From NCBI GenBank assembly GCA_963575745.1, contig CAUYUJ010000026.1, positions 1 to 64,000 of the forward strand: a stretch of DNA of 64,000 nucleotides, in the 5' to 3' direction. The notes beneath the pieces are model-generated. The model ran no database searches, was not told where the DNA came from, and was given only the letters and a program-made list of their open reading frames with translations. The stretch comes from Prorocentrum cordatum (Eukaryota). This document shows, piece after piece, positions 1-64,000 of the stretch; positions within the stretch are counted from its first letter, which is position 1; each line of letters opens with the position of its first letter. Position numbers and translations under genes: made by a program.

Positions 1-37
<37 letters not shown>

Positions 38-48
38 GATCACTACTA
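1..48. repeat. (CTA)n microsatellite, end of a tract cut by the window edge
   Basis: Direct reading: ctactacta... Confidence 0.9.
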
Positions 49-102
49 AAACTGATTCGTGTGCTACTAACAATGCGAATGTGAACCATACAAATACGTT
101 TC

Positions 103-371
103 GGAGGAGGAGGCGGAGGAGGAGCAGGAGAAGGAGGAGGAGGAGCAGAAGGAGGAGGAGGAAGAGGAGGAGGAGGAGGAGGAGAGAGGAGGAGGAGGAG
201 GGGAGAGGAGGGGAGGAGGAGGAGGAGGAGGGATGGAGGAGGAGAGGAGGAGAAGGTGGAGGAGGAGGAGGTGGAGGTGGAGGAGGAGGAAGGAGAGGGA
301 GGAGGAGAAGGGGAGGCTGGTGATGGAGGAGGAGGAGGAGAGGAGGAGGAGGAGGAGGAGGAGGAGGGAGG

Positions 372-402
<31 letters not shown>

Positions 403-456
403 GGAGGAGGAGGAGGAGGAGGAGGAGGAGGAGGAGGGAGGAGGAGGAGGAGGAGG
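103..456. repeat. (GGA)n/(GAT)n simple repeat
   Basis: Direct reading. Confidence 0.95.
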
Positions 457-774
457 TGGACCCGACGAATCACATGATGCTTCAACGATGCTCCAACACA
501 CCCTCCCGTCCGAGATCCCCTCCTTATAAGCCCTTCAGGTATTCCTTTCCACTGCGGGTAGCGCGCCCCCTTGACTTGCGAGCGGCTGTTGGGCCCGCGA
601 CTCCTGCCAGGCCCCGTCCTGCAAAGGATCCGCCCTCTCTATTCCTGTAGACGAAAAAGCCGCTCAGAGACGGGGTGATCGAGTTCAAGACGTGCTCAGG
701 GAGGGCCTCGCTTTTGGGATGGGCAAGTGTTGTACAATCTCGAGGCTCTGGTCATGAAATATTTGCAGGAGTCA

Positions 775-1122
775 TGCGCGAGAGTCCCACTTGAGGCGAG
801 GAGCCGCCCTTCCATCCGTGTCTTTGGCTGCTGCATGTGTTGGAACTCTGGGCCAAATAGTTTGAGGAGATCTCATGCGAGAACCGCATTCTGAGAACGC
901 ACGGGCCTCCGTCCTCGTAGCGTTTGAATATGTTGAGGCGCTTGTGCGCGGCGTTAAGGCGAGAGCCGCATCTTGAAGACGAACCGGCCTGCATCCTTGT
1001 ACCTGGTGAAACTTCATTTTTTTTTCTTTTATGATTGTGCACAGCTTTTAAACCGAATGTGCGCCGCGCGAACGCGAGAGTCGCACTTTCAAAGCCGCGG
1101 GACCTCCATCCTTGTAGCTATT
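775..1122 (+). repeat. Diverged dispersed repeat with internal units of ~60-110 bp, related to 62955-63170
   Basis: Recurring motif tgtgcgcggcg..aa.gcgagagccgcat.ttgaa...ccatccttg at both loci. Confidence 0.55.
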
Positions 1123-1123
1123 G

Positions 1124-1578
1124 GGAAGGAGAAGGAGGAAGAGGAGGAGGAGGCGGAGGAGGAGGGTGGAGGGAAGGAGGAGGAGGAGGCGAGAAGGGGA
1201 GGAGGAGGAGGAGGAGGTGGAGGAGGAGGAGGAGGAGTAGAGGAGGAGGAGGAGGAGAAGGAGAGGGGGAGGAGGAGGAGGAGGAGGAGGAGGAGGAGGA
1301 GGAGGAGGGGGAGGTGGGGAGGAGGAGGAGGAGGAGGTGGGGAGGGAGGAGGGGAGGAGGAGGAGGAGTTGAGAAGGTGGATAAGGAGGAGGTTGAGGGA
1401 GGAGGACGACGACTGCACGGCACTGCGACGGCCACGACGCCAGCCACCACCACACCACCGACGACGACGACGACGACGACGACGACGTGACGACGACGTT
1501 GACGACGACGACGACGACGTCGACGACGACGACGACGACGACGACGGACGACGATCGACGACGAGACGACGACGACGC

Positions 1579-1624
<46 letters not shown>

Positions 1625-1985
1625 CGGCGACGTGGGCGATGAAGGAGGAGGAGGAGGAGGAGGAGGAGGGGGAGGAGGAACATGAATCGAGTTCGACCAG
1701 GAGGCGGAGGAGGAGGAGGAGGAGTAGGAGGAGCAGGAGGATGAGGAGGTACGGCACGGTGACGGCCACGACGACCACGACGACGACGGCGGCGGTGACG
1801 ACGACGACGACGACGACAAAAGACGACAACGACGCCGATGACGACGACGACGACCACGACCACGGCGATGGCGACTGCGACGGCGACGGGTAGCGTCGGC
1901 TACGCCTGCGGCGAGCATGATGACGGGGGCGACGGCGACGGCGACTAACGACGGCGGCGGCGGCGACGGCGACGGCGGCGACGAG
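1124..1985. repeat. Compound (GGA)n/(GAC)n/(GGC)n simple repeat
   Basis: Direct reading. Confidence 0.95.
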
Positions 1986-2544
1986 TGCCCGTGGCGCCCC
2001 CTCCCCCCGAGGACGCCACAATGCGCCCCGCGGTCGGCGGCGGCGAGACCGAGGCCGGCCTCCGCCGCCAGCAGTGCCCCCCCCCGCAGCTTCCGCCCCC
2101 CGCCGCAGCGGCGCCCGCCCATGCGCCGCGCGCCGCGCACCGCCGCTCACCGCTCACGCCAGAGCCGCCTGCCTGGTCTGCCTCCGTGCCGCCTCGCCCG
2201 CGTCCGGTGGTCGGGGCTTCGCGGCCTGGAGGCCCTGCAGAGGTGACCTGCGGACCGGAGTCCCCAGGGGCGGGTTCTCTGTTGCGGCTCTCTGGTGGCC
2301 TTGCGTGCAAGCTGGGCCACTTCGACGGTATCGGCTGCGGGTTTCGGCATACCGTGCATCCGAGGTCATGGGCGCTCTCTGCGCCCGCGCCGACGCCTCT
2401 TCGCGGCGCCGCCCCTCCGGCGCGTCGCCGCTCGGCGGAGCGGGGCGTTCTGCGATGGAGTCACGGCGGGCCTTCGCTGTGCACCGTCGACTCTGCAGCG
2501 TCCCGATGCGCACTCTCGCCGCCTCCTGCGTTTCGGGCCACGCA

Positions 2545-3266
2545 AGGAGGAGGAGGAGGAGGAGGAGGAGGAGGAGGAGGAGGAGGAGGAGGAGGAGGAG
2601 GAGGAGGAGGGGAGGAGGAGGAGGAGGAGGCGGAGGAGGAGGAGGAAGGAGGAGAGGAGGAGGAGGAGGGAGGAGGAGGAGAGGAGGAGGAGGAGGAGGA
2701 GGAGGAGGAGGAGGAGGAGGAGGAGGGGAGGAGGAGGAGGAGGAGGAGGAGGAGGAGGTGGGGGAGGAGGAGGAGGAGGAGGAGGAGGTGGAGGAGGAGG
2801 AGGTGGGAGGAGGAGGAGGAGGAGGGGAGGAGGAGGAGGAGGAGGAGGAGGTGGAGGAGGAGGAGGAGAGGAGGAGGAGGAGGAGGAGGAGGAGGAGGAG
2901 GCAGGAGAGGAGGAGGAGGAGGAGGAGGAGGAGGAGGAGGAGGAGGAGGAGGAGGAGGAGGAGGAGGAGGAGGAGGAGGAGGAGGAGGAGGAGGAGGAGG
3001 AGGAGGAGGAGGAGGAGGAGGAGGAGGAGGAAGGAGGAGGGGGAGGAGGAGGAGGAGGAGGAGGAGGAGGAGGAGGAGGAGGAGGAGGAGGAGGAGGAGG
3101 AGGAGGAGGAGGAGGAGGAGGAGGGAGGAGGAGGAGGAAGAGGAGGAGGAGGGGAGGAGGAGGAGGAGGAGGAGGAGGAGGAGGAGGAGGAGGAGGAGGA
3201 GGAGGAGGAGGAGGAGGAGGAGGAGGAGGAGGAGGAGGAGGAGTGCGGAGAGAGAGAGAGAGAGAG
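2545..3266. repeat. (GGA)n tract ending in (GA)n
   Basis: Direct reading. Confidence 0.97.
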
Positions 3267-4092
3267 CTGCCGCGCTGGCCGGCTCAAGGGTAAAAGGCAT
3301 TCCGCAGGTTATGAGCCCCGCGCGTTTGCCCCTCCAATCTCCTCATCTCTCGGGCCTTCTCTTTCTTTTCTTCGTTCGTGCGCGCCGCAATGCCGACATG
3401 GGTTGACACCCCGATCCCTGACGGCGATGACGATGACTTAGTCGATCCGATCACGAGCACGATTTCCACTGGAGCGCCCGCGCCAGAGGGTTTCTCGAAC
3501 CCCGTAGTCACCCGGTCGCGTCCTCGTGGTGCCGACAGCTGTGACGCTGTGTCACGTCCGGCTGAAAGCACCGAGGAGGAGGAGGAGGAGGAGGAGGAGG
3601 AGGAGGAGGAGGAGGAGGAGGAGGAGAAGGAGGAGGAGGGGTAGGAGGAGTAGGAGAAGGAGGAGGAGGAGGCGCGGCGGCGGAGCGGTGTCGGGCCGAA
3701 GGTCGATAAGATTCGCCTTACATCAATCTTCCGAGCACAACTCGAGAGATTGCGACCTACCGTGCGTGCCCCTTGCGGGGACGATTCGAGAACGGCCACC
3801 CCCTCGGGTGGGAGCCCCGATTTGTCATCGCTCAACCACGATTGCAAAAGCGAGGCGCACTAAGTTTGGGCCCAGGACCGAGCGGCAAAGCGGACACCAG
3901 GATCAAAAACGTGTGGCAGCTCGCACGAGCTCCTTAAAGCTGTACTGCCTGGCAGGAGGAGGAGGAGGGGGAGGTCTCGGAGGAGGAGGAGGACCTGACG
4001 GGCGGGCGACGGCAGCGGCACGAGCCTCGAGGTCGCACTCCCCCTCAGTGCGCATCGCCGAGGCCCTCGAGACAATCGGAGAAGGCAAGGCC

Positions 4093-4272
4093 GCCGATCC
4101 GCTCGCCGCCATCGGAGACGACAGAACCGCCGATCCACTCTTGGCAATCGAAGTAGCCAAGCCCGCCGATCCACTCGCGGCAATCGAAGTAGCCAAAGTC
4201 GCCGATCCACTCGCAGCGATCGGAGGCGACAAGGTCGCCGATCCACTCTTGGCAATCGTCGAAGGCAAGGTC
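4093..4272 (+). repeat. 36-bp tandem repeat, 5 units, reading ADPLxAIxxxKx on the plus strand
   Basis: gccgatcc(a/g)ctc...atc... recurs every 36 nt; followed by a ~140-bp duplication (about 4285-4425 and 4429-4570). Confidence 0.85.
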
Positions 4273-4647
4273 CACGACACAGCCCTGGCCTGGCCCCGAG
4301 ACGCTCCCCTCCTTTAATCCCTTGGGAACCGCCTCGGCGGAGGGGGTCTGCGGTTGCCAGGCCCGATGACGACCCAGCAATCGACCTCCTCCTGGCAATC
4401 GGAGTAGGCAAGGCCACTGATCCACTCCTGGCCTGGCCCCCGAGACGCTCCCCTCCTTTAATCCCATGGGAAGCTCCAAGGCGGAGGGGGTCTGCGGTTG
4501 CCAGGCCCGTAGACGACCCCGCGATCGACCTCCCCTTGGCAATCGGAGTAGGCAAGGCCGCTGATCCACCCTCCGCACTCGATGTAGCCGTCACCAAGCG
4601 CCGTCTCCCGCCCATCCCACCTCGAACCTGAGGCGCCGAAGCCGAGT

Positions 4648-5490
4648 CTACTGCTCGAAGTTGTCGATCGCTAGCTGGAGGATCCGCTCCGTATTCGAGC
4701 GAGGCGCGACTCCTGGTTTCTGCTCTCCTCCCAACTGCGTGAGGCACGCTATGAAGACCGACGTCAGCGACAGGTCCGCAAACGAGAAGGTGATCTTCGC
4801 TTGGCCCTCCTTGTATGCGCGGGCCACCCTGGAGCCGCGAACCAGAAGCCCGAACTCCGTGAGATTCGTGATGCCGTCCAGCTTCTGCTGCTGCTCCTGC
4901 CACTTCTGCTGGCTGACCGCCCCGACCGCCACGCCTGCCTTCACGCTTGCCTTGCACCCGATGAGGAAGACTTGGACGCAAGCAGGGCCCATGGCAACCT
5001 CGGGGAGTGGCTTCGCCTGGTCCTTGGCGTGTTCCTCCCTCATGGCCGCTGCCTGCTTCGCGTAGGCCCTGCCTGCTGCCAGTCCTTGCTGCACGATCTC
5101 GGCGTTCTCGTCGAACAGAAAGGTTTGAAATTCCGCTGCGTTCAAGGCCCGAATCTGGTACGAGTTCGCCAGCACGCCGCGAATCAGGATGGGGAATATC
5201 TGGGCCACCACCTGAAGGTCCATCGGCGGCAGCTTGTTGAGAACGTCGGCCTCCAGGCCATAGGCCTTGCTGAGCTGAGCCGCCACCGCTACGCCCACCG
5301 ACGCCTGTCCGCGCTGCTGGGCGCCTCGAGGCTCGGCGCTGCGCCTGGCGCCGCGTCCCCCGCCGCGCCTGCGGGAAGCGGCTGCCGAGCCAGATCGGCC
5401 TGCCCGCCCTCTCGGCTGAGAGCCGCCGCGCTGGGTTGAACGAGAACGAGTCCCTGCCTCCCGCAAGGCCTCGTCGGAAAGGCGGTGCAT
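4648..5490 (-). CDS. Uncharacterised ~280-aa ORF immediately downstream of, and overlapping the read-through of, the LINE pol
   Basis: Uninterrupted ORF from ATG 5490 (MHRLSDEAL); R/G-rich N-terminus then globular-looking sequence ending GGEQKPGVAPRSNTERILQLAIDNFEQ. Confidence 0.65.
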   Translation of the reverse strand: MHRLSDEALREAGTRSRSTQRGGSQPRGRAGRSGSAAASRRRGGGRGARRSAEPRGAQQRGQASVGVAVAAQLSKAYGLEADVLNKLPPMDLQVVAQIFPILIRGVLANSYQIRALNAAEFQTFLFDENAEIVQQGLAAGRAYAKQAAAMREEHAKDQAKPLPEVAMGPACVQVFLIGCKASVKAGVAVGAVSQQKWQEQQQKLDGITNLTEFGLLVRGSRVARAYKEGQAKITFSFADLSLTSVFIACLTQLGGEQKPGVAPRSNTERILQLAIDNFEQ

Positions 5491-5499
5491 CAGAGCGCG

Positions 5500-8400
5500 A
5501 CCGAACCGTCGAGTAGAGAGGCTCTCGTGGGGCGTGGGCTTCGCGCAGGTGCCGAGAAAGCTCGTAGAGCGTGCCAAACGGCTGTTCGACGGAGCAACAA
5601 AAATCCGAAGATGTCCCACCATACACCGAGCGCACCTTGAGAGACACGAGCGGGCACTCCAGGGACTCAGGCGGCACGATGGGATGCTTGAAGGGGGAGG
5701 CCTGGGCGAAGCACCTGCCTGTAAGCGTAGCCTGGACGAGATGTTCCTGGGCAATCCTCCGAGTCCGAAACGTCTGAGTGCAGAAAATACATTGGTTCGT
5801 AACCGTGGCCGTGTGCAACGCCGATCGGCACGAATGGCCTCCCCCGAGAGAAAACCTCTGGTGCGCCAGGAGGGCCCGTCTGGTCTTGAAAACTCGATCG
5901 CGCCCAGCTCCGTCGGGACCACGAAGATCGCATGTCCATGCAGCCGCAGCCGGCGGTGGGGCGACTTCGGGCGCCTCGGGAACGGCCTCAGCAGGTCCAT
6001 GCAGTCCAGGAGGAGGGGGAATCGCTACCGTCCGTGCCGCAGCTCGAAGAAGGCCTGGATCCAGGGCAAGATACCTCCCACGAAGGTCGTCATTCAGAAA
6101 AAGCGCCCGAACATTCAAGCGCCTCCAAGGTTCCAGGGACGGGACCGAAACCATGAGCAGCTCCTCCAGATCCTTAGCCTCGGAGCGGTCCAGGAGCCTC
6201 AAAACATCCAGGGCAGACCTGCGAGCGTACGGGTTCACCTTCTTCTCGAGGGTGCCGTTCTCCGAAACTGTGGGGGTCTCTTCTAGCGGGAGCTGCCCAA
6301 ACACCGCAGCGATCTCTTGAGGGTGCCGAGAAGGACGCACGAGCCAGCGACGATGCATGCGGAGTCGGCGGACACAGAGTTCGACCCCCGACGGCGCCAC
6401 CCCCACTCTGCGCAGGACGACCGCATCGGAGAGGGCCTTATACCTGATAACCTCGTGACCCTCGTCGTCGATAATAGGCATGCCGTCGCCGTCCACTGCC
6501 GTCGTCCTAGCACGCGCGTCGCCCCCGAGCAACTTTCGGCCGAACCCGACGAGCACCCGATCAAGCCGAAACTCCGGTGCCTCTGTCAGGATGAGGGTGG
6601 TGAGGCCAGACAGAAGCGCACCCTGCACGACGGCCCCAAATACAGTGCGAGTAAAACGCCACACACGGTTCCGAGACCAGAACCTCCCCATCGAGTAGTA
6701 CCCCCTCCTGCACGCCAAGATCCGTCTCCTCAACTCTCCTTGAACTCCTCCATTCACGGCAGTCTGGATTCCGAGCGCGATGTTATCAAACTGCACCTGC
6801 CCCTCCACCTTCACCTGTCCCCCGAAGATCGCAGCAGCATGTGCGTGAGCTCCTCGACCGACGGACGACGGGGAAATGCGACTTTTCCCACGGTTGTGTG
6901 CGTACCCACTCTCCCTCAGAGCAGCCGTCAGGCCCCTGTGGGCCGTGTTCAAAGTGAACTGCGCATTTTCAGCCGTCGTCACCACGTGAGTCTTACTGGT
7001 ATCGTCAGCATATATGCGACACGAGAGATCCACGGGGCGCTGGATAAATGGCGCCCATGCTGTACACAGAGACTCGCTGGGCCACATCACCCGCGCCCAG
7101 TCGCGGGGAGGAGCACGAGGAACGAGAGGTTGATCCAGCCACTCTTGGTACGAGAGAGGACGAGGAGGGACATCGGCAGGCCAAACCTGCTCACGCATAA
7201 AGTCAAGCCACTTCTGCACGGGTCGTCTAAAAGTGCGTGAACAAATACTGCCGCTGGACTGTCGCCCATTAAAGCTCCACAGCGATTGTGCATGGTAAGC
7301 TCCCCGTCGGCCCCCGTGATGGTAAAGGTATTGTATTCATGCCTATAATGGAAGTAAGCCTGATCAGGCCCCGCGATAGACTCGGCCACCGTGCGCCTAA
7401 GTTCAGGAAGCGTAGAGCACCCAAAGGCGTTATGACATATCCTCCTTCGAAGTCACTGAAGGGATCCCCAGACTGCGCAGCCTGCCCAAGAGAGCCTCCT
7501 GACAGATCATGGCCCCCTCCCTGTTGCGCCCGTGATGGTACCCGTGTTCACGGTCTGGGGCCTCATCGGGGGGACCTTTCAGTAGTTGCGCCTTAAACCA
7601 GACAGCCCCCATTCGGCAGAGCCCATGAATGTACCTGAGGGCCCCGAATCCTTGCTTGCCGTTCTGCTTGCTCAGTCCAGTTGCCCGAGAGTGATGCCAG
7701 ACCAGCGGGGTCCTGCCTACCCTCCTGGTGTGGTGGAACACCTTCTGGAGCCCCCTGAGCGTGTGAGTGTTGTCGAACGACTCGGGTGCAGTGCCTAACC
7801 CACGACGATCCCCTGCTAAGCGATGACGAGGAACGAAGGCAGGAACTCGAGAAGGTCCGTCGCCGTCCTCATCGTCGTTGTCTCTCTTCTTCGGCCGTCG
7901 ATAAGTGCCGTCGAATCTTCGCTGATGATGAAGGGCCAATATGAGGACCTCTGAGGGTACACTGTGCAGAGGAGCAGCCTTACGACGGGGGGCCTTCGCC
8001 AGCAGCTCAAGAACCTGCTCGAGGTCGGACCGTCCTAGCTCTACGTGCTCGAAGTTATCGATACCGTACATGGGGGGCTTCGGGGCGACCTCGAGCTGGG
8101 CCTTCTGGTACTCCTGAAACTCGATCGGCACGGCCTCGAAACCTCCCTGGGGCCCGGGTTTGGCGAAGTGCTCCCGAATCTCTGCGATCTTCGGAACGAA
8201 CTCGTCGACTGTGTTGCACCGCCTACGTTTGGGGCCTCCGCATTTAGCAGCACGTACATGGGCCAGCCTCCAGACTTCAGCATGCTGTCGTTTTTCCCAG
8301 GCCGAACCGATCTCCGACACCAGCTGCTCAGTCACGGTTGCCTGGCGGGCCCTCCGCAACTGGCGAAGATGACGAGAGAGCCGAGCCAACTTCATGGACG

Positions 8401-9580
8401 TCGCGAAGTCGTCGTCGCCGTTGGCCCTGGCCGAGCGTCGCGCCTCGAGGAGGCGACTCCGCTCTCGAGCATGCTCAGCCGCCTGAGGATCAGCAGCGGC
8501 AGCGCGTGAGAAGTGCCTGTCCGCGACCTCGAACACAGTAGTCATCCATCTCTCCCAACCAAGGTCGGGGGTGGGGGCGTGGAGCAGTAACTCATGGAAG
8601 TCCACGCCCTCGAACTGCGCCTCCAGGTCCGCGACGAAGGCGCCCGCTCCTGTGCCTCGACGAAGAGCTTCCCCCAGTCTGTCGAAGTCCCACTGCGTGC
8701 CGTGCTTAGATGCCGCCATGTCAAACGCGTAGTTCAGGCGTAAAAGAATGGGCACATGATCTTGAAGCCCGTGTTTCTTGACCAGCTTCAGTCGCAAGTT
8801 GGACGAGCGCATCGCCAGGCAGCGGTCAACCATGCTCTCCTGCCAGGAAAAAATAGCCACGAAATCAATCTGAGACGATCCCACGGCTCCGTAGTAGCTG
8901 GGCCCCAGGGGAAAGTCCGTCGAGGTCACCGCCACAGCGTGACGCTCCATGACTTCTAGGACGCGATCAGCAGCATACCTCTGCTCGCCCGTCCTGTGCG
9001 GGCCCAGTGCGGGCGATACGACGGCTTCCTGCACACCGCCCGCCCTCCGACGCCAGCCGAACGAGTCATTCATGTCGAAGCCCCACAGAAGGGCAGACCG
9101 CTTGCACGACCAGGTCAAAGTCTTCTCAAGCCACGAGATCATCGCGTCGACAGTCAATCTGTACAGTCGCTGCGGACCGTCATCGCTCTCGCGGCCCACA
9201 CGCTTCCCCGACGGCTTCGGAGGGAAGTAGGTCACTGGGATGAGAATGTCGAAGCGGCCAGACCGCAGTCGAAATAACGCAACACGTCCTCGGAGAGAGA
9301 CTGGCACAGCAGGGACGTCAACCAGGTGGCGACGTCGATAGACACGCTTTCGGAGGAGAAGAGTAATGCCACACGATCGATTGACAAACTTGCTTGGTGT
9401 GTATCCGCACCTGAGCGCGAAGTGGTAGCGCAGCGTGGTGAACACAGTGGGTTGGTCAGGTGCCGCCCGCTCGCACGTGCTTGTGAGTGCGATGATGTCC
9501 ACAGTGCGCATCTCCTCACTAATATCTTGCAATCTGCCCTCGTCTGCCGCCATACAGTTCCAATGCACGAATGTCAGCAT
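5500..9580 (-). pseudogene. LINE pol (AP endonuclease, reverse transcriptase, C2H2 zinc fingers) broken by frameshifts near 7430 and ~7200
   Basis: APE motifs TFVHWNC, GFDMND, SQIDFV, QDHVPI; RT motifs EHGYHHGR, DMS/NAF (split by a 1-nt shift), GALMGDS, IYADD; fingers CIFC...EHL and C...FKTRRALLAHQRFSLGGGH. Confidence 0.9.
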
Positions 9581-9736
9581 AGCAAGAACACGGCAAGCAG
9601 AACACATCAACTGAGAGTACAGTGAGTGAAGAGAGCTGGCCGAGTGGGGTGGCCGCCAGCTCCGCACGGGTACGGTTGGCGGGGGGCCGCATGTACACCA
9701 GCCCCGTGTGCAGGAAAGCCTGGGCGCGGGGGGCTA

Positions 9737-9812
9737 GGAGGAGGAGGAGGAGGAGGAGGAGGAGGAGGAGGAGGAGGAGGAGGAGGAGGAGGAGGAGGAG
9801 GAGGAGGAGGAG
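9737..9812. repeat. (GGA)n microsatellite
   Basis: Direct reading. Confidence 0.95.
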
Positions 9813-9999
9813 AGTGGCCATGAGACGCTCCCGGCGCCGCCGTCCTGTGTGCTGCAGGAGGTGCGGGGCTGTTGTTGCCAGCAGGCAGGGCCAGCGGCGA
9901 GCGGGCCGGTGTACTGGCGCGATCCCCGCGCCCCTCCTTGTTGCGACACCCCCGTGGAGCGGGAGCGAGCCGGGCGACGGGATCGCCTCGCGGCTGGGC

Positions 10000-10162
10000 T
10001 TAAGTCGGGCCTGTCCCTCTACAGGGGTAATATTCTTAATTAGTCAAAGAATAGTCAGGGGACTCTTTCTGGAGCATTTCTTAACAAATTTTGGAATATT
10101 TGTTTCAGTATCTTTTATTTTTCGTCGAAAATCCCCCTGTAGGGGGACACGCCCGACTTCAA
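10000..10162. mobile_element. MITE family D, copy 1
   Basis: TIRs ttaagtcgggcctgtccctctacagggg / cccctgtagggggacacgcccgacttcaa; AT-rich core; perfect 8-bp TSD ggctgggc (9992-9999, 10163-10170). Confidence 0.9.
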
Positions 10163-10849
10163 GGCTGGGCTCCACGCGCGCCCACCTCCGACCACCTGCC
10201 CGCATCTTGGGGGGAGGCGAGGGGGCTCGCCACGGCAAAGGGCGGCCCTGCCGCGCCGTCGGCCAGAGCTCACGGCGCGCCTCTTGGCCTCTGGGTGGCA
10301 GCCCGAGCGGGCCCCCGGAGCCCTCACGCATCGATCCAGCTCGGGCATTCCCGTAGGTCCAGCTCGGTCCAGTTCGGGAATCTCGCCAAGAAGGAATGGG
10401 ATCCTGAGAGAAACGGGTCCTGAGGTTTTTCGCCGTTCTCTGCCTCCCGGGGCCCTCCGCGGGCCCGGTGACTGTCAGAAAACGACTCAGGATGAAGACC
10501 TGGTTTTGCGAGAAGGCCTCCTGGTCCAGGACCCGTTTCTTCACCGTGTCCTTAATGCCAAGGAACCGCCCCATCGGGTCGATCTGGCTCGGCGGTGTAG
10601 TGTTCGGAGCTCCAGTCTCGATTCCATGCCGCCTGCTTCTTCCCCTTTCGCTCTGGAGCTGAATGTGGTGGGGGCGAACGGAAGACAGCGGGCGAAGGAG
10701 TTCAGGGCGAAGGGGCGAGGGGGAGTGCGGTGGGTTGGGAGGCTGTAGGTAGTGGAGTGAACGGAAACATGGGGCGTGGTTTGGGACCGAGGACGGAAGC
10801 ATGAGATGGAGGCACGCCGCCGCCGCCGCCGCCCGCGCCGCCGCCGCCA

Positions 10850-10884
<35 letters not shown>

Positions 10885-10904
10885 GTTGTTCAGCGTGACC
10901 AGTT

Positions 10905-11807
10905 ATGACGCATAGGCTAACTAGGGAGACCACGGCCGTCAAGTCGAACCACGTCCCAATTGTCTTACGTTTTTTGCCGAGCGACGCACGCCGTTGGTTT
11001 TCACGCCAGCCTGTCCGCACCGCTTCCCGTCGAAGCTTGTCGGCTGGCTGTTCGAAGACCACACTTTTGGGGCCCAAGTCCAGGATCGACTTGACATCGA
11101 GGGCCGCCGCCGAACCAACTGTTGCAGCGATCGGGTCAGCTTCGATTTTTTGTGACGGCCACTTTGAGAAGCGCGCGAAAACAAAGAACACATTCGGCTG
11201 GGGCTTTGTTGTCTTTGAGGATCCACCAGGGATCGTCCCGAACTCGAAATCGTCTCGAGTCAAATTCGATCCCGTTTTCGCAGCCTGTGGGCCAGTACAC
11301 ACAGACCTCTCCCAGACCACACCAACACTGCTGAGCGCCATTGAGGCGGGCTTGTGGCTCGTAGGATCAACCGAACCCTCAAGACACAACCTCAGCGAGC
11401 CAGGCTCCGTGATCGAGATCGTCTTCGACTCCACATACGTCGTGGGAATCCTTGAGAGCACGTCGAACCCGAAACACAACGTGGTGCTTTCCTCGCTCCT
11501 GAAGTGGATCTGGGGCCTGGTTTTCAAGCGTTTCCGAGGAATATGTGCCTGGGTACGGGGACACAGCGGTGTTCGGGAAAATGTGGTCGCTGATCAACTG
11601 GCAAACGAGGGGTGGGACGTGAAATCGATCCATGCGTCCAAGTGGAAGAAAGTCCGCCCCTACCCCACGAGTCCTCTGGAGAAGCAGGAGTTTTCTGACG
11701 TGATGAGAAGTATCACCATGCCGATAGAGGACCTGCAGTTGTTGTACCACTGCGGCTGCGAGGCGGCCGCGAGGACGCAGAAGCTCTTTTTTGCTCGTCA
11801 GGTGTGA
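10905..11807 (+). pseudogene. Ribonuclease H1-like domain, 5' part of a non-LTR retroelement polyprotein
   Basis: Motifs IFCDG..GWGFVV, IVFDSTYVVG, WVRGHSGVRENVVADQLA; the second (Glu) catalytic motif appears damaged. Confidence 0.85.
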
Positions 11808-11990
11808 TTGGGCGGACCTGCTCGAGAAGCCCAGGACGCGATCGCCTGTACCTGCGGGCGCCGAGCTAGACCAACCCCTACCAGAGAGCAGCCTGATACG
11901 TCGTGACCGTCAGGGTGCCAAAGTTCATACCTTCGGGGAGTTCGCCTGAACGGTTGCGGATGTGGCCATCGTCTGGGAAGTCAAAGGCCA

Positions 11991-14030
11991 GTGGACACTC
12001 GAGGTTACCCAGAGATCACCCTCTTCAGCATCAAATTCAGGAAGCCACGAACGCCAGAGACTGAACCCGACCCTAGCCTCCGTCATGCCTTGGGAGTTCA
12101 CCTCGTGGGTCTCCAACACAAGCTTCAAGCTAAGAAGCATCATGGAAACATCTCTTACCTACTGAAGCAAGGACGGGTGGATAGTTGTTATCGACGAGGT
12201 GTGGTCAAAGCTTTGAAGACGACGAGCGGGGAGCTTATCACGGACGTTGACGAGATGAGGGAGGAGTTGGAGACGTTTTACGAGGTCCTTTTTCACCGAT
12301 GGTGTCAGAGACGGCCAACTCCCGTCATGGGAGTGGCAGCAGTGGTCACGGGAGGACGCGGCGAACCTCCCGCGCAAGTTGAGCGCTGCACTCCTCCGCT
12401 CCTGTCTGTCTAGGATGAAGCGAGGCAACTCATGCTCGAGAAACGATTGCGTGGTAGGGGGATGATTCAAAACTTGAGTAACGACACGCTTGACTTGCTG
12501 AGCCAGATTTTCTTGCTGCGCCTCATTAGGCACCCCAATGAGCAGAATGACCGCGTTTTTGCACGGCACCAAGTCACGCTAACAGCCAAGTTCCAGGGAG
12601 CCTGTCGAGTCACGGACTTCCGACCGATGGCCCTCTTTTGCATCCTGAAATTGTATTCGATGTGCGTGGGAGCTCTCATCGATTTCCACGACTGTGAGCT
12701 CTCAGCTGCCCAGTTCGCTTTCAGGGGCTTCCAGGTCCACGAGGTCGTAGCGTCAACGAGAGTTTTGATCGATAAAGCGAAAGAGCACCAGTAACGTTTC
12801 TACATGGGAACCATGGACTTCCACAAAGCCTACGACCACGTTCCCCATATGAAGATCATCAGAAACCATCGCAGGAGGGGGATCCGTAAGATCATCACCG
12901 CGGCCTGGCTCCGAGAGATCCGTGGGGGCGCCCCTGGGCTACTCCTACCAGGACTGCCTGCGACACGGGCTGTACCTAGGACCCGCTCATTGCTGCAAGG
13001 AGATCCAGAGGCTCCCTATCAGTTTTCTCTTTACGCAGATGGTGCTGTGCGTGATTTAGAAGCTAGACGTGTATCGGAGGGGTGGGGATATCCACTACAG
13101 GAGGAAGACTTGGAGGTCATGAGACAGAACGAGCGGAGAGGGAACGAGCTCAAGGTGGATCACCTCAGCCTGCTTCTGTTTGCCGACAACTGTTTTATCT
13201 CTGCTACCTCGGTGGCCATGTTGATTCAGATGATGACGGCATGTCACGACATCATCAGTAAGTACGCGGTAGTGGTCCGGCACGACGAGTGCTATTGGAT
13301 CACCGCGGCGTCTGCCACCAGCCAGATGAAAGTACAGCTCCCCGAATGTACTCTGGAACGAATCCCCCGAAGTACAGGTATCAATATGTCGGGCGCCCAT
13401 GTCTCCTTTGACGGCAGTGCGAGCTCCGTGCGTGGTCTACCTTCACCAAGAACCGTGCGTCACTTTGCGTACAAAGGGCCCGTCTACGACAAAGGCTAGC
13501 GCTCGACAGGACTGCGGGCCGCAGCGTTCCATTGTTTCGGTACCCTCCTTCTCACCCGCCAGCATCTGAGCCAAATCAAGGCCATTCAGAGTATAATGGT
13601 TCGATATAAGTTCAAGATCCCTGGGCGCGACCAAGAGGATATTTCCGAGTACGTGAGAGAGGTCCACCGTCGCGTCCAACAAAAACCTTCCAGGATCACG
13701 ATTCCCGTACCTGGGACCATTAGATTTTGCTGCTTAACCATTCTTGGGCGGGCCACCTGGTTCGTATGAGCTCTTATGATGCACGACGCTGGCTTCACAG
13801 GCTTTCCCCAACAAGAGCTTCAAGTATTTGAAACACCGTGAGGGCGTCATTGGATCCCAGGGCCACCGGAGGAACTTCCATGCATTGCGGTGGGAGAAGC
13901 AGTTTTACCAGTTTTTCGCCACGCGCGACTGGCACCAGTATGCCTTGCAGCTCGAGGAATGGCAGACCTACTCCGAGGAATGGCTGCGCTGGAGACTCGC
14001 GGACATGGGTGCTCAGAAAGGAAAAACCTC
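11991..14030 (+). pseudogene. Non-LTR reverse transcriptase, fragmented by stops and frameshifts
   Basis: FRPMAL..LKLY, QFAFR, MDFHKAYDHV, LLQGDP, LLFADN, and a downstream WAGHLVR-like motif near 13745. Confidence 0.88.
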
Positions 14031-14329
14031 AGGACGGGGGGAAGGGGGGCAGCTGGGTGTACCTACAGATGACCGAATTCGCCAAACAGCAGGCCGCCCT
14101 GTCCTTGGGGAATCGTTGCTCGATTTCGCCAGCCCTTTTCCGCACACTACCGCTTTTCAAATCGATATCTCCGCAAGCTGGGTTCAGCTTATCATTCTGG
14201 GTTCTTCTCTTTGCTATTTGTTTCCCTTTCGCCAGATCTTTTTTCTTCCCCACCTACGGTCGATGTGACGGCTGGTGGTGGCGCTTCTGAGTCGTGTGGA
14301 TCTCGGGAACCCGTCTTTAAGAGCGTGTC

Positions 14330-14330
14330 G

Positions 14331-14390
<60 letters not shown>

Positions 14391-14418
14391 ACATCATCAT
14401 CATCAGCATCAGCATGAG

Positions 14419-14450
<32 letters not shown>

Positions 14451-14451
14451 A

Positions 14452-14534
<83 letters not shown>

Positions 14535-14580
14535 CCACCACCATCATCATCACCACCACCACCATCACCATCATCGTCAT
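14330..14580. repeat. (CAT)n microsatellite
   Basis: Direct reading. Confidence 0.97.
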
Positions 14581-14822
14581 TCCATCGGCCAGGGCCCTGG
14601 TGTCACCGTTCCGAGTGCCGAGTGCCGAGTGATGATGATGTCGTTGCCGCTGCCGCTGCCGCTGGCGCTGCCGCATCCATCGGCGCCGTCGGCCCTGCCC
14701 CCTGGGCCAGGCCGGCGCGGCGCGGGCGACGGGTGCCGTGGACCCCGCAGGCTCGCCCCGGGTGGCTTCTCCGCCCCCCCCCCCGCAGGGTGGAGGTCAG
14801 GGGCAACGTTTCAGTCGGACTT

Positions 14823-15024
14823 TCGGCGGCGAGCGAGGGGGGGAAGTGAGAAGGAGAAGGCCTTCTCAGAAGGTGGCGGGCCTCTTCAGAAGCCCTCGCG
14901 CCTTCTGGGAGGTGTTCCGTGTCTCCTGTGGAAGGTGGAGGACATTTTTCAGAAGGCCAGGGGGCTTCCGCGCCTTCTGAAAAAGGCCTCCTCCTTCTCA
15001 CTTCCCCCCCTCGCTCGCCGCCGA
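14823..15024. mobile_element. Palindromic MITE-like element of ~200 bp
   Basis: ~42-bp inverted arms tcggcggcgagcgagggggggaagtgagaaggagaaggcctt / aaggcctcctccttctcacttccccccctcgctcgccgccga; no TSD recognised. Confidence 0.7.
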
Positions 15025-17264
15025 TTTTTGTTGGGGACTCGGGGTGGCTTCCATCAGCTGCTTCTCGTCGAGAGCGTTCTGGCCGCAGGAAGGCCCGAGT
15101 TACGGTCGGAAGTTTTAGCTCAGCGTGTCGCGCCGCCAGCCAGTTCTGGTCCACCACGCTGCGGCGCGACACGCTGTGCACTTCGCGCAAGCCCCAGGCA
15201 TCACGTTCAGAGCCTTTGCCAGCATCCCATCCTGCTGAACGGAGCGACGCGCTATCAGCTCGCAGGGTGCAGTGTGTCGCCCGGGCCGCCGCCGCGACAC
15301 GCTGAGCAACACTTCCCGACCGCATGACCCGGGAGCCAGACGACAAGGATCGCCAGGGGTGTCCCCTCGGACGCCGTCAGCGATTTCCTGGAGGCTGACG
15401 GGGGGGGACGGGGGAAAACAGAAAAAGAGAGAGAGAGAGAGAAACCTCAGCCACACTTCAGAAGGACCTTTCGCCAGAATGGCCCGTGCACGGCTCGTGA
15501 TGGCTCGGAGCCAGCATTCGCGCCCTTCGTCCATCCAGGCATCGGAGGCCCAGGGTGTTCGCGGTTCGGTCGGTTCGGCTGCGTCGCAGTCGGCTGCGTT
15601 CAGTCGTTCCGATTCGGTCGGTTGCTGCGTCGCCGCGCCCTTCCAGGCGTCTTTCGGCCTGTCGGTTAGGGTCGGTTCCAGCTTCGCTGTCGGTTCGGTC
15701 GGCTTTCAGTTCTGCTGTCGCCGTGTGCGCCTGTGGGGTTCGCGGCGCGCAGGTGCGGGTGCCGCGAGGGGGAATGCCTTCGGATAGGGCATGGGCAGGT
15801 GGCCTCTTCAAGAGGCTCGGGGGCTTCTAGGATTATGATGCTCCAACCTACTGTAGCCTTGATCGCCAGAAAATATTCTGAGAACGGGGAACGTACCGAC
15901 ACTGGAGGGTTTTCACTTGTCGGGCCCTGGGAGGCGATACTCTCTCGACACTTCGCCGCCAGCGTGTCGGACAGGCACTGTTTCGATATTCCTCTGGGTG
16001 CTCGAACTTCTTTCTGGGATGTGGTCCTCAAGTGCGATAGGAACATACTTCTGGGAGGGCTTCTGAGAAGGCAGGAGGGCTTCTAAGAAGCCCCCCCCGC
16101 CTCCTCAGAAGACCCCCCCCTTCGCCCCACCTCCATCGGCGCGCCGCCAATGGGAGGGACGGGACTGGTGGAAGGCGGTGGGGGGCGAGTCAGGAGGGGC
16201 AAAGCATGCAGACACAATGAATGGTCGACTCCCAGGAAAATATGAGAAAATATGGGAACTGGGAGGGGAGAGAGACGACAACGCAGAAAGCATTGGAGAA
16301 TATGGGAAACCCTGGGATTTGTGTCTACTTCTTTGTGTGCCCTTGAGCCCCTTCATTGAGGGAAGGCGACGAGGGTGAGGAGGAGGAGGAGGAGGAGGAG
16401 GAGGAGGAGGAGGAGGAGGAGGGCTGCGGAGGGGAGGGGAGGGGCATTCGACCCGCTCCCCTTGCGAGAGGCAGAAAGACGAGACTGCGTTTGGTGTCGG
16501 AGGTGAAGATCGCAGACGAATGCTATGTTTCAGTCTGTAAAGTTGCAGAACGAGGCTGGCCGTCAATCACTGTTCTGGATTCCGCGACATGGATCTCTAG
16601 GACTTGCCTGTACTGCGTACGATCAAAGATATGGTCCAGCGGATTGTGACCGCTTGGTTTATTCATGGTGCACTGGCCCTACATGGATTGATGTTGCAAT
16701 TTGTTTGACAGCTCAAGACCTCGATCTCCAAGGCGGTACGCGAATACAGTGCGTCCGAGACTGCGTGTTTGACAACGTTGGCGCCGATGGCAGTGTCCAG
16801 CCCCAGCGCGTCCAGGCCTACATCATCATCCGAGCCTTCGGGGCTACGGCCCACCCACGGGCCGGGGCCGCACCCTGTGCGTGCAGGGTGGCCTCGTCTC
16901 TCCATGTCGTCTCCCTGCGAGAGGCAGGAGGAGGAAGAGGAGAATGAGGAGCGTGATGAGGAGGAGGAGGAGGTGGAGGAGGTGGAGGAGGAGGAGGAGG
17001 AGGAGGAGGAGGAGGAGGAGGAGGAGGAAGGGATGGAGCGACTTCTCTTCCTTTCTCACCTCCTCTTTTCCCCCTTGTCGCGGTCGTGTCACCGACCTGG
17101 CCTCTGCAACCTCTCAAGCGCCCAGGGCGGTGCATCCATATTCCCTTGTGCGGGGCTCGGTGTTTGATCGGACCCTGCGGCCGCTGCTGCAGCCGTCTTC
17201 CCTTTTTGGCGCCGTCCTGGTGACCCACCTGGACGCTCGCTCGCTCGCTCGCTCCCTTATCGCA

Positions 17265-17345
17265 TTCGTCGCGGTCGTCGCGATCGTCGCCGTCGCCGCC
17301 GCCGTCCGTCGTGCCCACCGCCGCCGCCACCGCCGCCGCCGCCGT

Positions 17346-17410
<65 letters not shown>

Positions 17411-17432
17411 CCGCCCTCGTCGTCAGCTCCGC

Positions 17433-17463
<31 letters not shown>

Positions 17464-17512
17464 TTCCTCGTCTTCGTCGTCGTCGTCGGCGTCGCCGCCG
17501 CCGCCGCCGCGA
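17265..17512. repeat. (GTC)n/(GCC)n simple repeat
   Basis: Direct reading. Confidence 0.9.
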
Positions 17513-17873
17513 GGCGAGGCGGGCGTGCGACACGCGTTCCACAAGGCCTGGGGCAGCTCCTCCTGGCAGCTGCAGGGCCTCTGCCGGTGCGCGCCCGTCG
17601 CCAGGATCCGCCTCCGCCGTCGCCGACGTCGCCATCGACGTCGTCGTCCGTGTCATCGCCTCTTCCGTCCTCCTCCGTCCTTTCCGCCTGCCTCCTCCTC
17701 CCTTCTTTCCTCCTCCTCTTCCTCCTCCTCCTCCTCTGCCTCCTCCTCTCTGTATCCGCTCGTCCTCTGGTCTCTCTGCCTCTATGTCTGTGTGCGTGCG
17801 TCGACTCTCCCGCTTTCCGCTCTTTGACCTTCTACGCCTCGACCCTGCGCGCGAGGCCGCGACGCCAACAAGA

Positions 17874-17892
17874 GTATGTGTGTGTATGTGTC

Positions 17893-17925
<33 letters not shown>

Positions 17926-17949
17926 AAGCATGTGCGTGTGTGTGTGTGT

Positions 17950-17987
<38 letters not shown>

Positions 17988-18117
17988 TTGTTTGTTTGTG
18001 TGTTTATGCTTTCGTGTGTGTGTATGTGTGTGTGTGTGTGCGTGCGTGTGACTGTGTGTGCGTGCGTGTGCGTGCGTGTGCGTGTGTGCGTGCGTGCGTG
18101 CGTTCGTGCGCGTGTGC

Positions 18118-18157
<40 letters not shown>

Positions 18158-18241
18158 GGGTGTGTGTTTGTGTGTGTGTGTGTGCGTGTGTGTGTGTGTT
18201 GTGCCCGCGCATGTGTGTGTATGTGTGTCTGTGTGTGCGTG
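17874..18241. repeat. (GT)n/(GCGT)n microsatellite
   Basis: Direct reading. Confidence 0.97.
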
Positions 18242-18349
18242 GGTTGGCCGCTTGAAAGACTTCCGCGCTTGCCAGACAAAGAACAGTTTCCCTGTATCTC
18301 TGTCTATCTTCACCTCTCTCTCTCACGTTCGGAAGAGTGGTCTCATCAT

Positions 18350-18365
18350 TAGTAGTGGTAGTAGT

Positions 18366-18401
<36 letters not shown>

Positions 18402-18557
18402 CGTACTAGTGGTAGTAGAAGTAGTAGTATTAGTAGGCGAAGTCGGATTGTTAGTCAAAGTAGTAGACGAAGTAGTACTAGTAGAAGTAGTAGTAGCAGT
18501 AGTAGTAGTAATAGTAGTAGTAGTAGTAGTAGTAGTAGTCGTATTACTAGTAGTAGT

Positions 18558-18589
<32 letters not shown>

Positions 18590-18629
18590 TAGTAGTCGTC
18601 GTCGTCGTCGTCGTAGTAGAAGTAGTGGC

Positions 18630-18673
<44 letters not shown>

Positions 18674-18703
18674 TAGTAGCAGTAGTAGTAGTAGTAGTGG
18701 TAG

Positions 18704-18767
<64 letters not shown>

Positions 18768-18819
18768 CGTAGTAGTAGACGGCGTAGTAGTAGTAATCGT
18801 CGTCGTCGTCGTCGTTGTC

Positions 18820-18866
<47 letters not shown>

Positions 18867-18883
18867 CGTAGTCGTAGCGGTAT

Positions 18884-18972
<89 letters not shown>

Positions 18973-18996
18973 ATAGTAGTATTAGTTGTAGTAGTG

Positions 18997-19031
<35 letters not shown>

Positions 19032-19117
19032 CGTAGTAGTAGTAGTAGTAGTAGTAGTACTAGTGCGCACGCAGTCGTAGTAGTAGTGGTAGTAGTAGTA
19101 GTCGTAGTAGTCGTCGC

Positions 19118-19179
<62 letters not shown>

Positions 19180-19239
19180 AAGTAGTACTAGTAGTCGTCG
19201 CAGTAGTAGTAGTAGTGGTAGTAGCAGTAGTAGTGGTAC

Positions 19240-19302
<63 letters not shown>

Positions 19303-19319
19303 AGTCGTAGTAGAGTAGC

Positions 19320-19399
<80 letters not shown>

Positions 19400-19442
19400 T
19401 AGTAGTAGTAGTAGTACAGTAGTAGTAGTAGTAGTAGTAGTA

Positions 19443-19516
<74 letters not shown>

Positions 19517-19539
19517 CTAGTAGTAGTAGTAGTAGTAGC

Positions 19540-19610
<71 letters not shown>

Positions 19611-19918
19611 CAGGAGTATAGTAAGTAGTAATAGTAGTAGTAGTAGTAGTAGTCGTAGTAGTAGTAGAGTAATCATCGTAGTAAGTAGACGGCTTAGTCA
19701 AGTAGTATTCTCATTTAGGTATAAGTGGTAGTAATAATAGTGTAAGTAGTAGGGAGTATCGTAAGTAGTAGTATCGTTTACAGTCCGTATGTCCGTAGTA
19801 GGTACAGTCTAAGTAGTAGTAGTAGTAGTAGCAGTAGCGTAGTAGAAGTCGTAGTAGTAGTAGTAGTAGTAGTAGTAGTCGTAGTCGTAGTAGTAGTCGT
19901 AACTACGCTAAGTTAAGT

Positions 19919-19970
<52 letters not shown>

Positions 19971-19985
19971 CGTAAGTAAGTAAGT

Positions 19986-20072
<87 letters not shown>

Positions 20073-20108
20073 TAGTGGTAGTAGAAGTAGAAGTAGTAGT
20101 AGTAGTAT

Positions 20109-20155
<47 letters not shown>

Positions 20156-20451
20156 TTATAGTAGTAGTAGTAGTAAGTAGTAAGTAAGTATACGTAGAAG
20201 TAAAGTAATAGTAGTAATAATTTAATAGTAATAATAATATTAGTAATAAATAGTAGTATATAATGTAGTAGTAGTCAGAGTAGTAGGAGTAGTAGTAGTA
20301 GTAGTATTACAGTCGTAGTCGTGTAGGTACAGTAAGTAGTCGTTAGTAAAGTAGTAGTAAGTAGTAGTAGGCAGTAGTAGAAGTCGTATTAGAGGTAGTA
20401 GTAGTAAGAGTAGTATAGTCGTAGTAGTAGTAAGTAGTAGTAGTAGTAGTC

Positions 20452-20503
<52 letters not shown>

Positions 20504-20581
20504 TAGTAGTAGTAGTAGTAGTAACCGTAGTAGTAGCAGTAGTAGTAAGTTAGAGTAGTAGTAGTAGTCGTAGTCGTAGTC

Positions 20582-20643
<62 letters not shown>

Positions 20644-20644
20644 C

Positions 20645-20704
<60 letters not shown>

Positions 20705-20803
20705 ATAGTAGTAGTAGAAGTAGAAGTAATAGTAGTAGTAATAATAATAGTAGTAATAGTAATAATAGTAGTAGTAATAATAATGGTAGTAGTAGTAGTC
20801 GTC

Positions 20804-20838
<35 letters not shown>
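18350..20838. repeat. (TAG)n field with a (TAAG)n patch near 19913-19990
   Basis: Direct reading. Confidence 0.97.
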
Positions 20839-20944
20839 TGTCTTCAGGGGTGCCCGGAGCTAGTGCGCCCCCCCCGATCTTCTTCCTCCTCTTCTGAGTC
20901 CCTGCTCTTTGAATGCTCCCATCCATAGCCTTTTTTATTTCTTC

Positions 20945-21330
20945 TGCGCTGAGGTCCTTTCTGACCGTCGCAGTCTCCCCTGTGTACGTGTACTTGCGCG
21001 CCTTGGCCTCCGCGTAAATTACTTCCCAATTCTGAATGCTATTCTCGCCAAGGAACCATAGCAACTGATCGACCACCTTCAGGATGGCTGCTCGCTGCGC
21101 CTCCGTTGGCGCCCCTGGTGCCCCGGGGCGCTCCGCCCCAGCCGGCTGGGCAGCAGGCTCCACCGAGCCCATGCCCACGCCAAGGTAGTTTAAGAGCACA
21201 GCAATCACCCAGCACCAGTCCCGGGCAACCTCTGGGTCCACGCCGCGCTCCGCGGCGTCCTGTGCGCCCTGGGCAGCCACGAGCGCCTCCGGGAGCGGCA
21301 GCAGACCTCCGCGACCTTGTTTGCGCCCCC
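20945..21330 (-). pseudogene. Antisense coding fragment inside the YR element, probably an inverted piece of the pre-RT region
   Basis: Protein-like translation WCWVIAVLLNYL...KARKYTYTGETATVRKDLSAEEI; assignment to the pre-RT region is from recollection of related elements. Confidence 0.45.
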
Positions 21331-21588
21331 AGTTGGGGTTAAGTGCTGCAACTCGACAAAAAACGACCGAGGTCCGTAGGGAGAGATGCGAGAGCCTCCC
21401 GAAGCCACCCCCCGAGACGCCCAGCTGACAACGAGAAGGCGAATAATGACGACGACGAGTGCATCCGCGAGCTGCCGGAGGCCTTCGTGCAAGCTTACGC
21501 TGATGTGGTACACCATGTCTTCCAGGAGCTGGAAGGTAAGCTTTGCCCCCAGGAACCCGGATTGCAGCGCTCGTGGTTGTAACACCAG

Positions 21589-22129
21589 TTGCGCTCCGCC
21601 ACGGACCGGATGGCGGAGGAGCAGGTCAATGACAGCGTCGTCGCGGAGATCGCCGCCATGATTGAGGGGATGCAGGCTGGCCAGGAGACGGCCCATCTGG
21701 AAGCGCTCGTGCGGCGTATCGACCACCGAGGCTCGGACGTCCAACTGGTGCGGGGAGCTCGACAAAGCTTCGCGCCAGCTGGCGCCCTGCCCGGCATTCC
21801 ACTGCGAGTGGCGCACAGTTGCGGCATATGGATGGAAAGTGCCGCAACACATCTCGGTCCTCGATGTGGTGGCCTTCCTCAACCACATTATCGAAGCGTC
21901 GCAGCACAAGAGGTTCATCAGTAAACGGTTTTTCCATGTAGTTGACAGTCAGGTAGCAGCAGTGGTACTCACTAAAGGCCGGTCGTCTTCCCGAGCCTTG
22001 CACATCAAACTTCGAAAAGTGACTGGCATTCTGCTGGCGGGCAATTTGTACCCCTTGGTCGTTTGGACTCTCTCAGGGTGGAACTATGCAGATGGGCCGA
22101 GCCGCGTTCGGCCGTCAAGCACATGGTAA
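21589..22129 (+). pseudogene. DIRS-type RNase H-like domain (3' end of pol), frameshifted near 21780
   Basis: RRIDHRGSDVQL, then W..PQHISVLD, HVVDSQV, KGRSSSRAL, WTLSGWNYADGPSR. Confidence 0.75.
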
Positions 22130-23101
22130 AGTCCATAAGGAAGTCCAAAAAGAGGGCCGGCGACCCCAAGGTGAAATTGCATTTGAAAGAAATTGGAATT
22201 GCTGCAGCCACGAAAGACCGCTACCGGAACGCAGTGCGTTTGTTTTTCGAATACTTGGACGAATGGAACAGACCCTTGCCCACTACTACGGAAGACTTGG
22301 ATTACGAACTCTCTGAATACCTCAACCATTTTCTGGATGGATGATCCACCAGAAGGACTGGCAGGGGACACGATATCCAGTGCGAGCAGGTTTCTACCCC
22401 AGGCCAGAAGCCATCCGCCAACTAGTGCTTTTTATTTCCGAAACTGGAGGGGCACAGTGCAGCGGACGCGCGCACTGCCCATCACGCCGCTTATGGTCCA
22501 AGTCTTGGCTGGCGCAGCCTATGCTTTGCAGAGCATCTCATTTGTGGCGGCCCTTTTGGTGGGCTACGTGTGTCTCTTACGGACGGGGGAGGTACTGACA
22601 TTGCAATTTTCCGACATTGTTCACCACGGAGCCCCGAAGGGAACCCTCATAATTCTTCGCGGCGCCAAAATTGGGCAAAGGTTCGATATCACAGAAAAGG
22701 TGTGGGTGTACGATAAGGACGTGATCAACGCCCTCCACATCGCGCGCCAGGAAGTGAAAGGACCCAAGCTTTTCCCAGGGACGGCCGCCCAGTTCAACGA
22801 CACGCCCCGCGACCTGGGGCGCCGCGTGGGGTTGCCAACGCACCAGCTTACGGGTTGCGCTCTACGCCGCGGCGGTGCCACGTGGCATTTCTTGAAGTAT
22901 GGCCACCCGAGCAAGACAACCGTCCACGGGAGATGGAGTCAAGAAAAGACCGCAAGAATCTACATTGATGGGGCACTGGCCCAACAGACCGAATATGCGC
23001 TATCCACATCCTCGCGGAGGGTGCTGGAAACAGGGGCCTCGGTGGCCAAAGAGTTGCTCCGCTGTCCCCCCGGGCGCGCCGCCCGCTTGCTGGCGCAGTG
23101 A
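22123..23101 (+). pseudogene. Tyrosine recombinase, one frameshift near 22335
   Basis: N-terminal IAAATKDRYRNAV; catalytic motifs LLRTGE (R), GAK (K), CALRRGGAT (R), HGRW, ARIYID (Y); ATG overlaps the RNase H stop region. Confidence 0.9.
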
Positions 23102-24050
23102 GCAATCGCGGGGACGCGGGTCCTAACAGGCGCCCCGCCTGTTGGCGCGGTTAGCAGGCGGGTGCGGGGGGTTCCCCGGGGTGCAATCCATGCTCGTGGA
23201 GCGTGTTTTCGCCAGCGGTTTGGACGAAACGCTGTCCCCTGATAGGTCGGGGGCGCTCCTCTCGGGAGGGCGCAGACACTGCTGGGGCGCGGAGCGTGGC
23301 GTTCTGCAGGCTGGGGGCCGGCCACGGCAACCAAGCAAGGCTTGGGGGCTCTCTAAGGAGGGGGTCTTCTGGCAGGACCCACATAGTGTCTTGACACTTC
23401 GCACCCGACTCTCCGCTCCCCCAGGCGCTTGGGGGGCTGCGCGGAAGGGTGTTGGGGAGTGCGCGGCATGGCAGAGTGCCAGTCGGCGCAAGGCCCAGCA
23501 GCGAGGGCCTCACTGAGGAGTGGGGGCCACGCTGCCCCTCGGAGCGAGGGTCGCGGACCAGGGCCCTCGGAGCGGGGATCCACGGAGGGGTCGTGCGGGA
23601 GGCGTGCCCCCAGGCACGACCGCGCAAGCGACCTCGTGCAGAAGCAACGAGATAACGATGGGAAGTCAGGAGGGAATTTGAGCACTTGTCTTCAGGGGTG
23701 CCCGGAGCTAGTGCGCAACCCCCCCGATCGCGTTCCTCCTCTTCTGAGTCCCTGCTCTTTGCGTCCTCCCATCCATCGCCTTTTTATTTCTCCTCCACGA
23801 CCCCACCACCTCCCGAGGGGGAGTGCGCGGCATGGCAGAATGCCAGTCGGCGCAAGGCCCAGCAGCGAGGGCCTCACTGAGGAGTGGGGGCCACGCTGCC
23901 CCTCGGAGCGAAGGTGGCGGACCAGGGCCCTCGGAGCGGGGATCCACGGAGGGGTCGTGCGGGAGGCGTGCCCCCGGGCACGACCGCGCAAGCGACCTCG
24001 TGCAGCAGCAAAGGGAAAACGATGGGAAGTAAGGAGGGAATGTGAGCACT

Positions 24051-29712
<5,662 letters not shown>

Positions 29713-29791
29713 CTTGTTTGGATTATTCATATTATTCGTTTCGTTTCCCAATCAGAGCCTGCCTCCGTAGGGGTCCTGGCGGAGTCATTTG

Positions 29792-29803
29792 TTTTGGCTC
29801 AAG
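29792..29803 (+). other. Relic of the dinoflagellate spliced leader (3' 12 nt)
   Basis: ttttggctcaag equals the 3' end of DCCGTAGCCATTTTGGCTCAAG; lies 3 nt inside the left TSD and 88 nt before an ATG. Confidence 0.8.
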
Positions 29804-29891
29804 CTTTTTTTATCTTCTAGCTTGAAGTTGGACGTGGGCGTGGTGTAGCGAAGGCTCGGCGGCTAGATCGACCTAGGCTTCCTCGGCGACC

Positions 29892-31105
29892 ATGGCGTTT
29901 CGCGCAGCGGGCGCGCCCCAGCAAGCTGACCTGCCGGCCCAGCCGCTCGGCGCTCTGCAGGGCTTGCGCGCAGCGAGGGCGGATCGGCGCGTGGAGTGTG
30001 CCGTGAACGGCAATGCGGCGCAGCTCCGTTCGTTGACCAAGACTTCGGGCCCCGTCAAAGGCACAGAGTACGTGGACGGCAGGGGCATCCACGAGACCGA
30101 CATTGCCGCCAACGCTTGGCTCTTTGGAGCCACGCGCGCGGTGCTTGCGGTTGCGAACGGGGTCGGCGTCGGAGTGGCGGCAGGCCAGATCCCGGGCGCC
30201 CTGCTCCTGTTCGTCGCCTACGCGGTGCAATTCTCGGTCCGGTACGAGCTCAACGAGTGGGCGGCGAACGGAGACGAGAGGTGGGCTGGGGCTGCAGTGG
30301 ACGTCGCCACTGGCCGCGCCGCGGTGCAGGCTGCTACGGCTGCTCTTCCTGGGTTCGGGGGCGTGGCTCCAGGCGGGGGTCCTTTCGCGGCGGACCAGCA
30401 GGGCGTCCTTGGTCTCCCAGCGGGCTCCGGATTGATCGACGTGTCAATTCCAGCTGCTTTCCTGCAGGTGATCAACACTTGGACAGGTTCCGCTTTCCTG
30501 GACACGCTGGCTTCCGTCTGTCTCTTTCTCGTGGCGACAGAGCTCTGTGCCAGTGGGCATCACTACCTGTCGACATGGACAAATATCTTCCGGCTTACGA
30601 TGACATGTTCCAAGCGGTCGCCCGCGCCGTGGGAATGTCGCTCGCAGACGTTCGCTCTTTCCTGCTTCACCGGGCGCTGCACACGATGGAGACTCTCGCT
30701 CCATCATGGCTTGGGCGACCGGAGCACCTGCGAAAGAGGCCTAGGTCGCTTGGGGATTCCCAGAGGTTGCCTTGCGCTTTCCGTTCATGCTCTCGGCAAT
30801 GCATTGTGCGGGCGCATATTACTCCCTCATCATCGAGGCTCTGGAGCTCGCCGGCGCGCTGGGAGCCCGCTGGGAGTTGGGCACCGCGCGCCAGGTGACC
30901 ACCTGGGCCCATGGCCTGACCTACGCACAGGCGAGCCAGCCAGGGGTCGACGGCGCTTGCATGGCGCGAAGGCACCGTAGCCTTTCTCGCCAGTTTCCTC
31001 GCAGCCCACGCAGCCCAGTCAGGTGCTGACTGCACCTCGCTTCGGGCGAAGTCGGTGGATCGGCTGAAGAAATCCAAGGGCGCTGCATGGGGGCAGGGCT
31101 CGCGG
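29892..31105 (+). pseudogene. Intronless ~400-codon unknown ORF with about three frameshifts; candidate RNA-virus nucleoprotein-like endogenous element
   Basis: Joined frames read MAFRAAG...SGHHYLS / KYLPAYDDMFQAV...FLLHRALHT / LRFPFMLSAMHCAGAYY... / VAFLASFLAAH...TSLRAKSVDRLKKSKGAAWGQG; product identity unverified. Confidence 0.55.
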
Positions 31106-32854
31106 CAGAGCCCTCGACAACACAAGAACGACAGGTGCAGGGGCGCCGCTGGGCTCACGGCAGAACTGTTCAAAGCAGGAGGCGCCACCTTACAGTGCCA
31201 CCTACTTCGACTGCACAACGAAGCAATCAAGCCTGATCGCCCCCCGCCAGACCAATGGAAGAGCACCGCCATCACTGCTATGCACAAGTCTGGTGACCCC
31301 GAACTACCAGGCAATTTCAAACCAATTGCCTTCATCCCTCTGCTATATAAGCTGATGCCTCGCCTCCTTTGCAACCGGCTCGGCGCCTTGTTCGACTCGC
31401 AACAATGCCCGGACCAAGCAGGTTGCTGCAAGAACTATTGCACAGAGGACCATCTGTTCACCACAGCAATGCTTCATGAGAGCCCTTACGAATGGCAGCT
31501 GCCGCTCTGGGCTGCCCGAATAGATTTCAAGAAAGCGTTCGACTGTGTTGACCGCGACTGTATGTGGGGCGCTCTACGACAGCAGCATTTACCTACCGCC
31601 TACATCACCCTCCTGCGACACTTATATAGCACCCAAACTGGTACGGTTCGGACGGATACCAACAGCAGAGCCTTCAATATCGAACGGGGCGTTAAGCAGG
31701 GAGACCCGCTGAGCTCTCTCCTTTTCAACGCCGTCCTAGAGCACGTGCTGCGCGCGTTCAGAGAAGTGAAACCTGTTTGGGCACGGAAGAAATTCGGGAT
31801 CCAACTTGGCTTCTCAGCACAGGCGCGGATTACGAATCTGCGTTTCGCCGACGACGTGTTGTTGTACGCCGCCAACCTCAGACAGCTCACCTGCTTACTT
31901 CGAGACGTACAAGCCCACGCAGCTAAATGCGGCCTGTTGCTACATCCGGAAAATAGAAAGACCCTGACAAACATTAGCCGGAGAGAGGGGCGAACAATCG
32001 CCCATGTCGACATCAACGGCGACAGCATCAGCACCCTACATTCCAGCCGCGGAACGAAGTTTTTGGGGGGAGAATTCCCTTTTCACGACTTTCATGGCGC
32101 AGAGCTGCACGACAGGATTGCCGCAGGGTGGGCCCGTTTCAATCAGCTTCGTTACGAGTTGACCAACAAACGCTTCCCGCTTCATAGTAGACTGAGGCTG
32201 TTCAATGGCACTGTCATGCCATCCGTGTTGCACGGCTGCTCCCCCTGGACTCTGACGAAGGAGATGCTTCTTATTCCCAGGCGCGTTCAACGGAAAATGC
32301 TCAGGCTTGTCGCGGGGGTGCCGCGGAGACGCAGCGAGCAACGCCAGCGCGCGCTCGACACCTCCGACGACGACCACCACCACAACATGACCGACGCCGA
32401 CACAGCAAACAACCCGAACTACGCAACCAACAACAGCGACGTGAGGAATGATGACGGAAAGGAACCATGGGCCGACTACATCCGACGAGCCACGCGCGAA
32501 GCCACGGTCCATGCTTCCCGCGCCCAAGTGGAAGAATGGGTTGCTCTATATTTCAAACGGAAATGGAAATGGGCACCCCGTGCGGCGACACATGACTGCG
32601 ACAGGTGGACTTTCTTAGCTGCTTCGTGGGAACCACGCGCGCGCGACCCTCGCCCAGCGCGCCGGCGGCATGGAGGTCAACGAAAGCGACGGGCAGACGA
32701 CATCATGCATTTCTTACGCGCCAAAGGCGCGCGTGAAGACCGCGACGACCAGGAACGCAACAACCAGCGGTTATCAATTGCAACAGACCAACAACTATGG
32801 AGGGATCTAGAAGATGATTTCATACATTACGCCTACGTCCATTACAACCTATAG
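31106..32854 (+). pseudogene. Reverse transcriptase of an RTE-like LINE, 5'-truncated (no endonuclease), frame still open
   Basis: GLTAELFK, KSGD..LPGNFKPI, DQAG, IDFKKAFDCV, RGVKQGDPLSSLLFN, LRFADDV, KWKWA. Confidence 0.93.
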
Positions 32855-33180
32855 GATCTAGAATGCTTCCCCGACTCCAACTTTACGTGTTCTTCCCACT
32901 CTGGTCTTTTCTCCGCCTCCTGTTCACACTTCTCCTCTCTCCGACTCCGGCGCCGGCTCCCGCTCCTGCCCCCGACGCGTCCTCTGAGGGCTCCGGCCCG
33001 CCCGCGCTGCTCCTAAGGGGCCCGCCGGCCGGCCGGCGGACACAGCGCGCCTCGCCTCGCCTCGCCTAGCGGAGTCATCTGGTTAGGTGAGGTGTCCCGC
33101 CGATTTCCGCGGCCCGCCCGGGTGCCCGGTTGCCCGGGTGCCCAGGTGCCCGGGCGCCCCTGTGCCCGGGTGCTTTATTG

Positions 33181-33900
33181 GCCTATAGCCCTATAGCCCT
33201 ATAGCCCTACAGCCCTATAGCCCTATAGCGCTATAGCTACATAGCCCTATAGCTTTACAGCCCTGCAGCCCCATAGCCCAATAGCCCTATAGCCCTATAG
33301 CCATATAGCCCTACAGACCAATAGCCCTATAGCCCCATTGCCCTGTAAACCTATAACCCAATAGCCCAATAGCCCGATAGCCCCCCTATATCCCTATAGC
33401 CCCATAACCCTAGTAGCCTTTTAACCTTATAGCCATATAGCCCTATTGCCCTGTAAGCCTGTAGCCCTGTAGCTCTATATGCCTATAGCCCTAGGGCCCT
33501 ATAGCCCCATAGCCCTGTATCCATGTAGCCATATAGCCCTATGGTCCTATAGCACTATAACCTATAAGCCTATAGCCCTGTAGCTCTATATGCCTATAGT
33601 CCCATGGCCCTATAACCCCATATCCTTATATCCCTATAGCCAGATTGCCCTATTGGTCCTATAGCCCTATAGCTCCACAGCCCTATACATTCATAGCCCT
33701 ATGGCCCTGTAGCCCTATAGCCGCATAGCCCCAGAGCCCCATAGCCCCATAGCCCTATAGCTCTACAGTCCTATGGCCCTATCGCCGCCAAGCCCTACAG
33801 CACTAGAACCCTATAGACCTATAGCCCTATGGCCCTATAGCCCCATATATCCATAGCCCTATAGCCCCATATTCCCAGGGCCCTATAGCCGAATAGCCCC
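33181..33900. repeat. Degenerate 8-bp (GCCCTATA)n tandem repeat
   Basis: Direct reading. Confidence 0.92.
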
Positions 33901-33934
33901 ATTCCATATCGTCGTGCACGTTTTTTTTTTTTTC

Positions 33935-35640
33935 TCCCCAACCCTCCTTGGTTGGGTATTCGTTTTGAATAGAGCAGTGTGGTCTCCACTCCTTCCTTCC
34001 TCCTCCTCCTCCCTCCCTGCCTCTTCCTGTCTTGCCTGCGGGGGGCTGCGATCTGTGAAACTGTCGTCATTTTCGAGGCCTGCTGGGGGGCCCAGCACAG
34101 TGAGGGCGACCTGCGCGGATTCAAATGAACCTCGCCATCCCTGGGGGGCTGCGATCTGTGAAACTGTCGCCATTTTTCGAGGCGTGCTGGGGGTCCCAGC
34201 ACAGTGATGGTCGGATCGGCGCAGTTCAAATGAGACATGTTTCCAAGACGAGTTGCTGCGATCTGGAAACTGTCCGCCAAAATTTTTTTTTTTTTCGAGG
34301 CCTGCTGGGGGGCCCAGCACAGTGAGGGCGACGCGCAGATTCAAATGAGACCTCGCCATCCCTGGGGGGCTGCGATCTGTGAACTGTCGCCATTTTCGAG
34401 GCGTGCTGGGGGGCCCAGCAGAGTGAGGGCGACGCGCATATTCAAATGAGACCTCGCCATCCCTGGGGGGCTGCGATCTGTGAAGCTGTCGCCATTTTCG
34501 AGGCCTGCGGGGGGGCCCAGCACAGTGAGGGCGACGCGCGGATTCAAATGAGACCTCGCCATCCCTGGGGGGCTGCGATCTGAGAAACTGCCGCATTTTC
34601 GAGGCCTGCTGGGGGGCCCAGCACAGTGAGGGCCACGGGCAGATTCAAATGAGACCTCGCCATCCCTGGGGGGGCTGCGATCTGTGAAATTGTCGCCACT
34701 TTCGAGGGCTGCTGGGGGGCCCAACACCGTGACTGCCACGGGCATTTCAAAATTGAACCGTCGCCTTCCCTGGGGGGCTGCGATCTGTGAAACTATCGCC
34801 ACTTTCGAGGCCTGCTGGGGGGCCCAGCACAGTGAGGGCCACGCGCGGATTCAAATTAGACCTCGCCATCCCTGGGGGGCTGCGATCTGCGAAACTGTCG
34901 CCATTTTCGAGGCGTGCTGGGGGGCCCAGCACAGTGAGGGCCACGCGCAGATTCAAATTAGACCTCGCCATCCCTGGGGGGCTGCGATCTGCGAAACTGT
35001 CGCCATTTTCGAGGCCTGCTGGGGGGCGCAGCACAGTGAGGGCCACGCGCGGATTCAAATTAGACCTCGCCATCCCTGGGGGGCTGCGATCTGCGAAACT
35101 GCCGCCATTTTCGAGGCCTGCTGGGGGGCCCAGCACAGTGAGGGCCACGGGCAGATTCAAATGAGACCTCGCCATCCCTGGGGGGGCTGCGATCTGCGAA
35201 ACTGTCGCCATTTTCAGGGCCTGCTGGGGGGCCCAGCACAGTGACGCCACGGGCAGATTCAAATTTGACCTCGCCATCCCTGGGGGGGTGCGATCTGTGA
35301 AACTGTCGCCATTTTCGAGGCCTGCTGGGGGGCCCAGCACAGTGAGGGCCACGGGCAGATTCAAATGAGACCTCGCCATCCTTGCGGGGCTGCGATCTGT
35401 GAACCTGTCGCCACTTTCGAGGCCTGCTGTGATCCCCGTTTTCGAAGTGGCTAGGAGTGCTCAGGAATTGTAAATCATCAGCTTTGTCAAGCCCTTTTCC
35501 TGTAGCCAGTGTCCTGCGAGTCTCCCGAATTCCGTCTGCAGACATATGTAACCCTCGCTCCGTCATCGCCCCCTTATAAAGTATCCTAAACTATTTGCGC
35601 CCCGCTTTTGCGCAGGGGTTGGGCACGTCGCCAGGGTAAT
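33935..35640 (+). mobile_element. Helentron-like non-autonomous element, family A copy 1, with ~101-bp satellite
   Basis: 5' hairpin cccaaccctccttggttggg after a T run; tandem ~101-bp units; conserved ~200-bp 3' block ending gggttgggcacgtcgccagggtaat. Confidence 0.75.
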
Positions 35641-35671
35641 TGCTTTTCTTTTGCGGTCCATTTTTTAAAAA

Positions 35672-38160
<2,489 letters not shown>

Positions 38161-38534
38161 AGGTGGAGGAAGAGGCTCAGGAAGAAGAGGAGGGAGGAGT
38201 GAGGGAGGAGGGAGGAAGGAGGAGGGAGGAGGGCTGACGGAACAGGGAGGGGAAGAAGGGAGGAGGGAGGAAGGAGGATGGAGGAGGTAGGAGGAAGAGG
38301 GATGAGGGAGGAAGGATGGGTGGTAGGACGGAGGCGGAGGCGGAGGCGGAGGCGGAGGCGGAGGAGGAGGAGGAGGAGGAGGAGATGGAGGCGGAGAAGG
38401 AGGAGGAGGAGGAGAAGGAGGAGGAGGAGGAAGAGGAGGAGGAGAGGGAAGAGGAGGAGGATGAGGATGAGGATGAGGATGATCATGAGGATGAGGATGA
38501 GGATGAGGATGAGGATGATGATGATGACGATGAC

Positions 38535-38580
<46 letters not shown>

Positions 38581-38755
38581 GTGACGATGATGATGATTCT
38601 GCTGCTGATGATGATGATCATGAGATGATGATGCTGATGATGATGATGATGATGTGATGACGATGCCGATACCGATGATGAATGATGATGATATGATGAT
38701 TGATGATATATGCCGATGAGTGATGATTGATGATTATGTATGATGCATGATATTA

Positions 38756-38790
<35 letters not shown>

Positions 38791-39060
38791 TGTCGATGAT
38801 GAACGATGATGATGATGGATGATGATGATGAGGATGATGATGATGATGATGTGATGATAGATGATGATGGATGATGATGATTGATGATGAGGAGGAGAGG
38901 AGTGAGGATGAGGAGGGGTGAGGAGGAGAAGGAGAGGAGGATAAGTAGTCGGAGGGCGGCGCAGGAGTCTTGTCGTCGTCGTCGTCGTCGGGGGTCGTCG
39001 GAGGAGGAGGAGGAGGAGAGGAGGAGGAGGAGAAGTGGAGGAGGAGGAGGAGGACGACGG
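38161..39060. repeat. (GGA)n/(GAT)n compound simple repeat
   Basis: Direct reading. Confidence 0.92.
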
Positions 39061-40464
39061 CGACGACGACTACAGCGTCGACGGCGACGGTGGCCTCGAT
39101 GGCGACTGCGGCGGCGGCGGGGCCATGGCGCGGGCCGCGCCCAACTGCCAGGGCGCTGGAGCGGCTCGTCGGCCCCGGCCGCGTAGATCCGGGCTTCGGC
39201 GCGCAGGTCGCCGCCGCTCTCTGCCGCGCTGCTCGCTGCCGCCGCCGCCACCGCCGTCGGTGCCGCCGCTGCCGCCGCCGCCGTCGGCGGCGTCTTTGTC
39301 GGTGCCGTCGCCGTCGTCGCCGTCGTCGTCGCCGTCGTCGCCGTCGTCGGCGTCGTCGCCGTCGCCGCCGCCGCCGTCGCCGCCGCCGTGGTCGTCGGCG
39401 GCGGCGGCGGCGGCGCGCGCGCGCGAGTGCAGGTCGCCCTGCGGTTCCCGGGCGCGCGGGACGACCTCGTGGCCGGCGGGCTCCGGGGCGGCGGGGGGCC
39501 TCCCGCGCGACGTCTTGGCTCCTCCGTCGTTCGTCGTCCTCCTCCGCCTACCTCCCTTCCCCCCTGCTTCCCCGTGTCCTCCCTCCTCGTCCTCGTCCTC
39601 CCTCCTCCCTCCCTCCCTCCCTCCCTCTCTCCCTCTCGTCGTCTTTCTCTGCGTCCTTCTCGTCGTCCTTCTCGTCGTCCTTTTCGTCGTCCTTCTCATC
39701 GTCTTTCTTGTCGTCGTCGTCGTCGTCCTCCTCTTCCTCCTCTTCCAAAAAATGAAAACAAGCAACACGCAAGGCAACATCTTGCTCCTCGAACCTCGTC
39801 CTCGATCATCATTCCGGCGTGTGGCGGCAGTCGCCTCGTCTTTCTCCTCCTTTTCCGCTGCTCCCAGTCCCTTGTCCTCCTTTTGATTTAGGCTGCCACT
39901 TTTGCGGTGGAGTGCGGTGACTCTGAGATGCAGGCTGGCTCTGGACATGATAATTGGTCACACATTCGGAGTGTTATTCTTTACGTGCGCGCGGGAGTGA
40001 ACATTCAACGTCGGCGGTGTGCGAAGGGGTGAGGCGGGGAACACGCGGGTCTCGGGCCTCTCAGGGCCCCCAGATCTGGCCGAAAATCGGCGCCCCCCCC
40101 CCCCAAAGCGCGGACACCGGCATCCCAAAGATGGTGGAACAGATCAAGCCGGTGCTCCTGCCAGCGCTCGTGCGGTGATTCGCGGTCGCCATTGGTCTCC
40201 GGGCGGGGTGACGATCCAGAGATGCCCGGGCGTGCCCGTCACGCAGCAACGCTCCGCCCGAAGATTGATATGTGGGGTCCAGGCCCGCTCGTGGTTGCCG
40301 CCCTCGTCATTCAGACTCTTGGTTCGTCCTCCCCAGAATCTTTCCCTGCGTCAGTTGTTCTTTTGATGCTTAATTTTAAGTCGGGCGTGTCGCTCTGCAG
40401 GAGGAATATTCAAAAATAGTCAAAATTTGTCTGGGGACGATTTTCTATTATTTTGATCCTTTTT

Positions 40465-42730
40465 CCCAACCCTCCTGCGTTGGGTACTCGTTTTGAATAG
40501 AGCACTGCGGTCGCGTCTCCCCTGCTCCTCCTTCCCGTCCCCCTCCTCTCCTCCCTTCTCCTCCTCCTTCTCTTTTCTCTTGCATCCCTTCTCCTCTCTT
40601 CGCTCCTCCTCTCCTCTCTTGCTTCCCTTCACCTCTCAACTTCGGTCCTCCTCTTCTCTCTTGCCTTTTACGTCGCTTGCCCCTCGCCATCCCTGGGGGG
40701 CTGCGATCTGTGAAACTGTCGCCACTTTCGAGGGCTGCTGGGGGGTTCAGCGGAGTTGTGACGTCTTACGGGGACTCAGATTAGACCTCGCCATCCCTGG
40801 GGGGCTGCGATCTGTGAAACTGTCGCCACTTTCGAGGGCTGCTGGGGGGCCCAGCACAGTGACGTCTTACGGGGGATCAGATTAGACCTCGCCATCCCTG
40901 GCAGGCTGCGATCCGTGAAACTGTCGCCACTCTCGAGGGCTGCGCGGGGGCCCAGCACAGTGACGTCTTACGGGGACTCAGATTAGACCTCGCCATCGCT
41001 GGGGGGCTGCGATCCGTGAAACTGTCGCCACTTTCGAGGGCTGCTGGGGGGGGCACGGAGTGACGTCGTACGGGGATTCAGATTAGACCTCGCCATTTCT
41101 GGGGGGCTGCGATCTGTGAAACTGTCGCCACCTTCGAGGGCTGCTGGGGGGCCCAGCACAGTGACGTCTTACGGGGACTCAGATTAGACCTCGCCATCGC
41201 TGTGGGGCTGCGATCCGTGAAACTGTCGCCACTTTGGAGGGCTGCTGAGGGGCCCAGCACAGTGACGTCTTACGGGGACTCAGATTAGACCTCGCCATCC
41301 CTGGGGGGCCGCGATCTGCGAAACTGTCGCCACTTTCGAGGCCTGCTGGTGGGGCCCAGCACAGTCTGCACCCGCGGCGGACTCAAATGGGACCTCGCCA
41401 TCCCTGGGGGGCTGCGATCTGTGAAACTGTCGCCACTTTCGAGGCCTGCTGGGGGGCCCAGCGGAGTGACGCCCTACGGGGATTCAGATTAGACCTCGCC
41501 ATCCCTGGGGGGCTGCGATCTGTGAAACTGTCGCCACTTTCGAGGCTGCTGGGGGGGGCCAGCGGAGTGACGCCCTACGGGGATTCAGATTAGACCTCGC
41601 CATCCCTGGGGGGCTGCGATCTGTGAAACTGTCGCCACTTTCGAGGGCTGCTGGGGGGCCCAGCACAGTGACGTCTTACGGGGACTCAGATTAGACCTCC
41701 CCATCGCTGGGGGGCTGCGATCCGTGAAACTGTCGCCACTTTCGAGGGCTGCTGGGGGGGGCACGGAGTGACGTCTTACGGGGACTCAGATTAGACCTCG
41801 CCATCCCTGGGGGGCTGCGATCTGTGAAACTGTCGCCACCTTCGAGGGCTGCTGGGGGGCGCAGCACAGTGACGTCTTACGGGGACTCAGATTAGTCTTC
41901 GCCATTCCTGGAAAGAAGCTCAAGGAGCTCGATGACAGCATCGACGCTGCGAACGCGGCGGGCCTCGTCTTCATCGAGCCACAGATCTCGAGCCCGTTCG
42001 ACTTCCGCAAGTACAAGGTCACGCGCACTGGCTTCGTCATCTCCCACGCCGAGGTCCTGACGTCCACTGCCTGCCAGGGCCGCACCATGCACCGCGGAGT
42101 CATTTTTGACGCAGGGTGCAAGGATGCGAACGACCTGGACGCTCTATGGCTGCACCTCTACGTGATGCTGTCCAGGGCGACGACGATAGACAACCTACTG
42201 ATGGTGCGCGACCCCGGCCTTGACTTTCTTGCCCGCGGCCCACCGGCAGACCTTGCGGAGAAACTGCGGAAGTTCAGTTCCCGCACTGCAACATGCAGGA
42301 GGCAGAGAAGCTGGCGCGCGAGCTAGGTCTCGATCGCTTCCTGCACTAGATATAAACAGGTATGATCCTGTGGACAGGCAGCAGGCATGCGTTGACCGAG
42401 CTCCTGCAAAAACGAAACAGTCTCTTGCTTCCTCCCTCCTCTGTCATCACCGCCGCCCTAGTCCACCTGTCACCTTATGCTTTCACGCTGCTGCTGCTGC
42501 CGCGATGGCTCCTCGCCCCTCCCTGTTAGGTTCGTCCTTCTCCTATCCCTCGTTCCTGCCCCCGTTATCCTCGTGTTATCGATTGCTGTCCTGGGAGTCG
42601 TGCAACGTTACGTGTCCCATGCAGCTTGCGTTGCAAATCGCCGCGCATGCATTGTCATTGTTCCTGCTAATGTTTCCCTACTCTTCATGCCACGTGATTG
42701 CATTGGGTTGGGTGCGTCGCAGGGTATGTT
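40465..42730 (+). mobile_element. Family A copy 2: deletion derivative of an autonomous Helitron/Helentron-like element
   Basis: Family A 5' end, satellite (40680-41900), helicase fragment, then 3' end gggttgggtgcgtcgcagggta. Confidence 0.8.
41901..42349 (+). pseudogene. C-terminal fragment of a PIF1-family (SF1B) helicase
   Basis: Motif V VTRTGFVISHAEVLTSTACQGRTM and motif VI LYVMLSRATTIDNL; frameshift near 42300 then AEKLARELGLDRFLH-stop. Confidence 0.85.
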
Positions 42731-44510
42731 CCCGACCCTCCTTGGTTGGATGTCCCAACCCTCCTTGGTTGGGTGTTCGTTTTGAATAGAGCAGTGTGGT
42801 CTCCACTCCTTCCTTCCTCCTCCTCCCTCCCTGCCTCTTCCTGTCTTGCCTGCGGGGGGCTGCGATCTGTGAAACTGTCGCCATTTTCGAGGCCTGCTGG
42901 GGGGCCCCAGCACAGTGAGGGCGACGCGCGGATTCAAATTAGACCTCGCCATCCCTGGGGGGCTGCGATCTGTGAAACTGTCGCCACCTTCGAGGCCTGT
43001 TGGGGGGCCCGGCACAGTGAGGGCGACGCGCGGATTCAAATTTGACCTCGCCATCCCTGGGGGGCTGCGATCTGTGAAACTGTCGCCATTTTCGAGGCCT
43101 GCGGGGGGGCCCAGCACAGTGAGGGCGACGCGCGGATTCAAATTCGACCTCGCCATCCCTGGGGGGCTGCGATCTGTGAAACTGTCGCCATTTTCGAGCC
43201 TGCTGGGGGGCCCAGCGCAGTGAGGGCGACGCGCGGATTCAAATTAGACCTCGCCGTCCCTGGGGAGTTGCGATCAGTGAAACTGTCGCCATTTTCGAGG
43301 CCTGCTGGGGGGCCCAGCACAGTGAGGGCGACGCGCGGATTCAAATTAGACCTCGCCATCACTGGGGGGGCTGCGATCCGTGAATCTGTCGCCACTTTCG
43401 AGGCTTGCTGGGGGGCCCAGCACAGTGAGGGCGACGCGCGGATTCAAATTAGACCTCGCCGTCCGTGGGGGGCTGCGATTTGTGAACCCGTCGCCATTTT
43501 CGAGGCCTGCTGGGGGGGGCCCAGCACAGTGAGGGCGACGCGCAAAATTAAATTAGACGTCGCCGTCCCTGGGGGACTGCGATTTGTGAGACTGTCGCCA
43601 TTTTCGACGCCCTCTGGGGGGGCCCAGCACAGTGAGGGCGACGCGCGGATTCAAATTCGACCTCGCCATCCCTGGGGGGCTGCGATCTGTGAAAGTGTCG
43701 CCATTTTCGAGGCCTGCTGGGGGGCCCAGCACAGTGAGGGCGACGCGCGGATTCAAATTAGACCTCGCCATCTTTGGGGGGGCTGCGATTTGTGAGTCTG
43801 TCGCCACTTTCGAGGCTTGCTGGGGGGGCCCAGCACAGTGACGCAACGGGCGGACCCAAATTCGACCTCGCCATCCTGGGGGTTTGCGATATGTGAAACT
43901 GTCGCCACGTTCGAGGCCTGCTGGGGGGCCCAGAACAGTGACGCCACGGGCGGACCCAAATTAAGACTTCGCCATCCCTGGGGGGTTGCGATCTGTGAAA
44001 CTGTTTCCACTTTCGAGGCCTGCTGGGGGGCCCAGCACAGTGACGCCACGGGCGGATTCAAACTAGACCTCGCCATCCCTGGGGGGCTGCGATCTGTGAA
44101 ACTGTCGTCACTTTCGAGGCCTGCTTGGGGGCCCAGCACAGTGACGCCACGGGCGGATTCAAATTAGACCTCGCCATCCCTGGGGGGCTGCGAACTGTGA
44201 AACTGTCGCCATTTTCGAGGCCCGCGGGGGGGCCCAGCGCAGTGACGCCACGGGCGGACCCAAATTAGACATCGCCGTCCCTGGGGGGTTGCGATCTGAG
44301 ATCACCGCTTTCGAAGTGGCTAGGGTTGCTCAGGGGTTGTAACTAATCAGCTTTATCTAGTCCTTGTCCTGTAACCAGTGTCCTGCGAGTCTCCCGAATT
44401 CCGTCTGCAGACATATGTAACCCTCGCTCCGTCATCGCCCCCCTTATAAAGTGTCCTAAACTATTTGTGCCCCGCGTTTGCGCAGGGGTTGGGTACGTCG
44501 CCCGGGTAAT
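42731..44510 (+). mobile_element. Family A copy 3 (5' hairpin duplicated)
   Basis: Same termini and satellite as copy 1. Confidence 0.75.
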
Positions 44511-44523
44511 TTGATCCTTTTTT

Positions 44524-46471
44524 CCCAACCCTCCTTGGTTGGGTATTCGTTTTGAATAAAGCAGTGTGGTCTCCACTCCTTCCTTCCTTCCTCCTCCTCC
44601 CTCCCTGCCTCTTCCTGTCTTGCCTGCGGGGGGCTGCGATCTGTGAAACTGTCGCCATTTTCGAGGCCTGCTGGGGGGCCCAGCGCAGTGAGGGCCACGC
44701 GCGGATTCAAATTAGACCTCGCCATCCCTGGGGGGCTGCGATCTGTGAAACTGTCGCCATTTTCGAGGCCTGCTGGGGGGCTCAGCACAGTAAGGGCGAC
44801 GCGCGGACCCAAATTAGACCTCGCCATCCCTGGGGGGCTGCGATCTGTGAAACTGTCGCCACTTTCGAGGCCTGCTGGGGGGCCCAGCACAGTGGGTACT
44901 CACCGCAGACTCACATGGGACGTCGCCATCCCTGGGGGGCAGCGATCTGTGAAACCTGTCGCCGCTTTCGAGGCATGCTGGGGGGCCCAGCACAGTGGGT
45001 ACTCACGGCAGATTCAGATGAGACCTCGCCATCCCTGGGGGGCTGCGATCTGTGAAACTGTCGCCACTTTCGGGGCCTGCTGGGGGGCCCAGCACAGTGA
45101 GGGCCACACGCAGATTCAAATTAGACCTCGCCATCCCTGGGGGGCTGCGATCTGTGAAACTGTCGCCACTTTCGAGGCCTGCTGGGGGGCCCAGCACAGT
45201 GGGTACACACGGCGGACTCAAATGGGACCTCGCCATCCATGGGGGGCTGCGATCTGTGAAACTGTCGCCACTTTCGAGGCCTGCTGGGGGGCCCAGCACA
45301 GTGGGTACCCACGGCGGACTCAAATGGGACCTCGCCATCCCTGGGGGGCTGCGATCTGTGAAACTGTCGCCACTTTCGAGGCCTGCTGGGGGGCCCAGCG
45401 CAGTGACGCCACGCGCGGATTCAAATTAAACCTCGCCATCCCTGGGGGGCTGCGATCTGTGAAACTGTCGCCACTTTCGAGGCCTGCTGGGGGGCCCAGC
45501 ACAGTGGGTACCCACGGCGGATTCAAATTAGACCTCGCCATCCCTGGGGGGCTGCGATCTGTGAAACTGTCGCCACTTTCGAGGCCTGCTGGGGGGCCCA
45601 GCACAGTGACGCCACGGGCGGACCCAAATTAGACCTCGCCATCCCTGGGGGGCTGCGATCTGTGAAACTGTCGCCACTTTCGAGGCCTGCTGGGGGGCCC
45701 AGCACAGTGACGCCACGGGCGGATTCAAATTAGACCTCGCCATCCCTGGGGGGCTGCGATCTGTGAACTGTCGCCACTTTCGAGGCCTGCTGGGGGGCCC
45801 AGCACAGTGACGCCACGGCGGATTCAAATTAGATCTCGCCATCCCTCGGGGGCTGCGATCTGTGAAACTGTCGCCATTTTCGAGGCCTGCTGGGGGGCCC
45901 AGCACAGTGACGCCACGCGCAGATTCAAATTAGACCTCGCCATCCTGGGGGCTGCGCTCTGTGAACTGTCGCCATTTTCGAGGCCTGCTGGGGGGCCCAG
46001 CACAGTGACGCCACGGGCGATCAAATTAGACCTCGCCATCCCTGGGGGGCTGCGATCTGTGAAACTGTCGCCACTTTCGAGGCCTGCTGGGGGGCCCAGC
46101 ACAGTGACGCCACGGGCGGACCAAATTAGACCTCGCCATCCCTGGGGGGCTGCGATCTGTGAAACTGTCGCCACTTTCGAGGCCTGCTGGGGGGCCCAGC
46201 ACAGTGACGCCACGCGCGGACCCAAATTAGACCTCGCCATCCCTGGGGGGCTGCGATCTGAGATCCCTGCTTTCGAAGTGGCTAGGGTTGCTCAGGGGTT
46301 GTAACTAATCAGCTTTATCTAGTCCTTGTCCTGTAGCCAGTGTCCTGCGAGTCTCCCGAATTCCGTCTGCAGACATATGTAACCCTCGCTCCGTCATCCT
46401 CCCCCTTATAAAATGTTCTAAACTATTTGCGCCCCGCGTTTGCGCAGTGGTTGGGTAGGTCGCCAGGGTAA
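44524..46471 (+). mobile_element. Family A copy 4
   Basis: Same termini and satellite as copy 1. Confidence 0.75.
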
Positions 46472-46570
46472 TATTTTTTGTGTGACTATTTCTGATTTTG
46501 CCTCCCAAATTCGCCTGTAGGGGGACATGCCCGACCTGAGCTTAGTTGACCCTTGTTTTTTTGTGTTTTT

Positions 46571-47680
46571 ACCTAACAGCGAAGACTGATAGGTTTCTAG
46601 TGGGGTCAAAAGAGAGCAGCAGATGACTCCACAGGGGGGTCCGGGCGGCATCCGGGGAGCTGGGTCCGAATTCGTTTTTCGCAAACAGTCACACACTTCG
46701 TGCTCTTCGACCTCCCAGAACTCCATTCCCGGGCCACATTCTGAATGCCCGGAGCCAACTGTAGTCCACTTCGTGCTCTTCGACTGCCCAGAACTCATTC
46801 CCGGGCGACATTTTGAATGCCCGGAGCCAACTGTAGGCCACTTCGTGCTCTTCGACTTCCCAGAACTCCATTCCCGGGCCACATTTTGAATGCCCGGAGC
46901 CAACTGTAGGCCACTTCGTGTTCTTCGACCTCCCAGAATTCCATTCCTGGGCCACATTCTGAATGCCCGGAGCCAACTGTTGGCCACTTCGTGCTCTTAG
47001 CCTTCCCAAAACTCCATTCCCGGGCCACATTTTGAATGCCCGGAGCCAACTGTAGGCCACTTCGTGTTCTTCGACCTCCCAGAACTTCATTCCCGGGCCA
47101 CATTTTGAATGCCCGAAGCCACCTGTACGCCACTTCGTGCTCTTAGCTTTCCCAAACCTTATTCCCGGGCCACATTTTGAATGCCCGGAGCCAACTGTTG
47201 GCCACTTCGTGCAGCAGGACGAGGTGGAGAACTTCACTTCTTGAAAACGATGAGTCGTTCGACAGTCCACTCATTGATAGCAGTGTCTCGTTCGAAGATG
47301 GGCTGATTCATCGAAGTGTCTCGTTTGTATTACTCTTGCTAATAGTGTTTCTAATGCTAGTTCTCGTTCACTGCACCCACTACAACTACTACTTCACTGT
47401 TACCACTACTACCGTCACTGCTACTTTTACTGCTACTACTACTGTTGCTGTTGCTGTTGCTGCTGCTGCTGCTGCTCCTGTAGGTATTGCTACTGCAACT
47501 ACTGGCAATGCCATTGCGACTGCGACTGGGACTGATGTTGCCACTGCGACTGCCACTGCGAATCCGAATGCGACTGCGAGAACAAAAAACATTCTACACC
47601 AGCACTCCTACATGAATACCATGGCAATGCTTCCAGCTATGCTTTTACACATCGCTGTTAGGTTGCTTTGCCGGGATAGT
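46571..47680 (+). mobile_element. Helentron-like family C copy 1 with ~72-bp tandem repeat
   Basis: Subterminal inverted repeat acctaacagcga / tcgctgttaggt; 5' hairpin cctaacag..ctgatagg; units cacttcgtgctcttcgac...cccggagccaactgtaggc. Confidence 0.7.
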
Positions 47681-48019
47681 GTTCTGTTTTTACCGTCAGC
47701 GCGTGCATCGTTCCATGCCGCCGCCCGCCCGCCCGCCGCTGGACAGGTGGCGCGGCGGTGTGCTGGGAGGCAGCGCTGCGGCCAAGAGGAGCGGCAGCAT
47801 CATCGGGAGGAGGAGGATGAGGAGCAGGAGAAGGAGTTGGAGGAGGGAAAGAGCATGAGGAAGCAAGGATCAACGATGAGGATGAGGAGGAGAACGAAGG
47901 AGGGATATGGATCAGGAAGGAGGGGGGATGCGGAGGCGGAGGAGGAGGAGGAGGAGGAGGAGGAGGAGGAGGAGGAGGAGGAGGAGGAGGAGGAGGAGGG
48001 TGGGTGAGGAGTATGCGGG

Positions 48020-48560
48020 AAATTCATTTGCCGAACTTGAAGTTGTCAACTCCACTGCTCGCGCAATCATTCCACCCACCCACCCGCAACTTGGTTTGCA
48101 AAACTCATGCGGAAGCGATTGGGATGAGTGCTGGGTGTTGGCTGGTGCATGTCTGCGGCCGCGCTAGCCCGCGCATGCTCGCGCGCGCAACGGACAGCTA
48201 GTTTGGCGCGACCGACGCGAACGCGGTGGCGCTGACCGCTTGGTACATCCCAGCGGGCACTTCAGTGCGAGTCGGCGACTTGGGCGGGCGCGGTAGCATG
48301 GCAACGTCGACAACGGTAGACACGATGATGATAGTAGCGATGCTGTTGACGCTGCTGACAGCGACGACGGGGCAGCCAGTGACGGCGCCGATGCTGATCA
48401 CGCCGACGACGATGACGGCGTCTATGCGTCGGTGATCAAGGTTTTGGCAGGAATTCGAAATGCGCGCGCGGCAAACGGGCGAGAGTGTCGCGCGTGGTAG
48501 TATTTGACACGGATCGTGCCACCCCAACACGCGCGCAAAATTGCGTTCGAACGATTTCGA
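48020..48560 (+). repeat. Dispersed repeat, homologous to 63498-64000
   Basis: Colinear similarity, e.g. tgccgaa.ttgaagttgtca.c.ccactgctcgcgca..cattccacccacccacccgca. Confidence 0.8.
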
Positions 48561-48679
48561 CATGCGCGCGCGCGAAGTTCGTTTGGTAGCATTTTTTGAG
48601 AAGGTTGAAAGCTTTGAAAAAAAGAAAAAAATCGCATCGGTGCGCTCACGCTTTTGTTGAACATGCGTGTTGTGATTTT

Positions 48680-49970
48680 ACCTATCAGCGAAGATTGATA
48701 GGTTTCTAATGGGGTCAAAAGAGATCAGCAGATGACTCCACAGGGGGTCCGGGCGGCATCCAGGGGGGCTGGGTCCGAATTCGCTTTTTGCAAACAGTCA
48801 CACACTTCGTGCTCTTCGACCTCCCAGAACTCCATTCCCGGGCCACATTCTGAATGCCCGGAGCCAACTGTAGTCCACTTCGTGCTCTTCGACTTCCCAG
48901 CACTCCATTCCCGGGCGACATTTTGAATGCCCGGAACCAACTGTAGGCCACTTCGTGCTCTTCGACTTCCCAGAACTCCATTCCCGGGCTACATTTTGAA
49001 TGCCCGGAGCCAACTGTAGGCCACTTCGTGCTCTTCGACTTCCCAGAATTTCATTCCCGGGCCACATTTTGAATGCCCGGAGCCAACTGTAGGCCACTTC
49101 GTGTTCTTAGCTTTCCCAGAAATTCATCCGGGCCACATTTTGAATGCCCGGAGCCAACTGTTGGCCACTTCGTGCTCTTCGACCTCCTAGAACTCAATTC
49201 CCGGGCCACATTTTGAATGCCCGAAGCCACCTGTACGCCACTTCGTGCTCTTCGAATTTCCAGAACGCCATTCCCGGGCTACATTTTGAATGCCCGGAGC
49301 CAACTGTTGGCCACTTCGTGCAGCAGGACGAGGAGGACAAGGACCAGCAAGAGGACGAGGAGGAGGAGGAGGAGGAGGAGGAGGAGGACGAAGAGGAGGA
49401 GCCAGAGAAGCAGGACGAGCAGGAGGAGGAGGAGGAGGAGGAGGAGGAGGAGAGGAGGACGAGCCGAGGAGGAGAGGGGCCGGCTGCCCCGCTGCCTGCC
49501 CCGGCCGGCTGCACGAGGAGGAGGAGACGATCAAGACGAGGAGGACGAGGACAGCAGGGAGGGAGGAGGAGAGGAGAGGAGGAGGAGGAGGAGGAGGAGG
49601 AGGAGGAGGAGGAGGAGGAAGAGGGGAGGCCGGCCGGCTGCCCCAGCGCTAGTTCTCGTTCACTGCACCCACTACAACTACTACTTCATTGTTACCACTA
49701 CTACCGTCACTGCTACTTTTACTGCTACTACTACTGTTGCTGTTGCTGCTGCTGCTGCTGCTGCTCCTGTAGGTATTGCTACTGCAACTACTGGCAATGC
49801 CATTGCGACTGCGACTGGGACTGATGTTGCCACTGCGACTGCCACTGCGAATCCGAATGCGACTGCGAGAACAAAAAACATTCTACACCAGCACTCCTAC
49901 ATGAATACCATGGCAATGCTTCCAGCTATGCTTTTACACATCGCTGTTAGGTTGCTTTACTGGGATAATT
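48680..49970 (+). mobile_element. Family C copy 2
   Basis: Same termini, 72-bp array and 3' block as copy 1; different middle segment. Confidence 0.7.
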
Positions 49971-50310
49971 TTAGTACATATAGCATGATATTTGGACAGT
50001 TGATTTTGATATCCCGCCGAAGCCGACGTTTTTCTGAAGGATTTCGGCATGCGCGCGCGCCGACGCGCGCGTGTGCACTTCGTCCAGTTTTTTGGCAAGG
50101 GATTTTGAAAACACTTATGGTTTTGGATGGACGAGTGTGCGCGCCCAGTATATTTTGCAAGGGAACGGAGGGGTGGCCGATACCGGCCTAAATGGGATAG
50201 TATGAATTCACAGGTCGGATGGACATTGGTCAGAAACAAATGTGTTTTGCCGCGGTCCCCGGGGAGTCGATAGGTCCCAGGGGGGGCGGGGGTGGTAGAA
50301 CTAGATTTTT

Positions 50311-51787
50311 CCGAACACTCCTTGGTTGGGTATTCGTTTTGAATAAAGCAGTGTGGTCTCCACTCCTTCCTTCCTTCCTCCTCCTCCCTCCCTGCCTCTT
50401 CCTGTCTTGCCTGCGGGGGGCTGCGATCTGTGAAACTGTCGCCATTTTCGAGGCCTGCTGGGGGGCCCAGCAAAGTGAGGGCCACGCGCAGATTCAAATT
50501 AGACCTCGCCATCCCTGGGGGGCTGCGATCTGTGAAACTGCGCCATTTTCGAGGCCTGCTGGGGGGCCCAGCACAGTGAGGCGACGCGCAGATTCAAATT
50601 AGACCTCGCCATCCCTGACCTCGCCATCCCTGGGGGGCTGCGATCTGTGAAACTGTCGCCATTTTCGAGGCCTGCTGGGGGGCTCAGCACAGTGAGGGCG
50701 ACGCGCAGATTCAAATTAGACCTCGCCATCCCTGCGGGGGGCTGCGATCTGTGAAACTGTCGCCACTTTCGAGGCCTGCTGGGGGGCCCAGCAAGTGAGG
50801 GCCCCGCGCAGATTCAAATTAGACCTCGCCATCCCTGGGGGGGCTGCGATCTGTGAAACTGTCGCCATTTTCGAGGCCTGCTGGGGGGCTCAGCACAGTG
50901 AGGGCGACGCGCAGATTCAAATTAGACCTCGCCATCCCTGGGGGGGCTGCGATCTATGAAACTGTCGCCACTTTCGAGGCCTGCTGGGGGGCTCAGCACA
51001 GTGAGGGCGACGCGCAGATTCAAATTAGACCTCGCCATCCCTGGGGGGGGCTGCGATCTGTGAAACTGTCGCCACTTTCGAGGCCTGCTGGGGGGCCCAG
51101 CGCAGTGGGTACCCACGGCGGACTCAAATGGGACCTCGCCATCCTTGGGGGGCTGCGATCTGTGGAATTGTCGCCACTGTCGAGGCCTGCTGGGGGGCCA
51201 GCACAGTTACGCACGCGCGTACCCAAATTATACCTCGCATCCCTGGGGGGCTGCGATCTGTTGCAAATGTCGCCACTTTCGCGGCCTGCTGGGGGACCCG
51301 CACAGTGACGCCACGCGCGGACCCAAATGGGACCTTTCGCCATCCCTGGGGGGCTGCGATCTGCGAAACTGTCGCCATTTTCGAGGCCTGCTGGGGGGCA
51401 CAGCACAGTGAGGGCCACGGGCGGACCCAAATTAGACCTCGCCATCCCTGGGGGGCTGCGATCTGTGAAACTGTCGCCATTTTCGAGGCCTGCTGGGGGG
51501 CCCAGCACAGTGAGGGCCACGGGCGGACCCAAATTAGACCTCGCCATCCCTGTGGGGCTGCGATTCTGAATATCCACCCCGCTGTTCGAAGTGTGGCTAT
51601 GTTGGGCGCGAGCCTTGCCGACACCAATGCAAGGACCCGAGCCTCCCTGTAGCCAGTGCCCTGCGAGTCTCCCGAACTCCGTCTGCAGACATATGAAACC
51701 CTCGCTCCGTCATCGCCCCCCTTATAAAGTGTCCTAAATTATTTGCGCCCCGCGTTTGCGCAGGGGTTGGGTACGTCGCCAAGGTAT
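50311..51787 (+). mobile_element. Family A copy 5
   Basis: Same termini and satellite. Confidence 0.75.
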
Positions 51788-51791
51788 TTTT

Positions 51792-53475
51792 CCCGGAAAG
51801 GGCGCGGGCCCAGGGTTCTCTTTTTCTATGTAAACATGTCCCCGGTGCCCAACTTGAAGGAGGCCGGCGAAATTTTTCCCTGATAAATATCGAGGTCGAA
51901 GGAGGCCGGCGAAATTATTTTTGAGGATGTCTCAGGCGAAACGCTTGTTTTTCAGAATTTGTTGAGGATGTCTCGAGCGAGACGCTGGTTTTGCAGAGTT
52001 GAGGATGTCTCGAGCGAAACGCTTGCTCCGCAGAGTTTGCCGAGGATGTCTCGAGCGAAACGCTTGTTTTGCAGAGCCGACCGCGACGCGGAAAAGCGCC
52101 CCGCGCGAAGGAATTTCGATGATGTCTCGACTAATTCCTTTGTTTTTGTACGATTTCCTGGAATTTTGGCAGGATGTCTCGAGCGAAATGCACGACCCCA
52201 CCCTAGCACGACCATACCCAGCACGACCACACCCCAGCACGACCAGACCCCAGCACGACCCCACCCCAGCACGACCCCACCCCAGCACGACCATACCCCA
52301 GCACGACCACACCCCAGCACGACCCGACCGCAGCACGAGCACGCCCCAGCAAGACCACACCCCAGCACGACCACACCACAGCACGACCTCACCACAGCAC
52401 GACCACACCCCACACGACACGCCCAGCACGCCCAGCCAGACCACGCCCAGTAGCACGACCCCACAGCACGACCCCAGCACGACCATACCCCAGCACGACC
52501 ACACCCCAGCACGACCCGACCCCAGCACGACCAGCACCACACCCCAGCACGACCAAACCCCAGCACGACCACCAGCACGACCCCACCCCACGACCACGCA
52601 CGACCACACCCCAGCACGACCACCCCCCGAGCACGACCACCCCAGCACGACCATACCCCAGCACGACCACACCCCAGCACGACCACGCACGACTAGCAAG
52701 ACCACACCCCAGCACGACCACACCCCAGCACGACCACCACAGCACGACCACACCCCAGCACGACCACGCCCCAGCACGACCACGCCCCAGCACGAGCACA
52801 CGCCCCAGCACGACCACGCCCCAGCACGACCACAGCACGACCAGCCCCAGCACGACCACACCCCAGCACGACCACACCCCAGCACGACCACAGCACGACC
52901 ACACCCCAGCACGACCACACCCCAGCACGACCACACACCACCAGCACGACCACACCCCAGCACGACCCCACCCCAGCACGACCCCACCCCAGCACGACCC
53001 CACCCTAGCAAGACCACACCCCAGCACGACCACACCCCAGCACGACCTCACCACAGCACGACCACACCCCAGCACGACCACGCCCCAGCACGACCACGCC
53101 CCAGCACGACCACGCCCCAGCACAACCACCCCCCAGCACGACCACCCCCCCAGCACGACCACACCCCAGCACGACCACCCCCCAGCACGACCACACCCCA
53201 GCACGACCACTCCCCAGCACGACCACACCGCCTTGGTTGAGTGGTTGCCTGTCGTCGTGGAATGTTTCGTGGGGTGTCTCGTGGAATGTTTCGCGGGGTG
53301 TCTCGTGGAATGTTTCGTGAGGTGTCTCGCGGAATGTTTCGTGAGGTGTCTCGTGGGATGTTTCGTGAGGTGTCTCGTGGGATGTTTCGTGAGGTGTTGC
53401 CCCGTTGGGTATCGTGAAAACGTGCCCATGCTCCACATGTCTATATCCCTTTCCGGGTTCGTGGGTCCATCATGT
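51792..53475 (+). mobile_element. Helentron-like family B copy 1, containing a 16-bp (CCCCAGCACGACCACA)n array (~52190-53230) and a 24-bp array (~53257-53396)
   Basis: Subterminal inverted repeat cccggaaagg / cctttccggg; 3' end ttcgtgggtc.atcatg then T run. Confidence 0.7.
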
Positions 53476-53477
53476 TT

Positions 53478-55009
53478 CCCGGAAAGGGCTTGAGCCCAGG
53501 GTTCTCTTTTAGATGGTTTCCCCCCGGGTTTGACGGGAAGAGGGCCGGCGAATTTCTTTTGCGATAAATAACGAGTGGGAAGAGGGCCGGCGAATTAAAA
53601 TTTGAGGATGTCCCTAGCGAAACGCTTGTTTTTCAGAATTTGTTGAGGATGTCTCGAGCGAAACGCTGGTTTTGCAGAGTTGGGGATGTCTCGAGCGAAA
53701 CGCTTGTTTTCAGAATTTGTTGAGGATGTCTCGAGCGAAACGCTGGTTTTGCAGAGCCGACCGCGACGCGGAAAAGCACCCCGCGCGCAGGAATTCCGAT
53801 GATGTTTCGCGCGTGCCGCGTCCCGCGCGCAGGAATTTCGAGGATGTCTCTACTAATTCGTTTGTTGTTCGAGGATTTCCTTGAATTTTGGCAGGATGTC
53901 TCGAGCGAAATGCTTGTCTTTCATAATTTGTTGAAGACGTTTCGAGCGAAACGCTGGTTTTGCAAAATTTAGGGGATGTCTCGAGCGGGGGCCTCGTGGG
54001 GGGCCTCGTGGGGGTCCAGAATTCAGAGGATGTCTCAGGCGAAATGCTTGTTTTCACGTCCCGCTCGCAAGAATTCCGAGGATGTCTCGCGCGTGCCGCG
54101 TCCCGCGCGCAGGAATTCTGAGGATGTTGGCAGGATGTCTCGAGCGAAACGCTTGTCCCCAGCACGTTCCGTAGCGCGTCCCCTTGGCACGTCCCGCGGT
54201 GCGTCCCCATGGCACGTCCCTTGGCACGTCGCTTGGCGGGTCCCTTGAGACGTTCCGCGTCGCGTCCTCCTGGCATGTCCCCTTGTCAATTAGCTCTGGG
54301 GCAGCTACTATGTGTTCAGGCAGCTCGAGCTTAAGATCCAGATCAGTTCGGTCAGGACTCGGATGCAAAGGAGGACTCGATCCACGAAGCTAGAGCACAA
54401 TCGCGGCATGGCACATCGCAATTCAGCACGGCGCAGCACAGGACAGATTTCGGCACGGTACATCAAGATCGATACACTCAGCATTGCAACTTGGCACGTT
54501 CCTTGGCACGTTCCGTGGGGCGTCCCTTGGCGAGTCCCCCTGGCACGTTGCGTGGCGCGTCCCCTGGCACATCCCGTGGCACATCCATTGGCACGTTCCG
54601 TAGCGCGTCCCCTTGGCACGTCCCGCGGTGCGACCCCATGGCACGTCCCCTGGCACGCCGCCTGGCGCCATCCCTTGGGACGTTTCGCGGCGCGTCCTCC
54701 TGGCATGTTCCCCTGTCAATTAGCTCTTGGGCAGCTACTATGTGTTCAGGCAGCTCGAGCTTAAGATCCAGATCAGTTCGGTCAGGACTCGGATGCAAAG
54801 GAGGACTCGATCCACGACGCTATAGAGCACAATCGCGCCATGGCACATCGCAATTCAGCACGGTGCAGCACAGCACAGCCCTCGGCAGGGTACATCAAGC
54901 TCGATACACTCAGCATTGCATGTGCCCGTCACCCAATCAGTTGTCTTTGAAAACATTGCCATGCATTACATTTCAATATTCCTTTCCGGGTTCGTGGGTC
55001 GATCATGTT
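53478..55009 (+). mobile_element. Family B copy 2
   Basis: Same termini; gaggatgtctcgagcgaaacgc repeats and two ~420-bp units. Confidence 0.7.
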
Positions 55010-55017
55010 GGGGTAAA

Positions 55018-57540
55018 ATTACCTTGTGACGTACCCAACCCAATTGTATCAATGGAAACGAGGAGTTGGCCGAAACTTGTATGGACAGTCAACTTGATGT
55101 GTAAGCTACTTGGGAGGCGTCACTGTGCTGGGCCCCGCCAGCAGGCCTCGAAAGTGGCGACAGTTTCACAGATCGCAGCCCCCCAGGGATGGCGAGGCCT
55201 AATTTGGGTCCGGCGTCGCTGTGCTGGGCCCCTCAGCAGCCCTCGAACGTGGCGACAGTTTCACAGATCGCAGCCCCCCGGGGATGGCGAGGTCTAATTT
55301 GGGTCCGCCCGTCGCCCTCACTGTGCTGGGCCCCCCAGCAGGCCTCGAAAGTGGCGATAGTTTCACAGATCGCAGCCCCCCAGGGATGGCGAGGTCCCAT
55401 TTGAGTCCGCCGTGGGTACCCACTGTGCTGGGCCCCCCAGCAGGCCTTGAAAGTGGCGACAGCTTCACAGATCCCAGCCCCCCAAGGATGGCGAGGTCAC
55501 ATTTGAGTCCGCCGTGGGTACCCACTGTGCTGGGCCCCCCCAGCAGCCTTCGGAAGTGGTGACAGTTTCGCAGATCGCAGCCCCCCAGGGATGGCGAGGT
55601 CCAATTTGAGTCCGCCGTGTGTACCCACTGTGCTGGGCCCCCCAGCAGCTTTCGAAAGTGGCGACAGTTTCGCAGATCGCAGCCCTCCAGGGATGGCGAG
55701 GTCCCATTTGATTCCGCCGTGGGTGCAGACTGTGCTGCCCCCCAGCAGTCCTCGAAAGTGGCGACCGTTTCACGGATCGCAGCCCCCCAGGGATGGCGAG
55801 GTCTAATCTGAGTCCGCCGCGGGTGCAGACTGTGCTGGGATGGCGAGGTCCCATTTGATTCCGCCGTGGGTGCAGACTGTGCTGGGCCCCCCAGCAGGCT
55901 TCGAACGTGGCGACAGTTTCACAGATCGCAGCCCCCCAGGGATGGGGAGGTCTAATCTGAGTCCCCGTAAGACGTCACTGTGCTGGGCCCCTCAGCAGCC
56001 TTCGAAAGTGGCGACAGTTTCACGGATCGCAGCCCCACAGCGATGGCGAGGTCTAATCTGAGTCCCCGTAAGACGTCACTGTGCTGGGCCCCCCAGCAGC
56101 CTTCGAAAGTGGCGACAGTTTCGCAGATCACAGCCCCCCAGGGATGGCGAGGTCCCATTTGAGTCCGCCGCGGGTGCAGACTGTGCTGGGCCCCCCAGCA
56201 GGTCTCGAACGTGGCGACAGTTTCGCAGATCGCAGCCCCCCAGGGATGGCGAGGTCCCATTTGAGCCCGCCGCGGGTGCAGACTGTGCTGGGCACCCCAG
56301 CAGGCTTCGAAAGTGGCGACAGTTTCGCAGATCGCAGCCCCCCAGGGATGGCGAGGTCCCATTTGATTCCGCCGCGGGTGCAGAGTGTGCTGGGCCCCCC
56401 AGCAGGCCTCGAAAGTGGCGACAGTTTCACAGATCGCAGCCCCCCCAGGGATGGCGAGGTTTAATCTGAGTCCCCGTAAGACGTCACTGTGCTGGGCCCC
56501 TCAGCAGCCTTCGAAAGTGGCGACAGTTTCGCAGATCGCAGCCCCCCAGGGATGGCGAGGTCTAATCTGAGTTTCCGTAAGACGTCACTGTGCTGGGCCC
56601 CCCAGCAGCCTTCGAACGGGCGACAGCTTCACAGATCGCAGCCCCCCAGGGATGGCGAGGTCTAATCTGAGTCCCCGTAAGACGTCACTGTGCTGGGCCC
56701 CCCAGCAGGCTTCGAACGTGGCGACAGTTTCACAGATCGCAGCCCCCCAGGGATGGCGAGGTGTAATCTGAGTCCCCGTAAGACGTCACTGTGCTGGGCC
56801 CCTCATCAGCTCTCGAAAATGGCGACAGTTTCACGGCTCGCAGCCCCACAGCGATGGCGAGGTGTAATCTGAGTCCCAGTAAAACGTCACTGTGCTGGGC
56901 CCCCAGCAGCCCTCGAAAGTGGCGACAGTTTCACAGATCGCAGCCCCCCAGGGACGGCGAGGTTTAATCTGAGTCCCCGTAAGACGTCACTCCGCTGCCC
57001 TTCCCAGCAGTCCTCGAAAGTGGCGACCGTTTCACGGATCGCAGCCCCCCAGGGATGGGGAGGTCTAATCTGAGTCCCCGTAAGACGTCACTGTGCTGGG
57101 CCCCTTCAGCAGCCTTCGAAAGTGGCGACAGTTTCACGGATCGCAGCCCCACAGCGATGGCGAGGTCTAATCTGAGTCCCCGTAAGACGTCATTGTGCTG
57201 GGTACCCCAGCAGCCCTCGAAAGTGGCGACAGTTTCGCAGATCGCAGCCCCCCAGGGATGGCGAGGTCCCATTTGATTCCGCCGCGGGTGCAGACTGTGC
57301 TGGGCCCCCCAGCAGCCCTCGAAAGTGGCGACAGTTTCGCAGATCGCAGCCCCCCAGGGGTGGCGAGGTTTAATCCGAGTCCCCGTAAGACGTCACTGTA
57401 CTGGGCCCCCAGCAACCCGCGAAAGTGGCGACATTTTCACATATCGGGAGAAGGGAGGAGAGGAGGGGGACGGGAAGGAGGAGGGGAGACGCGACCGCAG
57501 TGCTCTATTCAAAACGAGTACCCAACCAAGGAGGGTTGGT
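55018..57540 (-). mobile_element. Family A copy 6, inverted
   Basis: Reverse-complement termini (cccaaccaaggagggttgg near 57521; ttaccttgtgacgtacccaaccc near 55019) and inverted 101-bp satellite. Confidence 0.75.
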
Positions 57541-57778
57541 AACAAAAATGGAGAATGACGGGGATGGAAAAACGCACGGCTTGGGGGGAGGCAATCCGTG
57601 GGTCGAGCTCTGGCAGAACACAGGCCGACTCTGCAACACTCGACGTCCACCTCTTCATTTGTGTCTTGTTTCTGGACCGTTCGAGTCTGTGTTCGCGTAT
57701 CCATGTTTGGCAAGAACATCGAGGTGGTAAGCTGTCGCATTTTCTGCGTAGGTATTTCGGAGGCACGTGGTGATTTTT

Positions 57779-59305
57779 CCCGGAAAGGGCTAAGGCCCAG
57801 GGTTCTCTTTTAGTTGGTTTCCCCCCGGTTTTGACGGCTGTAGGGCCGGCGAATTTCTTTTGAGATAAATAACGAGGTCGCGTAGGGCCGGCGAATTAAA
57901 ATTTGAGAATGTCTCGAGCGAAACGCTTGTTTTTCAGAATTTGTTGAGGATGTCTCGAGCGAAACGCTTGTTTTGTGTTATAGATTGTCCTCTCCTGGGG
58001 ACCTGAATTCTGAGGATCTCTCAAGTGGATTGCTTGTTTTCACGTGCCCAGGTCTTGAGGATGTCTCGAGCGAGACGCTTGGTTTCACGCCTCCAGGTGG
58101 CCCAGACAGATGTCTCGCATGAGGATTTGTTGAGGATGTCTCGAACCAGAGGCTTGTTTTCACGTGTCCAGGTCGCCTAGGCGGATGTCTAGCATGAGCA
58201 TGTGTTGAGGATGTCTCGAACGAGACGCTTGTTTGCACGTGTCCAGGTCGCCCAGGCGGATGTCTAGCATGAGCATGTGCTGACAACGTCTTGAGCGAAA
58301 CGCGTGTTTTCACGTGTCCAGGTCGCCCAGGCACAGCACAGCCCTCGGCACGGTACATCAATATCGATACCCTTAGCATTGCAGCCTGGCATGTTGCCTG
58401 GCACGTTCCGCGGAGCGTCCCGTGGCGAGTCCCCCATTGCACGTCGCGCGGTGCACGTCAATTGGCACGTTCCGTAGCGCGTCCCCTTGGCACGTCCCGC
58501 GGTGCGTGCCCATGGCACGTCCCCTGGCACGTCGCCTGGCGCGTCCCTTGGGACGTTCCGCGGCGCGTCCTCTTGGCATGTTCCCTCTGTCGATTAGTTC
58601 TGGGGCAGCTACCATCTGCTCAGGCAGCTCGAGCTTACGATCCAGATCAGTTCGGTGAGGACTCGGATGCCAGGGAGGACTCGATCCACAACGCTACATA
58701 GAGCACAATCGCGGCATGGCACATCGCAGTTCAGCACGGCCCAGCACAGCACAGCCGTCGGCACGGTACATCAAGATCGATACACTCAATTATGCACCTG
58801 GGCACGTTCCTTGGCGCGTTCCGTGGCGAGTCCACCTGGCACGTCGCGCGGCGCGTCCCCTGTCACGTCCCTCGGCACGTCCATTGGCACGTTCCGTAGC
58901 GCGTCCCCTTGGCACGTCCCGCGGTGCGTGCTCATGGCACGTCCCCTGGCACGTCGCCTGGCGCGTCCTTTAGGACGTTCCGCGGCGCGTCCTCCTGGCA
59001 TGTTCCCTCTGTCGATTAGTTCTGGGGCAGCTACCATCTGCTCAGGCAGCTCGAGCTTACGATCCAGATCAGTTCGGTGAGTACTCAGATTCCAGGGAGG
59101 ACTCGATCCACAACGCTATATAGAGCACAATCGCGGCATGGCACATCGCAGTTCAGCACGGCGTAGCACAGCACAGCCCTCGGCACAGTACATCATCATC
59201 GATACATTCAGCATTGCATGTGCCCGTCGCCCAATCAGGTGTCTTTGAAATGTTGCAATGCCTTACATTTCTATATTCCTTTCCGGGTTCGTGGGTCGAT
59301 CATGT
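57779..59305 (+). mobile_element. Family B copy 3
   Basis: Same termini and internal repeats. Confidence 0.7.
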
Positions 59306-59881
59306 TTTTCATGGTGGGATGCTTGTTAGGACGTGAGATCCGCCGAGGAGAGCGTGACCAAATTTGGAAATGCTGGCGAGTCTAGAGTGCTGGAGGTGCA
59401 GGGGGGGGCCAGATGGCCCGAGAGGCGGTTGGGATGGCCAGGGGACCGCAGTGTACCGCGCGGCACCGTCGGCCGAGCTCCATGCAGCGGGCACGCCAGA
59501 TAAGAGACGGGTTTGTCAGCAGATGCCCGACGGAAGTTTCCCTTCCGCCGATGACCTTGGGTGGCCCACAGCAGCTTCGGGAAACCTCAGGGCCCTCAAA
59601 GATCGATGAAGAATGTGCCCCAAGATTTCTTTTTGCAAAGCCTCCGGTCGTATTTGCCTACTGTATCACCTCTGGCACGCTGAAAATTGGGTCGTCCTGG
59701 GGTGAGCTCGTCGGTCACGGCCAGAGCCGGGCGCCCTCCGGAGGAGCCAGGGACCCACACCCAGGACGCATGAACGATGTTGCAATAAACCTTCCGTCAA
59801 AGTTCCCTCTTCATGCGTCTCAGCAGGAAATTATTCAATGGAATGCCCCTGAGGAGGCAGATGCCGCGGCCCCACCTTTTT

Positions 59882-60625
59882 CCCGGAAAGGGCTCGAGCC
59901 CAGGGTTCTCTTTTAGTGGGTTCCCCCCGGTTTCGACGGCTGTAGGGCCGGCGAAATTATTCTGCGATGAATTACGTGCGGGAGTAGGGCCGGCGGAATT
60001 ATTCTGCGATAAATTACGTGGTAAAGTGTGAATTTGCACGTGGTCCCGAGCTGGAACCACGTGTTTTCACGTGTCCAGGCCACCCAGGGGGGTATCTAAC
60101 ATGGTGGTCCCGAGCTGGAGCCACGTGTTTTTTGGCGCGTTCCTTGGCGAGTCCACCTGGCACGTCGCGCGGTGCGTCCCCTGGCACGTCCCGCGGCACG
60201 TCCATTGGCACGTTCCGTAGCGCGTCCCCTTGGCACGTCCCGCGGTGCGTGCACATGGCACGTCCCCTGGCACGCCGCCTGGCGCGTCCCTTGGGACGTT
60301 CCGCGGCGCGTCCTCCTGGCATATCCCCTCTGTCGATTAGTTCTGGGACAGCTACCATCTTCTCAGGCAGCTCGAGCTTAAGATCCAGATCAGTTCGGTC
60401 AGGACTCGGATGCCAGGGAGGACTCGATCCACAACGCTATATAGAGCACAATCGCGGCATGGAACATCGCAGTTCAGCACGGCCAGCACAGCACAGCCCT
60501 CGGCACAGTACATCAAGATCTGTACATTCAGCACTGCATTTGCCCGTCGCCCAATCAAGTGTCTTTGAAACTTTGCCATGACTTACATTTCTGTATTCCT
60601 TTCCGGGCTCGTGGGTCGATCATGT
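59882..60625 (+). mobile_element. Family B copy 4 (short)
   Basis: Same termini; single internal unit. Confidence 0.7.
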
Positions 60626-61546
60626 TTTGAATCGTGGATTTTGTGGAGGGCAGTGGAGACCTTGGGAGGGTGGGTGGAGGAACAGGAGGACAATTGAAAT
60701 GATCCCAGAGGGCGAGAGGGGGTGTAAGATGGCCTCAGAGGGCTTCTCTGAATGCGACCAGACTGGCAGTTGGAATGATTCCAGAGGGCGAGAGGGAGGT
60801 GAAACATGGGCCCAGAGGGCTTGCAAAGACACCAGAAAGCTGCTGAAGATGGCTCCAAGAGGCTACAAAAGCAGGCCACAAGGGCACCCAAAGGTATGGA
60901 ACATTACTGACGACACCGAAGAGGGATACGTAGAGGCAGACAAAAGCATCGCCAGTTAGTTTTGGGGCCTCAGACGGGATTCCAGGGATCCCCCTGGGCG
61001 CGCCCAAGACCGCTCACGACACCACCAAAAAGGAGTCCAGACTGTCGTGGGGGGGCCCGAAAGGCTGTCAGGGCGACCGCAGAGAGCATCCGCATGTTGC
61101 AAGATGGCCGCAAGAGCCCGCGGAGAAACACGGGAGCTCCAAGAGAGGCGCCAGGAACAGTCCGATAAGGACAGAATCGTAATATTCCGGTGTGTTTTAC
61201 AGTTTTACAGCGTTTTTGCGTGTTGGGGGTTTCTGGTGTATGAGACTCGAAGAGAGGTGGAGAGGCATCCGGGACGGCCGTTGGTGGCCCTAAGGGCGGT
61301 CAAGGTCAGCCCAGAAAGAGCCCCGAGAGGCCCCCCCAACCGGCCCAGTAGGCCCCTGGAGAGGTGTCTGAGAGGGCTGGTGGCGCTCGGAAGCCGAGCA
61401 CGTGAAAGGAGCGTCGTTTTGGGACGGCAGTGGTGGCAAGAAGGCGCCCCGGCCGCAGCCCAGGCACCTGGGCCGGCGGAATGAGCAGGCCACGGGGAGG
61501 ACCCCAGGAGGGGTTGCCAGGGCTCCGAGAAAGAGCATGGGCACGA

Positions 61547-61675
61547 TTGAGTCAGGCCTGTCCCTCTACAGGGCGAATGTTCAAAAATAATTCACAAATA
61601 GTCAGTGGAGGATTTTAAGTTTATCTTTAATTTTTCATTTCAGAATCCAACTGTAGGGGGACATGCCGGACCTAA
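61547..61675. mobile_element. MITE family D, copy 3
   Basis: TIRs ttgagtcaggcctgtccctctacag / ctgtagggggacatgccggacctaa; 8-bp TSD gggcacga / gggtacga. Confidence 0.85.
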
Positions 61676-62009
61676 GGGTACGAGGAGTGCGTGGGCAAGG
61701 GACTGAGGGGAAAGAATTCGTGCAGACCGTGCGGCGGGGATCTCACACGCCGTGCCCGGTGGTGCAGCGCATCGCTTCGCTTCGCACATTCCGCTTGCCC
61801 GTTTCGCATCACAGTGGCTGCATGATGGTGTGCTCGTACCCATGGGGGACGATAGGGCAGGCAAGACTGTCCTCGAGGATCTCTTTGGAGATGTGGCCCG
61901 CACCATATCGAAGAGAGCCCATAGACTGCTCCAGATGGCGCCAAAATGGCTCAATAGAGCTCCAGCATAATTTCGAGACGTACATGGGTTGTGAGTCAGA
62001 GACCTCGTG

Positions 62010-62620
62010 GATGCTTCTTGGGGTCTCTTCGGAGGGCTCTCGGGAGCATCTGGGGAGAAGTTTTGAGGCCTCTGGGAAGCCTCTTAGGGCTTCCTGGGGG
62101 CCTGTTGGGGGTTTTGGCAGCCCTTTTTTGGGCCTCTTGGGGGGCCTCTTGGGGGGCTCTTGGGGGGCTCTTGGGGGGCTTCCTGTGCGCCTCTTGGAGC
62201 CGAGAGCTCGAAATGTCTGTTCGGGTTCCCTCTTGGGGCCCCCTCTTGGGGCCATCCTTGGGCCGTCTTGCAGGCCTCTTGGACCGTCTTAGGGCCATCT
62301 TGGGCCATTCTTAAGGGACCCTCTCGGAGGCTTTTTGGGCCGTCTTGGAGCGATCGTGGGGTCCAGGGCGGCTGGCAGCTCGAAAAGGCGGTACCGCCCA
62401 AATCGTCCGAAAACCTGCGTGAAATACGTGATACGTGTTTTTTGCGTCTTCGGGCCTTCTCGAAGTCCTCTTGGGACCCTCCTGGAGCGCTTCGTGGACC
62501 GTCTTTGGACCAGCGTGGGCCATGTTGGAACGGCCTGAGGCCGTGGGGCGTGCCACTGGGAACTTGCTGGGACCTTGCCGGGCCCTTGCCGGGGTACTTG
62601 TCGTCTGGGGACCCCCAGAG
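62010..62620 (+). repeat. Degenerate (GGGCCTCTTGG)-type low-complexity repeat
   Basis: Direct reading. Confidence 0.6.
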
Positions 62621-62954
62621 ACCGCCACGCGCGTGCGAACTAGTAACTTTCTTGAACTCTAGCCGGAGATTTTAGCACGCCTCTGGCCTGTTGGGCCGGC
62701 GAATTTTGTTTGCGGAAAGTGCCCCATAGTAATGAATTTGAATGAGAAGTCTGAATCGTGCCTAAACGCCATTCCTGGGACTACATCGCCGCGAGTCAAC
62801 GTAATTTGCTGCGTCTTGGCAAGCCTAGATCGTGCCAGAAGACCGTTCCAGGGACATCAACACCGCGAATCAACGTGACTCTAGCGTCCTGGCAATCCTA
62901 AGCCGCGCCAGAACACCATTCCTATCATACGAACCCATGCAACGGTTGCGAACT

Positions 62955-63170
62955 TTGAGGCGAATGTGCGCGGCGCTACGGCGAGAACCACATTTTGAAA
63001 AGGAGCAGCCCTCAATGCATCAAGCTGTTGCAAACACGCATGTGCGCGGCGCTAAAGCGACAGCCGCATCTTGAAAGCAGCCCGTCCTCAATTTGAGACC
63101 AATGCGCTCGGCGCTAAAATGAGAGCCGCATTTTGAAAGCGACCCACCGTCCATCCTTGAATCTGTTGCA
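62955..63170 (+). repeat. Dispersed repeat related to 775-1122
   Basis: Shared unit motif. Confidence 0.55.
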
Positions 63171-63497
63171 ATTGTGAAACTTCGGGTTCATCAATGGTGG
63201 GGAGATCTCCGGCGAAATGTCTGGCCCGCCCTACTGACGCGTCTGAGGGTGCGACAGGGAGGAGCGACAGGGAGGAGTTATCTATAAGGAATGTCAGGCC
63301 GCGTGGGCCCCTTTAAGCAGTGTGGCTCTAGCAATACAGGTTGTGCCATCTATGTGGAACCGCCCATGTGGTGCAATCGATGTTTTGCAATCTATTGTGT
63401 GCAGTATATGTTGTGCAACCTGTGTTGGCAGTACAAATGCTTCGATATAGGAAGGTCATCATATGTTGTGCAACATATGGAACAGTCTGTACGGTGC

Positions 63498-64000
63498 AAT
63501 TCGCCCTGCCGAAGTTGAAGTTGTCAGCCCCACTGCTCGCGCAGGCATTCCACCCACCCACCCGCATTTTTTTTTGCAACACACATTCGGCGGCGATTGC
63601 GATGAGTGCTTGGAGTTGGCTGGTGCATCTCTGCGGCCGTGCTTGCCCGCGCATGCTCGCGCGCTCAGCGGCCAGCTGGTGTGGCGCGACCGACGTGGCC
63701 GCGGTGGCGTTGACCGCTGGGCATTCCCCAGCGTGCACCTCAGTGCGAGTCGGGGTATCATGGCAACGTCGACAACGGCAGGCGCGATGATGATGGTAGC
63801 GATGCTGGTGATGATGATGAGGACAACGACGACGGCAAGGCCAGTGACCGCGCGGATGCTGATCGCGCCGACGACGATGACTGCGATTTCGCGTCGGTGA
63901 TTAAGGTTGAGGAGGGAGGTCGACATGCGCGCTCGGCCGGCGCGCGAGGGTGGCCCGCATGGTTTTATTTGACACGGATCGTGCCCCCCCCCCAGCGCGC
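63498..64000 (+). repeat. Dispersed repeat homologous to 48020-48560
   Basis: Colinear similarity. Confidence 0.8.

What the first reader, a model, noticed from the sequence alone, without database searches (positions are those of the whole stretch)
29775..33078. Single retro-insertion fusing a spliced-leader-capped mRNA to a LINE (template-switch capture)
Seen: 14-bp direct repeats (13/14 identical) enclose, in order, a spliced-leader relic, an 88-nt UTR, an intronless foreign ORF, a junction near 31105, the RT-to-3' end of an RTE-like LINE and a (CGCCT)n tail. Established: dinoflagellate mRNAs carry this leader; target-primed reverse transcription makes TSDs and can switch templates (as in U6-L1 chimeras). 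Inference: the LINE RT began on its own RNA, jumped to an SL-bearing RNA and copied it almost to the cap. This is direct structural evidence for how mRNA recycling and foreign RNA capture occur in these genomes.
Basis: partly seen in the sequence, partly recalled or inferred. Interest (0 to 1): 0.85.

Follow-up and report, generated by a model that had tools for sequence, protein, structure and literature searches.

The report
Spliced-leader mRNA copy fused to LINE
One retro-insertion in a dinoflagellate-type genome joins the front 1.3 kb of a spliced-leader-capped messenger RNA to the back 1.95 kb of a LINE retrotransposon, which physically ties a LINE's copying machinery to the "mRNA recycling" typical of these genomes.

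Summary
Near-identical direct repeats (13/14; 15/17 when extended; exact 10-mer core) at 29775-29791 and 33065-33081 enclose, in order:
- a 12-nt exact spliced-leader (SL) relic;
- an 88-nt 5'UTR;
- a non-LINE coding region;
- a junction at 31106-31115;
- the RT-to-stop part of an APE-type LINE, its 3'UTR and a (CGCCT)4 tail.

Public DNA contigs join the two flanks directly, with a single copy of the repeat. So everything between the repeats is one insertion into a member of a dispersed repeat.

- The 5' ORF is a pseudogene (three frameshifts, one in-frame stop) of a small orphan protein family with no Pfam, PDB or viral match.
- It is cut off at about codon 437 of 468-524, exactly where LINE homology starts (residue ~488 of ~1056).
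- It is not a LINE ORF1.
- No remainder of the gene lies beyond 33081.

A single LINE-made chimeric retrocopy is well supported (~0.85). Template switching is the leading route (~0.45). A chimeric RNA formed before reverse transcription (~0.35) is not excluded.

Chimeric LINE retrocopies are known in mammals and fungi. My searches found none described in dinoflagellates.

The parts
29675..29774 (.). Upstream flank: non-satellite part of the target repeat, lying between the (GTA)n array and the upstream repeat copy. It contains TCCGTAG at 29764-29770.
   Evidence: One search places the (GTA)n array end at 29674. In one search, 15 X1 contigs carry this flank directly in front of the downstream repeat copy (27/30 letters equal to 29745-29774, compared by eye). 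Those copies read TCTGTAG, so the SL-like 7-mer belongs to the target, not to the leader.
29775..29791 (+). Upstream copy of the target-site duplication, CCTGGCGGAGTCATTTG.
29792..29803 (+). Spliced-leader relic TTTTGGCTCAAG, equal to nt 11-22 of DinoSL.
   Evidence: DinoSL sequence as printed in PMC7245778.
29804..29891 (+). 88-nt 5'UTR of the captured mRNA.
29892..31108 (+). Pseudogene of an orphan protein family, covering codons 1 to ~437 only. Reading frame by window-coordinate phase: frame 3 for 29898-30593, frame 2 for 30575-30697, frame 1 for 30676-30927 with an in-frame TAG at 30742-30744, then frame 2 for 30947-~31108.
   Evidence: 12 representatives at E<=0.001 among 1.84 billion proteins, best 1.5e-20.; colinear profile hits with E 4.6e-36, 2.3e-7, 0.01, 8e-6 and 5e-6.
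31106..31115 (+). Junction between the mRNA-derived part and the LINE-derived part. It is in frame with the LINE ORF and has no A-run or tail.
   Evidence: Family homology runs to Q63, nt 31108. LINE homology starts at R66, nt 31115. In 54 of 56 relatives with at least 100 residues available upstream, the alignment starts at query aa 62-79.
31115..32854 (+). LINE ORF remnant: RT domain (FADD motif present) plus the C-terminal domain, through the natural stop. It corresponds to residues ~488-1023 of a 1056-aa APE+RT protein. No frameshift or stop interrupts it.
32855..33047 (+). LINE 3'UTR.
   Evidence: Diverged copies in X1 cover it. It shows no exceptional fold (z=+1.6).
33048..33067 (+). (CGCCT)4 tail. 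Its last CCT overlaps the first three letters of the downstream repeat copy.
   Evidence: Two X1 contigs show another tail unit, (GCGTCT)n, in other LINE copies (loose end at 33037).
33065..33081 (+). Downstream copy of the target-site duplication, CCTAGCGGAGTCATCTG.
33082..33115 (.). Downstream flank of the target repeat, followed by (GCCCGGGT)n and (CCTATAGC)n arrays.

Best explanation
One target-primed reverse-transcription event, carried out by the machinery of an APE-type LINE with a microsatellite tail, inserted a two-part cDNA into a copy of a dispersed repeat.

Steps, marked as shown or inferred:
1. Inferred: the bottom strand was nicked in front of ...CCTRGCGG. Its 3' end (...AGG) can pair with the CCU of the LINE RNA's (CGCCU)n tail and primed cDNA synthesis.
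2. Shown: the RT copied the 3'UTR and the ORF back to about codon 488.
3. Inferred, favoured: the RT then carried on along a second RNA. This was an SL-trans-spliced transcript of an orphan-family gene, entered at about codon 437, perhaps at the 3' end of a partly degraded molecule. It was copied through the 88-nt 5'UTR into the leader, up to nt 11.
4. Shown as outcome: the top strand was cut 14-17 nt downstream, giving the duplication. The 5' joint lies in CAT/TG microhomology between the target and the leader.
5. The copy was dead on arrival (no APE domain, no start codon for the RT) and has decayed since.

Confidence by level: single LINE-made chimeric insertion ~0.85; template switch as the way the two RNAs were joined ~0.45.
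For: - One duplication encloses SL relic through LINE tail, reached by 1 of 3000 shuffles.
- Empty-site form: one X1 contig joins 29783 to 33080 and one X2 contig joins 29788 to 33113. Fifteen X1 contigs that lie on 33065 onward carry the upstream flank immediately before it.
- The SL relic directly abuts the upstream repeat copy and is unique in the window.
- LINE homology starts mid-ORF at nt ~31115. In 54 of 56 relatives with upstream sequence, the alignment stops there.
- 31 of the 120 listed relatives carry an APE endonuclease domain ahead of the RT. No APE match exists in the window.
- Family homology runs colinearly from codon 1 to the junction. It is absent from the rest of the window.
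- There is no A-run or second tail at the junction, and both parts have the same orientation.
- This layout matches the features listed for LINE template-switch chimeras in PMC2104539 (Background and Results passages read).
Against: - Nothing in the window tells a template switch from reverse transcription of an RNA that was already chimeric.
- The acceptor RNA is not full length, which departs from the classical pattern (PMC2104539).
- All 4 disabling lesions (3 frameshifts, 1 stop) lie in the 1.2-kb 5' part and none in the 1.74-kb LINE ORF. By my arithmetic this has conditional p about 0.03. It could mean the two parts differ in age, or that the 5' template was already a pseudogene transcript.
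- The duplication copies differ at 2 of 17 positions.
- The junction itself is not covered by any independent contig, so it rests on this assembly alone.
- The parent gene was not found.
Confidence: 0.45

Rival explanations
1. The RNA was already chimeric before reverse transcription. A 5'-truncated LINE sat, in sense orientation, inside or just downstream of a transcribed and already decayed copy of the orphan gene. Read-through, cis- or trans-splicing, or RNA ligation then gave an SL-gene-LINE RNA. Its LINE 3' end was recognised in trans by the LINE RT, and the RNA was copied as one template.
For: - It explains without extra assumptions why the gene part stops inside its coding region.
- It explains why the gene part is a pseudogene while the LINE ORF is open.
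- Precedents: human mRNA-5'-exon::L1 chimeras ascribed to splicing or 5' transduction (10.1101/2025.02.02.635956, abstract and section 24 read), and RNA ligation before U6/L1 retrotransposition (PMC6789731, search listing and abstract only).
- P0121 shows that the same family is fused to a retroelement 3' part in another genome.
Against: - No second copy of the junction was seen in any data I could reach. This is weak, because coverage is thin.
- The human mRNA::L1 cases mostly involve near-full-length LINEs. Here the LINE has lost ~46% of its ORF.
- It needs sense orientation and trans-mobilisation of a 3.3-kb defective RNA.
Confidence: 0.35
2. Two separate events at one place. An older SL-bearing retrocopy and a later LINE insertion (or the reverse order) ended up adjacent, with a deletion trimming the join. 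The flanking repeats are then only partly meaningful.
For: Lesions are unevenly spread: 4 in the 5' part and 0 in the LINE ORF. The repeat copies differ at 2 of 17 positions.
Against: - The repeat pair brackets the SL relic on one side and the LINE tail on the other.
- The empty-site contigs show exactly one repeat copy, with the two outer flanks contiguous.
- There is no poly(A) or tail at the junction, no repeat pair around the LINE part alone, and no gene remainder after 33081.
Confidence: 0.05
3. The 5' ORF is the normal ORF1 (gag-like protein) of this LINE family. The element would then be an internally deleted LINE whose own transcript was SL-trans-spliced.
For: The family turns up fused to retroelement 3' parts in 2 of 13 known instances, the window and P0121. 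It has no known function.
Against: - No similarity exists between 4 family proteins and the 120 LINE relatives.
- The two fusions involve two unrelated retroelement types at different junctions.
- P0122 and P0131 are stand-alone ORFs that share their own conserved C-terminus.
- Full-length relatives sit on contigs barely longer than their single ORF, for example 1047 aa on 3326 nt and 1056 aa on 3663 nt. This leaves no room for a 1.4-kb ORF1, although those contigs may be cut.
Confidence: 0.03
4. Assembly artefact: the junction at 31106-31115 was created by misjoining a unique region to a repeated LINE.
For: No independent contig spans the junction. The LINE part is repeated in X1, where 596 pieces were laid, most under 95% alike. 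The window holds a 100-N gap at 25493-25592, so this is a scaffolded draft.
Against: - The two outer ends match one target site.
- The two parts share no sequence that could mislead an assembler.
- The reading frame runs through the joint.
Confidence: 0.04

Closest known systems
Bipartite chimeric retroelements made during LINE reverse transcription: MINE (WEIRD::MGL) in Magnaporthe, and U6::L1 and mRNA::L1 in mammals (PMC2104539, passages read)
   Same: The 3' part is a 5'-truncated LINE carrying its own tail. The 5' part is a copy of another RNA that reaches that RNA's 5' end. The two are joined directly in the same orientation. The whole is flanked by one 10-20-bp direct repeat.
   Different: Here the 5' part is not a full-length RNA copy, because it stops inside the coding region. 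Its 5' end is marked by a trans-spliced leader. The LINE ends in a (CGCCT)n microsatellite rather than poly(A). The host is a dinoflagellate-type genome.
Human mRNA-5'-exon::LINE-1 chimeric insertions (Law and Burns preprint 10.1101/2025.02.02.635956, abstract and section 24 read)
   Same: A sense-oriented 5' fragment of an mRNA starts at the transcript start, is fused to a LINE, and is enclosed in one TSD.
   Different: Those LINEs are mostly near full length, and the joints often sit at splice donors, which suggests splicing. Here the LINE lacks its first ~487 codons, and splice sites cannot be assessed without the parent gene.
Dinoflagellate retrogenes and retrocopies tagged by DinoSL relics (PMC6050394, PMC12014239, PMC7245778; passages read)
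   Same: Genomic DNA encodes part of the post-transcriptionally added leader directly upstream of a 5'UTR and coding region.
   Different: Those are described as whole-mRNA copies, and the enzyme responsible is stated to be unknown. Here the copy is physically fused to a LINE 3' half inside a single TSD.
dinoRNAV endogenous viral elements with nearby LINEs and dinoSL relics (PMC10235124, passages read; supplements searched)
   Same: A non-LINE ORF sits with an SL relic close to a LINE reverse transcriptase. LINE-mediated retroposition is proposed there.
   Different: That paper reports proximity (95 bp to 17 kb), not a direct fusion inside one TSD. I could not show that the 5' ORF here is related to the viral capsid or polymerase.
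LINEs specific for spliced-leader RNA genes (SLACS, CZAR, CRE, NeSL-1); recalled, not from any call
   Same: A non-LTR element lies next to spliced-leader sequence.
   Different: Those elements split an SL RNA gene. Here the leader piece lies inside the duplication, is followed by a UTR and an ORF, and the uninterrupted target copies contain no leader.

Membership tests
LINE-made chimeric retrocopies (features i-v as listed in PMC2104539, Background) | The 5' part is a full-length copy of a cellular RNA. | tested here: not met
   The 5' end is present (SL relic). Homology to the family profile stops at about position 425-437 of proteins that are 468-524 aa long. It passes straight into LINE sequence with no stop codon, 3'UTR or tail. 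Caveat: the true parent was not found.
LINE-made chimeric retrocopies | The 3' part is a 5'-truncated LINE with its own 3' end. | tested here: met
   It aligns to residues ~488-1023 of a 1056-aa APE+RT relative. No APE domain is in the window. The 3'UTR and (CGCCT)4 tail are present.
LINE-made chimeric retrocopies | The parts are joined directly in the same transcriptional orientation. | tested here: met
   Both parts are on the + strand. At most about 9 nt are unassigned between the last family-like and the first LINE-like codon.
LINE-made chimeric retrocopies | The whole chimera is flanked by one pair of short direct repeats (a TSD). | tested here: met
   13/14 identical, 15/17 when extended. 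1 of 3000 shuffles reach this. Contigs show a single repeat copy with contiguous flanks.
LINE-made chimeric retrocopies | The chimera forms by RNA template switch during reverse transcription. | not testable with these tools
   This needs the parent loci, many independent junctions, or an assay. No whole genome is held for this window.
DinoSL-tagged retrocopy | Leader sequence is encoded in genomic DNA directly upstream of the UTR and coding region. | tested here: met
   12 of 22 nt are exact at 29792-29803, followed by an 88-nt UTR and the ATG. Leader sequence taken from PMC7245778.
DinoSL-tagged retrocopy | The copy lacks the introns of its parent gene. | not testable with these tools
   The parent gene was not found. 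The copy is colinear with homologous proteins apart from three frameshifts.
RTE-clade LINE | A single ORF of ~1000 aa holds an N-terminal APE endonuclease and an RT, with no long ORF1, in an element of ~3.3 kb. | tested here: inconclusive
   31 of the 120 listed relatives have APE plus RT in one ORF of ~950-1100 aa, on contigs of 3.2-4.9 kb. This copy lacks the 5' half. The clade traits themselves are recalled, not taken from a call.
RTE-clade LINE | Phylogenetic placement of the RT within the RTE clade. | not tested
   No reference set of LINE clades was at hand.
dinoRNAV endogenous viral element (capsid gene) | Sequence or fold homology of the ORF to the dinornavirus major capsid protein. 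| tested here: inconclusive
   No reference capsid sequence was available to me. There was no Pfam hit. The models have low confidence (pLDDT 54 and 57), so the fold searches say little.
Spliced-leader-gene-specific LINEs (SLACS/CRE/NeSL) | The element interrupts an SL RNA gene, with leader sequence on the flanks. | tested here: not met
   The leader piece lies inside the duplication and is followed by an mRNA 5'UTR. Uninterrupted target copies have no leader.

The most novel reading that the evidence does not exclude
This locus may be a fossil of the general route of dinoflagellate 'mRNA recycling'. In that route, APE-type LINE reverse transcriptases with sequence-specific tails cannot prime on ordinary mRNAs. 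They pick them up by jumping from their own RNA onto SL-capped RNAs in mid-synthesis. The orphan family is caught twice independently, by two unrelated retroelement types in two genomes. It could therefore be the RNA of an abundant selfish or virus-like agent that repeatedly becomes endogenous this way.
Probability: 0.12. Interest if true: 0.8.

Novelty: new variant of a known kind. Interest (0 to 1): 0.55.

Why it matters
Dinoflagellate genomes hold thousands of retrocopies tagged by leader relics, yet the enzyme that makes them is unsettled.
- A 2018 review states that the retroelement type is unknown and leans towards LTR elements (PMC6050394, 'Mechanism of Retroposition' passage).
- A 2025 paper says that retroviruses cannot be ruled out (PMC12014239, Introduction passage).

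This single locus places an SL-capped mRNA copy and a LINE 3' half inside one target-site duplication. It is therefore physical evidence that a non-LTR element's target-primed machinery reverse-transcribed an SL-bearing RNA at least once.

It also supplies a concrete search template for whole genomes: SL relic, then non-LINE sequence, then LINE 3' end with tail, all inside one TSD. The count of such loci and the spread of their junctions would decide between template switching and pre-formed chimeric RNAs. They would also show how much of the recycling is LINE-driven.

This is one decayed locus, not a functional gene, so its value is mechanistic and anecdotal until it is generalised.

Tried and rejected
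- Whole genome: none is held for this window. No genome-wide scan, parent-gene search or junction count was possible.
- Other copies in the window: blastn of 29701-33200 against the window gave only the self-hit.
- Earlier notes of this scan: nothing by place, sequence or words.
- Sequencing runs: four DNA rows, with shares 0.18, 0.05, 0.00 and 0.00. No RNA holder is listed, so nothing can be said on expression.
- Laid contigs:
  - Bins 29827-30522 and 30987-31102 had no cover in any run.
  - Only identical short contigs lay on 30602-30921 (X1) and 30550-30728 (X2).
  - X3 laid nothing.
  - Missing cover is no evidence on copy number or on the junction.
- Nature of the 5' family:
  - No Pfam hit, even at E<=1.
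  - No PDB sequence hit at E<=1.
  - The AlphaFold models were poor (pLDDT 54.4 and 57.4).
  - BFVD best E was 0.06 and 0.69.
  - VIA-align against 48,161 PDB chains gave best Z 5.4 and 4.2, generic helical matches.
  - No relatives in IMG/VR with P0122, P0131 or the window ORF.
  - No relatives in JGI metagenomes.
  - The profile was too weakly conserved for a pattern scan.
  - The word-index search with the family profile returned only P0122 itself.
  - None of this shows that the fold or family is new, or non-viral.
So the sources and names of the family members are unknown.
- dinoRNAV paper supplements: four text files were searched for five family motifs, with 0 occurrences. One PDF of pictures could not be read.
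- Empty-site pattern in JGI metagenomes: 0 matches.
- Rfam on 29000-34000 at E<=0.1: nothing.
- LINE 3'UTR plus tail folded as RNA: not more stable than shuffles (z=+1.6, 192 of 200 shuffles fold at least as well).
- The idea that TCCGTAG at 29764-29770 is the front of the leader: rejected. Uninterrupted copies of the target repeat carry the same stretch, read as TCTGTAG.
- Window-private substitutions in the LINE ORF: 38 listed sites, 27 non-synonymous, codon positions 14/13/11. This fits neutral decay. However, the comparison contigs may belong to other subfamilies, so no age was derived.
Full report
**What is there**

The window carries long satellite arrays around the finding:
- (GTA)n at 26006-29674;
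- (GCCCGGGT)n at 33116-33173;
- (CCTATAGC)n at 33182-33899;
- a 102-bp tandem array at 34292-35429.

Between the arrays lie about 100 nt of non-satellite DNA, then the element, then about 34 nt of non-satellite DNA.

The element reads as follows (coordinates checked):

| Coordinates | Feature |
|---|---|
| 29775-29791 | repeat copy CCTGGCGGAGTCATTTG |
| 29792-29803 | TTTTGGCTCAAG |
| 29804-29891 | 88 nt |
| 29892 | ATG |
| up to ~31108 | coding sequence |
| 31115-32854 | LINE ORF remnant |
| 32855-33047 | 193-nt 3'UTR |
| 33048-33067 | (CGCCT)4 |
| 33065-33081 | repeat copy CCTAGCGGAGTCATCTG |

**The repeats and the leader relic**

The match extends to 15/17 and has an exact 10-mer core. A match of this score between the two 40-nt junction windows arose in 1 of 3000 shuffles.

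Real window pairs 3290 nt apart reach the score in 134 of 2979 cases. After a complexity filter they reach it in 69 of 3000. The window's own satellites and tandem arrays inflate that control.

The 12-mer equals the last 12 nt of the DinoSL printed in PMC7245778. It is the only exact copy on either strand of the 64-kb window.

**Independent evidence for one insertion**

Logan contigs of four coded public DNA runs were laid on 29711-33170.
- One X1 contig joins 29783 to 33080.
- One X2 contig joins 29788 to 33113.
- Fifteen X1 contigs that lie on 33065 onward carry a 30-nt consensus immediately before that point. By eye it equals the window's upstream flank 29745-29774 at 27 of 30 letters.

So in other copies (or alleles) of this repeat the two flanks are contiguous, with a single copy of the 17-mer. 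Everything from the leader relic to the LINE tail is therefore an insertion.

The same consensus reads TCTGTAG where the window has TCCGTAG (29764-29770). This settles a puzzle I had noted. That leader-like 7-mer belongs to the target, not to the leader.

**The LINE part**

- ORF 30920-32854 holds RVT_1 (E=6e-23).
- A word-index search found 342 relatives at E<=0.001 among 8000 scored candidates. Of the 120 listed, 31 also carry an APE endonuclease domain. These have ORFs of ~950-1100 aa on contigs of 3.2-4.9 kb.
- The window aligns to residues 488-1023 of the 1056-aa P0015 (45% identity). It aligns to residues 5-569 of P0001 (58% identity).
- Of the 56 relatives with at least 100 residues upstream of the aligned part, 54 start aligning at window ORF residue 62-79, which is nt 31103-31154. 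The other two extend further only at very low similarity.
- tblastn with four relatives finds no APE-like stretch anywhere in the window.

The LINE is therefore 5'-truncated in the middle of its ORF. Calling it 'RTE-like' fits the single APE-RT ORF, the small size and the microsatellite tail, but those clade traits are recalled. I made no phylogeny.

**The 5' part**

An exhaustive HMMER search with ORF 29892-30980 found 12 representatives at E<=0.001 among 1.84 billion proteins. The best was P0121 at E=1.5e-20. One of the twelve, a lectin, matches only the out-of-frame tail and is spurious.

A profile built from P0122, P0131 and P0124 hits the region colinearly, but in changing frames:

| Window nt | Profile positions | Frame | E-value |
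|---|---|---|---|
| 29898-30593 | 4-240 | 3 | 4.6e-36 |
| 30575-30697 | 238-282 | 2 | 2.3e-7 |
| 30676-30735 | 275-294 | 1 | 0.01 |
| 30751-30927 | 300-358 | 1 | 8e-6 |
| 30947-~31108 | 368-~425 | 2 | 5e-6 |

- An in-frame TAG lies at 30742-30744 between the two frame-1 stretches.
- The last stretch is confirmed pairwise against P0131 (11/25 identical, E=7e-4, at the colinear place). Against P0122 the support is weaker (E=0.2).
- The gene copy therefore has three frameshifts and one nonsense codon.
- It ends at about codon 437 of proteins that are 468-524 aa long.
- It passes into LINE sequence within about 9 nt (31106-31115), in the LINE's frame, with no stop codon, UTR or A-run.
- tblastn with 11 family proteins finds nothing elsewhere in the window, so no remainder lies beyond 33081.

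**What the family is**

This remains unknown. Pfam, PDB sequences, BFVD, PDB folds, IMG/VR and JGI metagenomes gave nothing usable, and the two structure models are of low confidence (details under Tried and rejected). What can be said:
- P0122 and P0131 share 43% identity along their whole length, including a common C-terminal ...SGCF. They therefore look like real stand-alone proteins.
- Four family members have no similarity to the 120 LINE relatives.
- P0121, a 558-aa ORF on a 67-kb ENA contig, is a second fusion. Residues 1-234 belong to the family. Residues 247-548 match the region just after the RT domain of P0135 (RVT_1 at 260-459, aligned 477-746) and of P0134.

That is a different retroelement type and a different junction. 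It may itself be a nested insertion, because I could not see its DNA.

**Mechanism**

The geometry fits target-primed reverse transcription.
- The downstream repeat copy starts with CCT, which is also the end of the tail unit. The nicked bottom strand could therefore pair with the RNA tail.
- The upstream joint lies in CAT/TG similarity between the target and the leader (CCATTTTGG).
- Both mismatches between the repeat copies sit at these two ambiguous edges, while the 10-nt core is exact.

All of this is inference from the sequence.

The remaining question is how the two RNAs came together. Template switching is the classical explanation for LINE chimeras flanked by one TSD (PMC2104539). However, it usually yields full-length 5' partners, and here the partner was entered internally.

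A pre-formed chimeric RNA explains the internal breakpoint naturally. It could arise by read-through or splicing from a gene copy with a nested LINE. That is how the human mRNA::L1 cases in 10.1101/2025.02.02.635956 (section 24) are explained. It could also arise by RNA ligation (PMC6789731, abstract only).

All four disabling lesions lie in the 5' part. My conditional estimate for this is p about 0.03. It hints that the 5' template was already a pseudogene transcript, but chance is not excluded.

Thirty-eight sites where the window differs from nearly all X1 copies are spread evenly over codon positions (14/13/11; 27 are non-synonymous). This is consistent with neutral decay of the LINE part as well.

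My odds:
- single LINE-made chimeric insertion, 0.85;
- within that, template switch 0.45 and pre-formed RNA 0.35;
- two-step origin, 0.05;
- assembly artefact, 0.04;
- regular ORF1, 0.03.

**Comparison and novelty**

LINE-made chimeric retrocopies are known in mammals and a fungus. DinoSL-tagged retrocopies are known in dinoflagellates. LINEs near dinoRNAV endogenous elements that carry dinoSL relics have been noted (PMC10235124).

Five full-text searches turned up no report of an SL-bearing mRNA copy fused directly to a LINE inside one TSD in a dinoflagellate. The library does not cover most subscription journals.

The reviews I read state that the enzyme behind dinoflagellate retroposition is unknown and lean to LTR elements (PMC6050394). 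A later paper leaves retroviruses open (PMC12014239).

I rate this a new variant of a known kind. It is of moderate interest as a single but clean piece of structural evidence, and as a template for a genome-wide test.

Noticed in passing
P0121 (558 aa, 67-kb ENA contig) and P0133 (531 aa, 912-kb contig); not in the window: P0121 is a second, independent fusion of the same orphan family (residues 1-234). Its partner is the post-RT part of a different RT-bearing retroelement (residues 247-548 match P0135 477-746 and P0134). P0133 is 92% identical to that retroelement part but lacks the family domain.
   Followed up: partly
window 3863-9733, minus strand: Two very long open frames of 1158 aa (3863-7336) and 767 aa (7433-9733) have no Pfam match at E<=0.001.
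   Followed up: partly
window 12615-13496, plus strand: A second, distantly related reverse-transcriptase fragment: RVT_1 E=2e-8, 20-24% identity to the LINE relatives. It comes from a different retroelement.
   Followed up: partly
window 26006-29674 and 35680-36901; 33182-33899; 34292-35429: Kilobase-scale (GTA)n arrays (1221 and 400 copies), a (CCTATAGC)n array and a 102-bp tandem array (11 copies, 91% matches) surround the insertion. Open frames with the same peptide-like unit (…RPRHPWGAAICETVA…) recur at about 41.8-46.3 kb, 49.9-51.7 kb and 55.2-57.4 kb.
   Followed up: no
window 29764-29770: TCCGTAG, identical to the first 7 nt of the spliced leader, sits 4 nt upstream of the duplication. 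Uninterrupted copies of the target repeat read TCTGTAG there, so it is part of the target. Whether leader-like target sequence helped the 5' joint to form is open.
   Followed up: partly
window 33037 onward, in other LINE copies of run X1: Two contigs of related LINE copies end in a (GCGTCT)n tail instead of (CGCCT)n (loose ends). The tail unit therefore varies between copies of this LINE family.
   Followed up: no
window 25493-25592: A run of 100 N marks a scaffold gap, so the window comes from a scaffolded draft.
   Followed up: no

What the first reader, a model, noticed from the sequence alone, without database searches (positions are those of the whole stretch)
29892..31105. Captured ORF may be the nucleoprotein of an unknown RNA virus whose mRNA bore the host spliced leader
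Seen: ~400 codons after repairing three frameshifts, with GHHY, HRALH and a C-terminal TSLRAKSVDRLKK..G segment; no cellular family recognised. Inference from memory, unverified: this motif order resembles nucleoprotein-like proteins of qin-/yue-like negative-strand RNA viruses. If so, it is an endogenous viral element implying that viral mRNAs acquire the leader by cap-snatching, trans-splicing or mimicry, and that LINEs archive them, possibly as an antiviral memory.
Basis: inference. Interest (0 to 1): 0.8.

Follow-up and report, generated by a model that had tools for sequence, protein, structure and literature searches.

The report
Broken gene copy fused to LINE
A jumping-gene enzyme copied most of a spliced-leader-capped messenger RNA of an unnamed protein family and pasted it, fused to its own tail, into a dinoflagellate-type genome; whether that RNA came from a virus is not shown.

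Summary
It carries GHHY, HRALH and TSLRAKSVDRLKK. It is a real gene relic: 11 proteins in a 1.84-billion-protein library match it (best E 1e-18), and its pieces are co-linear with full-length 524-527 aa relatives.

The relic covers residues 1-430 of about 527. A 12-base DinoSL relic lies 100 bases upstream of its ATG. It runs in frame into a LINE reverse transcriptase that lacks its endonuclease. One 10-13 base target-site duplication flanks the whole unit (29779-29788 and 33069-33078).

This fits one LINE event: template switching from LINE RNA onto a trans-spliced mRNA, which gave a dead chimeric retrocopy.

SL-tagged, retroelement-linked RNA-virus relics in Symbiodinium are already published. 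My odds of a viral origin are about 20-25 %.

The parts
29779..29788 (+). Left copy of the target-site duplication GCGGAGTCAT (13 of 14 bases alike if extended by xTG)
   Evidence: the longest word shared between the 5' flank and the DNA downstream; a shared 10-mer arose in 115 of 20000 shuffles of the two flanks.
29792..29803 (+). DinoSL relic TTTTGGCTCAAG (leader positions 11-22, 3' end intact), 100 to 89 bases upstream of the ATG
   Evidence: the only match in 64 kb, expected 0.08. The DinoSL sequence is as printed in PMC5585692 and PMC9651163.
29804..29891 (+). 5' UTR of the captured mRNA. It contains GCTAGATCGAC (29862-29872), which also lies about 20 bases upstream of the ATG in the distant relative L001.
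   Evidence: unique in the window, expected 0.03; L001 positions 78-88.
29892..30569 (+). Piece A, frame 3, 226 codons from the conserved start Met to GHHY (30555-30566). This is the N-terminal arm and most of the confident helical domain of the family.
30566..30575 (+). Frameshift 1 (frame 3 to frame 2), approximate place
   Evidence: HSP ends; alignment.
30575..30694 (+). Piece B, frame 2, with HRALH (30668-30682), which matches the family's HKALHS block
30676..30936 (+). Piece C, frame 1 (frameshift 2 at about 30694-30700), with an in-frame TAG at 30742-30744. It matches the family's AW..LG.EA.AVRFP block.
30920..31108 (+). Start of piece D, frame 2 (frameshift 3 at about 30925-30960). It holds the last family-homologous stretch, TSLRAKSVDRLKK..GAAWGQGSRQ, which matches residues 406-430 of the 527-aa relative.
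   Evidence: E 0.001 for the pair.
31108..31136 (+). Junction interval between the captured mRNA copy and the LINE. The frame is continuous across it.
   Evidence: Family homology ends at about 31108. LINE-1 ORF2p homology begins at about 31136.
31136..32854 (+). 5'-truncated LINE ORF2: reverse-transcriptase domain to the natural stop, with FADD at 31844-31855. There is no stop or frameshift, and the endonuclease is absent.
   Evidence: RVT_1, E 6e-23; human L1 ORF2p residues 470-721, E 3e-15; R2 proteins.
32855..33068 (+). LINE 3' UTR, ending in (CGCCT)3 TAG with no poly(A)
   Evidence: Diverged contigs of other copies lie on 32948-33071.
33069..33078 (+). Right copy of the target-site duplication GCGGAGTCAT

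Best explanation
The stretch 29789-33068 is one dead, LINE-made chimeric retrocopy.

Proposed steps (inferred from the anatomy): a LINE reverse transcriptase primed at a nicked target and copied the 3' half of its own RNA. At a point equivalent to the start of the RT domain it switched template onto another RNA, landing at about codon 430 of that RNA's reading frame. It then copied that RNA to within about ten bases of its 5' end, which carried the trans-spliced dinoflagellate leader. The product was joined to the target and left a 10-13 base duplication.

The captured RNA was a monocistronic mRNA of about 1.9 kb for a 524-527 aa protein. The protein is alanine-rich, mostly helical and probably soluble, and belongs to a small unnamed family. 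The relic keeps the leader's 3' end, as trans-splicing gives, so the template was most likely a nuclear transcript: a host gene, or an already resident and expressed copy.

The captured part has since lost its frame (three frameshifts, one stop), or was already broken in the template. It has no function now.

Shown: the parts, their order, the homologies and the duplication. Inferred: the template switch and the nuclear origin of the template.
For: - **Real gene relic:** 11 library proteins match at E <= 0.001, best 1.2e-18. The pieces are co-linear with full-length relatives.
- **Conserved start:** the start Met and the MA..APGAP opening are shared with the relatives.
- **Leader relic:** it is unique in 64 kb and lies at -100. 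That is within the -50 to -100 zone where such relics are best kept (PMC5585692, passages).
- **LINE part:** RVT_1 at E 6e-23. The match to human L1 ORF2p starts at its residue 470, so the endonuclease and about 470 residues are missing.
- **One duplication flanks the whole unit:** 10 of 10 bases, or 13 of 14. A shared 10-mer arose in 115 of 20000 shuffles, and no word of 7 or more is shared between the internal junction and the LINE's 3' flank.
- **Missing tail not downstream:** the C-terminal 97 codons are not detectable at 33069-36000 (best E 0.07).
- **Relatives stand alone:** L001 is an 1850-base contig holding only the 527-aa ORF with its own stop and UTRs. P0002 sits on a single 1977-base contig.
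- **Other LINE copies exist:** diverged contigs (11-28 differences per 94-232 bases) lie on the RT part in two runs. The listed pieces on the ORF part are identical ones.
Against: - No contig or read bridges either junction, so an assembly join cannot be excluded.
- Over the whole unbiased search space (300 x 2950 bases) one shared 10-mer is roughly what chance gives (my arithmetic). Its weight comes from its position at both ends.
- TCCGTAG, the first bases of the leader, lies 26 bases upstream of the relic (29765-29771). If it belongs to the leader, the duplication reading is wrong.
- The RT part has no frameshift in about 1.75 kb, while the captured part has three in about 1.2 kb. Under equal decay this has a chance of about 0.07 (my arithmetic), so the two parts may differ in age or in the state of the template.
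- No parent gene, intron-bearing or not, was seen, because no genome of the organism is held. The nuclear origin of the template is inferred from the leader alone.
- A leader has also been reported on a dinoflagellate +ssRNA virus assembly (PMC10235124, passage citing Levin 2017).
Confidence: 0.6

Rival explanations
1. Same chimeric retrocopy, but the captured RNA was the nucleoprotein mRNA, or the small genome segment's mRNA, of an unknown negative-strand RNA virus of dinoflagellates (mononega-, qin- or yue-like). The locus would then be an endogenous viral element.
For: - **Orphan family:** only 11 clusters in 1.84 billion representatives, and most are fragments of 89-245 aa.
- **Short single-gene contigs:** the full-length members sit alone on contigs of 1.85-1.98 kb.
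- **Layout of the model:** a disordered arm, a helical domain with small hairpins, a second helical region and a long tail with one confident helix.
- **Weak fold rows for the P0002 model:** 8 of the top 50 BFVD rows are named nucleoprotein or nucleocapsid, including Sanxia Qinvirus-like virus 1, and unnamed proteins of Beihai sesarmid crab viruses 3 and 4 also appear. Four of the top 50 PDB rows are paramyxo- or pneumovirus N.
- **Conserved UTR word:** an exact 11-mer in the 5' UTR is kept between relatives that are only about 32 % identical as proteins.
- **Precedent:** mononegaviral polymerase-derived genes are reported in Symbiodinium genomes (PMC9651163, passages).
Against: - The enrichment vanished with the second model in BFVD (1 of 50 rows), and no N appears in the two wide PDB searches. 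The two models share one shallow alignment, so they are not independent.
- No Pfam nucleoprotein family is hit at E <= 1 for 5 relatives, or at E <= 0.1 for L001.
- Lys+Arg is only 6.2-6.3 % and pI is 6.6-7.1. From recall, this is low for RNA-coating proteins.
- No polymerase partner is known. IMG/VR holds no relative.
- An intact leader 3' end fits trans-splicing better than cap-snatching, which would take the leader's 5' end (inference).
- L001 shows no complementary termini.
Confidence: 0.15
2. Same retrocopy, but the captured RNA encoded another viral structural protein, for example the coat protein of a two-segment dsRNA (partiti-like) virus. Such segments are monocistronic and about 1.5-2.4 kb long (recalled, no call).
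For: - The contig sizes and single-ORF layout fit.
- The protein is helical, alanine-rich and low in charge.
- A UTR word is conserved.
- A partiti-like (durna-like) RdRp was reported from a dinoflagellate culture (PMC9927876, table passage).
Against: - No coat protein of such viruses appears by name in the top 50 rows of any fold search.
- No Pfam hit was found.
- No RdRp partner is known.
- The resemblance in size and layout is recalled, not tested.
Confidence: 0.07
3. Two separate events: an older SL-tagged retrocopy of the gene was later hit by a 5'-truncated LINE insertion at codon 430.
For: The captured part is more decayed than the RT part: three frameshifts and a stop against none.
Against: - No duplication of 7 or more bases flanks the LINE part alone.
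- The rest of the ORF is not found after the LINE, although that tail is poorly conserved.
- A 10-13 base duplication flanks the whole unit.
Confidence: 0.08
4. The ORF is the LINE's own first reading frame (ORF1 or gag-like).
For: It lies directly upstream of the RT and in the same orientation. One relative, P0001, is fused to an unrelated C-terminal part.
Against: - The endonuclease and about 470 residues of ORF2 are missing between ORF and RT.
- The ORF itself is cut at residue 430 of 527.
- Full-length relatives end with their own stop and UTR, without an RT.
- P0001's tail has no similarity to this LINE (best E 0.36) and no Pfam family.
- The diverged LINE-family contigs listed lie on the RT part only.
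Confidence: 0.03

Closest known systems
LINE template-switch chimeras (U6-L1 type chimeric retropseudogenes of mammals; recalled, no call)
   Same: A copy of a foreign RNA, complete to its 5' end, is fused head-to-tail to a 5'-truncated LINE 3' part. One target-site duplication surrounds both, with none at the internal joint.
   Different: The foreign RNA is a spliced-leader-capped mRNA entered at an internal codon. The LINE tail ends in (CGCCT)3 rather than poly(A). The host is a dinoflagellate-type genome.
DinoSL-tagged retrogenes and retropseudogenes of dinoflagellates (PMC5585692, PMC6050394)
   Same: A partial leader relic (12 bases; 9 is the published minimum) lies within 100 bases upstream of the start codon of an intronless copy.
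   Different: The copy lacks its own 3' end and is welded to the LINE that presumably made it. The passages of PMC5585692 that I searched do not hold the word 'chimeric' (0 occurrences).
Endogenous dinoflagellate RNA-virus elements (dinoRNAV MCP/RdRp EVEs, PMC10235124; vHGTs including mononegaviral RdRp, PMC9651163)
   Same: These are fragmented, frameshifted ORFs in Symbiodinium-type genomes, some with a DinoSL within 500 bases or 2 kb, and near LINE or other reverse transcriptases. Retroelement-mediated capture of SL-tagged transcripts is the proposed mechanism.
   Different: Those elements were found by similarity to known viral RdRp and capsid genes. This ORF has no detectable similarity to any viral protein. 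I had no dinoRNAV reference sequence, so that comparison was not made.
Nucleoprotein N-terminal domain of pneumoviruses (RSV N 4uc6/4uce, HMPV N 8pds)
   Same: In both models it is the longest co-linear structural alignment: 116-150 of about 220 residues over the family's confident domain.

Membership tests
Negative-strand RNA virus nucleoprotein (mononega-, qin- or yue-like) | Sequence or profile similarity to a described nucleoprotein family | tested here: not met
   Pfam: no family for window pieces A and C, and only two sub-threshold unrelated hits for B. None for 5 relatives at E <= 1 or for L001 at E <= 0.1. PDB sequence and profile searches gave 0 hits at E <= 10.
Negative-strand RNA virus nucleoprotein (mononega-, qin- or yue-like) | Two-lobed helical N fold with a significant structural match | tested here: inconclusive
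Negative-strand RNA virus nucleoprotein (mononega-, qin- or yue-like) | Encoded by an RNA replicon together with an RdRp (same genome, or a co-occurring segment with shared termini) | not testable with these tools
L001 holds only this ORF and shows no terminal complementarity. No IMG/VR relative was found.
LINE template-switch chimeric retrocopy | The 5' part is a copy of a processed RNA reaching its 5' end mark | tested here: met
   The DinoSL relic at 29792-29803 is unique in the window. It is followed by an 88-base UTR and the conserved start codon.
LINE template-switch chimeric retrocopy | The 3' part is a 5'-truncated LINE running to the LINE's own 3' end | tested here: met
   RVT_1 at E 6e-23. 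Homology to L1 ORF2p starts at its residue 470. The frame is open to the stop at 32854 and there is no endonuclease.
LINE template-switch chimeric retrocopy | One target-site duplication around the whole chimera, and none at the internal joint | tested here: met
   GCGGAGTCAT lies at 29779 and 33069. A shared 10-mer arose in 115 of 20000 shuffles, and no shared word of 7 or more lies at the joint. The weight depends on position. No empty site was available.
LINE ORF1 / gag-like protein | Sits upstream of a complete ORF2 in the same element and is amplified with it | tested here: not met
   The endonuclease and about 470 residues of ORF2 are absent. The ORF is cut at 430 of 527. Relatives stand alone with their own stop and UTRs. 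The listed diverged LINE contigs lie on the RT part only.
dinoRNAV (HcRNAV-like +ssRNA virus) endogenous element | Similarity to the dinoRNAV major capsid protein or RdRp | not tested
   No reference sequence was available from any tool. The only indirect result is that no Pfam capsid or RdRp family was hit.
DinoSL-tagged retrogene or retropseudogene | DinoSL relic of 9 or more bases within 500 bases upstream of the ORF | tested here: met
   A 12-base exact relic lies at -100 to -89. The criterion is as stated in PMC5585692.

The most novel reading that the evidence does not exclude
The family is the nucleoprotein, or another structural protein, of a so far unseen RNA-virus lineage of dinoflagellates. 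The candidate lineage is the one that left the mononegaviral polymerase relics reported in Symbiodinium. Its roughly 1.9 kb mRNAs or segments share a conserved 5' UTR element (GCTAGATCGAC). This locus would then be a fossil caught in the act of capture: a LINE reverse transcriptase jumped from its own RNA onto a leader-bearing viral transcript. It would give the first structural-gene marker for finding that virus in transcriptomes.
Probability: 0.2. Interest if true: 0.65.

Novelty: new member of a known kind. Interest (0 to 1): 0.35.

Why it matters
As it stands, this is a clean single-locus example of how dinoflagellate LINEs make retrocopies. The enzyme's own truncated gene is still welded to the leader-tagged mRNA copy, with a duplication around both. 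In the papers I read, LINEs were only presumed to supply this activity (PMC5585692, discussion passage).

The captured gene belongs to an uncharacterised family with a strikingly conserved 5' UTR word. If that family proves viral, the locus and the full-length relatives (L001, P0002) would be handles for finding a new dinoflagellate virus and its polymerase. If it proves cellular, the locus is an ordinary retropseudogene of a 'dark' dinoflagellate gene.

Tried and rejected
**Searches and look-ups that gave nothing**
As a result, sources and names of 10 of the 11 relatives are unknown.
- The search for homologous proteins with piece A, P0002 and alignment A2 returned nothing, or only P0002 itself. 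The alanine-rich words swamp the word index.
- PHROGs found 0 of 3 pieces. The ESM Atlas gave no usable hit for P0002 or for the L001 protein. Rfam found 0 families in the window and L001.
- IMG/VR scans with P0002, A3 and A7 found no relative. Alignment A2 was too diverse to scan with. The first metagenome scan, with A3, found none.
- Earlier notes of this scan held nothing, in 4 look-ups.

**Fold searches that were uninformative**
- The second model (P0006) came out worse than the first: pLDDT 55.7 against 59.4.

**Ideas tested and dropped**
- 'P0001 is a second LINE fusion': its tail has no similarity to this LINE and no Pfam family.
- Membrane protein: there is no consistent hydrophobic segment across 3 members.
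- CCGTAGGG, shared by the window (29766) and the L001 UTR (41), is too short to mean anything. By my arithmetic, chance is about 0.15.

**Sequencing runs**
- No RNA holder is listed, so expression and small RNAs could not be addressed.
- Parts of the stretch are without contig cover, and no contig bridges either junction. This says nothing either way.

**Other checks**
- Minus-strand and alternative-frame ORFs over the locus (29817-30443, 30667-31434, 32036-32545 on the minus strand; 29930-30898 on the plus strand) have no Pfam family. I take them as by-products of high G+C.
- One paper search failed on a term that was too short and was not repeated.

Full report
**What is there**

The window is G+C-rich (about 0.55-0.67 outside microsatellites). 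No tool names the organism, and no genome is held for it. I call it dinoflagellate-type because of the leader relic described below.

The finding lies on a small island inside a very long (AGT/GTA)n array, which spans 24111-29674 and 35680-38160.

From the ATG at 29892 a reading frame can be followed to about 31108, in four pieces:
- frame 3, 29892-30569
- frame 2, to about 30694
- frame 1, 30676-30936
- frame 2 again, from 30920

Identical short contigs from two public runs span the sites of the first two frameshifts and the stop (records 8 and 1). These lesions are therefore not peculiar to this assembly, although the runs may be its source.

**It is a real gene relic**

Piece A (226 aa) found 11 proteins at E <= 0.001 among 1.84 billion representatives. 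Three are at <= 1e-10, and the best is 1.2e-18 at 36 % identity. In tblastn, 10 of the 11 hit this place and nothing else in the window.

The pieces are co-linear with the long members P0002 (524 aa), P0011 (468 aa) and P0006 (339 aa).

A metagenome scan with an alignment of these three found one locus among 131 pattern matches. This is L001, an 1850-base contig. Its only long sense ORF (109-1692) encodes 527 aa, and P0011 is that protein read from an internal Met.

Against this protein, the last homologous stretch of the window ends at residue 430 of 527, at about 31108 (E 0.001 for the pair). The locus therefore holds the first 82 % of the gene, not a whole one. The 'C-terminal segment' of the finding is internal.

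**What it is joined to**

The same frame runs on without a stop into a reverse transcriptase: RVT_1 at E 6e-23, with FADD at 31844-31855. The nearest solved relatives are human LINE-1 ORF2p and R2 proteins. The match to L1 ORF2p begins at its residue 470 and at about 31136 in the window. The LINE is therefore 5'-truncated and lacks its endonuclease.

The RT frame is open to 32854. It is followed by a 214-base tail that ends in (CGCCT)3 TAG.

Upstream, TTTTGGCTCAAG (29792-29803) matches positions 11-22 of the dinoflagellate spliced leader, as printed in PMC5585692 and PMC9651163. It is the only such match in 64 kb, with 0.08 expected, and lies 100 bases before the ATG.

GCGGAGTCAT lies directly before this relic (29779-29788) and directly after the LINE tail (33069-33078). 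With the next bases, 13 of 14 agree. A shared 10-mer arose in 115 of 20000 shuffles of the two flanks.

No word of 7 or more is shared between the internal joint and the LINE's 3' flank. The missing 97 codons are not detectable downstream.

Diverged contigs of other copies of this LINE family lie on the RT part in two runs. The listed pieces on the ORF part are identical ones.

**How it most likely arose**

The anatomy is that of a template-switch chimera. Target-primed reverse transcription began on LINE RNA. The enzyme then jumped onto an internal point of a leader-capped mRNA and ran to that RNA's 5' end. One duplication flanks the product.

This is how U6-L1 chimeras of mammals are explained. 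I cite that from recall, not from a call.

I give this reading, together with a nuclear (trans-spliced) template, a confidence of 0.6. The caveats are these:
- No read bridges either junction.
- The weight of the duplication rests on its position.
- TCCGTAG lies 26 bases upstream and may be a further piece of leader.
- All three frameshifts fall in the captured part, and none in the longer RT part. The chance is about 0.07 under equal decay (my arithmetic). This hints that the template was already a broken transcript, or that the two parts differ in age.

A two-event history (0.08) and a LINE ORF1 (0.03) fit less well, for the reasons given in their sections.

**What the protein is**

Sequence methods give nothing:
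- Pfam: none for the pieces, for five relatives or for L001.
- PHROGs: none.
- PDB by sequence and by profile: none at E <= 10.
- ESM Atlas: no usable hit.
- IMG/VR: no relative in three scans.

AlphaFold models of P0002 and P0006 were built from alignments of 12 and 13 rows. Their mean pLDDT is 59 and 56. One domain is confident, at about residues 60-300: mostly helices with small hairpins. A poorly modelled helical region follows, then a long tail that contains one confident helix.

The proteins have 17-22 % Ala, only 6.2-6.3 % Lys+Arg and a pI of 6.6-7.1. They have no consistent membrane segment.

**The nucleoprotein test**

No fold match is significant.

With the P0002 model:
- 8 of the top 50 BFVD rows are named nucleoprotein or nucleocapsid: rhabdo-, paramyxo- and mononega-like viruses and Sanxia Qinvirus-like virus 1. 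Unnamed proteins of Beihai sesarmid crab viruses 3 and 4 also appear. The best E is 0.11. Beihai sesarmid crab virus 4 is listed under Qinviridae in PMC9927876.
- 4 of the top 50 PDB rows are paramyxo- or pneumovirus N, with best E 0.77.

With the P0006 model:
- In BFVD only 1 of 50 rows is a nucleoprotein.

The two searches of all PDB representatives list no nucleoprotein at all.

**Points that keep a viral origin alive**

- The family is tiny and mostly seen as fragments.
- Its two full-length members sit alone on contigs of 1.85 and 1.98 kb.
- The 5' UTRs of the window copy and of L001 share an exact 11-mer, GCTAGATCGAC, about 20 bases before the ATG. The proteins are only about 32 % identical. 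The 11-mer is unique in the window, with 0.03 expected.
- Mononegaviral polymerase-derived genes have been reported in Symbiodinium genomes (PMC9651163, section 3.4.3 passages).

Each of these is also compatible with a lineage-specific cellular gene.

The base rate favours a cellular source. More than 20 % of Symbiodinium genes carry leader relics (PMC5585692, passages). A relic with the leader's 3' end intact is what trans-splicing of a nuclear transcript leaves.

I put a viral origin at about 0.2-0.25 in all: nucleoprotein 0.15, another structural protein 0.07.

**Comparison with what is known, and novelty**

Three things are already in print:
- leader-tagged retrocopies in dinoflagellates;
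- fragmented RNA-virus relics with a DinoSL nearby and reverse transcriptases in the neighbourhood;
- the model that leader-tagged viral transcripts are retro-integrated.

The sources are PMC5585692, PMC10235124 and PMC9651163. I read passages found by term search, not the whole papers, and I did not open their supplements.

What this locus adds is a direct weld between the LINE and the captured leader-tagged mRNA, with a shared duplication, and an uncharacterised protein family with a conserved UTR element. I rate it a new member of a known kind, with interest 0.35. If the family proves to be the structural gene of an unseen dinoflagellate RNA virus, interest would rise to about 0.65.

Noticed in passing
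window 29862-29872; L001 78-88: An exact 11-base word, GCTAGATCGAC, lies about 20 bases upstream of the start codon in both the window copy and a relative whose protein is only about 32 % identical. It may be a conserved cis element of this gene family's RNA.
   Followed up: partly
window 29892-31108 versus 31136-32854: The captured ORF carries three frameshifts and a stop in about 1.2 kb, while the adjoining RT frame is unbroken over about 1.7 kb. The template may already have been a broken transcript, or the two parts differ in age.
   Followed up: partly
window 24111-29674 and 35680-38160: Very long (AGT/GTA)n arrays (about 1848 and 816 copies) surround the island that holds the element. 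A 100-N assembly gap lies inside the first array at 25493-25592.
   Followed up: no
window 33182-33899: An 8-base satellite (CCTATAGC, about 89 copies) lies just after the LINE tail. Contigs of this repeat are extremely numerous in three of the four public runs laid.
   Followed up: no
window 34292-35429: A tandem array of a 102-base unit (11.2 copies, 91 % matches) of unknown nature.
   Followed up: no
window 3860-7336 (-) and 7430-9733 (-): Stop-free frames of 1158 and 767 codons with no Pfam family. They may be by-products of high G+C or unannotated genes.
   Followed up: partly
window 1-4000: Strong strand asymmetry in composition (GC skew about 0.36 and AT skew about 0.35) compared with the rest of the window.
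   Followed up: no
L001 1801-1809: A 9-base match to the start of the dinoflagellate leader (CCGTAGCCA) lies in the 3' untranslated part of the relative's contig. It could be the relic of a downstream tandem copy if the contig is genomic DNA.
   Followed up: no
P0001 (558 aa), residues about 235-558: One family member continues into an unrelated, Lys/Arg-rich C-terminal part with a Cys/His cluster. It has no Pfam family and no similarity to this window's LINE. It may be a gene-model fusion or another capture.
   Followed up: partly
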